Positions 1 through 64,000 of a DNA stretch of 64,000 nucleotides are shown one piece after another. The first letter of the stretch is position 1. Every line of letters starts with the position of its first letter. Below the pieces are notes generated by a model, which did no database searches, had not been told where the DNA came from, and saw nothing but the letters and a program-made list of their open reading frames with translations. Both the position numbers and the translations under genes were made by a program. This DNA comes from Octopus sinensis (Eukaryota): assembly GCF_006345805.1 (NCBI RefSeq), contig NC_042998.1, positions 84,506,001-84,570,000 on the forward strand. Reading direction: 5' to 3'.

Positions 1-335
1 ACAATCCTCTGGAATGTTATATTTTGCTATAGTTTATAAAAGATAGAATACAACACAACAAAAGGCAAGTCAAATTCAATCACATATAATAGTACAGAAA
101 TATGACTACTTATTTGTTGGGTTTTTTTCTTTCTTTTTCTCTTCCTTCAGACTGGTAAGCTAAGAATCATTCTGTTTTTATTCTGCGAGTTTGTTGGAAA
201 AGAAAACATGATTGATATAAAAGGGAGCTTTGATATTTTGTAAATATGTCTAGAATGGTAACCAAATATCAACATCTCAATTGTGAGAGAAGTGAAAGAA
301 AAAACAGGAATTACTGAAGGGTCAGCCACAAGAGT

Positions 336-540
336 GGAGGCATGTGGCTTAGTGTTAGGGTACTAGACTATACTTGCAAGTTATACTTTCAATTCTTGTA
401 CCGGGTAATTTGTTTTGTTCTTGAGCAAAACACTTCATTTCATGTTGCTACAATTCCTTTAGCTAGCAAAAGTGAGTATTTCTGTGATGGACCAGAAACC
501 AGAAAACTGGTCCTATGAATCTATATGACTTGGAAAGGAG
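336..540 (+). mobile_element. degenerate tRNA-derived SINE fragment (family C)
   Basis: Head GGAGGCATGTGGCTTAGTGTTAG and body TTGAGCAAAACACTTCATTTCATGTTGCT resemble the copy at about 38170-38490. Confidence 0.55.
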
Positions 541-570
541 AAGGCTACAAGATAACTCTGCAAAAATATA

Positions 571-783
571 CTCTTTTACTTGTTTCAGTCATTTGAATGT
601 GGCCATGCTGGAGCACCGCCTTTAGTCAAGCACATCGACCCCAGGACTTATTCTTTGTAAGTCTAGTACTTATTCTATCGGTCTCTTTTGCCAAACTGCT
701 AAGTTACGGGGACGTAAACACCAGCATCGGTTGTCAAGCGATGTTGGGGGACGGGACAAACACAGGCACACAAACATATACAT

Positions 784-832
<49 letters not shown>

Positions 833-997
833 TATGACAGGCTTCTTTCAGTTTCCATCTACCAAATCCACTCACAAGGCTTTGGTTGGCCCAAGGTTAT
901 AGTAGAAACACTTGCCCAAGGTGCCACGCAGTGGGACTGAACCCGGAATCATGTAGTTTGTAAGCAAGGTACTTACCACACAGCCACTCCTACGCCT
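571..997 (-). mobile_element. tRNA-derived SINE family A, full length
   Basis: Minus-strand head with A-box-like TGGCTGTGTGG and B-box-like GGTTCAGTCCC, central (TA)/(TG) tract, 3' end ATGACTGAAACAAGTAAAAGAG; roughly 20 related copies in the window. Confidence 0.9.
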
Positions 998-1251
998 ATA
1001 TCTCAACCTTTAGTATCAATCTACATATTTCTTGGATGCTTTAGATATAGCCAGGTGTACAATTTACTGTTTTAGTGTTCTGAGATCATATTATTTTAGA
1101 GTCATCATTTTAATGCCCAGTTTTCCTGTTTGCATGGGTGGGATGGAATTTAATGCAGCAGATTTACTATAGTTGGAAGCCCATCCTGTCGCCAACCCTA
1201 ACCTGTTTCCAAGCAAGATTATGCTTAATATTCCTCAGAGTTTAAAACAAT

Positions 1252-1415
1252 AGGTGTGGGAGTGGCTGTGTGGTAAGTAGCTTGCTTACCAACCTAATGG
1301 TTCCAGGTTCAGTCCCACTGCATGGCACCTTGGGTGAGTGCCTTCTACTATAGCCTCAGGCTGACCAAAGGCTTGGGAGTGGATTTGGTAGATGGAAACT
1401 GAAAGAAGCCCGTCG
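1252..1415 (+). mobile_element. SINE family A, 5' half
   Basis: GAGTGGCTGTGTGGTAAGTAGCTTGCTTACC...GAAACTGAAAGAAGCCCGTCG matches the family; 3' half absent. Confidence 0.85.
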
Positions 1416-1684
<269 letters not shown>

Positions 1685-1926
1685 AAAATGAGGGAGTAGT
1701 ATATCAATTTCAAACCAGTGTTTTCATACAATCCAGGTGTTGCAATAATAAATTTGATACTGTAATATTCATTGGAGGGAGGGGCAAATCCACTAAATAT
1801 TATCAGAATATAAACTGTAGATGCTCAGTGTGAGTTTTATTAGAGTTAACATACATAATTTTTTTTTCCTTCCTAATTTCCAGAACTTCAGGTCAGTAAT
1901 AAATATGATGAATTAGTGCAGAAACC

Positions 1927-2074
1927 TCATCCAACAAGAGGCTTATGTAATCCATCTAGCTTAAAGTAAACCATTTCCTCTGCCAGTGACTGCACACACA
2001 GATCCATCTCTGATAACCATCTGATGTCTACAAGAGAGGAAATGGCTTGTGTAACAAAACCAAGTTGCCAGCAC
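1927..2074 (-). CDS. candidate terminal coding exon of an unidentified minus-strand gene (CWQLGFVTQAISSLVDIRWLSEMDLCVQSLAEEMVYFKLDGLHKPLVG*)
   Basis: Acceptor ccagatttcttttag|G, non-repetitive sequence, open frame to TGA; phase 2 fits the 12809-12910 exon. Confidence 0.55.
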
Positions 2075-2882
2075 CTAAAAGAAATCTGGCAAACAACCAA
2101 ACAATTCAAGTAGTTTGTTGTTATTGTTGTCTACCAACTTCACAGCTTTATCTAAAACAATTTTTTGAAGTCAAATCAAACCAGTACTTTATGGCTCTAC
2201 TTTGCAATAATAATGCTTTCCATCTGCACCAAAGTTACACAATAGCCGTTGACTTATCTCAACATATTTCCTATGATAAACCAAGGATTTTCAAGTCACT
2301 AATCAGAGTTACATAAATATTTTGATCAATCGTGTTTTCTTTTCCAACAAACTTGCAGAATAAAAACAGAACGGTTCTTAATTTACCAGCCTGAAGGAAG
2401 ATAATAAAAAAAGCCAAAAAAAGCTTAAAAAAATCATAAGTAGTAGTCAGATTTCTAACTGTAGGTACGCTTTCTACAGAATTGCTTGGAATGTTTAGAG
2501 AGAAAAGGCTGTTTCTTTATAACATTCTGTGCAGTACTCAAAGCCTTTTACAATCAAAACCTTCATATCAATTTCCTGTATGGCAAGCAATGTGTTTACA
2601 AACATTAACTATATCAAACTAATATGCCACCTTGATAATAATAATGGTTTCTAAATTAGGCACAAGGCCAACAGTTTTTTTCAGGAAAAGTAGTTTAGTT
2701 TATTAAATCAACCCCAGTACTTCAATGATACTTTATTTTATCAGCTTTGAAAGGATGAAAGGTGAAATCGATCTTGGTAGTATTTGAACTATTAGAGCTT
2801 CAGAAGAAATAAAGCAAGAGATTTTTTTCAGATGCTCATGATTCTGCCAGCTTGATTCCTTGACCTCAATAACAGTAATATT

Positions 2883-3252
2883 AACAAGATCACTCAGAGT
2901 GCAAACCTCTGCCAAGGTAACACCAACGTCCTCTCAACGATTAGCTGGAGATGATTTTTAAAATGAGATTATCTGAAATAAATTCGACTGCTCTCACAAA
3001 CAAGAATACCAAATATGAACCCAACCACTCTCAAAAATTAAGTAAAAAAAAAAAAACAAACAGAAAATTAATCCAGAATCCTTGTTTGGTACCAGTTCGA
3101 TCCCAAAATCTAATCAGTTTGTGCCAGTCACGAGGCCAAACATCCCTGAAAGTTTTATCTGAATTCATCAAGCGGTTCTTGAGATATCTTGTCCACGAAC
3201 AAACAAACATGACTGAAAACAATACCTCCACCTTCGTTAAGGTAGAAGTAAT
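2883..3252 (+). mobile_element. probable non-autonomous Helentron/HINE-like element
   Basis: Starts AACAAG with subterminal AACCTCTGCCAAGG; ends with hairpin CTCCACCTTCGTTAAGGTAGAAG then TAATAAT. Class assigned by recalled architecture only. Confidence 0.45.
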
Positions 3253-3269
3253 AATAATGATGGTAATAA

Positions 3270-3490
3270 TAATTATTTCTACTCAAAGTAAAGCCTTGAG
3301 AACTTTTGGGGAAGGGGACTAGTCAATTATATCCATCCCAGTGTGTAACTGGTACTTATTTCATCAACCCCAAAAGGATGAAAGGCAAAGTCAACCTCGG
3401 CAGAATTTGAACTGAGAATGTAGTGGCAGACAAAATACTGCTAAGCATTTCACCCAGAATACTAACGATTCTGCCAGCTCACCACCTTAT
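3270..3490 (-). mobile_element. tRNA-derived SINE family B
   Basis: Minus-strand GGTGAGCTGGCAGAATCGTTAG...GTTCAAATTCTGCCGAGGTTGACTTTGCCTTTCATCCTTT; related copies at about 2640, 5720, 5935, 27190, 27530, 34045 and 63520. Confidence 0.85.
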
Positions 3491-3502
3491 TGTAATCGTA
3501 AT

Positions 3503-3685
3503 AATATATAGCATACAGAAAATAACGCTACTGGGCACCGCACACATCCTACATAAAACACTTTCAATACAACGAAAATAAGAACATCACAACAAACCAC
3601 AGCACATACCCAAGGCACACACAGCTGTGCTTGGTAATGCCACGACAGCACATGATAAAAATAAGACTATTGAATAATAATAATA
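3503..3685 (+). mobile_element. 3' end of an R4/Dong-type (REL endonuclease) non-LTR retrotransposon
   Basis: Translates IYSIQKITLLGTAHILHKTLSIQ, like the QKxxLLGTAHILR C-terminus of R4/Dong ORFs; followed by a short UTR and a (TAA)n tail. Confidence 0.6.
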
Positions 3686-4126
3686 GATTTATGAATAGTA
3701 GGGTTGCATGGCCATTGATTAGCCAAAGACTGCAGAGGAGACAACCATTTTATATGGATATAATGGAGGATGAGTGTTAGTGATAAAATGTTGTGTGCTG
3801 ACTATGGAAGATGTCTTTGGTAAAGGTAGAAAAAATGCTAGATGAGTACTGATATATTGCATCTTAGACTTAATTTAAATAGGGAAAAATAGATATCAAA
3901 ATGATGAGGAGGAGGAGCCAATAAAAATGATCTGTGTGTATGCACATGCATGCACCTGTCAGTTATCATTTTCCACTTTTCATGCTGGCATGCATTGCAT
4001 GAGTCATCACACTGAATCATCTGTCAGAGAGGACATGGTCTGACATGGAATAAACAAAAATTTATATAAGACATTCTATTGTAAAAATTGCCTGGCAACA
4101 ATGGGCTATTCAGCTAGAATTTATAT

Positions 4127-4159
<33 letters not shown>

Positions 4160-4353
4160 TGTCTCCCCACTACTTAACAACTAGTGTTGGTTTGTTTATG
4201 TCCCTGTAATTTTGCAATTCGGCATATATAAAAAGACTGATAGAATAAGTACTAGACTTAAGTACTGTGTCAGTTTGTTTGACTAACCCTATAAGGCAGA
4301 GGCCGAGCATAGCTGCAACAACAAGTAACAAGTATATTGTGTATAAAGTATAC

Positions 4354-4752
4354 AGGCACAGGCATGGCTGTGTGGTAAGAAGTTTGCTTCCCAACCACAT
4401 AATCTTGGGTTCAGTCCCACTGCATGGTACCTTGGGCAAGTGCCTTCAACTATAGGCCTTGTGAGTGGATTTGGTAGATGGAAACTGAAGGAAGTGTATG
4501 TGTGTGTGTGTGTGTATGCAAATGTGTGTATATTAATGTGTCTTTGTATCTGTGTTTGTCTCCCACCACCACTTGACAACTAGTGTTGGTGTGTTTATGT
4601 CTGCACAACGTAGCAATTTGGCAAAACAGACCAATAGAATAAGTATCAGGCTTAAAAACTTAAGTGCTGATGTTGATTCATTTGGTTAAAATTCAAGGTG
4701 GTACCCCAGCATGGCCACAGTCTAATGACTGAAACACGTAAAAGATAAAAGA
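4354..4752 (+). mobile_element. SINE family A, full length
   Basis: Same head, (TG)n centre and GACTGAAAC..TAAAAGA tail. Confidence 0.85.
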
Positions 4753-5248
4753 TACTAATTGATTAAAGTACTGGCACAATGATTGACTACACACTTATAG
4801 CTTCAAACTTTTATCAGACATTCTACAGTACCTATCTACAAGATAACCATACGTTAACTCTACTCCAGCTAACATGATTGGATGTTTAACATTAGAAATG
4901 AAACTGGTTCCAATGGTTTTTGTCTAAATTTATGAAAGCCATCTCACTCACGCTGCTATGGAATGTAAAACCAAGAAGAAAAAATAAAATTACATTCCTG
5001 AGAGTAATTAATGGTCCTTCCATTCTGAGGTATGTGGCTGTGTGAAAATTCTTTACTTGCTATATTTTTCCACAGTAAATTCAGCAATACTTGACATTTA
5101 TCTGACCCAAGAGATACTCACCCTCATAAAGGTATTTAAATTTAGAACAATAAAAAAAAAAAAAAAAAAAAAAAGATGTTGCTGGAACAACCAATATGGA
5201 AGAAAGAATTTTCTGAGATCAAATTGATTAATGGTTTATATAAACGTT

Positions 5249-5623
5249 TTCCTTTTATTTGTCTGTCATTTGACTGTGGTCATGCTGGAGTGCTGCCTTT
5301 AGTTGAGCAAATCGACCCCAGGACTTATTCTTTGTAAGCCTAGTACTTATTCTATTGGTCTCTTTTGCCGAATCACTAAGTCATGAGGACAAAAACACAC
5401 CAGTATTAGTTGTCAAGCAATGTTGGGGGGACAAACACAGATACACACACACATATATATATCTATACACACGGCAGGCTTCTTTCAGTTTCCATCTACC
5501 AAATCCACTCACAAGGGTTTGGTCAGCCCGAGGCTATAGTAGAAGACACTTGCCCAATGTGTCATGCAGTGGGACTGAAACTAGAACCATGTGCTTGGTA
5601 TGTAAGCTACTTACCACACAGCC
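5249..5623 (-). mobile_element. SINE family A
   Basis: Collinear with 571-997. Confidence 0.85.
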
Positions 5624-6156
5624 TTGAATATATATCATCTCTATTGTGGACATCGTTTTAAATATTTACATGTTTAGTACATAGCAGAAGTATTAAAGCT
5701 GCAAAGGTACTGCATAATGATTCTTTTTGATTTTGACAATGCCAAAAATTCTGATGGGAGGGGGGCAAGTAATTACATCAATTCTAATACTTGACTGGTA
5801 CTTTATTTTATGAACCCCAGAAAGAATGAAAGACAAAATTGACCTTGGTGGGAATTGAGCTCAGAAAGTGAAGAACTAAAAGAAATGCCACCAAGCATTT
5901 TCTCTGGTGCACTAATAATTCTACCAAGCTCACCATTATGGCAGAATCATTAGCACTTTAGGCAAAATAATTAGAGCAATTTGTCTGTCTTTACAGTCCG
6001 AGTTCAAATCCTGCTGAATTCAACTTTGCCTTTCATCCTTTCGGAGTTAATAAAACAAGTACCAGAAGGACACCAGGATCAATATAATAAACTTACCAGC
6101 TTCCCTGAAATTACTGACCTTGCCCCAAAATTTGAAACCATTATTATTATTTCTAG

Positions 6157-6380
6157 AGGTGGTGGGCTGGCAGAATCGTTAGCAGACTGGACAAAATGCT
6201 TAGTGGTATTTCTCCCATTGCTACATTCTGAGTTCAAATTCCACTGAGGTCAACTTTACCTTTCATCCTTTCAAGGTTGATTAAATAAGTACCCGTTACA
6301 AAATGGGTTGATGTGATCGACTTAATCCCTTCCCCCAAATTTCAGGCCTTGTGCCTACAGTAGAAAGTATTATTATTATT
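6157..6380 (+). mobile_element. SINE family B, full length
   Basis: GGTGGTGGGCTGGCAGAATCGTTAGC...GAGTTCAAATTCC...GGCCTTGTGCCTACAGTAGAAAG plus (TAT)n tail. Confidence 0.85.
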
Positions 6381-7672
6381 TCTAACTTTGTTACAATGCA
6401 GCACACTTTCATGAAGACAATAGTCATTTAGATCAACATATTTTATCAACTTGAAGAATGAAACCAATTTCATCATTTTCCATCGAAATTTTGCATATTA
6501 GGGTGGTAATGAACTATATCTTGAGACGCTATTGCCAACATTTAAAGTCAAAGCACTAAGGGAGAATGTTACCTTTCATCATATTTAAACATTTTGTGAC
6601 CATATTTTTAATACAAACACATTCTGGGTGTGTTTTAATTTTCAAAATAATCAAGAATTGTAAAAGTGTGAAAAAGTTAATAGACTTTAGACAACTGTTT
6701 AGATATTGAAGTTATATATTATCTTTTTCATTTTATCAGTCCAAGATTTGGATTTAAATTTCACTACTTTACTTGGGGCAGTTTCAGGCAGGTAGATGTT
6801 GAATGGGTTAAATAGTTGGCCACTTCAGTATATCTTGTCTGAGGGTTATTTTATTACAAGTTAAAAGAGCAAAAAAAAAAAAAGAAGTAGTCTGCCTATC
6901 TTTCTACCCTCTTGTTAAAATGTTAATTCAAGATGCAGTCAAAGAACTTATTGTAAAAGCAAGATAATTGTTTGCCATATTTTTTTTACAGCCTGGGTAG
7001 TGATATTCAGTTGGGAGAGAGAGGAAAAAAAAACCTGTGCTTATGTTAATGTAATTTTTACTTTAATCTTTCTGTTTTGTAATGCAACAGTAATTTCTAA
7101 CTTGGCACAGGACCACAAATTTGTAGGGCATGTGTAGAAATGATTGACTTGTCTCTAAGAAAATGATTGGTTATACTTTATTACCACTAACAGGAACAGG
7201 ACTCTACAATTACAGTTTACAAACTGGATAATAAAACATTCACTATAACAGTCTGTGTCTGAACTTTCATTAATAAAGACAATTAACAAAATATTTAAAA
7301 AGCAGAAATTACAATAATATTGAACAATGGCTATGTAGCTGTTTAATACTGTCACATAGTTTACCAAATACAATTTGGTCAGTTCTCCACTCTTAATATC
7401 ATTGTTTTCATTTTAATATACTTTTTCATACATGCATGGATCAGAAAGGATTCACTGAAGCAAAGAGTTGCAGGCTAGGGGCTGGAGTATGTCTGAGCAC
7501 CTTTAAGACAACCAATCAGATGATTCTTTTCTGTATGCAGTCTGGGAAGTTTATGTAGATTTGAACATAAAACACAAGAGATGGCAGTCCAGTATATCAT
7601 CCATTGCTATTTCACCTTTATATTGTATATATTTCGATGTTTAGGCTATTGTAGTGCTCTATTTTTTTATGT

Positions 7673-9567
7673 TTAACCTTTTTGTTATCATATAACCCAT
7701 GCCAGCATGGAAGGCAGACATTTACTGATGATGATTTACACTGAAATATACTGCCTTTGTTTCTACAAATTAAAATGATAGTGTATCTCTTATTATAAAA
7801 GGCAGATTTTATCTGCCTCCCTTTGTAACTTATAGAAATCTACAATATAGGATTTCTTCAATTACAATTTACCTAACATTTTTAAGAGTAGAATGCATCG
7901 GGTCATGCCAGGTCCAGTTTTTAAAATTTAAACTCCAATTAAGCAAAATTTACAGAAAACTCACATTCTGGTGTGTATGTCAAATGCTTTTCTTAATGTG
8001 GTTTACACCACACGCACACACACAGTGTGCAACGAATAAAATGAAAGTAAATAGCGACAGAGTGATTTGAGGAAGACTAAACTGAAAGTATTTAAACCAC
8101 TACTCAAAAAATAAAAAAACACAGCAAACAGAAACAAATAAATACATAACGATTTACTCCTCACACAATTTCTTCAATTAGAGTGTACCCATGATTTTTC
8201 AGAGTACTTCAGTGGGTGATGCCATAAAAAATTTCTTTCAATTTTACCACCAATTAAGACAAAATTCGAGAAAACTCAATATTTTAACATATCACTCCGA
8301 AAGCATTGATGTACATGTGTGCGTGCGTGAGTGTGTGTGTGTCATTCCTCACACACACGCATACACATACATATATGAGAGTGGCAAACACAAACGTTTC
8401 AAACAACTACATACAAACACGTGTGTGTTTGTTATTAGTAAAAAGGCGCCAAAACACAACTCACTTATCATTCCAACACATTTGCAAAGACACACGGACG
8501 GTGGAATTGCTATAACAATACAGAAAAGGTAAATTGGTTTTTATTTTACTCTGTATATATTTTATTATATAATATTATATATAGATATATGTATATATAA
8601 TTGCAGTATGAAACAGTGTTTATGTATAAACAGACGACACTTATATATAGTTATTATAATAAGAGATTAATAAATGTATGCATCCGTTTAACCCTTTCGT
8701 TAACAAACCGCCCGAATTTACCTATTCATATTTAAATGAGAATATCAGAGCAAATCTCTTTAGTACATTCGTGAAAACACGTATTATACTTCGTAAAGAC
8801 TTCAACTACAGTTTTGTACAAAAATCGAAGTGTAATTTTAATTCCGTGAATTATGGGAGATTTTTTTCCGAAATTTGTTCCTATTGTGTTTTCAAAATTT
8901 GTAATTCTGACAAAAAATGGATATGAATTTCATTATATCATGCAGCGAGTCAGAATTCGAAGGATTTTCTACTGAAGACCTTCATAAATCTAACTCTATG
9001 ACTGAAAAAAAAAAGCATCTTTATATAAGAGTGAAGTTGTGTGTCTGTCTCCTACGATTTAGATTCCTAACTACTCCCACATTTTGCGGTGCAGTTTAAC
9101 CAAAAGCGGGTATCTTATAGTCGTGATTCATATCGAGCCCTTCTGGGTATTAGCGCGCATCTACGATGAGTCTACGATTTAAAAAAAATTTACCATCATA
9201 TTTTTCCATTTTAATGCATTTTTTTCGCTTTTATATAAGGGAAGTAACTCTCTAAAAATATCTACGATGTGTCAACGATTTAAAAAAAAATTTACCTTAA
9301 TTTTTTTTCAATTTTTAATGCATTTTTTTGCTATTTTTTGGCTATAACTCTCTAAAAATGCTTATATAGTTATTTCCCTTACAACCCGAGCAATGCCGGG
9401 CGATACTGCTAGTTCTTAATAAAAATAACTCATTATTAAGCTGGTGTTTGGAGTGTAAATTAACATAAAATTTTAAAGGAAAGTCTTAATTTTAATCACT
9501 TTAAAACATGGTATTTGTATTACAGAATCAAGGGTAGTTTCAGGTGGATTAATATCTGAAGGGTTAA
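7673..9567. mobile_element. piggyBac-like MITE split by an RTE-tail fragment and a Helitron
   Basis: Left end TTAACCTTTTTG, right end GAAGGGTTAA; the pieces flanking the inserts resemble the copies at 36654-37488 and 52787-53015. Confidence 0.6.
7786..9412 (+). mobile_element. non-autonomous composite Helitron
   Basis: A|TC 5' end (TCTCTTATTATAAAAG), subterminal hairpin CCCGAGCAATGCCGGG, CTAG|T 3' end, no TSD; second Helitron-like 5' end TCTTTATATAAGAG at 9018. Confidence 0.75.
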
Positions 9568-10309
9568 TCTACTGCTTTATCTATTACCAAACTGATTATA
9601 ACAATAGACCACCCAAGATAACATTCCTTCAGTGATGAATGATTGGTAATATTAGAAAAGTTCATGCTTGTATGAAATTTTTGCCTACATCTCATATTTA
9701 TTCTGTCAAGTATTATAAAATAAAACAATGTTTGCAGGTGTTTACAAAAGAACAGTTTGGAATGGAATTCTATTTTGAATTCAGAGTAACAAGAATAATA
9801 ACTAGTGTTATTAAAATATAAAACAGTAGTATTAAAAAAAAAGTACATTTCCTAAACAGTTGTAGAAATTATGTTAGGCCTGATAGATAACATGATACAG
9901 AAATAAGATGCTCAGTGTGGTATATGTCTTGTAAGACTATTCCAAATATGTCAGTGAAAGGCGAGCGCTAAAGTGGTGATGATGATGATGATAATCAGAG
10001 GTATGCCATGTTAATAAACTAGCATGTCTGTTGTGTCTCTGTTCAACAATACCTGTGGGTATTTCTCTCTTCCCTGAAGCAGATATATACAGCAACATAT
10101 GTGAAAAAAAAAAAAAAAACAGCTGATGCTGATAGATATCAGCTCTCTTATCAAAATGTTTATCCTTTCATAAAAAGGAACCTGACTCAAGTTTGTAGGA
10201 AAGATTCACAAAAAATTCCAACTATAGTTTTTTTCTTCCTTGTTTAGTTTTGATTAAAAAATTTCCAAAAAAATTTATTGAGCAAAGAGTATGAAGAATA
10301 ACAAATCTA

Positions 10310-10530
10310 ATAATAATCCTTTGTTATAGTAACAAGGCCTGAAATTTGGTGGGAGGGAACTAATTGATTACATCAACACTAGTACTTGATTGGTATTTAT
10401 TTCATCAACCCGCAAAAGGGCAAAAGGCAAAGTTAATTTCAGCAGAATTTGAACTCAGAATGTAAGAGGGACAAAATGGCACTAAACATTTTGTTAGGCA
10501 TGCTAATGAATCTGCCAGCTGACTACCTTC
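10310..10530 (-). mobile_element. SINE family B
   Basis: Collinear with the reverse complement of 6157-6380. Confidence 0.8.
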
Positions 10531-11112
10531 ACAAATATAATGATAATGAGCTTATTGCATACAGTGATTAGGTACACTACAATCCACTGGAAAAGGATAA
10601 AAAGAGAAGGATAGATGTTAAAAAGTCAAGTAAAGGAAGACAGCAATGAATAAGCAAAAGTTCATTACATAGTACACAAGGTAAAGCACATAAAGACAGA
10701 AAAGTGAGCAGTAAAAGAGCCATAAAAAATAGCCACAAGTTTGTTGTAAAAATTTATAATAAAAATTACAATCACTTTCATTACATTCTCTTAACTTAAG
10801 GAAATTAACAAAGTTATCTTAAAAACAAAACAATAATTACATAATGGAGGAACCAGTCTAATTAGAAACACATAAAACTTGTTTTCTTCATTTTCAACTC
10901 ATTTCTTAATAGTACAATGTATCATAAAATAATAAAATGTTTCAGTGCAGTTCTGTGACCAGGTCACTGACTTATTCACAATATCCATTCATGAGTAGTG
11001 AACTGATGAAACTAGAACAACAAAGTTTGAAGAGTTTAAAATAGTAGGAAATTAAAATTGGGCAGTATATAAGGAAAAATGTAAGTGAAAATCGGTGACA
11101 TGTTAGTTATGG

Positions 11113-11468
11113 AGATGCAGGTATGGATGGCGTGGTTAAGTAATTTACTTCATAACTACATGGTTTAGGATTCAGTTCCACTGTGTGGTACCTTGGGCAT
11201 GTTCTTCCACTATATCCCCAGACTTAGCAAAGCCTTGTGAGTGGACTTGGTACTGAAAGAAACCCATGTGTGTATGTGTCTCTCTCTTTCTGCTTGCCTT
11301 GATGTTGCAAATAAGTGTAATTTCAAATATTCAGCAAAATCATATCTGACAATGAGGAACTATTACCATCCTTAGAAGCAGTTTAGGGTTGGTGACAGGA
11401 AGGGCACCGAGTCACAATAAACTCCACCTGACTCATGCAAGCAGAGAAAAGTGGACATTAAAATGATA
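11113..11468 (+). mobile_element. SINE family A head with an alternative RTE-like 3' tail (old subfamily)
   Basis: Family A head followed by GGTTGGTGACAGGAAGGGCA...CATGCAAGCAGAGAAAAGTGGACATTAAAATGAT; similar copies at about 46835 and 49540. Confidence 0.65.
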
Positions 11469-12808
11469 TCAAAATCATCAATATTTGCTGAATTTTTCCA
11501 CTGAAAGCAATACATACTTCATATTTTGTTTACCCAAATATCTAAGAACAAAGTTTCTTGTATTTTTCTATTGATGAAAACAAAAATGGTCTGTATTTTA
11601 ATGGAAGAGAAAATGGCAAATTGCAAAGTTAATGTCTTTCTCAGGGAGGATTAACAGTGAAGTTATATTTCTTCATACAAAAAAATCAAAACCCCACAGT
11701 AATATTGGTTCACTATGAAATGATCCCTTGTTCTATGGTACTTGACATTTACACAAACAACATCCATGTCATAGCTTAGTTTCAATTCAGCTCTGATCAA
11801 GTAGACTAATAACCAAGACATTTCAGCTGTGACTATCCTGTCTTTTATTCAGTCTTAATAAACAATATTGATTTGTTTACATTGCTACATGGCCTCAAAG
11901 TGGATGGATAAAATCAGTTGAATTGTTTGTCAGCTATTTGATTTAATCATTTCTAAAGAGATTACAAAGACAGCCTTGGAGAGGATTTAAACTCAGAATA
12001 TAGAATGGAACTAAATACTTTAAAGTATTTTGTCCAGTTTGCCTCACACCTGCCAATCCTGCCACCCCCATCTCCTGATCTAGGTATCTGACCTTGTGTC
12101 ATTTACATTTATAACCACTCAACTCATTACCCCCTCCTCCTTTCAACCAATATTGTACCCCACCCACTCACCCACCTGTTCCTTGACCTTGAATTAACCA
12201 CTATGTTTAATCCTTCCCCAGAATGTCATTTATCTGAAATGCCATCTTTCAACCTTATCAATTATCAATTTCTTTGGCTAAACCCTTCAAGATACTGCCC
12301 CAGTATGGCCATAGTCCATTAACTGAAACAAGGAAAAGAAGAATGAAAAAAATCTTATCTGCTGAACCTGATTGTGATGATGCAATCCTGCACAATATTA
12401 CTAAATGTTTTTATTTAGTCAACCATGCTTAACTAAGTGCTAATGATTAAAGGTGTCTCAGCTGTATCTATCTTCGTAGGCCCCTGGATGGGTGCTGCAA
12501 AGGCCATGAAAGGTACTCAGCAAAAAACTCAGATTTTTTTTTAGAAGAAAAATAAAGTCTATACCATACATGACAATACAATACTACAATGCATGCATTT
12601 TGTACCTGCAAACATTACATGCATGCATACAGCACAAAGGACAAGGATATTAAATAACTAAATAAGAGATCTTATACAAAATGCTAGCTTTGTAGTGTTG
12701 ATAAGTACACTATCATGTGGAAGAGCAGTGTTCTAAAGCTGTCAAGCAATTGTGGTATGTGGAAGATATATTTTAACACATACATAAATGCATATATATT
12801 ATCTATAC

Positions 12809-12910
12809 CTGACTAAAATTGCTATAAATCTTATCAAAATGTATATATAATTCCTTTGTTCAATCTGCCTAATCAGTTTAGCAAACCATTTCATCCGAAA
12901 TGTGTTGGAG
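12809..12910 (-). CDS. candidate internal exon (SNTFRMKWFAKLIRQIEQRNYIYILIRFIAILVR)
   Basis: caattgttttag|...CAG|gtatag, 102 nt, phase 2-2, open and in frame with the terminal exon. Confidence 0.5.
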
Positions 12911-14030
12911 CTAAAACAATTGCATGGTGTCAGAGTAAAACTATTTAAAAACACACAAACATAATTACATGCATTTTGTTTCATTTATGACACAACATAT
13001 TGATTATCAAATATCAAAGTCTTTCCACATAGATCTACAATTTATGGTTGGAATAGAGAATCAGTGATCAGGTCATAAATGCATGACAAAAGACTTTGAT
13101 GTTTGGTAATCTATGCAATACTGAATATTTTTAGAAAGTGAATGCAACAACTTTTGTGTTATATTAAATGTGACTATTGCTATACAAATGTAACATACTC
13201 ACTGATCACAGCAGAGACAATAAAACAGATAGTAGCATGAATGTTGGACTTAATATTTCCATAGCCTAAACCACTCCAATGGTTGTCTGAACAAGTTACT
13301 CCATTACTTTGCTAATAACACCTCTCAAATCTCCTTTCCTGCTTTGGAAAACACCACAATTACAATTTGTTGCCAGTTATCATAATTACCATGTTTATGT
13401 ACAATGTAATTTTATCTAGAATTGAATTCATGAGCTTTTTATTTCATACAGGATCCCAACACCTTTATTCACATGCTATAGTCCCAAAGAGCAACTCTGT
13501 TCACTTTCAATTACCATATCTGATATGCTTATGAATTTGTACTCAGCAGCATCACATTAAATAAAGGCTTTTTTAGTTCAATCCTAGCCTGAGTACATAA
13601 CAAGACATGGCAAATAAAGTTCTTGATAATGAAATTAAATCAAACCATTTGAAAAGTAGAATTTTTATGAAACAGAAAAAATTAACAGCCTGAAGAGTAA
13701 TTTATTTAGTCAGTTCTCAGCAATTCTCTGGCAAATATATATAAACTTCATTTTTTTCGACTTCCTTCCCTTCAACAACTAATAAATCCAATTAAAATTA
13801 TGTGTGTGCATGTGTAGACACGTGCATGCTCATGTACACACACAAATATACCATCTAATTCTGTTGCATTTTATTGATATTCTAGTTTTGCGGTATAAGC
13901 AATTACTTCAAACTGAACAAATGTTTATAGCAATCAAACTGCCATCTGTATACACAATATAATAAATCTGGTATCTACATCTGCCACCATTTATTATTTC
14001 ATGAGAAATAATCCAGCTCACCATTTACTC

Positions 14031-14284
14031 AGTGAGTGTGTGTGTGTGTGTGTACATGTGTGTGCATGTGCATGCATGTGTGTAATGCATGTATGTGCAT
14101 GTGTATACGTAGGTGCGTGTGTGCAGGTGCATGTACGTTTGTGTGTCCATGTGTGTGTCTATGTGCATGTGTACATGTGCATGCGTGCATGTGCACGTAC
14201 ATGTGTGTACGTGTGTATGCAGGTGTGTGTGTGTATGTTGGTGTGTGTGTGTGTGAGTATACATGTGTTTGTGTGTGTGTGTGG
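14031..14284. repeat. degenerate (TG)n/(TGCA) microsatellite
   Basis: Seen directly. Confidence 0.9.
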
Positions 14285-15785
14285 ATATGTGATTCAGCAT
14301 CTAGTGCTTAGCTACCAGCTGTTGTGTTAAGAACAATTCACAGGTCCAGCTAAAAGAAATATCATTCTGAAACCAAATCAATACCTTCTCATGGCATATT
14401 ACTTAGGGACTCCTTCCATCATGATTGACCATGGGTTTTCTGTTTCTCAACAAGATGCAGGCCAAGGAAAGAATTTTTAATAAAGGGATTCTATCAACTA
14501 TCCATTCATTCAAGCTTTCTCCTCTCTACACCACTGATAATTTCCAAGGGAAAGTCAACAGCCAATAAAGCTTGGGACCAGCATCATCACAGGAACTAGA
14601 ATGAATACACTGACAATGGTTACAGTGTTCTTCTTTACTAGGTCATCAAGCGATTAAACAAAGGCTCAGGCTACATAGTAAATAAAATTCTTGATAACGA
14701 AATTAAATCAAACCATTTGAAATGTAGCGTTTTTATGAAACAGAAAACAAAGTTAAAAGTCTGAAAAGTAATTTATTTTGTCAGTTCTCAACAGTAATTA
14801 ACTGACAAAAATATATAAATTTCATTCCATTTCAACTTCCTTCTTCTAAACAATAAATTCAACTCCTCACACTCTTATGAAATTATCCACCCTCTCTGTA
14901 CCTCCATCTCCCTCTACTGTCTATATTCTCTCTTATATTGACCTTCTTGAACCTTCAGAGTTCACTCTAGTACTATATTATTACCAACTTTATATTCTTC
15001 CCAGGTATCCCCATGCCTTATATAATGCAGAGTAGACATATTTTTCCTTTAAATCAAGATACCTGTGCTTGAATCTCTATCATAGCCACCTCCCCACAAA
15101 TACATTCCCACTCAGACGAGGGTTTTTTCCCTTTTCGTTTCTTGTAAGTTACACAATACACACTGCAAAAGTGATTGGCATTAGGAAGAGCACCCAACTG
15201 AAGAAATCATGCCAAAACTGACATTGAAGTATTGTTCAGTCCTGTGGCTTGTCAGATCCTATCAAACCATCCAACCCATGCTAGCATTTTCTCCCTAACT
15301 ACAGAGAACTGCATTCCTACCTGACCCCTAAATCATTCCTCTTTTTCACTCTCCCATCACCTTTTTTTCTATTGAAAGCATAGTCTCCAAAATGTTACAA
15401 TTCTTTCTCCTCTTAAGCATTAAACTAATTCAAAATTTGTTAAAACTTGTCCCTCCAGTGTTGTTTTTTTGCACTCATTGCTTAAAGGGTGCTCCAGCAT
15501 GGCCGCAGTCAAATGACTGAAACAAGTAAAAGAATATATATATAGTGGGGCTCTGAAAGGGGTCTCAGGGAGTAGTGTCCCTACCTTCCTGAGCTAGTTT
15601 TTCACCACATTTCTTAAAAATCATAGTAGATGCAACACCCAGAATGGGAATCAAACACATGATCATGCAATTATAAGTGCAACACTTAAACCACTGAGCT
15701 ATGCACTTTCTAAATAAACATAAACATATATATATATATATATATATATATAACCCAAAAATAAGCAACAAGAATGGATCAGTAG

Positions 15786-15871
15786 TTTAGTACAATTGTT
15801 TCATACTACAAACATTTTATTAAAGCTGCAAATATTACAGCAAATATAATGTCAAGTACTCTTCAGCTAAA
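15786..15871 (-). ncRNA. type I hammerhead ribozyme (minus-strand copy)
   Basis: Minus strand: TTTAG-CTGAAGA-GTACT...AGTAT-GAAA-CAATTG-TA-CTAAA. Confidence 0.85.
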
Positions 15872-16280
15872 TTTCATATAGGTTTTCCAAACATCTTAGA
15901 GAGTGTAAATATCCTTATAAAGTTATAGAAGTGAGTTCCAGGAACTTGAAATAAGATTCCAAGCAGACTATATATGTTTTCCAACAATACAAAGTTATTA
16001 AATTAATTATTGACATCTCAGAGAAGGTAAATCTACTCATAAAGATGTGGATAACAGTTAGATGCGAACTTAACCGTGGTCTGATCGGCATCTTTCCTCA
16101 TGTTTCTTGAAATTTATATCCACATCTTCTCTGAGATGTCAATAATTAATTTAATAACTTTGTATTGTTGGAAAACATATATAGTCTGCTTGGAATCTTA
16201 CTTCAAGTTCCTAGCACTCACTTCTATAACTTTATAAGGATATTTACACTCTCTAAGATGTTTGGAAAGCCTATATGAAA

Positions 16281-16366
16281 TTTAGCTGAAGAGTACTTGA
16301 CATTATATTTGCTGTAATATTTGCAGCTTTAATAAAATGTTTATAGTATGAAACAATTGTACTAAA
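16281..16366 (+). ncRNA. type I hammerhead ribozyme
   Basis: Stem I TTTAG/CTAAA, core CTGAAGA (16286-16292), extended stem II GTACT/AGTAT, GAAA (16350-16353), palindromic stem III ACAATTGT, GUA triplet with cleavage predicted after 16361. Confidence 0.85.
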
Positions 16367-16498
16367 CTACTGATCCATTCTTGTTGCTTATTTTTTGGTT
16401 ATAATCACCCCACATCATTTTATGGTTAATACCATAAAAAAATTCTGGTGCATCTAAGTACCATATTCTTTTGAATCTAAATTGTTTTGCTGAAATAT

Positions 16499-16532
<34 letters not shown>

Positions 16533-16537
<5 letters not shown>

Positions 16538-16745
16538 TTTAATGTCCGTTGTCAATGCTAGCATGGGTTGGAAGGTTTGACTAGAGCTGGCAAGCTGCAC
16601 TAGACTCCAGTTTGATCTGGCATGGTTTCTATGGCAAGATGCCCTTCTCAATGCCAACCACACTGTGTGCTGGGTGCTTTTACGTGGCACCACGTGGGTG
16701 CCTTTATGTGGTGTCGCACAGGTGTTTTTACATGGCACCACCATG
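16533..16745 (-). mobile_element. RTE-LINE 3' UTR/tail fragment
   Basis: Matches the 3' end of the RTE at 57896-58160 (CATGCTAGCATGGGTTGGA...GATGCCCTTC..AATGCCAACCAC). Confidence 0.8.
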
Positions 16746-17719
16746 GAACATATACAATTTGTGGAAATCCACCCAATTCTCTAACACTCCCATCAATCCA
16801 CAGCTCTAGATTCGTACTATTTTATTAACATCATCTTCTGCCTACCCTCAAAAAGATGAAAAGCAAAGTTGGCATTAGTAGAATCTGAACACACAGTGCA
16901 GACATTCTATCCAATGTTAACAAGACTACCAATTTGTCTCCAAGAAGTCACATGTATCATGAAATAAAAACAAACTATAGAGTACTTTGCTTCTGGTATA
17001 TGTTTATAACTGTCATTCTAAAATTAAAAGATTGTACACTTATGTCTACTGATTCCTGGTGAATTCGTCAGTGGTTTCCATACACATGCTGGACTGTCCA
17101 TGGTGAAGACATTTAGTTTTCACAATCAGTTCAGCTATAAATAATGTATAGCTACAACTTTCTCCTGTAAGAAGTGGAGTCACTAAGTAATTTGTTTCAT
17201 TAGCCTTAAATGACCATATTATAAGAGTTTATTGTTTCTTAACTATGATAGAAGCACCTACACCTTGTCTGATATCTGGTGCAGCTACCATCAAAGTCTT
17301 CAGTCAAAAAGGCCATTAATGGGGACTTGACAGTCCTTAACAAGTTACTCATATAGCATCTGTTTAAGGATCCTGCTATCCTTCTAAGATTATATATATA
17401 TATATTAGTATGTTGATAGGGTTAAAATTCATGCTGCATTTTGTTGAAGTACATCTGTTTATTCCAGTACTACTATCTGAAGAATTTCTAGTAGGATTGA
17501 TCTTGTGTGTTTCTCTTACATGAATAATTCTGTAACTCCTATTAGCAAATGAAACACATGCAATAGTGAATAAATAAGACTAAATATGTTTCCCGATCTC
17601 CTTTTTTGAGATTATATATGTTATAAGGTGGTTGGTATTAAGAAGGGCAGTCATAGAAACCATACCAAAATAGAAATTGGAGTTTGATGCAGTCCTCTGA
17701 TGTATTGGATCCTGTAAAG

Positions 17720-17984
17720 CAGTGGTTCCCAAAGTGGGCAGTATTGCCCTACTGGTGGTGGTGAAAAGTTCGAAGGGAACATTGAAGTGGGGTGATAATG
17801 GGGTAGTGTTTCATGTAAAAACAACAAAATTAGTTCATTAAGTTAAGTTTTATTTGTGAAATCGTTGCTTTGAATTTGCTTCAGAAAGAAGTCTATACTT
17901 GTGATAGTTAGCTGGAGTGGGGGTGCTTGGAATGTGGCCTGGGTATCAAGGGGGTAGCAGCCTGAAAATGTTTGGGAACCACTG
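17720..17984. mobile_element. hAT-superfamily MITE
   Basis: TIR CAGTGGTTCCCAAA / TTTGGGAACCACTG with a perfect 8-bp TSD CTGTAAAG on both sides; inserted into an RTE tail. Confidence 0.92.
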
Positions 17985-18741
17985 CTGTAAAGTTATCCAG
18001 TCAATGCCAACACAGAATAGGATGATAAATAATGTATATATGAAAACACTAGAACATGCTTTTCAGTCTCTGTCTCACAAATTCACTTGCATAGGTTTGG
18101 TTGGCCTAGGGCTATAATAGAAGATATTTGTCTAAAAGGTTGCACAATAGGACTCAATCCAAAATCATATGACTACAAAGTAAACTTAACCACAGAAGCA
18201 TATTTTACTTGTACTATACACATGGTTTGAGATAAAGTTTAATGGAGATCAGTCAACCTAAACAAATGTTTCTTTTAAGGCCACTTTCCCTGCTAAAGTG
18301 AAGCAAGAGTTGCTCATGACATTTTCCATTTTCCTTTATCCTCAAAACCCCTCTCACTCATTCCTCCCAACCTCTATTTCCTTCCACACTCATCTTCATC
18401 ATTTCTTTCACCAATGGTGTTAGAATTGGTTGAAAATGAGTCATGACATGAACGATGCTATCTTGGCCAAGATACACTTTGATGATTATAAACTCAGAAA
18501 CACAAGCTAACGAAACAATTATACAGTGATTCCACTTGTTGCAGATGAGAGCAGTACTTGTACAGATTATTTATAGCTGAACTGACAGTGAAAATAAAAG
18601 GGCTTTGATCATGAACACAATGCAGCATCAGGCTACAAACCATTGACCCCCTTCACCAGTTATCAGATGCACTACTTTGTCATTAAACCCAATACAGTCA
18701 CCAGGTACCTGTAAGAGATCAAACAAATATAACTACCTCTA

Positions 18742-19045
18742 GTAGCACATGGCCTAGTGGTTAGTGCAGTGGACTTGCAGTCAAGGGATCTCAGGTTCGA
18801 ATCTCAGACTGAGTGATGTGTGTGTTTATGAGCGAAATACCTAAGCTCCATGCGGCTCTGGCAGAAGGTAATGGTAAACTTCTAATTCTTTCACCACAAC
18901 TTTCTCTAACTCTTTTCTCCTGCATCTAGCAGCTCTCCTCCAACAGACCAGTGTTTTGTCCAGGTGGGGAACCTATATGCCAAAGAAACTGGGAAACCAG
19001 CCCTGATGAGCCAGGCATGGTTCAAGAAGGAACAAACAACAACAC
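18742..19045 (+). mobile_element. tRNA-derived SINE (family C-like), full length
   Basis: A box TGGCCTAGTGG, B box GGTTCGAATCT, (AAC)n tail. Confidence 0.75.
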
Positions 19046-19066
19046 AGTAGCATCAAGCTAACATCT

Positions 19067-19184
19067 CTAGCATCCATTCCCGGGGCAGCCTAGCATCCAT
19101 TCCTGGGCAGCCTAGCATCCATTCCCGGGCAGCCTAGCATCCATTCTCGGGCAGCCTAGCATCCATTCTTGGGCAGCCTAGCAT
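19067..19184. repeat. 22-23 bp minisatellite, about 5.3 copies (CTAGCATCCATTCYYGGGCAGC)
   Basis: Seen directly. Confidence 0.95.
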
Positions 19185-19464
19185 ATGCTATCAACAGCTA
19201 ACTTGACTGAGCCATAAAAAATTAAGTGAGGTGCCCAAATACAACAATATGCTATCTGCAGATTTGAACTCAAGACTGGCAATCCAATTAGGTTGTTGGT
19301 ATATTTAGCTTCATTGAGTACCTAAGCTGATGGAGTGTTCAGAAGAAGTGCAACAATAACTGGTGTTTAGCATCAAAATAATGATTGTGTTTCACAAAGG
19401 TTTAGTTTGCATATGAAATCAAACTTTCTATGGTAAGCTACAAGTGAGTGTGTGTGTGTGTGTG

Positions 19465-19735
19465 TAGGCGTGGCTATGTAGTAAGAAGTCTGCTTCTCAA
19501 CTACATGGTTCTAAGATCAGTCAATGTGTCTTTGTATCTGTCTGTCCCCAACCACCTCTTGACAACCAATGTTGATGTGTTTACACCTTCATAACATAGC
19601 AGTTCTGAAAATGGTACTGATAGAATAAGTACCATGTTAAAAAAAAAGTACTGGGGTTGATTCAACTAAAAATTCACCAAGGCAATGCCCCAGCATGACC
19701 ACAGTCTAATGACTGAAACAAGATAAGAGATAAAT
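19465..19735 (+). mobile_element. SINE family A, internally deleted
   Basis: Head and tail match the family. Confidence 0.8.
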
Positions 19736-20992
19736 AAATAAGCATTACAGCAAATAGTCATTATAGCATTAATCAACACCATATCAAAATATTACAGACT
19801 GTAGCCACTAGTAACCTATTGTCACTGGGGAAAATATCCCTAGTTTTACATTAGAGTAATGTATATCAAGGTCAGTAATGTACTAAAAGGTCACCTGAGA
19901 TGTGTTGTGCCCATGGTGGGGATTAAATTTTAATGACCTAATTTCACTCAAAAGGCAGAAGACACACTTGCCCAAGATGCCACACAGTGGGACTGAACTT
20001 GAAAGCATACAGTTGTGAAGCAAACACCTAAACCACAAAGCTATGCTTGTGTCTATAACAAGATAATATATATATACATATATATATATAATCTGCTTGA
20101 TCCCTTCTCTGACACAACTGATATCTCAAACATGAATTATAATTAAAAGCAAAAATGTTGAAGGGAAAAAGTCACACAAGAGAATAAAGAAAATTACTGA
20201 TCCACCTTTTTTTTTTCTATGTGTGTCTGTGTTTTATGTATGCTGTAACCAAGCAATTTTTTAAAGTAGAAATGGGGAATAAGGAAAAGCATGGAAATAA
20301 TACAAGAGTGCAAAACTATTTTCAGACTCAACAGCAACTGGATTACCTGAAAGCAGACTAAAATTAAATATAACTCCAGCTACTGGTTTCTTAGTCATAC
20401 TTATCCTCTTTTATGACATGTTTTTTTTTAATTTTTTTAAATTTATTTATATTCTATTTTATTCATTTATTTATTTAGATATTTCAATGTACTATATAGT
20501 TACAGAAGCTAAAGAGTAATAGAAATATAAAAAAAAAACCTAAGATAAGAGAAGTACATATAGCATAAAAAAAATGTAGACACCTTTGATGAGAATCCAA
20601 TAAGGTTCAAAAAATGATTAAAGGTCTTCATGTTTGCAATTTATGGAGAAATCACTAAATCAGCACTGTTTATAGGTCTATTATATAGTTTGCATATAAA
20701 TGAAGCCGGTATCCAAAATGCAAAGGGCTTAAAAGAATACTATATCTTTTCAATGTTAGAGATATGAGAAAATGAGAAAACTTCTGAATAGTCACACTAT
20801 ATGCTAGAAATGACATTCTGCATAAAGAGCACCTCTATCAGTGCCACGTATAAAGCACTCATAACACTGGAATGGCATCCACCAGTAGAAACCACACCAA
20901 AACATATTTGGAGCCTGGTATAAATCTCCAGTTAGTCTGCTACTGTCAAACCATCCAACCCATGCCAGCATAGAAAATGGATGTTAGATGAT

Positions 20993-21200
20993 ATTTATTT
21001 ATTGCCCACAAGGGGCTAAACAGAGTGGACAAACAAGGACAGACAAAGGGATTAAGTCGATTACATTGACCCCAGTGCGTAACTGGTATTTATTTAATTG
21101 ACCCCGAAAGGATGAAAGGTATAGTCAGCCTCGGCGGAATTTGAACTCAGAACAGAGTAGCAGACGAAATACCGTCAAGCATTTCACCCAGTGTGCCAGA
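20993..21200 (-). mobile_element. SINE family B variant with a different 3' tail
   Basis: Family B body plus a CTGTTTAGCCCCTTGTGGGCAATAAATAAATA tail. Confidence 0.8.
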
Positions 21201-21254
21201 TGATGATCACACACACACACAACTAAAACAGATAAATACAGGTAAATTAAATAC

Positions 21255-21292
21255 CATACAAAAGATTCTTGATTTATTAAAATTATCTGTGC
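21255..21292 (-). CDS. candidate short internal exon (AQIILINQESFV/C)
   Basis: cacatcctctacag|...TG|gtattt, 38 nt, phase 0-2, bridges the 21705 and 12910 exons in frame; short enough to be chance. Confidence 0.35.
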
Positions 21293-21704
21293 CTGTAGAG
21301 GATGTGTTATAATTATTGAATGGAAATTAAGATCTGCTCTACTTGAGATGAGTAGATAGAATCAAGAATTCTCCAAAGTTGAGATGTCATTAAGAAAAAG
21401 AATTGGAAATTAGATGACCGTCATATGCTTAATAACCATCATCAGTACAACAATGGTCTGACAGTATCTTCAATAGCCAAGGGACTCAGACTTATACAAA
21501 AAGGAGTAGAACACATTTATGGCCTACTTAATATGCATAATTTAAGCAAAATTAAACTGAGGAGACAGAGATAAATTTAATAAATTATTTTATATGTTGT
21601 ATGGTATTTCATATACCTGTATTTGTCTACGCTGTTCAAATACATGCCTTGACTACTCTGACCTATTTCTCTTAGCTCATTTTTGTTTAAATTATATATA
21701 TTAC

Positions 21705-21836
21705 CAAAGTGACTTCTTCATGCATGAGTATATGATATATTATCAAATGTGATAATTCATATTTCCAGTGATCAATTACATTTAAATGGAGAAGACATTT
21801 CAAACAAGTTTTGTTTGCTTTCAAAGTACATCTCAG
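21705..21836 (-). CDS. candidate internal exon (LRCTLKANKTCLKCLLHLNVIDHWKYELSHLIIYHILMHEEVTL)
   Basis: ttctgtttgttcag|...TTG|gtaata, 132 nt, phase 0-0, open. Confidence 0.55.
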
Positions 21837-22169
21837 CTGAACAAACAGAATTTGAAACAGCAACGTAGATGTTACAGTAAATCTAGCAATTAGCAATATT
21901 TCGAGTTAGGTGGAGGGGAAAAAAAAATGAAATTGAAATAACATGTACCAAAATTCTTCGAAGCAGGAATGTGATAAAGATAAATAAACAATATTCGTTT
22001 CTTCATCTTTAAAAGATTACATAATCAGATTTCATATTACTTTGATACTTGTTTTCTGCTTCAAATTGTAAATATTTTCAAAGCATACAACAGAAAAATA
22101 TACAAAAGTGCATCTAAGATGTACTACTGACGTCATTTTCCAAGTGAAATAACTGCAGGGGAAGTACTT

Positions 22170-22790
22170 AGCTAAAAGTAATCTGGAGTAAGCATTGATA
22201 CAGTTCCATATTCTGTAATCCAGTGATTGCTAAGGGAAATAGAGATAGATGAATGATTTGTGAGGGTCATACAAGCCCTGTACTGAGGCACAGTCAGCCA
22301 GTTGAGAGCAGTGAATTCTGTCAACATGTAGGCAGAGGTTCAACAAGGCTCAATCCTCAGTCCAATTCTTATAATAAACATAATAAATTAAACCAAAACA
22401 GTATACTGATGACCTAGTTCTTGAAGCTGAATCTAGAGAAGATTTAGAGAAATTCTAGCTCTGAGAGTAAAGTCTAGAATTGAGAGGCTTCAAAGTAAAG
22501 TTAGCAAAAACTGAAGTGTTAGTAAACACCAAAAAGAAAACTACTACAATCAAGGATATCGCTAAGCTTGATATGCAGACAAAGGGTATGTAGAAATTCC
22601 ATATGGTGTATCCTTCCTAAACTATGGATATACAAAAGAGTATAATGGGTTCCCAGGTAGGCTAAAAAAGGAGGCAGACGTCATATGAAACAAATATACA
22701 AGAATAGTTAAAAGTAAAAAATACATAAATTTCTTCCAATTCTCAGCAGACTCCATAGTGATTAACAACTTTCATTACCTAGATGATTGT
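22170..22790 (+). pseudogene. highly decayed RTE-LINE RT fragment (continues at about 23330-23610)
   Basis: Remnants such as RVIQALY, VQQGSILSP, YTDDLVL and KVKLAKTEVLV parallel the RT at 58144-59995. Confidence 0.7.
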
Positions 22791-23750
22791 GACAGAGTGG
22801 GTCATGCTCCAAGGATGGAAGGGCTCAACTGAGGAACCTGACTATCAGGAGAAGAAGTGGGAAATTTGAGAGGCCTCTTTTGAGATTGAGTGGGGTTTGT
22901 TAAAACAGACCTGCAATAAGAGTCTCTGCACATTCTAGTTTCTGATAAAGTTAAGATCAAGTCATTAATATTCCAGGTCTTTGCAGGAAGAATCAAGCAA
23001 TACAAAGCTGACTGTAAATAATACTCAACATGGCAATGTTGAGTGTTATTTGTTCAAGGCAATGCTCCAGCATGCCCACAGTCTGATGACAGGAACAACT
23101 AAAAGATAAATTCTGCAGCTTCAAAACACTGTACTCCAGCTTGCAAGTCCCAGGCCTGGCACAAATGCTTCCTTTCTAAAGTAAATTCCATGCAGGAATG
23201 TTCCATGAGCTTTCTTTAAAAGCTGGAACGAATGAAATCATAGCTTCAATGATTGAGGAGTCCTTTTCAAAGTCATTCTCAAGATAAGGTGAGAGAATTT
23301 TTCTTCATAGTACAGTGATCTAATTATCAGTTAAGGTGGGTGCACAGGAAACCAAAGTAAATTGGGTGGGGAAAATTCAGGGAGCTCTTACTTCTACTGA
23401 AGGTTTCTCCTTTGAGTGACTATAGATAGTATGATGTTCGTATAGAAAGAGCAATATAGCATGGTAGTAAGACATGGGCCATGTATGCAGAGGATTTGCA
23501 AAGACTAGAAAGAAATGAGGCAAGCATGATTTAATGTACATGTAATGTTAGTATGCATAAATGATGGAATACAAGTAAACTGAGAGAAAAAACTAAATGT
23601 AAGAAGAATTGGCTTAAGTGTGCGAGACCAAAAACTGTGTGTGAGTGTAGAGAGAGAGATGGGGGAGACAGAAATATGTAAGTTTAAACAAAATATATGT
23701 ATGCTTAGATATAAAAATGTTTAAATAAATATATTTATGTTTAAATAAAT

Positions 23751-23785
<35 letters not shown>

Positions 23786-24264
23786 GGTTTCAACTTATAA
23801 ACAATTATGTTTAAATATAAGTGAATACCTGTTAAAATAGACAAATATTTATATAAAACTGTAATGAAGAAAGCTGTACCAATGTTTTTGGGAAAATATT
23901 AAATGTAAACAAATATTAAATTTTCACCTTCAAGATTTAATGATCAGATTATTTTATGATAAAATACTTCGTCTTAAAGAGTAACAACATGGAGAAGATA
24001 TCCAACACCCATACAGTGCAGCATTTGATCCCATTTTCTCTACACTTCAACAACATGTGGTTATAATCTACCCATTCCCCACTGTTCCTTGTTCTCATAC
24101 AATATCATATTTGATCTCACTTTGTCCACATATGATATTACTACCATATTCAGTTTGAATTCAGATATATTCTCCTGTCCCCATTCCCTCATTGTGAAAG
24201 GGTATTTTTATTCAAAAGTTAAGATAAAAATAGTTGAATGATGATACACACACACACACACACA

Positions 24265-24459
24265 CAAGGGGGAGTTGAAAAGTTCCTGGCTTTAAGGGTA
24301 TTGTGAAAGGCCTGGTTAGAGGCCCAACCTTCCAAGTTCTTTTACAGGGTTTAGAAAAACTGAAGTGTGTGAATCTGAGAGGGGAATATGTTCAATAAAA
24401 TCATAATTAACCGATCCTCTTGTATTTCCTTTTACCCAAAGCCAGGAACTTTTCAGCAC
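24265..24459. mobile_element. Tc1/mariner-like MITE
   Basis: Inverted ends GTTGAAAAGTTCCTGGCTTTAAGGGTA / TACCCAAAGCCAGGAACTTTTCAGC within (CA)n. Confidence 0.7.
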
Positions 24460-24534
24460 ACACAAACAAATACATTCTACAATGCTTCAAGTAAATTACA
24501 ATGTACATATAACTATATATATATATATAAGTAC

Positions 24535-24813
24535 CATCCAAACGTGGCCAATGTCAGCACCGCCTTAACTGGTTTCTGTGCCGGTGACACGTAAAAAGCC
24601 CCAACTGATTGTGGCCGTTGCCAGCCTCGCCTGGCACCTGTGCTGGTGGCACATAAAAAGCACCCACGGAGTGGTTGGCACTAGGAAGGGCATCCAGATG
24701 TAGAAACACTGCCAGATCAGACTGGAGCCTGGTGCAGCCTCCTGGCTTCCCAGACCCTGGTCGAACTGTCCAACCCATGCTAGCATGGAAAACAGATGTT
24801 AAACAATGATGAT
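24535..24813 (+). mobile_element. RTE-LINE 3' UTR/tail
   Basis: ...CCAACCCATGCTAGCATGGAAAACAGATGTTAAACAATGATGAT. Confidence 0.85.
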
Positions 24814-24879
24814 ATATATATAAGTAAATAGGATGTAGAGACCTATTCTAAGGTATATATATAATGTTATATGTATCTT

Positions 24880-25145
24880 ATGTTTTACTTGTTTCCATCA
24901 TTGGACTGGCCATACTGGGGCATTGATGAAGGGTTTAGTCAAACAAATCAATCCCAGTACTTACTTTGTTTTTAAGCCTGGTGCTTATTCTACCAATCTC
25001 TTTTGTTGAACTGCTAAGTAAAAAGGACGAACAAAACTGGCATCAGTTGTCAAGTGGTGGCAAGGAACACACACTCATAAAGGCTTGATTAGCCTGGACC
25101 TAACGAAGGTACTTGCCCAAGGTTCCACACAGTGGGACTGAACCC
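24880..25145 (-). mobile_element. SINE family A (degenerate)
   Basis: Similar to 571-997. Confidence 0.75.
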
Positions 25146-25384
25146 TATAATTACCTAAGTGAATCAAGAACCAAGAGTTTCAAGAGCATGGCACTTATCA
25201 GTCTGGTATATGCCATGCACAAAACTATTACCCCTCGAGTCATTTATGTAACTTTATAGCCAATTACACCCCACCCACACAGAGTCTTATGTACTGAGTT
25301 CTTACCCAACATCTCTTTCCTTTTCTCCTGCCAACAGATATAACTTCTGGTTTCCTCCTAGATTGTAACTAAAAACTGCACTTC

Positions 25385-25665
25385 ATTATCATCATCATTT
25401 AGCATCTGCTTTCCATGCTGGCATGGGTTAGACAGTTTAACTGGAACTGGCAATCCAGAGAGTGGCACTAAGTTCCAGTCTGATTCAACATGGTTTCTAA
25501 GGCTAGATGCCCTTCCTAATGCCAACCACTCCAGGACTGTAATGGATGCCTTTCACGTGTGACTGGCACAGGTGCCAGTCATATGACACTGGCACTGGCC
25601 ACAACTATGATTTCGCTTGGCTTGATGGGTCTTCTCAAGCACAGCATATGACCAATCATCGCCTC
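25385..25665 (-). mobile_element. RTE-LINE 3' UTR/tail
   Basis: (CAT)n followed by the shared tail sequence. Confidence 0.8.
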
Positions 25666-26409
25666 CATGATTCTCAAACAGGTTAGATCAATCATGGTGT
25701 AGATATTTTTGCATTAGAAACATGCATTATCTAAGGTACTGAATGAACCTAAATTGTAGTTTGACATGTTGCAGTAGTGGTATTCATACCCCTCAAATAC
25801 CAACTAAAACAAAATCAGCAGAAGGATTGATATTAGTGCCCCAGCATCATTATAGCTTGCTTGTTGGAACCAGTAAAAAGATTATACATACATGCATACA
25901 TACCTCATTGTCTAAACATTCACTTTTCCATGCTTCAATGAGTCAGATAGAATTTGAGGGGCAGATTTTCTACAGCCAGCTACCTTTCTATCACCAACTC
26001 ATACCCATTTCCAAGCAAGGTAACACTTCCCAGGCTCAGCCATGTTCTCATAGAAGAATGAAAGCAAAAGAAACCACTTGTATGGCAGTGACACTCGTTT
26101 GCAACTATCATGCAATATACAGGCAAGTGAACAGTAACACACACATAACAAGTTTCTTTCAATTTCCATTTACCAAATCCACTTTCAAGGCTTTGGTTGG
26201 CCCATGGCTATAGTAATAGACATTTATCTAAAGAGTCACCCAGTGGGACTGAACACAACATCATGTGGTTGGGAAGCAAACTTCTCATCACAGCTATGCC
26301 TGCTTAAACCATCAATTCTCTATACTCAAAACTATTCCCTCAGATTTACTACTACTTACCTACCTACCTATCAAGCATTCACAAAGGAAGACAGACAGAC
26401 AGACTGACT

Positions 26410-26572
26410 ATTTGAAGACAATGGAAATATTTACAAAAATTTTAATTTTTTTTTCTCCAATTTAATTGTTTTTCTTATTTTACTCTTAGTTGAACAAGTC
26501 TAAAAGTCAGAAACCAGTACTAAAATGTACTACATGATAAAATTATTTTAGCATTTTCTACCTTGTCTTATA
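26410..26572 (+). mobile_element. solo degenerate Penelope pseudo-LTR fragment
   Basis: Similar to 57735-57895 (TTTAATTGTTTT...GAAACCAGTACT...ATAAAATTATTTTAGCATTTTCTACCTTG). Confidence 0.7.
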
Positions 26573-26591
26573 TTATATATATATATATATA

Positions 26592-26925
26592 TCATCATCA
26601 TCATCATCGTTTAACGTCTGCTTTCCATGCTAGCATGGGCTGGACAATTTGACTGAGGATTGGCGAACCAGATGGCTGCACCAGGCTCCAATCTGACATG
26701 GCAGAGTTTCTACAGCTGGATGCCCTTCCTAACGCCAACCACTCCGAGAGTGTAGTGGATGCATTTACGGCACAAGGGTAGTCAGGCAGTACTGGCAACG
26801 GCCACATTCAAATGGTGTTTTTTACATTCCACCTGCACAGGAGCCAGTCCAGTGGCACAGGCAACAACCTCGCTTGAAATTTTTTTCATGTGTCACCAGC
26901 ACAAGCACCAGTAAGGTAACGCTGG
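26592..26925 (-). mobile_element. RTE-LINE 3' UTR/tail
   Basis: (CAT)n CGTTTAACGTCTGCTTTCCATGCTAGCATGGG; near reverse complement of 48990-49375. Confidence 0.88.
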
Positions 26926-28079
26926 TTATATATATATATATATATATATTATAAAGTGTGTCAGTATTATTAGCATTGAAGTGAGCAGACTAAAAGAAAT
27001 GCTAGACCTTATAATATTTAATCAGTAACTAGCATGGTTTTATAGCAAGAATATCTATTAAATCACTACAAAACTGTAACAAGTCAGTTTCCTATAAGAT
27101 AAATATAAAAGATAACAAAAAGAATGACATGAAACAGTAGTTATGATTCAGCAGTAAAAAAAAATACAGTTTCATATACAAGCACACTGTCACAAATTTT
27201 TGAGAGATGGGTATAGTTAATTATATCCTCTACCAGCACTTGACTTGTACTCAATTTATTGACCTGCCAGAGTGATTAAAAGGCAAAGTTAACTCCAGCA
27301 GGATTTGAACTAACAACTTGAACAGAACTAAAATACCAAAAGACATTTTGTCTATGACACTGGACAGTTTTGCCAATCCAACACCATGAATAATACAATA
27401 CTTAAAAATTGTAATACTAAGAGCTATTATTCCGCCCAAGTTGATGACTCACTAAACAGTCTATTGTTAGGCGGGAAATCAAGAAGTTTCTATGATAGCA
27501 GTTAATATGATAAGCACGACAAAAGTGACAAGCTGGCAGAATAGTTAACTTACTGGACAAAATGCTTAGCGGTATATCTTCCAGCTCTTTACATTCTGAG
27601 TGCAAAAGCTGAAATAAGCTTTGCTTTTCAGCCTTTCGAGGTGGATAAGCTAAGTAGCAGTTCAGCATGGGAGTTCATGTAATTGGCTTCCACCTTCCCT
27701 TGAAATTGCTGGCCCTGGGTTGGAATTACCAAGAATATAATAATAAATGCAAGTGAATTCAGTGAACAGTTCAGAAGTTTAATAAATTGGTTTGCTGTGA
27801 GGAATTCTTTAAGGTTTCAAGAAGTGAACTTCTGAGAGTATGTCTGTTCATGGCTACACAGGCACTTCAAGCAAAAAATTAGTGAAAGGATGGTACATGT
27901 TATCAAACATATTCACTCATTAGTTATGGCTTGCCATACTGTATTTTAGAACCATCAGGCATGCAGTGAATCTAATGAATCCAAGTGAAGCATAAGAACA
28001 ATAACCCCAGGTGCAGGCATGGCTGTTTGGTTAAGTTTTTCCTGTCAGATTGGGAATTTTAAAATAATTAAGCCTGCTT

Positions 28080-28340
28080 CCCCGATGAAGATTGGCATGC
28101 AAGAGTCTTGTGCTGGTACCAAGTAGTAAGCACTCGTGCCAGTGTTGCGTAAGAGCACTTGCATGGTGCTACATAAAAAGGACTCAACACACTTTGTAAA
28201 GTGGTTGGCATTAGGAAGGGTATCCAGCCATAGAAACCAAGCCAAAGCAGACTGGAGACTGGTCCAGCTCTCCAGCTTGCCAGCTCTGGTCAAACTGTCC
28301 AACCCATGCCAGCATGGAGAATGGACGTTGAATGATGAGA
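28080..28340 (+). mobile_element. RTE-related 3' tail element
   Basis: GTGGTTGGCATTAGGAAGGGTATCCAGCC...CCATGCCAGCATGGAGAATGGACGTTGAATGATGA. Confidence 0.8.
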
Positions 28341-28354
28341 GTTATTTTTTTTAG

Positions 28355-28712
28355 TTTTTATTACTTGTTTCAGTCATTGCGGTCATGCTGGAGCACCACC
28401 TTTATTTAGTTGAACAAATCAATCCCAGGACTTATTCTTTGTGAGCCTAGCACTTATTCTATTGGCCTCTTTTGCTGAACTACTAAGTTACAGGGACAAA
28501 AACACACCAACATCAGTTGTCACATGACAGTGGGGAGACACACACACACACAATGGGTTTCCTTCAGTTTTCGTCTACCAAATCCACTCACAAGGCTTTG
28601 GTTGGCCTGAGGTTATAGTAGAAAACATTTGCCCAAGGTTCCATGCAGTGGGACTGAACCCAGACCATGTGGTTGGGAAGCAATTTTCTTACCACACAGC
28701 CACTCCTGTGCC
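28355..28712 (-). mobile_element. SINE family A, full length
   Basis: Collinear with 571-997. Confidence 0.88.
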
Positions 28713-28754
28713 ATTATATTCAAAATTCATGATTTTTTTTTTTTAGAATCAGCA

Positions 28755-29215
28755 CAAGCATGGTTAAGAAGTGGTTAAGAAGTTCACTTTGCAGCCACAT
28801 AGTGCCAGGTTCAGTCTCACTGTGCAGCACCTTAGGCAAGTGTCTTGTCCAGCCTAAGGACAAGCAATACTTTGTGAATTGTTGGCAGACATGATATAAT
28901 AGAAGCCTGCTATGTGTATGTTTTTGTGTACACACACATACATACATACATGCCCACACATATACACATGTATACAGACACATACACACGTTTGTGCATG
29001 CATGTTGGTATTTGTTTCAATGCTTAACAACCAGTGGTGATTAGTTCACATTCCCACTAAAGCAGCAGTTTAGCAAAAAAGAAATAGAAGAAACAAGCTT
29101 AAAAAAAGATACGAAAAGGGAATAATAACCAGGGTCAATTTGAATGACTACACCCTTCAAAGTGGTACCCCAGCATGGTTACAATCCTAGGATTGAAACA
29201 AGTAAAAGAATAAAA
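28755..29215 (+). mobile_element. SINE family A, old copy
   Basis: Head GGTTCAGTCTCACTGTGCAGCACCTTAGGCAAGTG and tail GATTGAAACAAGTAAAAGA. Confidence 0.7.
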
Positions 29216-30225
29216 CTGTGTGTGTGTGCATAAAATTAAAATATTATATATGTGATTAATAATGTTTACACATACACACACACACGCATGCAATACAATA
29301 ATGGCAAACACAACAGTGATAAGATCCCAGTGAACTAAAACATCTACACAAGATTTGATTGGCTATTGAGACATCCCACCTCACTCCTATATATCTATCA
29401 TTTTCACTCTTGTATTTGGCAAACTTGTAGTGACTTAAATCTTTTTAACACCAAATTGTTCATAAATACAACATATGTGTGAGACTATTGATATTTAATA
29501 ACAAAATGTTTATCACAGTATGAATGAAAAAGTTCTGTAAACTATCTTTCAGCCACAAATCCACTAGACTGGTATAAACTATCCTTCACCAGATTATTGT
29601 TGATTTATTACTGCCATTACCAAATTTGTAGTACCATAGCCATGGCTTCATATTACTAAAAAATATATCTTGGTTTCACTAAGAGTGCTGAAAAACAACA
29701 ATAAAAACAATTCAAGTGCTAAAAGCAGCTTCTGCTATCTAGAAGATCCAAGCAAACAACTTTAAACTATTACCACCTTCTTTTTATATGTGTTGTTATA
29801 ACAGTTTTCTTGACATCGTACATCAAGAATGTGATAAATCTGACAATGTCTGCTGCATATATTATTGATTTCCTATGTAGACACAAAATGACATACACCT
29901 CTATGAATATGTTTAATATAAAACAGGCTTAATTGTCTCACAAGAAACAGCCACACACACACACACACACACAGACACAACAGGTTTCTGCACACACACA
30001 ACAGGTTTCTGCATAGTTTCCATCTACCTAATTTACTTACAATGTATTAGTTAGCCTGGGGTTATAAAAGAAGACATTTGCTCAAGGTGCTGCACAGTGA
30101 GATTGAAACTCAAATAGTAGGCTTGCAAAGCATACTTCTTAACTATATGACCATGCATGTACTTACTTATAAGAAAATCAAATTTAGATAATTTAAAGCT
30201 TGGATGGTGCACAGGTTTAGCCCAC

Positions 30226-30407
30226 TTTTAATCCATGTGTAATGTGATTACATTTATAGAGGCCACAATGCATTGCTTTTCCCCCTGGAGAAAGGAGGGC
30301 TGTGATATAGTCAAGACAGCTGTGGTGTGGTTCATGACTTTCACAAAGTATGAAAATGGTGACGTATATATAATGACAATAACTACATTTTAAGGATCGA
30401 TACCACA
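30226..30407 (-). CDS. candidate internal exon (WYRSLKCSYCHYIYVTIFILCESHEPHHSCLDYITALLSPGGKAMHCGLYKCNHITHGLK)
   Basis: Good acceptor ctgtttgttgcag|TG, open frame; donor uncertain (AAA|gtgggc gives phase 0). Confidence 0.35.
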
Positions 30408-30651
30408 CTGCAACAAACAGACATCTATAGTAAAGAAAGCTGTTTATTTCTTAGTTTGGAATATGTAACTTTTACTAAAAAAAAAAAAAAAAAAAAGCAA
30501 TTATTAAAGTCTACCACTAACTAGAAAATTCTGATAGGGTTTTTAATTAAGATGTGATTTTCAGTTTTTTTTTGTTTTTTTTTCATTGAAGATTTCAACA
30601 AAAACATTTGATCACAAAACTAATTTTTATTCACTGTAACGTAGTCATCTT

Positions 30652-31037
30652 CCTGGCTGTGTGGTAAGTAGCTTGCTTACCAACCACATGGTTCCAGGCT
30701 CAGTCCCACTGCGTGGCACCTTGGGCAAGTCTACTATAGCCTTGGGCCGACCAAAGCCTTGTGAGTGGATTTGATAGACAGAAACTGAAAGAAGCCCGTC
30801 GTATATATGTATGTGTGTGTATATGTTTGTGTGTCTGTGTTTGTCCCCCCCCCCCAACATCACTTGACAACTGATGCTGGTGTGTTTATGTCCCCGTAAC
30901 TTAGCGGTTCGGCAAAAGAAATTGATAGAATAAGTACTAGGCTTACAAAGAATAAGTCCTAATGTCAATTTGCTCAACTAAAATCATAATGGTGCTCCAG
31001 CATGGCTGCAGTCAAATGACTGAAACAAGTAAAGAGT
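30652..31037 (+). mobile_element. SINE family A, near full length, young
   Basis: Close to the family consensus. Confidence 0.9.
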
Positions 31038-31369
31038 ATGCATAAGTTTAATCCAGCATGAACCAAATTATGTTGGTTCCAGTATCCTTTCATATTTGTT
31101 GGATGTTGTTGAAGAAAGAGAAAGTTGAATATGAAAAACGGTTTTAATTTACTTCAGTTATACCAAATATATACAAATAAATATGTAACAAAATAATTTA
31201 TGTTCATATTTGATAAAAAGAAAATGTAAAGTCAAACAGATCTCATTGATATATTTAAATTCTAATTTGAGTAAATCAACATTGTTTCTTTATTGCAAAC
31301 ACACTGATTCCTGTTATCCACATATTAATAGTGTCCTACACACATGGCTGTGCCATTATCCTGCCAAGT

Positions 31370-31622
31370 CAGTGGTTCTCAACTGGGATCCACATGGCCC
31401 TTGGGAGTCCACTTAAGATTTTGCTGTTAATATTTATGTGCAATAAATTACTTATACTTCTACAATACACAGAATATTTAAAATATTTTTATACAATTTC
31501 TAATAATATCTAATTATAAAGATATAATGGAAATGTTTTAAACATTGAATGTTTATTAGGGTCCAGCAGAATATAATAGGAATCAAAGGGGCCTACAGGC
31601 AAAAAATGGTTGAGAGCCACTA
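31370..31622. mobile_element. hAT-like MITE (older)
   Basis: TIR CAGTGGTTCTCAAC / GTTGAGAGCCACTA; TSD degraded. Confidence 0.7.
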
Positions 31623-32452
31623 TGTTAAAATAAAACATAGATGTCATCACTAAATTAAATGTACCAACAGCTAAAAGAGAATTGGTAAGCATTCTCTAGC
31701 AGAATATCAGGAAGCTTCTTGACCTCCTTTCTTGACATAGATTTACAGAGTTGCAGATTCATAAACTGTCCCTCAGTCATTGCTGTAGCTATTAAAAAAA
31801 CTTTGGTTTTTTTTTTTTATGATTATTGTTGTCTGGACCAAAGACCACCCTGATGATCATGGCTAGAAATGTATTCGAGCTATGATCATCCCAACTTTTT
31901 ATCCGGACAATGTATCTGGAAGCACACCATCTTTTAAAATAGTAGATTGTGATTCAACAGAAATTTCGCTATTATTTCTAGTAGACTGAGAAGCCATGTA
32001 GAGGGTTTCTTGTTAGCAATTATTCTAGAATAGTTATCCTTTTTGTCTTCATTTGTTCATGTAGTCCTCATATTTAAAAAGAAAAACAATATAATATTTT
32101 AAAAACAAAAGAAAGGTTGTGAAAGATATATCTAAAAACTGTGTCACTACTTTTACTGGTTCCAGTCACTTGACTGCATCTAAACTGGAACATGCCTCCA
32201 AGGGTTTTACTTGGTAACAACAACCCCAATACTTTAGTCTAATGCTTATTTTATAAAATCATTAAGTATAGGCACAAGCATGACTATACAGTTAAGATGT
32301 TTACTCTGCAACCCTCTGCTTTCTAGTTCATTTTCATTGCATAGCACTTTGGGCAAGTATCAGATTATAGCCCTGGGTAAACTAATGTTTTGCTTGAGAA
32401 TTTGGTAGAAAGAAACTGTAGGGATACCTGTCATATATATATATATATATAT

Positions 32453-32903
32453 ATCAATATTTCTCAATCTCTCTAAAGGAGACTATGGCGCCGGTACTGG
32501 ATATTAATAGTTATCGCCAAGCTAACATGGCAGACCACGAAAATAGGACGAATGCTGCCGTTGATTAGCTCCAAGAGGCCATCGCCTCTAGCTAGCTAGG
32601 TGACACATAAAACCTGTGTCCATTATAACCTTCAAACAGAGGTCAGCAGCTTCCCTTTGCAGGGTAGGCATCCACAGACTAGTTTCAGGGTAGTTGCCCC
32701 TTATCAATGTGCTGACTGTCTGTTCGAAGGATTATTTACCAAAATTCAGTGGAATACATCCACTGGTTTTAGAAAATAGAAACATCAATATTTCTAAATC
32801 TCTCAGACACAGGTTTGTGTGTCACATAGCTAGCTAGAGGCGATGGCCTCTTGAAGTTAATCAATTGGACTGCCATGTTAGTTTGGCGAATAACTATTAA
32901 TAT
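32453..32903 (-). mobile_element. retrozyme/Penelope-pLTR-like element: 331-bp unit plus an inverted partial copy
   Basis: 21-bp direct repeat at 32453 and 32784; inverted arms 32501-32620 / 32806-32903; internal hammerhead. Confidence 0.7.
32673..32711 (-). ncRNA. minimal type I hammerhead ribozyme, U3-A8 core variant
   Basis: Minus strand: CACA-TTGATAA-GGGG-CAACTA-CCCT-GAAA-CTAG-TC-TGTG; stems I, II and III all pair; GUC triplet. Confidence 0.8.
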
Positions 32904-32909
32904 GTGTGC

Positions 32910-32967
<58 letters not shown>

Positions 32968-32971
<4 letters not shown>

Positions 32972-33215
32972 CACCATCATCAACATCTGTTGTCCATGCT
33001 GGCATAGGTTGGACGGTTTGACTGGGCTAGCCTGCTGCACCAGACTCCAGTCTGATTTGGCATGGTTTTCTATGACTGGATGCCCTTCTTAATGCCAACT
33101 GCTCAGAGTGTGTAATGGGTGCTCTTTAGTGCCACCAGCATAGCTGCCATTTGCATGACACTGGTATCTACCACAACTGTGATTTTGCTCAGCTTGATGG
33201 GTCTTCCCCTCAGAA
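32968..33215 (-). mobile_element. RTE-LINE 3' UTR/tail
   Basis: Shared tail sequence. Confidence 0.8.
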
Positions 33216-33755
33216 AATGGGGAAGGTCAATTTATGGGATTACCCTAGGTTTCCTGTCCCTAAAGGATTTAGCTTTATGGTGTATCGCCAGATCCCAAGA
33301 CCCTTTATGGATGGGAAACCTCAGGTGTGTTTATGACCCGTAATTTAGCAGTTTGGCAAAAGAGACCGATAGAATAAGTACTAGGCTTACAAAGAATAAA
33401 TCCTGGGGTTGATTTGCTTGACTAAAGGTGATGCTCCAGCACGGCCACAGTCAAATGACTGAAACAAGTAAAAGAATAAAAGTGTGTGTGAGTGTGAATG
33501 GCTATATAAAATGAATATAAAAGGGACATAAAACATAACATTTAAAAAAATATAATGAAAAGGTAATAAAAATATTGACTGCAATAAAATAGAGAGAATG
33601 AGATAACAAAGGAGCTAATAAAATGAGAGAAACAGATGAAAGAACTGACTGTAAATGAAATAACAAATGAGCTAATAAAATAAAATGAGGTGTTAATGGA
33701 ATGAAAAATATTAGAATGAAAGGGGAAAAAAATATTAGGTAAAGTACTTGCTCAC

Positions 33756-33792
33756 CCTGAATTTCAAAAGCTTGACATACTCTGCATGATAA
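33756..33792 (-). CDS. candidate short internal exon (LSCRVCQAFEIQ, or YHAEYVKLLKFR in another frame)
   Basis: cacctcccactag|...AGG|gtgagc, 37 nt; phase 0-1 links the 38936 and 30407 exons. Confidence 0.3.
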
Positions 33793-34642
33793 CTAGTGGG
33801 AGGTGGGGAGGAGTATATTTGACAATTCAACAATATGGGTAAAAATGTGTCGATGAAATATCCATATAGAAGAATTTAGTGTTAGAAGCAACAAAGTTGA
33901 TTTCAATTCAATATCTTTCTTCTTAGAACAAAAAACAAACAAAAAAAAACAATACTACAAAAACAGTTACATTGTGGTCGTTGCAAGAACCCCTTAAAAC
34001 TTACTGAGATATTCACATTTTACGTTTTATTATCATTACATATCAATTTCAAATTCTAGCACAAGGCCAGCAATTTCAGGGGCAAGTGTAAGATGATTAC
34101 ATCAACCCCAGAGTTCATCTAGTACTTATTTTATTAACCTCAAAAGGATGAAAAGCAAAGGTGACTTTGGCAGAATTTGAACTCAGAACAATGACAGAGA
34201 AAATGCCCAGCAAGCTAACGATTCTGCTACTAACATTATATATTAATTACTAACATTAAATATTACTGCCTTACTAACATTATATATTTATTACTAAAGC
34301 ATTTCCTTATTGTACATGTACCACGTGGTTGCCAGTCTGCTATAACTAAAAAGAAGACAAGTGAATATAAGTGTTTATAGATGCAGGCAAAGCTGCATGG
34401 CTAAAATGTTTGTTTCACATTCACATGGTTTAGTCCCCACTACACTGTATTTTAGGCATATGTCTTTGACTATAACCTTGAGCTGACTAGAGTGTTGTGA
34501 GTAACTTTGGTAGCTGAAAGCTGATAGAAGCCAATTGCATTTATGCACGTGTGCGCACATTCATGCATGCATTCATATCTCCTTATCTTGACATTAAGCA
34601 CTAATTGCAAACAAATGTCACCATCATACAAGCATTATCATT

Positions 34643-34997
34643 TACTCTTTTACTTGTTTCATTCATTTGACTGTGGCCATGTTTGAGCACTGCCTTTTAG
34701 TCAAAGAAATCGACCCCAGGACATTCTTTGTAAGCTTGGTACTTATTCTATCGGTCTTGTTTGCCGAACCACTAAGTTACAGGGACACAAGCATACCAAC
34801 ATCAGTTGTCAGGCGATGGTGATGGACACACACACACATAATGGGATTCTTTCAGTTTCCGTCTACCAAATCCACTCACAAGGCTTTGGTTGACCTGAGG
34901 ATATAGTAAAAGACACTTGCCTAAAGTGTCACGCAATGAGACTGAACCCAGAACCATGTGGTTGAGAAGCAAGCTTCTTATCACACAGCCACTCCTG
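34643..34997 (-). mobile_element. SINE family A nested in an older SINE
   Basis: Full-length copy; the flanks (34378-34640 and 35020-35190) form an older A-head/RTE-tail SINE. Confidence 0.85.
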
Positions 34998-35522
34998 GGC
35001 CAATTTGTTTGCACTCGTTTATGCAATCGTGTCTAATCATTGCTCTGTCTGTGAAGAACTTGGTGAAATATTACTCATTTGGAAACAAGTGAGGGTTGGC
35101 AACAAAAAGGTTGACCATAGAAAATCTGCCTCAAAAAATTTCACTAGATCCATGCCAGCATGAAGAACTAGATGTTAATGCAATGTTGCTGCTGATTGTT
35201 TTAAATGGCTAACATGAATCTTATGCAACGTACTTGTTTCTATTTCAGTATGACTTTAAGCACAAATATATTGTGAGAAACAAATAAAATGGTTTCTTTT
35301 ATGTTTTTAAAGATAAAAGATTTATAAAATAATAGAATTTTACATATGCACACTCATGCATGCGTATGTATGCAATCAGAGAGATGTTCAGTGTAGGAAA
35401 TATATACAATTACTGTGAAGAAATCTGAATTAGAGAGAGAGATAAATGAAAGAAAAAGGGAGAAAAACAAAGGGCGGTGTGAGAGTTAAAGATAGGAGAG
35501 GGGGAAAAGAGAGAAACAATAT

Positions 35523-35985
35523 GAGGGTAAGAGAGAATAGAGAGAAAGGGTAAGAGAGAATAGAGAGAAAGGGTAAGAGAGAATAGAGAGAAAGGGTAAG
35601 AGAGAATAGAGAGAAAGGGTAAGAGAGAATAGAGAGAAAGGGTAAGAGAGAATAGAAAGGAAGGGTAAGAGAGAATAGAGAGAAAGGGTAAGAGAGAATA
35701 GAAAGGAAGGGTAAGAGAGAATAGAAAGGAAGGGTAAGAGAGAATAGAAAGAAAGGAAGGGTAAGAGAGAATAGAAAGAGAGAATAGAAAGAGAGAAAGG
35801 GTAGGAGAGAAAAGGTAAGAGAGAATAGAAAGAAAGAAAGGGTAAGACAGAAGAGAAGGAGAGGGTAAGACAGAGAAGAGAAAGAGAGGGTAAGGCAGAA
35901 AGAATAGAAAGAAAGTGAGGGTAAGGCAGAAAGAATAGAAAGAAAGTGAGGGTAAGACAGAGAGAACAGAAAGAGAGAGAGAGAG
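35523..35985. repeat. purine-rich 23-bp minisatellite (AGGGTAAGAGAGAATAGAGAGAA)n
   Basis: Seen directly; degenerates towards the right. Confidence 0.95.
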
Positions 35986-36653
35986 TGAAGTGAAAAGAGA
36001 ATCAATTAGCCAAAAAGTGACTTTAATAAATCAAAAGTTGATGTTGGCAGCAAGTTAAATCAAATTTGTGATTCTCTAGTTGCTCATTACAAAGCTTTTA
36101 ACTTAGAAAATTCTTTGAAAGTAAAACTAAATATATTCCCAAATACCAAAATTTATTTATTACAGCTTTCTTTGAAGACTGCTAACTTACTTTGTATTAA
36201 TTTCTATCAAATTACTGCATTTTTATTTATTTATTTTTGTAAAGTTTAACTTATATTTAACTACAGAACATTCAATAACCTTGAAGAAAACTGAAGAATG
36301 TTTTGCTAATATATCTTGTGTCAACAGAAGAAATATGTATAAAATATCTGTTTTATGCTATACTCTACATTACAAAAGTACATAAACAAAGCAAAGTTTT
36401 CTAAATGTCATGGAACACATTCCATCTGATTATGAGCTGCCTTTTCTTGCTTGCCCCACCACCACAACAGTATGAGACTCAAATTACTTGAAAGGGTGAC
36501 TGACCCTATAGATTTTAGTAGAGAAGATTGAGGTTGTGATAAGTATGCAGCTACACAAGGACATTATGAGCATAAATGAAGTTTTTCTAAAATAAGTGGT
36601 TTAGTGCCAGCTTAGCTTTGATTGAGAAAATCTATAATCCAATCAAAGGTATT

Positions 36654-37080
36654 TAACCTTTTTGTTACCATATTTCTGCTGAAATACACTAACTTTCAAT
36701 TAATTTTTTAAATAATGAACAGGCATGGCTATGTGGTAAGAAGCTTGCTTCCCAACCACATGGTTTCGAGTTCACTCCCACTTCTACTATAGCCTTGGGC
36801 CGATGGTAAATGTTTTTTTACTAGATGGTAAATGTTTTTCATTTCCAAATTTATTCCTGTCAAATTTTATCTGTTATTTTTGTGGTTTACAGAACCTAGC
36901 TGTTCTCTCTAGCGTGTTGAGTTCCCTATAGGTGGATTCCTTATGTGTTTAAATATACAATATATCATATGACTAATATATAGTCTTCTTGACTAATTTT
37001 TTTTGCACGTTAGACCACTGGAAATGTAAATTTTGATTGAATGTTTTAATTTTAATTAAATTCCATTTCCCTTTGACATG

Positions 37081-37129
<49 letters not shown>

Positions 37130-37488
37130 GTATATATATATGTTTGTGTTTGTTCCCTCACCATCGCTGAACAACTGATGGTGTGTTTATGTCCCCATAA
37201 CTTAGCAGTTCAGCAGAAGAAACCGATAGAACGAGTACTAGGTTTACAAAGAATATGCCATGAGGTCAATTCATTCAACTAAAGGTGGTGCTCCAGCATG
37301 GCCACAGTCAAATGACTGAAATGAGTAAAGAATAATTTAATAAAGTGATTCATTATGAACCTAGTATTTGGAACATAATTTAAACCTGAAATTTTGATGG
37401 AAGGATTTCATTTATTTCACTTTAAAACATGAAGTTTATATCATAGGCCTAAGAGCAGTCTATGATAGGTTGGTATTAGAAAGTTTAA
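36654..37488. mobile_element. piggyBac-like MITE interrupted by a family A SINE (36721-37330)
   Basis: TTAACCTTTTTGTTACCA ... TGGTATTAGAAAGTTTAA termini. Confidence 0.65.
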
Positions 37489-38169
37489 GACAAAATAAAG
37501 GAACTAAGGTTTCATCATTCAACATTTCCATCCTTTTTAAGATGGTGGTGTGAATTTTTAGGAAATTTTGCAACTACTTCTTGAACAATCAAGTAGACAC
37601 TTCTTGATTATTTTTGTAATAAATTAGAGAATCAAGCTATTGCTGGAAATTGAAATTGGATCAAAGGTTCAGCTCAAAAGGACCTTACTACCTACTTGAT
37701 AACACATCACTCACCACTGGTGGAATTACCAATAATCAGGTTATAAAATGCTTGATTCATTTAAAATTTAGTTGAAATATTCTGGCATAATTGAAACAAA
37801 GAAAAGAGTGGGAATGGAGCGGAATAGAAAGGTATGTGTATATTTAAAGCTAGAAGTGACCTGGTAGTCAGAGCAAAACAAAAATAAAATAGTTTTTCTG
37901 AAACTGAAAAATGTGGTCAAGTTAAATTTAGACAAAGTATATGATTTGATGCGTAATGTGAGCTTTTGTAGGTGTTGTATGGCTGAATGATTAAGATGTT
38001 TGCTTCTTGAACATAAGGTTCCAGGTTCAAGCCTACTACATGGCATCTTGGACAAATGCATTTTCCTATTTTTTTTGACAGCCTTGGGCTAACCTACACC
38101 TTGAGAGTGAAACTGGGTAGATGGAAATTGTAGAGAAGCCTGTCAGGTGGATTTTACTGGTAATTTAGT

Positions 38170-38490
38170 GAAGGCATGTGACTTAGTGGTTAGAGTATTT
38201 GGTTCATGATCTGAAGGTAATGAGTTCAATTCCTTGTGGTACATTATGTCCTTGAGCAAGTTACTTTATTTCACATTGCTCCAGTTCACTCAGCAGGCAA
38301 AAACGAGTAGTATCTGTATTTTAAAGGATTGGGTTTGTCACATCTTGTGTCACACTGAATCTTCAAGAGAACTACATTAAGAGTATGTGTGTTCGTGGAT
38401 TAATCAGCCACTTGCTTGTTAACTTCACAAGCAGGTTGTTCTGTTGATTGGATCAACCGAACTCCTTGTCATTACCAACAAGTGCCAGTT
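38170..38490 (+). mobile_element. tRNA-derived SINE family C
   Basis: GGCATGTGACTTAGTGGTTAGAG...GAGTTCAATTCC head; its 3' part is repeated at about 38515-38650. Confidence 0.65.
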
Positions 38491-38935
38491 TACTTGTAAT
38501 TCATAAGATATAGAATCGTCACATTGCGTCATGCAGATTCTACCTGAGAATTACATTAAGAGCACACGTCTGTGGGATGACCAGCCACTTACATGTTAAT
38601 TCAGGAGAAGGTAACTCAATAGATCAAACAACTGAATTCTCACCACTGAATAACTGAGATCTGCTTCCAATGTGAACTTTCAAAACAGATCAAGTGTCAA
38701 CAAATTCACTGCTGAAATGACAGAAGACTGAACAAATATGAACTTGTTATAATAATGAATGATATCTGTTGGCTGTAAATTTGCATGAAACTAACAAATG
38801 ATAATTAGGATGGGAAACAGAAGACTAAAAAACACAGTTATTATAATGATTGTATTTAGATATCCCATAGAGTTATGATACTTAGTATAATGATTTGCAT
38901 TGCTATAATAAAATCTATAAATACAAACTACTTAC

Positions 38936-39009
38936 CAAGTTGTTTGATATGAGGAATATATGTTCATTTAATGATTCAGTTATTTGAAGATTCATCTCAA
39001 ATATCTTTA
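38936..39009 (-). CDS. candidate internal exon (KIFEMNLQITESLNEHIFLISNNL)
   Basis: cttgttaattag|TA...TTG|gtaagt (consensus donor), 74 nt, phase 1-0, open. Confidence 0.5.
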
Positions 39010-42000
39010 CTAATTAACAAGCATTAATGATTACATTAAGACTTCAGATAACATTGACCAGAGTTTCTTTTCATCTTAAGCATATAGCTGGTTGGCAGGC
39101 AGTTAGACAGGAAGTTATTATAGCTACTTGGTATACTTTCCTAGTATATATTACTTTACTGAGTGATCCTCTACAAAATTGAATGTAAAAAAAGTGCGAG
39201 GCATCAAGCAAGACAGCTTAAAGTAACTAGTCTGGCAATTAACAGAGTCAGACTCATTAATAACACCCATTTACTTTACAACAGTGTAATAGTATTTTAA
39301 TGTTTAAATCCAAAGTCAGTTTTGATCAAACAAAACTAATAAAAACATTTTCCCAGAGCATTTTCCAAAGACATACATTATCTATGGCAGTAATGATAAG
39401 ATCTGAGGGAAATTTGGCTACTATTTCCAATAATCCAAACAACTATATAGAGGCTTCCTTGAAGATATACTGGTGTAGTAAGTTTTTAGACTACAGGCCA
39501 AGTTTGTAGATTCTTTTCCAACAGGATTCCTTCTGTTTTCAGGTGAGACATTATTTGTTAAAAATTAACTGTAAAGAACAAGTGTTGTGGTTATAATTGT
39601 AATTGTGGCTGTTGAATATCTTGTTTAAGCAGACATATAGCATGGATCTATCTAACCAAGATAATCATTTGATTATATTTCTACCTGGACATCCATTGCT
39701 GTGTTATCTATTACCACAATTATAACAACCTTTGTTTCTTGAAACTATCTAACTTCATACACCCTCTCAGTCTCACCTATCTCTTCTATCATCACTATTG
39801 TATCCTATTTTCCAGACCCCTTTATAAATTAAGTAATTGGGCAGACACCCAAAGGCACACACTCATAGATATACTTAATATTTAATGCAAAAGAAGAAAA
39901 AATACAAAATTTGAAATGATGGTGTTTGAATAACAACATTCCAAGACAATCTAAGTAATTCCCAAATATGGGTTCTACCAGTTCCATGTTGGTTTGCAAT
40001 AAAATTTACAATATTCAGTAAAGAATTCTCTTAACCAAGTTAGCTGGCAATGATACAAACTTTTCATACTGGTATGCAAGTCAAAACTTGAGGCAAAGTG
40101 ATTACAGTGACAAGACAAGAATTAACATTCTTTTGATAATTTTCTGCTGGAAATAAAAATCTCTTTAGCTAAAATTTAAAATGAGGCATTTAAATGAAAA
40201 TCAGAGTAAATATATGTTGAAAACATTTAATAAAACTGAGACGATATTAGCAATTTTAGTAAACAGATCAACCAAATCTGGTATCATAATTCATTTTAAT
40301 ATCCATTTGTGTAGGAGCTGGACAGATTTTTCATAAAATGTTACAACCTTTCAGAAGATTTTTTGCAAGGCTCAACATCCTTAAATTTAGCAACCACTTT
40401 TCTTCAAGAAAAAAAAAGCCGTGCTCGTTGAATTGAGAGATCACAACTCTAATACTATGGACACATGGTAAGAATGTCTTAGTGAAGAGTCACTGGGCAG
40501 GTTTTATGGGCAAAACCAACAGGCAGGAGCCCCAAGAGTAAAACATGAGCAAGATGGTTGGATAGCATCCACGAGCTCAGTTGATCTTGCTTGGGTATCC
40601 AGCTGAATCCATTGGAGACAGCTGCTTCTGACAGGTGTGTTTAAGGACTGAGCTTCCATGATACTCCCAGGAATAAGTGGGCAAAGATGATGAGATGACC
40701 ACTTTTCTCAAGCCTCTTCTGCCATGGACACATCACACTCTCACTCCAGAACATTCTAAACCAGCAGTCAACATCTCTATCAATATCATCATCTCTCTTG
40801 TATATAACCTATTGATCTCCTAAACCCTCTTCTGCTCTACGTTTCAAGTAATTTAACATCACACATCCAAACATCATATGCAACTGGTTTCTTTCCAGCA
40901 TCTATAGGTGTTTTAGATGCCCATGTAGTCACAAGCAAACACTGACCCTCTCCAACTTTGACTCAACAGAATATCAAAGATGTCACAGCTGGAGGGAGAG
41001 AGAAGGCTGCACTAGCACTTAGCTGATACTTCTTTATTGATTCACATCCGCATGATTTGAATTCAGAGAACAGAGAGCTGAAACAAATATCAGAAAACAT
41101 TCTAATTCTCTAACAAGACTTTGCCTATTGAATGCCATATAATACAGAAATAATTATATATTAAAATATTAAAGTAGTGGACACAGGATTTCACAGCGCA
41201 GAATTTCTGTACCATCTGAATGTTTAATAACAAAATATCTTCTCAGGCTGAATGTAGCAAGGCATTAATAACATCACTTCACGTATATAGAAAAGTAATT
41301 AGTTGCTTTGTTATATATGTACAATACGAATTGCCAACAACTGGTAGATGAAAGAGTGACACGTGTTCCAAGTGGAATGTATCCATAGCAAAAGGAAGAT
41401 CAAGATAGACACGGAAATAAGAGATAACATCAAATATCAGATCATCAGGCTTCACAGACAAAATACAGGATCAGGAAAAGTAGCCATGTTTCAGATTTCA
41501 AATCCACTTGACACATGACAGCATAGGGTAAAGATATGAAAACAACAGAATGAAATACAAGTAATAATAAGGCATTTCTAAAACTCATTAGGTTATTAGA
41601 GCTTCAATTTATCTGTGTAGCACATGTTCAGATAAATTGTTATGGGTAATAAAAGAAAAATTTGTAACATGTCCGCTACAATCACACACCTAAAACCTAC
41701 TTCCCACTTACTTCTAGCATCCAGCTAGCAAGATCATTTATCTAAGCAAATTCTTCAACAGAACTGTAACAACAACTGAGGCAATATGACCTTTTTTGAT
41801 CTGCCACCAACAATAAAACGTCAAGCATGCCATCACTTTTTTAATTAGTGTACAGTTGGAGTGGGGGTTGCATACCACTAATTTCCTTTTGTGAATCATA
41901 AGCATCCATAAGACCAATGTTCAACTCCAGTTTTCATATCGCAAAGTGGAATGAGAAGCAAAGCCCTTTGAAGGAAGATCATTAGCCTGTAACAGACAAC

Positions 42001-42989
42001 ATTCCTACAAAACCCTGATATTTATTCTTCACAACTAAGACAACCAAGGAAATGTAGAATTAAATAGTCTGCTCTGAAATGTACTATATTTGCCAAGGAT
42101 TTTAACTAAAACCCTAAAACACAATCTTATACAGCTGTTTATTATCTTGGATAAGGCTCATGTTTTGAGAAATAAGCTTAGTGTTTTAAGCAGGTGATCA
42201 AAGAAAATATTTCACTCACACACACACACACACACACACACATTTACTAGAATAAATGTCGTGTGTGAGCGAATGTAAAATTATCTATTTCAAAGTAAAA
42301 TGTTCTTATAAAGAAAGGGATTTGAGATGTTGGCAACTGTAACCGGATACTAATACTTGAAAATACACAGCTGAAAATTAGAAAACTGTAAAGTACAGAT
42401 CACTTCCAGAAAATGTAGAAATAATCACTTTTTGAATCATACACAAGGATTCAATAATAACTAGCAAGTGGAATTTAAACACATTTTACCTTTACACACA
42501 TAAGTATGCATGTAAAAATATTCTCGGCCAGTAGCTTTAATTTTCTTCATGAAATAGAATCATCATTAATAGATTAATGAGAATTTAATGGATTTTGCGG
42601 ATGGGTGTATATACATATATCAAGAATGACTAGGCAATGAATACCTTTAAGGAGATTTGAGAGGGGAAACTTTAGGAAGCCTCCCACACATACATGCATA
42701 CACGTGTGTGTGTGTGTGTGTGTGTGTGTGCATTCGTAGCCAGAGTGAAGTGATGATGAAGATGATGTTCCTTGTTCACACCACCAGTAACTGAGTTTTC
42801 AAAGCCTTATCCCTCATTTGAAAACAGTTAAGGGGCATCTGGCTGTAAAGTTCTGCTTCATATAACTCCCAGTCCAAACTAATACCAACAAAGAAAAAAC
42901 AGAAATAGACATTAAACCAACATACAAATGACAGTATGTTTTTAACTCTTTAGAATTTAGATTACTGTTAAATGTAATGCTTATATATT

Positions 42990-43460
42990 TAGGAAAGAAT
43001 TCACAAAAAAACAAAAGACGAAGACAGGTGGTGTAGACAACAAACAGATGAACAAATGTATCAGTATAACGCTCGGGAAGTGAAAAAGTCTTTAACATTT
43101 TGAGCCTACGCTCTTCCACAGAAAGAAATAATGAGGGAAAATAAAGAATGTATAGTTGCTAGTGATCTATCATGGCGAATGCTGAACAGAAGAGTCACAC
43201 AGGAGAGCAAGGAAGAAGGGGAGATAATAAAGTAGCAGTGATCCCAAAACGAAGGTGTGCGTGCATGTGTATAAGAGAGTTTGTATGTGCATGTGGAAGA
43301 GGGCTGGTGATCTTGATGTGTGCGTGTGTGTATGTGTAGATGTGAAAATGTGTGTCTGGGAAGTGGTCAGTGCTGATGTGTGCGTGATGGTATTGTGATA
43401 TGATGTGTGGTGTTGTATGATGGTGTTGGGAGATGGGGGAGGCGAGAGTGGAAAAATCAC
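42990..43460 (-). mobile_element. probable Penelope-like 3' end remnant with a degenerate hammerhead-like motif
   Basis: Minus-strand TCTTTCTGTGGAAGAGCGTAGGCTCAAAATGTTAAAGA; a related decayed copy lies at about 15340-15480 (+). Confidence 0.4.
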
Positions 43461-44036
43461 CTTGTTTTGAATTAATCATGCTTAGGAGAATTATCAGCAG
43501 GTGTTTCAAAATCAATGATTTACAATTACATTTTTTTCAATAAAATCAGGTTTATGTACTGGTATTTTATTGCTTAATTGTGTCACTATAATATTTTAAA
43601 TGGTATCCTGAGAGCCATCGCTTCTGCTATCAAAATGCTCATCTTCAATGGGCAAGAATTCAGAAACATCTAAATCTGTTTCACCGAAAGACAAGTCACT
43701 GGTATTTTCTATTTTTTCCCTACATTTTGTATGTCATTAAGTATAAAATCTTCCAAGTCAGAATTGCTACATACTGAAGCCATATTGGTAATTACATAAA
43801 TACCAATCTCCACTTGAAATGTTGAAAAAAAAAATTTTTTAATGTGCTGTCAAAAATTTCGTAGTATTTAGCATTTTAGGCAGAAATGGCTTCCTCATGC
43901 ATTATCTCAAACCTTCCATACATCAATGATGTGACTGTTTATCTTTAGAATGACATTGTAGGGTAGGAGTGAGAGGTTTGAACATAAAACAGAATATTTG
44001 GGACAGATATGGTAAGTTTAAATGCTAAAGGATTAA

Positions 44037-44232
44037 ATAATCCTTTCTACTATAGGTACAAGGCCTGAAATTTTGTGGGGAGGGGATACTTGATTATATT
44101 GACCCCAGTGCTCAACTGGTACTTATTTTATTGACCCTGAAAGGATGAAAAGCTAAGCTGACCATGGCAGAATTTGAATTCAGAACATGAATACAGACAG
44201 ATTGCTGCTAAGCATTTTGTCTGGTGTGCTAA
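44037..44232 (-). mobile_element. SINE family B
   Basis: Collinear with the reverse complement of 6157-6380. Confidence 0.85.
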
Positions 44233-45563
44233 TAAGTTAGTGTTACATATGTAATGGAGTAAATTAGAAACTTTAACAGAAATTATTAAAGATACTTTAA
44301 TAGAAATTATTCAAGCAATTAATAAACAACAAGTCCCACAAAGGGTGTTTAAAATCTAAAATCGTAAAAAAAAAAAAAAAAATCAAACAGCAAATCACAT
44401 TTGTAAGATTAAGTTGTTAAAATATTTGGATAACACTGATATTGTAAATTGAGTGGATTTGAAATTCAAAGCTAATGGCAAAAGCAACAGGGCATATTCC
44501 AGTCCTATTCCCAGTTTCTGGCTATGGAAATTTAATAAAAGTGAATTATGTCTATTGTTTTCACTAATTGGCTTTAAAGATCAAATCCACTCCAATCTGG
44601 ATTTTCTATGTAGTCCAAAAATTTCAATCAACTGATCTTTCAGTTATCTTCCATACTTCGCCCCCCCCCACCACTTAAGATTTCAAACATTCCTAATTCA
44701 TAACAATATCAGTTGATTGAGGGCTTTAATATAACAACAGACTTTTTTTTTGTTTTTGAAAAAACTGTCAATGGTAATTTGATATCTGGTTGTAAAACAC
44801 CAAATATTAAACTGATACAGGACAAAATCATGATCCAAAAAACAAAAATAATTGTTTCTGAATTGATATAGTAAAGAAATAGTAGTATTTTTATAAAGAA
44901 CAAGCAATATTGTAACTATCAAAACAAAAGTAGACAGTTGATCTAAAACTATTTGCTTAATATGTTCAATGATTCTAATATTAGAAATGATTTAAGCAAT
45001 TGCTAATAATAACTGTCTGATATCTACAATAACAATGATTTTCTCGTTACAACAGCATTAATTTTCTATACTTTCAACTTTGTTTTTCTTCCTCTATGAT
45101 ATTTATGCTGTCTCCTAAACTGTCAATGCACCATGTTTAGAAAGAGAAAAGGAAGAATGTAAATTAATTTGACAAATTGCATAATTTAACTGAACAAGTA
45201 TGAATCATTATTGTCATCATAATCATCTAAAACACTGTGAGAGTTGGTAGGAACAATAGAGCACCATATTAAATACATTCAAAATTTAGGGTTGTCTCTA
45301 AGCATGTGGCTGTGTGGTTAAAAGAATTGTGTTTTGCAACCTTGTGGTTTCAAGTTCAATCCCACTAAGTGGCACTTTGATCGTGTGGAGAATAAAGAAA
45401 TTTTTTTTCCCTACTACTGTGGCTGTATGAAGTGCATTGCCACAGAACATTGTAAAATAACTTGAAAACTAACCCGTTTACTGCAAAAGTTCATAGTTAT
45501 TTCAGTAACGATGCTGAATGTCTACCAAAAAATAAAATTGGTATTTTATGCAAATCACATTAC

Positions 45564-45686
45564 TTCAGTAAATTTGACATATCTCAACATAAAATATTTT
45601 CAAACATGACATTCCACAACAAAAGATAGATTGGTATATAAAACAGCTTTCTGCAGTTAAAGGCAAGAACATTTTGAGTGGTATAC
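45564..45686 (-). pseudogene. exon-like segment with an in-frame stop (GIPLKMFLPLTAESCFIYQSIFCCGMSCLKIFYVEICQIY*)
   Basis: aaaacag|GT...A|gtaatg, 123 nt; phase 1-1 fits its neighbours but the last full codon is TGA. Confidence 0.3.
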
Positions 45687-46288
45687 CTGTTTTCCACAGT
45701 AAAAAGCTTAAGCTATGAAAAAAGATATATAGCAATACAACTAGTAATATACCTGCAACTTGTTCTGGAGCCATGACATGGGAGAATAAAAGTTACATAA
45801 CCCAGAATCCCAAAGCTGGTCGAGGAGGGAACAACCATTAGTGATTGGGAATAAGAAAATGTAATGAGTTACTTCTGATAGGACTTCATGGAGGAGGCAT
45901 CTAAAGACTATCCTAACAACCCTCTCGGGAATAGTGGGCAAAAAAGCTAGATGAAGTGAGATATGAGGGAGATCTGGCTGCTGTTTCTACTAGATTAAGT
46001 AGCTATGAAGAGACTTCTTAATAACATATAAAGGAGTCTTTCTTCATGTTAAGTGATTTTCATACAGTTGTGTGTAAAATGGTTTATGTAAATTCAGATA
46101 TTTGCATACTTTTAGATTTAGTATTTTTACAGCTGGATTCCCTGTTTACAGCTGACTACTTAATTCTGAGGTGATACAGGAGCTGTTACCAACCAAGCAA
46201 AATGCTTTCACAAGAAAACCCTCATAATTAATTTCTCACATTGTTAACTCATTTAAAAATGAGTGTTACAATAACTAACTACACACTT

Positions 46289-46513
46289 ACTCTTTTACTT
46301 GTTTCAGTCATTTGACTGTGACCATGCTGGGGCACCACCTTTAGTCAAACAAATCAGCCCTAGGACATTCTTCGTAAGTCTAATACTTATTCTGTCGGTC
46401 TCTTTTGCCAAACTGCTAAGTTACGGGGACGTAAACACTCCAACATCAGTTGTCACGTGATGGAGTGGGGAACTAACAGGCACGCACAAGTATACACACA
46501 CATACTATATATA

Positions 46514-46566
<53 letters not shown>

Positions 46567-46722
46567 GGGCTTCTTTCCGCTTCAATCAACCAAATCCACT
46601 CACAAGTCTTTGGTCAACCCAAGGCTATAGTAGAAGAAAATTGTCCAAGATGCCATGCAGTGGGACTGAACCCGGAACCATGTGGTTGGAAAGCAAGCTT
46701 CTTACTACACAGCCATGCCTGC
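46289..46722 (-). mobile_element. SINE family A, full length
   Basis: Collinear with 571-997, long (TA)n centre. Confidence 0.88.
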
Positions 46723-48950
46723 ACTTTTTTTTTATCATTATCAATCCTAAAAAAAAAAAACGAAGTGTAAAATCAACACTTGCAGGATTTCAACTCAGAA
46801 TGTGGAGAGGTGAAACTAAAAGCTCTTTTGCATTTAGGCACAGGCATGTATTGTTAAGAAATTTGCTTACCAACCCTGTGGTTAGGGGTTCAGTCCAACT
46901 ATATAGCACCTTGGGCAAGTGTTTTTGAAAGTAGCCCTAGGCCAATCAGCCTTGTGAGTGGATTCCATAGATGGAAAGTGAAAGAACCCATTGTATTTAT
47001 GTACATGTGTGCATGCAATTGCACAAGTGTACACATGCTATATGTGTATTTATACATGTACATATGTGTTTGCTTACATTTGCAATAAACCCAAGCTATA
47101 AGTTGTAATAGTTATTTTTCCTGTTAACACATCATCTGCTGGCTTTGTGCCTTTAAAGACATGTGAAATAAGAGATCCCTTACATGAAAAACAAGAAAGG
47201 GTTAATGACAGAAAGGGTATCTGCCTGTAAAACAATACCTTATGAATCCATTTGTCTAACCCATGCTAGCATGAAAAAAAAACAAGTAAAAACAAATGAA
47301 CAAATAAATGATCTATAATTTTTACCATTTGACTATTCTTATAAAGGTCACAACAAGAGTTTATATTTATAGGAAAAGGGAAATGAAATTTGGTTTTCAT
47401 TCTTTTCTCAGGGCATGTGGGTCAGAAGTGAAATGTTTACAATGATAACTGAAGATTTGGTTGCTGGGAGCAGAAATGATAAAAAAAAACCTCTCCTCGT
47501 TAAGACCATATAAATTTATAATATGCATTCAGTACGTACAGTGTTCAAAGGAAGTTGGACTCACCACATAAAATTTGCAGTTATATGTCACATGTAATCT
47601 TGGAAAACAATTGAATGGCTTTCTTTTTTTCTTTATATCTAATTATTTTATCTGAAAATAATTAGCTTCCAGTCTACCTAACCTATTTCAGAATGTGTTG
47701 TAACTCATAATATAACAAAGAGACATTGTGTTGGCTAATATTTTCCTCATTTTGTGGGTGGTTGGGTGGATAGATAGATAGATGGATAGATATAAAAAGA
47801 GAACAAGATAGATAGATAGATAGATAGATATTTTATTTTATTGTCAAAAAAATATTAGATTACAATAATAATGGGGTTTGGATTCAAAAGGTTATGATTT
47901 GGGTTATGAAAGAAGTCAAATTCTGAAAAGCAAAACTTGACAGCTGTTCAGAAAATACTGAAAAGTTTGAAATTAGACAACCAAAAGGTTACGTTCCTCA
48001 TCCTAACTGTCTTCTAGAACATTCCTGTCAAAACGTCTGTACAAATATTTGTAAGCATGGAGTGGGGCTGAATAAAGATGCACGTGCACACACCACATGC
48101 TCACACAATGTAATGATCAGGATTTGCAAGAAAGCTTTGTATAATTTAATGAAAAGGAATATTGTATTTGATGGATTAAAAAGAATGACAATAAGTAAGG
48201 CCTTTCATTACTATGTTTTTGCTAAAATACAAAGTCTTTCAATAAATTTTGGAAAAAATGAGTTTATTAAAATAACACATCTTTAAGCTGGTATTTGGAA
48301 CATATAGTAATCTTGAATATCAATGAAGATTTTAAGGTAATTTTAAAATAGAGAATTTGTTTTGTAGAACCAGGGATAATTTCAGGTAATTTGGTATCAT
48401 CATCATGTTCTATGTTGGCATGATCTGGACTATTTGACAGCATCCAAGGGACCCAAGGACTGCATCATGTTTCGTGTCTACTTTGACATGGTTTCTACAA
48501 CTGGATACCCTTCTTAATACAAACTAATTTACTGCTTGTAGTGGGTGCCTTTTCATGTCACCAGTACTAATGAAGTTACTATGCAGTTCGAAAGACTATG
48601 AACCCAAAGAGATGGGGTTAAAGCATGAAAAAAAAAAAAGGTCCAGAGCGGGTAAATAGTGGTGATGAGGTGTGTTGACTCTCTGGATATCAGGTGGGTG
48701 GAGAAAATAGAATATTAGTACAGTTTTATGTCCAAATACAATTTAGTAATTAAAATGTAAGCATTACTATGAAAGAGTTACAGGAGGATGACAGTTCAGG
48801 AAAAGATGTAAAAGAGATGTTAGTAAAAAGCTTTCTGCATGAAACATAAAAAGAATGAGAAAGACAGATGAATGAATTCAATGTGTCTGTTGGTCTTGTT
48901 ATACAGTCATCAAGTAAAAAGTAGAAGAGTTGTTTCAAGCTACCATTGAC

Positions 48951-49375
48951 CACACCATCTGAGCGTGATTGCTGCCAGAGCAGCTAACTGGCTTCTGTGC
49001 CGGTGGCATGTAAAAAGTACCATTCGAGCGTGATTGTTACCAGCGTCGCCTTACTGGCACTTGTGCTGGTGGCACGTGAAAAAACATTTGAGTGAGATCG
49101 TTGCCAGTACCACTGGACTGGCTTCTGTGCAGGTGGCACATAAAAACACCATTTGAGCGTGGCTGTTGCTAGTACCGCCTGACTGGCCCTCATGCCGGTG
49201 GCATGTAAAAACACCCACTACACTCTCAGAGTGGTTGGCATTGGGAAGGGCATCCAGCTGTAGAAGCTCTGCCAGATCAGATTGGAGCCTGGTGCAGCCA
49301 TCTGGTTTGCCAGTCCTCAGTCAAATCATCCAACCCATGCTAGCATGGAAAGCGGATGTTAAACAACGATGATGA
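48951..49375 (+). mobile_element. RTE-LINE 3' UTR with about 4 internal ~60-bp tandem units
   Basis: Repeated CCATTYGAGCGTG...GGTGGCAYGTAAAAA unit, then the shared tail and (GAT)n. Confidence 0.85.
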
Positions 49376-51016
49376 TTGGTCTTGTAAATTCATGATTAAC
49401 AGTGTCAACTGTATAAACATGTGACTAGATTAATTAAAAACACCATTGGATTGGTATTCTTTCAGTATATGTTTGATGGTGGGATTGTGAATTAGAATTT
49501 TGAAACCACACAAGCATTGCTAGGTACAGGTAAGGTCTATAGCACTTGTGGTTAAGCAGGTTGCTTTCCAACTATGTGGCCTTGAGTTCAGTCCCATTGC
49601 ATGGCAACTATGACTCCAAGCCAACCAAAGAATTGTGAGGGAATTGAAACTAAAAAAAAAGTAAAAATGGAAAAATGTTTTGTATGTATGCATTTGTACC
49701 CTTGTCTTAACCTGTGTGATAGTTGCAAATGAGCATCCTCATACAAGCAAGGTTGTTTGATTTTCAGTCTTCTGTGGAAAACATGTCTGACCATGAGAAA
49801 TATCTTGCTTGCAAACAGGTATTGGCAGGTGTCAGGAAGAGCATCCAGTCATAGAAAATCTGCCTCAACAAACACATGCATGTTTGAAAACATGAGCATT
49901 AAATGATGATGGACTGCTTATTTGCAATTAATAGTAATTAACCAAAATCACTAATAAGTTGTTTGGTGAATTTGTGGGGTTTTTTTTTTGTCTCTTCCAT
50001 CTGGCACAAACAAAAAGCCTTGAAACTATGCTAGACTGCACCTACAATACTCACACTTCATGCTATTTTGGATAGGTTCTGGAAAAAACACTACCAAAGA
50101 AAGATTGTACAAGAAGTATCAGACATCATTAGAGAAAGAATTTTCTTTGATGGGCATGTCTCAAAAAGTAAGAGAGTTGGTTAGTGAGACCTTATTTTGG
50201 ACAGCATGACAGTTGAAATCACATTAGCTGCTGTGCAACGAGATACATAGATCAGTTAAGAGAAAATGTTGGGTTTTAATCGAGAGGAAATATCACATCC
50301 TATGAAAAATAGAGAGGGGTGGAGGATCGGAGTTATGAGAATGTGAGCAAGCTCAAACCAATGATGACGGTGATAATGGTAATATTAAAGGAGTGAAGCA
50401 AAGATGATAAAAGGTGTAAGTGGTTCAATACAATCCACAAACATACATATATGCACACACACACACACGTATATGCACACATACACGTGTGTATGTACAC
50501 ACACATAAACACATTTTTCACCCTTCATCAGCAAAATACTTGCACATAGTGACTGAAGTTCAAGCCACAGACACTCTCTTGCCACCATCACCATCAGAAA
50601 TGCAGAGAAACAATTATTGTCTCAATGGAAACCTACAACTAATGTTGCTATTTTTTTTCACAAATAAATATCAATGCTGACAATAACAAAATATTCATGG
50701 TGGATGTTCATTCAGTCAATGTCACATTAAATGGAGTATAATTGGAATAAATTACTGCATTTAAACACTTTGGATCAAAAAGTAAACAAAATTGCTGCTT
50801 TGTTGAATATCAAAAATTAAATTTGCTTAACGTCATCTATGGTCTCCTTAATTGGTGTCTAGGAACAACAAAACCTCTCATTATATAACAGATTTAACAC
50901 TCATCTTTGTCATTCTTGTTGTATGGCCTTGGATTATAGACATTACTTCAGGGTAATTCTGTTATTCTAGAAGTCTTTCACACATTTACAGAATCTTCAG
51001 TATATTACTGATTGAC

Positions 51017-51117
51017 CATTTTTGGAATTTTCACATTTGACAAATTCATTTTTGTCAGCTAATAACTTTCCAGAAACAGATTGCACATGAATGGCCATGT
51101 GAATGAAACAAATCAAT
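51017..51117 (-). CDS. candidate internal exon (LICFIHMAIHVQSVSGKLLADKNEFVKCENSKN)
   Basis: ttttgccattcttgttgatag| acceptor, open frame; donor uncertain (G|gtcaat, or TCA|gtaata at 51009). Confidence 0.4.
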
Positions 51118-52009
51118 CTATCAACAAGAATGGCAAAAAAAATAAAACATAGGAAAAGTTCAAGTAGAATATAATCCAAAAAAACAAAAGGAAAAAAAAT
51201 TAATGAGGTAGAGAAATCTACCAGCAGAAATTAAAAGTATATTCTACTAGGCACCTAAGGAGGGAAGGTGGAGATAATAGGAAACACCCAAAGGTTATTC
51301 AACTCTGGTACTTATTTTTTAAAAGTTTGGTATGTATTCTATTAGTCTCTTTTGCAAAAGTGCTAGGATAGGGGAACAAACAAACCAATACTGGTTAGTT
51401 GTCAAGCTGTGGTTAGGGACAAACAACACACACATACACAAAGACACACACACAAAGATACACAAACACACACTAACACACATGTGCACAAAAACACACA
51501 GAATTGCACAAAGGCATACACAATTGCACAAAGACACACACACACATGTGCACACATACACACATGCCTGGAAATTGCAGCAAGAAATTGTTAAAAGGAA
51601 ATATTTTTGATCTGAATCGTTTTAAGTGAAAAAAAAAGAAAAAAAAGAAAAAGGAAAAATGAAGATCTTAATTGTTTAAGTTCATCGAGTCTCACAAATA
51701 TTTATCTGTTGATCCAAACAGTCAACATTCCCCATTTGCTGAATGTTTGGACAGTTACGAAATTCCATCAAATTGCAAATGAATTAATAAACATATAAAT
51801 ACATGATCAAACATTTTCCAAATAGCAAACAATTACTAATTAAACATAGGTTGGTGTGCAGGAGTTAGGAGTAAAAAAAATGAGCCAGTCCTTTCAATTA
51901 ATTTAATCTTGGGGTTTAATTATTTTTGTTTTTCTAATCACAGAAAATTAATTAAACCAACCCATTAAAGAGGGCCTTTGAGCAATACATTGTTGAGTAT
52001 ATTAAGTCA

Positions 52010-52217
52010 TTCTTTTATTTGTTTCAGTCATTTGACTGCGGCCATGCTGGAGCACCACCTTTAGTCGAGCAAATCAACCCCACGACTTATTCTTTGTAAG
52101 CCTAGTACTTATTCTATTGGTCTCTTTTGCTGAACCACGAGATTACAGGGACATAAACACACCAGCATCAGTTGTCAAGTGATGTTGGGGGAAGGGGGCG
52201 AACACAGACATGCACAC

Positions 52218-52285
<68 letters not shown>

Positions 52286-52428
52286 CAGGCTTCTTTCAGT
52301 TTCCGTCTACCAAATCCACTCACAAGGCTTTGGTTGGCGCGAGACACTTGCCCAAGGTGTCATGCAGTGGGACTGAACCCGGAACCATGTGGTTGGTAAA
52401 CAAGCTACTTACCACACAGCCACTCCTG
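52010..52428 (-). mobile_element. SINE family A, full length
   Basis: Collinear with 571-997, (CA)n centre. Confidence 0.9.
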
Positions 52429-52786
52429 CTTAAATTTATGCAGGAAAATGGAAAGATGAAATGACAACTGTGTGATTTCAAAAAAAACCATCTAAACACA
52501 AGGAGCAGATACTGTGATAGTGTGTGTATGTGTGGATGAATAGAAGACAGAGACAGACAGATAGGAAGACAGACAAACAAGTAGGCAGGCAGGCAAATAC
52601 CTGACATGGTGTGGGACAAGGTTGGTGCTACATTTGAAACAGAACTACCATGGCTTCCGTACAATTTTTGTCCATCAGTTTTCATTCATAAAGCTTAAAT
52701 TAACCCAAGATTATAGTAGAATACACTTACTCAAGGTGCCACACTATAAGGTTGATCATTAGCCTTCAAGACTGCAGAGTAAATTG

Positions 52787-53015
52787 TTTAACCCTTTCAT
52801 TACTGTATTTATTTTGAGATGCTCTATGTTTCATTCAATTATTTTAAATATAACAAAGAATTTAGTAAAATAACTTAGTTATCATTAAGCTAGTGTTAGG
52901 AACATAAATTGCGACTAAGGTTTGGTGGTATATTTTAATGCAAAACTTATGAAAACAAGACATTTGTACTACAGAGCCAGAGCTGGTTTTGGCCAGGTTG
53001 GTAATGAAAGTGTCA
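52787..53015. mobile_element. piggyBac-like MITE, uninterrupted
   Basis: TTAACCCTTTCATTAC ... GTAATGAAAGTGTCA inverted termini. Confidence 0.7.
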
Positions 53016-53448
53016 GTTACCCACCACACACTATAATTTTCCATTTTGTATAAAACCTACCCATTTTGTCATGCTATCACAGGTTAGACAAATATCTTAC
53101 TGAAGTATTTGTTTTACAGATGCTTTTCCTGATGCTAACCATTCCCTGGTTTCAAATAAAGGTTTTCTTATTCCACGTGCTTTCATATGCATGAAGCAAA
53201 AAAGGAGTTTTATTAACAGAAGTGTCAAGAAGAATGCCAGGCAAAGTAAGTGGAAAATGTACACAAGCACAGAGGCGCACACACAAACACACAGAGTTTC
53301 TTTCAGTTTTCAGCAATCAAATACACTCAGGTTTTGGCTGGCCCAGGGCTACAGAAGAAGACACTTGCCCAGTGTGCCACACAGTGAGGCTGAATCAAAA
53401 GGAAGGGAATTTCTTAACCACACAGACATACTATGATGAGACTTTATA

Positions 53449-53588
53449 GCATTTCAGTGATTAATAAAGAACTGAGCAGTGAATGTGTGTATGTATACAT
53501 CTTTTAAACAGCATTTCAGTGATTAATAAAGAACTGAGCAGTGAATGTGTGTGTGTGTGTGTGTATATATATACATCTTTTAAACAGA
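53449..53588. repeat. local tandem duplication, about 61-bp unit x2
   Basis: AGCATTTCAGTGATTAATAAAGAACTGAGCAGTGAATGTGTGT...ATACATCTTTTAAAC twice. Confidence 0.95.
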
Positions 53589-53629
53589 GAGGTTTTTATC
53601 AAACAAAAAATCAACTAAACTTAGGAGAA

Positions 53630-54060
53630 TACTAAAATTTCAGTAAAAAAGAAAGACAGGACCCTGCTATCATCAGAAGAATGCTGTGCTTGATATGAGA
53701 AAGTATCAGGTAGAAATTCCATACAGCATATCTAATGTAGATTATGTATGTATAAGATGTGTAGTGGGACCAGATTTGGACTGACAGTGAACATAGATTT
53801 TTATAAGTGATAGATGTACTGGAGCAGTTAGTAGTAACAGTACAAGCATAATAAATTACACCAAATACTTACAAGGCTCACAAAAAGTAGTTGATAACTT
53901 TCATTTACCTTGTTGAGATAATTAGTAGTAGAGGTGGGTATATTGATAGCATAGGAGCCAGACTAGGGATATATAATCTTTGGTAGCAATAAAGAATTTA
54001 GCTTTCTGAGTGAAGGCAGATTATACAGTGTTTGCGAATGAAATGTCATGACAGTTGGTG
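53630..54060 (+). pseudogene. highly decayed RTE-LINE fragment
   Basis: Remnants of the zinc-finger/thumb region (GGTAGAAATTCCATACAG; AAAGTAGTTGATAACTTTCATTTACCT). Confidence 0.55.
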
Positions 54061-54477
54061 ACAGTGTCAAGTGCTTGTGCAACATCCTATATACTTCATT
54101 TTAATGGCTCTGAGGAAGCTATAGGATGTTTTACAAGTACCCAGCTCCAACTCCTGCTTCTTATAACAGAAATAGCTGTAAGCTAATGAGAGTGACTCTT
54201 GTTCTTTTGGCATTCATTAATTGAGATATAAGAACACAAGTGGGGTTCAAAATTTTGAACCCCACTTATGTCCTTTGTTCTTTTATAATGTCTCACTTGG
54301 AATCATCCTTGAGTTGGATCTACAGTTTATATTGGATTGGGTACCTATGCATACTTACAGCATACAGCAACCAAGAACTTTAAGTTGCTCCAGCATATTG
54401 TAAGCTCAGTACCTGGCCTATCTAGACCGCCTACATGTTAAAATACCTAGATTCTAATGAACCCTGCTACATTTCAT

Positions 54478-54516
<39 letters not shown>

Positions 54517-55424
54517 CACACACATGGCTGCATGGAGTTTGTATTTCCCTTGTGATCACCAATTTGTAAACATCTCGGAGAATAGGAACCCATTCAACTT
54601 AAGCCATTATGTAAAGTGGACACAGGACAGTGGTGGTAATGATGATGCTGGGGGTGGTAACGATGGTTTTCTTTTGCCCTGGGTTAGTTCTGCTTGAATG
54701 GAACTATGAGTTCCAACCACAATTATCTTGTCTCTGCACATATGAGTGTGTGTACGTAATCTTAACACTGATCTAGAATTTAGATTTTGTGGTAGTGGTA
54801 TTGATGATGATGATGACGATGATAGTGTTGGTAGCGGTTGTGGAAATGATGGTGGTGGTGTTGTTCTGCTCTGGGTTAGCTCTGCTTGAAGAGTTCCAAC
54901 CACAATCATCCCAACTGTTTTCAGACAAAGCATAGCTAGAATTACATTATCCAATCTGTCTGTATTTATTTAAGATAGAGAGGTGTATTATGAGGGAAAT
55001 TCTCTTGCTATTTCCAGCAGTTTCAATAACTGTGAGGAACAAGCCAACAAAGGGTTCTCCATATAATCATTCACCTTGCAAAGTACAGCAGCCAAATCTC
55101 CCTCAAATTATACCTCACCATCTTAAAAGACAGTTGGACACATTAAATAATGTACACCTAGATAGCTACCTAAAAGGCATTACTGTCATGGTGGGATTGC
55201 CTTTGATGACATGTTTGGTCAAAGTTGACAGGAGCTCAATAAGAGACAGAAACAAATAACCAGACAGCCTGCCAGACAGATAGACAAACTGGCAGACAAA
55301 CAGACAGAGACAGAGTGACAAAGAGACTGTGAAAGAGAGTGAGTGAGTGAATGGGAATGACAAGGTGACAAATAGAGAGACAGTATTAGATTGACAAAAA
55401 TAATGGGAGATGAGAGACGCATAA

Positions 55425-55636
55425 AGACACACACACACACACCTACATACATACATACATACACACACCTACATACATACATACATACACACACCTACAT
55501 ACATACATACACACACCTACATACATACATACACACACCTACATACATACATACACACACCTACATACACCCCACACACCTACATACACCCCACACACCT
55601 ACATACACCCCCCACACACCTACATTCCCCCCACAC

Positions 55637-55668
<32 letters not shown>

Positions 55669-55712
55669 CACACACACACACATACATACATACATACATA
55701 CATACATACATA
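55425..55712. repeat. (CA)/(TACA)/(CACACCTACATAC) compound microsatellite
   Basis: Seen directly. Confidence 0.9.
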
Positions 55713-55800
55713 CAAACAAGGTTGAAAAGAAACATATGAGTTGATGTATATGGAAAAAAGTCAATGTAGAAAATGCTAAAACAATTTTATAAATTCATTT

Positions 55801-55836
55801 CCGTACCGGTTTCAGTCATTAAGATTTTTTCAACTG
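55801..55836 (-). ncRNA. minimal hammerhead (U3-A8 core) in the 3' pLTR, with stem mismatches
   Basis: CAG-TTGAAAA-AATC-TTAAT-GACT-GAAA-CCGG-TA-CGG. Confidence 0.55.
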
Positions 55837-57804
55837 TAAGTATGGAAAACAAATTTTGGAAAAATTAAAAAGTTTTTTTTGAAGAATATTTGTATAGTAT
55901 TCAAATACAAAGTGCATTTTCCTTGTTTCTGCCTGTCTCTGTCTCTTGTTTACTCTTGTGAGTTGGAGGTCATTGTGAATTCTTGGTAAGGAAGAAGAAG
56001 AATGTGGGAGTGCCATGAGAATAGTATGTTAAATGGTCAAGTGCCCCGAAAGTGACCCATTGTGGATGGTAGTAGTGATTGAATTCTTGAGACATTTTTT
56101 TTAATGCTTTGTTTATAAAATTTGCGTAAGTGTTATTCTAAACAGCAATAGTGGTAAAGTTAGGAAGGAGGTGGCAGAGAGGAAGAAGATGAAGGAGAAA
56201 GAGAAGGGAGAATAAGTAGGAATATGGTCTAGTGACCTAAAAGTGGATCCTTATGGATTATAGCAGTGATTGGGACGGTTTTTTAATGAATTCTTGGGAA
56301 TCTCTTGAGTGTATCATTTTTAATATTTGCGTGTGTATTTGTGTTTATTCTAAGGCGATATGTCGTTTGTTGTAGATGCAAACAAAAGGGGTCTGTATTT
56401 TGTAATAAAGAGAGTCTCTTTACTAATTCGTTGGCTACAGGTTGTATCGTCACTGATTTGGTAGAGGGGAAAATTCTGAAGCTTGGATCGATGAGTTAGC
56501 TGAATGCTATTTTTCTGTTTTGGGGAATTTTGATCTGGGATCTGTGCAGAGCCTTTCTTTTACATAGACTGTTTTTTGTTTGGCCTATGTATTTACCCAG
56601 AGCAGGTTAGTGCATATATCAGGTTTTCTGAAGCACATGTGAAGTTGCTTTTCACTGTGAAACATTGTCCCTGTTTGAAGGAGAACTCTGATCACTCAAT
56701 TAAATTGATGCATATCCCACAGTTGGGTCTTCCGCATTTTTTTACTGAGGGCTGCTGTGTTGTTATTGAGAGTGTTTGGGCTTGTGTTAGGAGACTTTCC
56801 ATAGATTTGGGTTGTCTCTTGCTTTTTATGATGGTGTGTGTTTGGAGGATTAAATTCATTCTGTGGTCCTTTTTTAGCAGGGGAATGTATTGAGGGATGG
56901 TGTCGAAGGCTTCATTATTAAGAGGGTTGTGTGTGGATATGTATGGTAGGGCTTTTCGTTGTAAATCCTTTAATTTGGGATGTCTGAGTTCCTAGATGTT
57001 GAGTTGAATGGCACAAAAGCATATGTCAATTAGTGAAGGTGGGTAGTTCCTGGTGATGAGCTAATCCTTTAGTTCATGTAGCCATGTGTCTCTGGTGTTT
57101 GCATTAGAAACAATAGTACATATCCTTTTTGCTAGGTTGAAGGGGATATTCATTCTGGTGTGTCTGGGGTGGCATGAGTTGAACAGTAGATATTACTGTC
57201 CATGGGCTTATAGTATATATCAGTTTCTATTACATTGTTAGATTTCTTAATGAGGATGTCAAGGAAGGGAAGTTGTTGATGGCTATATTCCATCATGAAT
57301 TGAATGTTTACGTCAAGTCCATTTATATGTACTTGGAATTCTTTAAGTTTCTCTATATTTTCATGCCAAAGAATGAAACAGTCATCAAGGTATCTCTTCC
57401 AGTTATTTTCTATGTAGAGGGAGAATGGGCTGCTGTATTTTTCTAGAACATTTCAATAAAGACATCTAGATATCCCATGACTAGGTTAGCAAAGGAGGGG
57501 GCCATTCACATACCCATCGCAGTCTCCGATTTTTATTGAGAGAAGTTGTCTTTGAAGACAAAGTAGTTATTTTTCAGGATGAATTTTAGCCCTTCTATCA
57601 TGAATTCTTTTTTGATGCGACGTGGGAGTTCATTGTGGGAGTTCTTCTTCTTCCCTACCAAGAATTCACAACAATCTTGAACCCACAAGAGACAGAGACA
57701 GGCAAAAACATGAGAAATGCCATTTGTATTTGAATACTATACAAATATTCTTTGAAAAAACTTTTCTTTTAGTTTTTTCAAAATTTAATTGTTTTCCATA
57801 CTTA

Positions 57805-57840
57805 CAGTTGAAAAAGTCTCAATGACTGAAACCAGTACTG
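57805..57840 (+). ncRNA. minimal hammerhead (U3-A8 core) in the inverted pLTR
   Basis: CAG-TTGAAAA-AGTC-TCAAT-GACT-GAAA-CCAG-TA-CTG. Confidence 0.65.
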
Positions 57841-58143
57841 AAATGTTTTTTATAAAATTATTTTAGCATTTTCTACCTTGACTTTTTTTCCATATATCAT
57901 CATCATCATCATCATCATCGTTTAACGTCCACTTTCCGCGCTAGCACGGGTTGGACGGTTCGACCGGGTCTGGGAAGCCAGGGGCCGCTCCAGGCTCCAG
58001 TCTGAATCTGGCAGAGTTTCTATGGCTGGATGCCCTTCCTAACGCCAACCACTCCGTGAGTGGATTGGGTGCTTTTTACGTGCCACCTGCACAGGGGCCG
58101 GAGGGTCCGGCATCGGTCACGATCGGTTCGAGCTTTTAACGTG

Positions 58144-59997
58144 TCAGCGGCACGGGGGCAACAAGGTCCGGGGTACTTTGGGGATCGGGATACTTTGGGG
58201 ATCCAGGGTACTTTGGGGATCCGGGGTACTTAGAATGGGTAGGGGGTATGGGGTAGGGGGTATGGGGTAGGGGGTATGGGGTAGGGGGTATGTGGAATTG
58301 CTGCAGAAAGCAGCCCGGGTCTTTGTAGTCACAGCATATCTCCAGAGATCTCGGTCCTTCGCCATTGCCTCAGTGAGGCCCAATGCTCTGAGGTCATGCT
58401 TGACTACCTCATCCCATGTCTTCCTGGGTCTACCTCTCCCCCTGATACCTTCAACTGTTTGGGAGTGGCACTTCTTCACACATCTCTCTTCATCCATCCG
58501 CAGCACATGACCATACCATCGCAAGCGTCGCTCTTGCACACCACATCTGATGCTTCTTATATCCAGCATTTCTCTCAGGATGCTTACACTCTGTCTTGCG
58601 TGCACACTGACACTACACATCCAGCGGATCATGCTAGCTTCATTTCTTTCAAGTCTACGCATGTCTTCTGCAGTCACAGCCCATGTTTCATTACCGTGAA
58701 GCATGGCAGTTTGCACACATGCATCATACAATCTACCTTTTGCTCTGAGGGAGAGACCTTTTGTTGCCAGTAGGGGTAGGAGCTTTCTGAACTTTGCCCA
58801 GGCTATTCGTATTCTAGTGGTGATACTCTCTGTGCATCCACCTCCGCTACTAACTTGGTCACCCAGGTAGCGGAAACTATCAACTACTTCTAGTTTCTCT
58901 CCCTGGAGTGTGATGGAATCTGTTTTCTGAGTGTCTGTTGTGTCTATTGTCCCTGTGCATCTGCCGCACATGAAAGCTATCTTATCTGTTAATTTCCCTT
59001 TAATGTTGCTGCACCTCTTATGTGTCCATAACTTACATTGGGTGCATCTTATGGAGTTTCTACCTGTACTTTTCCTACAGGTTGAGCAGGGCCACCTACC
59101 CGAGGGGGTGTGTGCTGAGTACCTCTTGCTGCTTACTAATACTTTGGTCTTTGCTACATTTATTCTAAGGCCCTTTGATTCCAACCCTTGCTTCCACACC
59201 CGAAATTTCTCTTCTAGTTCCGGTAGTGATTCTGCTATGAGAGCTAGGTCATCGGCATAGAGGAGCTCCCAGGGGCATCCCGTTTTGAATTCCTCTGTTA
59301 TTGCCTGAAGGACTATGATGAATAAAAGGGGACTGAGGGCTGAGCCCTGGTGCACACCTACTTCTACCCGGAATTCTTCACTATATTCGTTGCCAATCCT
59401 AACCTTGCTGACAGCCTCTCTGTATAGAGCCTGTACAGCCCTTATTAGCCATTCTTCAATCTCCAGTTTCCGCATCGACCACCAGATAAGGGAACGGGGA
59501 ACCCTGTCAAAGGCTTTCTCCAAGTCTACAAAAGCTATGTAGAGGGGTTTATCTTTAGCTAGGTACTTCTCCTGCAGTTGTCGGACCAGGAATATAGCAT
59601 CAGTGGTGCTTCTACCTGGTACAAAACCGAACTGCATTTCATCTAAACAAATTCTCTCCCTAATGAGATTGGTTATGACCTTCTCTGAGACCTTCATCAC
59701 CTGGTCCAACAGTTTGATACCTCTGTAGTTATTTCTATCTAGAGCATCACCCTTACCCTTGTAGCAGTTGACTATGGTGCTGCTGCACCAGTCATTGGGT
59801 ATGACTCCATTGTGAACTACCTGGTTTACAATGCGGGTGACTATGGCATAGCCCACATAGCCTTCATGTAAAGATTCAGCAGTGATTCCTGATAGGCCAG
59901 GGGCTTTGCCTGGTTTCATATCCTTAATTGCCTTATCTACAAGGGAGCTGTCTATTCGGGTAGCTGGTCCCTCTACTGGGTCAACATTTGGCAGGCT
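58144..59997 (-). CDS. RTE LINE ORF remnant: reverse transcriptase + PHD-type Cys/His finger + C-terminal domain; no endonuclease and no true start
   Basis: Motifs KAPG, NYRGIKLL, QFGFVPGRST, DLEKAFDRV, GVHQGSALSPLLF, LLYADDLAL, FRYLG, RLRWYGHVLRM, RGRPRKTW; no stops. Confidence 0.93.
   Translation of the reverse strand, partial: SLPNVDPVEGPATRIDSSLVDKAIKDMKPGKAPGLSGITAESLHEGYVGYAIVTRIVNQVVHNGVIPNDWCSSTIVNCYKGKGDALDRNNYRGIKLLDQVMKVSEKVITNLIRERICLDEMQFGFVPGRSTTDAIFLVRQLQEKYLAKDKPLYIAFVDLEKAFDRVPRSLIWWSMRKLEIEEWLIRAVQALYREAVSKVRIGNEYSEEFRVEVGVHQGSALSPLLFIIVLQAITEEFKTGCPWELLYADDLALIAESLPELEEKFRVWKQGLESKGLRINVAKTKVLVSSKRYSAHTPSGRWPCSTCRKSTGRNSIRCTQCKLWTHKRCSNIKGKLTDKIAFMCGRCTGTIDTTDTQKTDSITLQGEKLEVVDSFRYLGDQVSSGGGCTESITTRIRIAWAKFRKLLPLLATKGLSLRAKGRLYDACVQTAMLHGNETWAVTAEDMRRLERNEASMIRWMCSVSVHARQSVSILREMLDIRSIRCGVQERRLRWYGHVLRMDEERCVKKCHSQTVEGIRGRGRPRKTWDEVVKHDLRALGLTEAMAKDRDLWRYAVTTKTRAAFCSNSTYPLPHTPYPIPPTPYPLPILSTPDPQSTLDPQSIPIPKVPRTLLPPCR
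58169..58290 (+). repeat. G-rich tandem repeats: 17-bp GGGGTACTTTGGGGATC x~4, then 14-bp GGGGTAGGGGGTAT x~4
   Basis: Seen directly, in the LINE 3' region. Confidence 0.9.
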
Positions 59998-60005
59998 TAT
60001 ATATA

Positions 60006-60050
<45 letters not shown>

Positions 60051-60053
60051 ATA

Positions 60054-60198
60054 TTGGCGTTAGGAAGGGCATCCAGCCGTAGAAACACTGCCAGATTTGA
60101 CTGGGCCTGATGAAGCCTTCTGGCTTCACAGACCCCAGTAGAACCGTCCAACCCATGCTAGCATGGAAAATGGACGCTAAACGATGATGATAATGATG
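60054..60198 (+). mobile_element. RTE-LINE 3' tail, inverted relative to the adjacent LINE
   Basis: TTGGCGTTAGGAAGGGCATCCAGCC...GGACGCTAAACGATGATGAT. Confidence 0.88.
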
Positions 60199-60489
60199 AG
60201 AGATAGAGATCTAGAGATATTATCGGACAGACAGATGGGCAGACATGCAGGTAGAAGGGAAGACAGGTAGATATGTAGGCAAGAAGACAGGTAAACAGAC
60301 AGGGAAGTAAGCGGGACAGGTAAATGGGTAGATAGGTGGGCTGGACATTTTTTTTTCTTCTGTTGCAGGAGTTGTACTGAAATGTTTGTAAATCTGTAAT
60401 GGAATGTTAAAGGTGTTTTACAGTTGAATACATATGTGAGTAGCAACCACTCAGATGTGAAGGAAGAGGGAGCACTATTTTCAGCTTGG

Positions 60490-60618
60490 TAGACAGAGAT
60501 AGATAGACAGACAGACATAGAAAAAGATAGATAGATAGACATAGAAAAAGATAGATAGATAGATAGATAGATAGACATAGAAAAAGATAGATAGATAGAT
60601 AGATAGATAGACATAGAA

Positions 60619-60655
<37 letters not shown>

Positions 60656-60934
60656 CATAGAAAAAGATAGATAGACAGGCAGACATAGAAAAAGATAGAT
60701 AGATAGACAGACAGACATAGAAAAAGATAGATAGATAGATAGATAGATAGACAGACATAGAAAAAGATAGATAGATAGACAGACATAGAAAAAGATAAAT
60801 AGATAGACAGACAGACAGAAAAAGATAGATAGATAGACAGACAAAAGAAGATAGATAGACAGACATAGAAAAAGATAGATAGATAGACAGACAGACATAG
60901 AAAAAGATAGATAGATAGACAGACAGACAGAAAA

Positions 60935-60965
<31 letters not shown>

Positions 60966-61182
60966 AAAAGATAGATAGATAGACAGACAGACAGAAAAAG
61001 ATAGATAGATAGACAGACAGAAAAAGATAGATAGATAGACAGACAGAAAAAGATAGATAGATAGATATATAGACAGACAAAAGAAGATAGACATAGAAAA
61101 AGATAGATAGACAGACATAGAAAAAGATAGATAGATAGACATAGAAAAAGATAGATAAATAGACATAGAAAAAGACAGATAG
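60490..61182. repeat. (AGAT)/(AGAC) microsatellite with a higher-order AGAAAA-punctuated unit
   Basis: Seen directly. Confidence 0.95.
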
Positions 61183-62058
61183 TAGATGAGAGAGAATGAT
61201 GTTCAGGAATATATTAGGTCATTAGGGCATCACTACCACTATGGAAAACAGCCTTCATGTAAAGATTCAAAGGAAGAATTAAAAAAAACAAAACATTGGA
61301 ATGGTTTCCCTATTATCTTCAAGTCTATTGGATGATTTGAATTTAGTGCTGCAAGCTAAAGAGGCAATTATTCAGATCGGTGAGTTGGTAGAAATGGTAA
61401 AGTGCCAAAATAAATACTTTTTAAATTATCATTCCAGCAACATTGCTGGTTTCAAATCTCACCAAACTTAGTTTTAGTTGATATTATAATTCTAATTGCA
61501 TCTACCCTGTTGACAGGCAAAATACTGAAGCTTTTGTCTGAGATAAAGTCTCTTGTGAAAGTGCTGCATTTTAAAACACTATGTATCCAGAGGGAGACAA
61601 AAAAAAAAACATCCTAGGGGTGGCTAGCAAAAATGCCAGATGCATTTACAATGAAGACATGAGCAAGGAATAGATTCTAAAGATTCAGTGTTTTTGTGTG
61701 AATTCTTTCATTAAAAATAACATCTTGCATCATGATAATCATAATAATTACTTAAAACACACATTTATCATTATACTAATTTTTGTTATACTTTCAAAAT
61801 ATTATGCTAATCTTTACAACATGTAAGACACATGATGGCCATTCAAAAGTACATAAAGACAACTTTATATAAACACTATTTGGTTCCAAAATTTTCAGCG
61901 CATGAACTGTGACCTGGTCAGTGATACAATTCTACTGCAACTCGGTGTAACTGTGTCAGTTGCTGATGGTGCAATGAAAATTTTAACACCAAATAATATT
62001 CAAGTTCAGTTAACACTTTTTGAATCGTTGATGAGTCTATCACACTGAAATTGCTTAC

Positions 62059-62156
62059 TAGACAAATACATCTCTGAGATATGTTTTTTACATTATAAGA
62101 ATTTAGAAACTTTCTGGGATTTGAAGAGTCATTTTTAACAGTAGAACTCTCGGCAA
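62059..62156 (-). CDS. candidate exon (AESSTVKNDSSNPRKFLNSYNVKNISQRCICL)
   Basis: Good donor CTA|gtaagc, weak acceptor gtcag|TT; phase 1 matches the 62236 exon across a 79-nt intron. Confidence 0.3.
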
Positions 62157-62235
62157 CTGACCTTTTACAACTCATGGGTTTTTGTGTTTTTTTTTAAAAA
62201 AACAATATTCTACATGCTATTATTTATAGCTTTAC

Positions 62236-62335
62236 CTACTTCAAGTTCTGTTCCAAATGATATACTATTCCACATTATCATCAAAGGCTGTCCAATGTAG
62301 ATCTGCGACTGCCTAGTCACAGATATTCTAATCCA
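62236..62335 (-). CDS. candidate exon (WIRISVTRQSQIYIGQPLMIMWNSISFGTELEV)
   Basis: aattttgactag|...TAG|gtaaag, 100 nt, open in phase 0. Confidence 0.3.
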
Positions 62336-62415
62336 CTAGTCAAAATTATAAATCAAAAGAAGTACAACTTCAAAACAATTTCAATTAGAGCCAAATAAAA
62401 TATTGTATAACTTAC

Positions 62416-62645
62416 CAAAATAAAGTAATAATTGTTTTTATCCGCAAAAAGAAAGAGAAAGTTGGAATCGTATATATTATTTCCAAGTGTTAATAAATAT
62501 GAACAATTTCACCATTAAGTGGGCAAAGTGCTTGCAAACTAACTGTGTAATTCCCTGTTGCTTCAAGTATTTGTTCACATCTTAACTGGTGAAGAATTGT
62601 AGCATAGTAAGTTTCCATTCTACTATGAAATTACTTTCCGATGAG
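62416..62645 (-). pseudogene. exon-like segment with strong splice sites but no continuous frame
   Basis: gtttttctattatag|...TTG|gtaagt, 230 nt; all three frames contain stops. Confidence 0.35.
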
Positions 62646-64000
62646 CTATAATAGAAAAACAAATTTAAGGTGAGATAAATTGATATATGAATATTACATT
62701 CTAATTATACTGTAAATGAAATATTTCATTTGTCATTCAGTACTAATCAAAGCCACACGAAAAATAATATAGTCCTAGACACATCATGAAGTCAGATTGT
62801 GTGTGTGTGTATGTGTGCAGGTGTATACATGCATATGTGTGCATGTGTATATGTTAATATTTGGGTTGCTAACAGATGTAACACTTGAGTTATTTCTCAT
62901 ATTCAGTTTTCAAATATATCTGTCTTTATTTTGTTTCTTCTAAAATACATTCATATTAGATTTCACTTCATCTCCTTTGCCCTTTCTTGCTTATTATTCA
63001 TCTTTGTAATTCCTAATTTCTATAAATAAACACATTTCAGTATTCAAACTAATGTTTTTTCAAAGTTTCTACATAACAAAACAATCTATTTGTCAACAAA
63101 GATTTAAATGAATTTAAATTTACTATCAACTAGTTTATGGTTCTTTTATCCAGCCTATGGTCTATTGTTTTAATAAAAAATCACATCCTAATTTTATACA
63201 TACCTCATTATTATCATCATTACCATCAATTTATGTCAACTTTCAATTAGGAGCAGTTACATACACTGGTACTAGTCTATATTATATTGGTGTTGTTTCT
63301 AAGGTCAGGTGACATTCTTCTCACCAATCACTTTACAAAGTGTACATGGCATATTATCTCATTGCACCAGCACTAGAAAGCTTTATAAGTCCTCAGAAAG
63401 ACAGGGCTAATGGGACCTTACAGCCCTATGCTTTCTCTACTCATTTGTGTTAATTAATTTTAACCATCACTTACATCATTGTTGAGAGGCAAAGTTGAGG
63501 ACAGCATAATTTGAAATACTACATTCTGAGTTCAAATTCCACTGAGGTTCATCTTGCCTGTCATCTTTCCTTTTAGCTGAGGGGAGGGCAGGTGATATAA
63601 TCCACTGTTTCCCTCCTTCCAAATTTCTAGCCTTGTGCCTATGTGTACTTGGTGCATTTTTGTGGCACCAGCATAAGGAGGTTGTCAAGTCATCAATGAG
63701 ACAGGACTAAGGGACATCAACTCACCCACTAATCACTAAGTGCGAAGGGCAGGCTTTTCATTATAACAGAGGGGTGAGTGCCTTGTATGCCATAAGTACA
63801 GAGAGGAAGCAATAACCTAAGACCTGTACTTGAGCCTAGGTAATATAATTGAGGAAGTGTGCTGGGGTAAACATGTGCAAGCAACAATCTTCATCATCAA
63901 GACTGCAAGAGATCCATTTATTTCATTATATATATGGTAAAGGCCCCTTCTGTCATGAATGACCATGGGATTGCACCTAGAAGGTTACCCTCTGAAGCAC

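What the first reader, a model, noticed from the sequence alone, without database searches (positions are those of the whole stretch)
15749..16403. Near-perfect 278-bp-arm foldback encoding a hammerhead ribozyme on each strand
Seen: arms 15749-16026 and 16126-16403 are near-perfect reverse complements around a ~100-nt spacer. Each holds a complete type I hammerhead with CUGAAGA/GAAA core, a 5-bp stem I, an unusually long bulged stem II, palindromic stem III ACAAUUGU and a GUA site. Established: Penelope-like elements carry minimal type I hammerheads with palindromic stem III, proposed to act as dimers, and often form inverted pLTRs. Inference: whichever strand is transcribed, the RNA contains one ribozyme plus its upstream antisense copy. 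Cleavage would then compete with a long dsRNA that ADAR or Dicer could act on, making a self-masking ribozyme cassette. No coding remnant is visible, so it may be a non-autonomous mobile hairpin.
Basis: partly seen in the sequence, partly recalled or inferred. Interest (0 to 1): 0.8.

Follow-up and report, generated by a model that had tools for sequence, protein, structure and literature searches.

The report
Truncated Penelope retrotransposon with inverted end
This hairpin is a short broken copy of a common jumping gene (a Penelope-like retrotransposon) that landed with its end duplicated back-to-front, which puts its predicted self-cutting RNA motif on both strands, likely as an ordinary by-product of insertion rather than as a purpose-built switch.

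Summary
The foldback (278-nt arms, 98%) and both type I hammerhead motifs are real. But this is not a stand-alone hairpin. It is one 5'-truncated insertion of a repeat (1,474 candidates in this genome) into (TA)n. Longer copies carry a GIY-YIG endonuclease and reverse transcriptase with the Hydra-clade motifs of Penelope-like elements (PLEs). The 'spacer' is element sequence, and the right copy runs on about 93 nt, to about 16496, as the PLE 'tail'. Head-to-head inversions are common: 38 of 75 sampled insertion clusters, each with its own junction, so the hairpin does not move as a unit. Opposite-strand hammerhead pairs in PLEs are already published. Stem covariation across subfamilies suggests the ribozyme is under selection in the parent element; Rfam misses it. 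What is new is modest: a family not among the published Hydra families I could check, a long stem II (57 nt), and a sharp rule. In 33 of 38 inverted insertions exactly one arm carries the tail, and 8 of 8 do in a second family. This fits two priming events on uncut RNA. Masking of the ribozyme is predicted only if the locus is transcribed, which I could not show.

The parts
15726..15752 (.). (TA)n run, left flank and insertion target
   Evidence: 77 of 92 sampled 3' ends abut (TA)3 or longer
15749..16053 (-). Inverted copy of the element's 3' end, -260 to +42 relative to the predicted ribozyme cut (short end, no tail)
15786..15871 (-). Type I hammerhead motif, predicted cut at 15791
16052..16053 (.). 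Head-to-head junction, 1-2 nt overlap (TA), not found at any other sampled locus
16053..16403 (+). 5'-truncated main copy, 3' UTR/pLTR -325 to +42, with an 18-nt deletion at 16125/16126
16281..16366 (+). Type I hammerhead motif: stem I 16281-16285/16362-16366, CUGAAGA 16286-16292, stem II 16293-16349, GAAA 16350-16353, palindrome 16353-16360, predicted cut after A16361
16404..16496 (+). PLE 'tail' (about +43 to +139), on this arm only; in a full-length sister copy the equivalent stretch opens the next unit's 5' UTR
16497..16535 (.). TA-rich right flank, (TA)n at 16507-16535

Best explanation
The foldback is one 5'-truncated insertion of a Penelope-like retrotransposon with Hydra-clade motifs into a (TA)n run, carrying a second copy of the element's 3' end inverted head-to-head, so its predicted 3'-UTR hammerhead lies on both strands, likely as a by-product of integration. 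Shown: repeat family, RT/endonuclease in longer copies, (TA)n flanks, two fixed 3' ends (+42 and about +139 after the ribozyme cut site), one of each per inverted insertion, arms that share subfamily variants, and junctions that differ from locus to locus. Inferred mechanism (about 0.6 on its own): the endonuclease cuts both strands of the (TA)n target. Each 3'-OH primes a cDNA on element RNA not yet cut by the ribozyme, one at +42 and one at +139; both sites end in TA-like bases that could pair with the target. The two cDNAs stop early, join by microhomology and are filled in. The ribozyme likely serves the parent element (slow, dimer- or protein-assisted processing of tandem transcripts). 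In this copy it is a passenger and would be masked by the upstream antisense arm in any read-through RNA.
For: 1,474 candidates for the arm, 51 matches at 87-100% among the 40 candidates scored. L061 matches the window copy at 87-91% and continues upstream into an open endonuclease frame (P0001; Pfam GIY-YIG E=2e-4, 22.1 bits against a cut-off of 22.6) and a YRDD RT piece, with its own inverted tail-bearing end. Sister copies carry 709-922-aa RT-EN frames; L086 and L095 have RWK and DKT, and all have YRDD. L095 is pLTR-ORF-pLTR. 38 of 75 clusters are head-to-head. 33 of these 38 pair one tail end with one short end, and none is short/short or tail/tail; 8 of 8 do so in an unrelated second family. 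Arms agree at 188 of 208 polymorphic sites against 128 expected; the window agrees at 19 of 19. Published precedents. In vitro, a PLE protein cuts and extends both strands, starts at two RNA sites bounding the tail and uses uncleaved RNA (PMC11167929).
Against: No intact copy of the window's own subfamily was found; the full-length example (L095) is a sister at 70% endonuclease identity. No tree against published Hydra proteins was built. The unit is about 4.6 kb where published Hydra elements are generally under 3 kb. One split locus (L063) has tails on both arms. 11 of the 33 tail/short pairs have near-symmetric junctions, which also fits snap-back self-priming, and gene conversion could explain part of the arm concordance. 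The loci are top hits of four searches, not a random sample.
Confidence: 0.9

Rival explanations
1. Same element, but the inversion forms by snap-back self-priming of one cDNA or antisense template (the published proposal), with the second end trimmed by the endonuclease, not by two primings.
For: 12 of 38 junctions are symmetric within 10 nt against 2.1 by permutation; some sit on palindromes (ACAATTGT, CATG). Self-priming is proposed in PMC3846280. The window itself fits: its tail arm reaches further upstream.
Against: In 9 of 33 pairs the tail is on the arm that reaches less far upstream. A copy folded back from a single cDNA cannot hold both the tail and the longer upstream reach unless there is a further template jump.
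Confidence: 0.3
2. A non-autonomous mobile hairpin (MITE-like or retrozyme-like) that spreads as a unit and carries a self-masked ribozyme.
For: No coding sequence at this locus: tblastn of P0001 and P0002 against the window is empty. Near-perfect arms.
Against: 1 of 703 locus pairs shares a junction, and not the window's. Arm lengths vary freely. No tandem array of the unit. Coding sequence is present in longer copies.
Confidence: 0.03
3. The insertion has been co-opted by the host as a dsRNA or ribozyme regulatory element (ADAR or Dicer substrate competing with cleavage).
For: Predicted 98.5-99.9% masking. PMC5625713 reports Penelope as a massively edited repeat in lizard and very high dsRNA potential in octopus (passages).
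Against: The copy is young (arms 98% alike, other copies up to 99%) and shows ordinary decay (18-nt deletion, 6 mismatches). Only 1 of 32 inverted repeats in a 600-kb sample overlaps a strict hammerhead hit, so such foldbacks look like a minor dsRNA source.
Confidence: 0.05

Closest known systems
Hydra clade of C-terminal EN+ Penelope-like elements (Craig et al. 2021, PMC8557442), including Hydra-1_Obim from Octopus bimaculoides
   Same: RWK, DKT, YRDD, CxCX5C linker, CxxC and CxH around the conserved E and N, no CCHH, (TA)n target, type I hammerhead with palindromic stem III near the 3' end.
   Different: A different family from Hydra-1_Obim, whose hammerhead and RT sequence differ. Unit about 4.6 kb with Asn-rich stretches in the ORF and a 1.0-1.6 kb 3' UTR. 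Stem II region 55-60 nt, where the Hydra rows of File S2 are much shorter (about 25 nt or less, read by eye). Tail about 97 nt against 30-40 nt.
Penelope-13_HM (Repbase family listed in Craig 2021 Files S1/S2) and the opposite-strand hammerhead pairs of Schistosoma PLEs (Cervera and de la Pena 2014, PMC4209133)
   Same: 5'-truncated inverted copy with the hammerhead on both strands; dual min-HHRs 100-700 bp apart on opposite strands.
   Different: Only in family, stem II length and tail length; the architecture is the same.
Inverted pLTR with tail on one end (Adineta vaga Penelope, PMC3846280; anole Poseidon PAc, PMC11167929)
   Same: Head-to-head inversion, tail on one of the two inverted pLTRs, Asn-rich ORF inserts, two RT start sites bounding the tail.
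   Different: Described there as optional and qualitative; here counted as a near-strict one-tail rule in two families with long tails (about 97 and 152 nt). In PAc the ORF starts inside the ribozyme; in L095 the ATG is about 200 nt after the cut site.
Non-LTR retrozymes (bioRxiv 10.64898/2026.07.22.740005)
   Same: Non-coding, type I hammerhead, PLE-pLTR-derived.
   Different: Retrozymes are head-to-tail tandem arrays; this is a single head-to-head insertion.

Membership tests
Hydra-clade PLE | Single ORF with RT and C-terminal GIY-YIG endonuclease | tested here: met
   Met in longer copies, not at the window itself: L061 (87-91% to the window copy) has the endonuclease frame and a YRDD piece; L084-L086 and L095-L100 have 709-922-aa frames.
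Hydra-clade PLE | RWK motif and DKG changed to DKT | tested here: met
   P0002 reads IRRIRWK and VPADKTGN; sister subfamily, 75% to the window's 3' end.
Hydra-clade PLE | CxCX5C linker, CxxC and CxH flanking conserved E/N, no CCHH | tested here: met
   P0001 reads CNCRIRSNC, CQLC..E and N..CIH; no CCHH seen by eye, compared with the definition.
Hydra-clade PLE | Insertion into (TA)n | tested here: met
   77 of 92 3' ends; both window flanks.
Hydra-clade PLE | Hammerhead near the 3' end, sense strand | tested here: met
   About 1 kb downstream of the endonuclease stop, same strand.
Hydra-clade PLE | Generally short (<3 kb); descriptive in the paper, not diagnostic | tested here: not met
   About 4.6 kb from hammerhead to hammerhead in L095.
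Hydra-clade PLE | Placement in the RT phylogeny; absence of IFD and CxC | not tested
   Reference proteins were seen only as text in the supplement; motif comparison by eye only.
Type I hammerhead ribozyme (PLE type) | CUGANGA and GAAA core, NUH site, stems I-III, palindromic stem III | tested here: met
   93% of cells paired, 21 cells with both sides changed, 0 of 500 shuffles as high (the shuffles ignore relatedness).
Type I hammerhead ribozyme (PLE type) | G10.1-C11.1 pair | tested here: not met
   G-U in the window; A-U 10, G-U 8, G-C 2, unpaired 7 of 27. Many Hydra rows in File S2 also have U on both sides here.
Type I hammerhead ribozyme (PLE type) | Match to an Rfam hammerhead model | tested here: not met
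   No match at gathering score or at E<=10; the long stem II is the likely reason (inference).
Type I hammerhead ribozyme (PLE type) | Self-cleavage | not testable with these tools
   Needs an in vitro assay.
MITE / mobile hairpin | Copies share both termini and the internal junction | tested here: not met
Non-LTR retrozyme | Head-to-tail tandem units, each with a hammerhead | tested here: not met

The most novel reading that the evidence does not exclude
Penelope-like elements integrate by double priming: a reverse transcriptase dimer primes both strands of the cut (TA)n target at two fixed sites of uncut element RNA, so every inverted insertion carries exactly one tail. Octopod Hydra families, with tails of about 97 and 152 nt and thousands of young copies, record this directly. 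Their hammerheads also form a widespread long-stem-II class (45-82 nt in at least nine unrelated motifs) that current ribozyme models miss.
Probability: 0.4. Interest if true: 0.6.

Novelty: new member of a known kind. Interest (0 to 1): 0.3.

Why it matters
The locus itself is ordinary transposon debris. Its value is as a pointer. How PLEs form inverted ends and tails is an open question (stated in PMC8557442). The one-tail rule in two families, the shared variants between arms, and the 9 cases with the tail on the shorter arm make the two-priming model testable by a genome census and in vitro. The long-stem-II hammerheads escape Rfam, so ribozyme counts in this lineage are probably underestimated (roughly 3,000-53,000 motifs by extrapolation from 600 kb).

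Tried and rejected
Rfam: no hammerhead hit; the best match, MIR1435 (37 bits against a gathering score of 94), only reflects the hairpin. RNAalifold on the 27-row alignment did not recover the hammerhead fold, so pairs were counted on a structure I named; helix 22-25/66-69 is partly misaligned there. Expression: no RNA holder listed. Four contig sets laid at 90% covered the flanks, but no listed piece spanned the hairpin and the differences seen match paralogous copies, so they say nothing on transcription, editing or an empty site. ADAR footprint in the DNA copies: none (A>G 0.0086 vs T>C 0.0110 per site on the sense strand). PLE foldbacks as the main dsRNA source: not supported (1 of 32 inverted repeats in 600 kb; arms without a hammerhead would be missed). 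Protein search for longer relatives of P0001 found nothing. Pfam did not recognise the RT of P0002. The L095 row of the regional identity test was dropped because the script picked another family's cut site. I checked whether a second long-stem-II family was a Naiad: it carries a Hydra-like C-terminal endonuclease instead. Earlier findings of the scan: nothing returned. Lunse et al. 2016 is not held.

Full report
Observation. Each arm carries a complete type I hammerhead motif (5-bp stem I, CUGAAGA, 57-nt stem II, GAAA, ACAAUUGU, GUA). My strict descriptor found only these 2 hits in the window, and 0, 1, 1, 0 hits in four 600-kb controls. Rfam does not detect them. As a monomer the hammerhead fold is predicted 4 kcal/mol above the minimum-energy fold. 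That fits the published view that PLE hammerheads need a dimer or a protein.

Identity. The arm is a repeat. It gave 1,474 candidates, of which 40 were scored, yielding 51 matches at 87-100%. The host genome is 2.7 Gb. The closest named proteins of the element come from Argonauta and Octopus, so the host is probably an octopod (inference). Following copies upstream leads through about 1 kb of 3' UTR into an endonuclease frame (P0001; Pfam GIY-YIG E=2e-4, just under the cut-off) and an RT piece with YRDD (L061). L061 is 87-91% identical to the window's copy and joins at about 80% DNA identity to copies with 709-922-aa RT-EN frames. Together these proteins show the RWK, DKT, CxCX5C, CxxC and CxH motifs and lack CCHH, which are features that define the Hydra clade (section 11 of PMC8557442). 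The endonuclease search returned 19,509 candidates, 150 scored. L095, a sister copy at 70% endonuclease identity, is pLTR-ORF-pLTR: after the upstream ribozyme the tail runs into a 5' UTR and an ATG about 200 nt past the cut site, while the downstream pLTR ends at about +42 in (TA)n. The family differs from the published Hydra-1_Obim in ribozyme and RT sequence. I did not build a tree.

Anatomy of this insertion. Relative to the predicted cut site, the left arm is -260..+42 inverted (15749-16053). The right copy is -325..+139 (16053 to about 16496), with an 18-nt deletion. The two meet with a 1-2 nt overlap, and both outer ends lie in TA-rich runs.

Census. From four searches I fetched 120 loci and used 100; the 20 dropped were repeats of the same places. 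They form 75 clusters: 38 head-to-head pairs, 36 single pieces and 1 same-strand pair. These are top hits, so 38 of 75 is not a genome-wide rate. Of the 38, 33 pair one tail end (+110 to +139) with one short end (+25 to +45), 5 have one atypical end, and none is tail/tail or short/short (p=2e-10 against 50:50 for the 33). Among the longer loci, seven follow the rule (L061, L086, L091, L093, L097, L099, L100) and one split locus (L063) has tails on both arms. A second, unrelated and very young family (99-100% identity, 941 candidates; Hydra-like endonuclease) repeats the rule: 8 of 8 pairs with both ribozymes in view have one end at +58 to +73 and one long end, at +218 to +225 in seven and beyond +170 in the eighth. 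Junctions differ from locus to locus: 1 of 703 pairs shares both breakpoints within 5 nt, and it is not the window's. So the hairpin does not move as a unit. Arms of one locus agree at 188 of 208 polymorphic sites (128 expected; 27 pairs with at least 50 nt overlap; window 19 of 19), so both arms likely came from one source, though gene conversion could contribute. Twelve of 38 junctions are symmetric within 10 nt against 2.1 expected. Of the 33 tail/short pairs, the tail arm reaches further upstream in 13, less far in 9, and equally in 11.

Mechanism. Shown: two fixed 3' ends downstream of the ribozyme cut site, one per arm, in (TA)n (77 of 92 ends). It follows that the template still held RNA 3' of the cut site, so it was uncut or re-ligated. 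From the literature: the anole PLE protein cuts and extends both target strands, starts at two RNA sites that bound the tail, uses unprocessed RNA and is predicted to be a dimer (PMC11167929). Inferred: each nicked strand primes its own cDNA, one at +42 and one at +139, and the two truncated cDNAs join by microhomology. The 9 loci with the tail on the shorter arm argue against snap-back of one cDNA as the only route. The symmetric and palindromic junctions fit either snap-back (proposed in PMC3846280) or two cDNAs running to the same RNA end.

Ribozyme. Across 27 copies that I chose to span the subfamilies, 93% of cells of the named structure pair and 21 show changes on both sides, in stems I, II and the stem III palindrome. 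None of 500 shuffles reached these two values, but 78 reached the count of pairs with double changes, and relatedness inflates such tests. Core positions vary less among copies (8 of 818) than low-variation UTR columns (278 of 10,713; p=0.002), and 54 of 62 pieces spanning the motif keep an intact core. Some queries included the ribozyme, which biases this upward. In three distant copies the motif is 70-80% identical to the reference against 48-65% upstream (shuffled baseline 54%), but +8..+42 is as well kept. This points to selection in the parent lineage, not at this locus. The G10.1-C11.1 pair is not kept. A read-through RNA of either strand is predicted to bury the ribozyme in the long duplex (98.5% and 99.9%). 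Whether such an RNA exists here is unknown.

Prior knowledge. Opposite-strand hammerhead pairs 100-700 bp apart in PLE fragments: PMC4209133. An inverted 5'-truncated copy with the ribozyme on both strands: Penelope-13_HM. A tail on one inverted pLTR: PMC3846280 and PMC8557442. Searches for octopus or cephalopod hammerheads and for PLE twin priming or pLTR hairpins returned no paper describing this family, the long stem II or a counted one-tail rule. The library lacks most subscription papers and Repbase, and Lunse et al. 2016 was not available. What I saw: PMC8557442, passages, section 11, supplement part 2 of 59 and supplement passages; PMC11167929 and PMC4209133, parts 1-2 of 4 each; PMC3846280, PMC5625713 and PMC6765202, passages; bioRxiv 10.64898/2026.07.22.740005, part 1 of 5 (its supplements, which may list relevant species, were not seen). 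The names RTE and Neptune for neighbouring elements are recalled, not from a call.

Verdict. A real feature and a new member of a known kind. The two-strand ribozyme is a by-product of PLE integration. Interest 0.3, carried mostly by the one-tail rule and the long-stem-II ribozymes.

Noticed in passing
L026:2150+ (G000:C18:28264648); L221-L244: A second, very young PLE family (99-100% identical copies, 941 candidates) with a 55-nt stem II hammerhead, palindrome ACACGTGT, ends at about +66 and +220, and a Hydra-like endonuclease that lacks the CxCX5C linker. A candidate for a currently active element.
   Followed up: partly
L001, L003, L006, L022, L025, L026, L061, L066, L071; L103: At least nine unrelated hammerhead-like motifs with 45-82-nt stem II regions (the window's family is one of them), most with a palindromic stem III; long stem II looks common in this genome. 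5 strict hits in 600 kb of evenly spaced samples.
   Followed up: partly
window 56400-57600 (-): Decayed PLE of another type (RT YLDD, thumb YYKP, CxxxxCxxC linker and YIGQT endonuclease; looks Neptune-like, name recalled); no Pfam hit for the 100-aa piece.
   Followed up: partly
window 58144-60210 (-): 688-aa open frame with RVT_1 (E=6e-30) and a weak PHD-like insert; a LINE retrotransposon (RTE-like, name recalled).
   Followed up: partly
L235 (G000:C154:4828-8038): 438-aa Hydra-type RT frame (RWL, DKT, YRDD), 42% to P0002, inverted next to the second family's 3' end.
   Followed up: no
L061, L084-L086, L095-L100 ORFs: Long Asn-rich in-frame stretches between RT thumb and endonuclease, as reported for rotifer Penelope elements.
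   Followed up: no
L012/L017 (G000:C4:56155698-56156914): Two copies face each other tail-to-tail about 600 bp apart, unlike the usual head-to-head pair.
   Followed up: no
P0008: A host protein annotated as an ankyrin repeat protein contains a stretch 70% identical to the element's RT over 41% of the query; either a gene-model artefact or exonisation.
   Followed up: no
window, e.g. 5441-5626, 26115-26300, 34808-34993, 46532-46717: Many copies of short dispersed repeats, in both orientations; likely SINEs.
   Followed up: no
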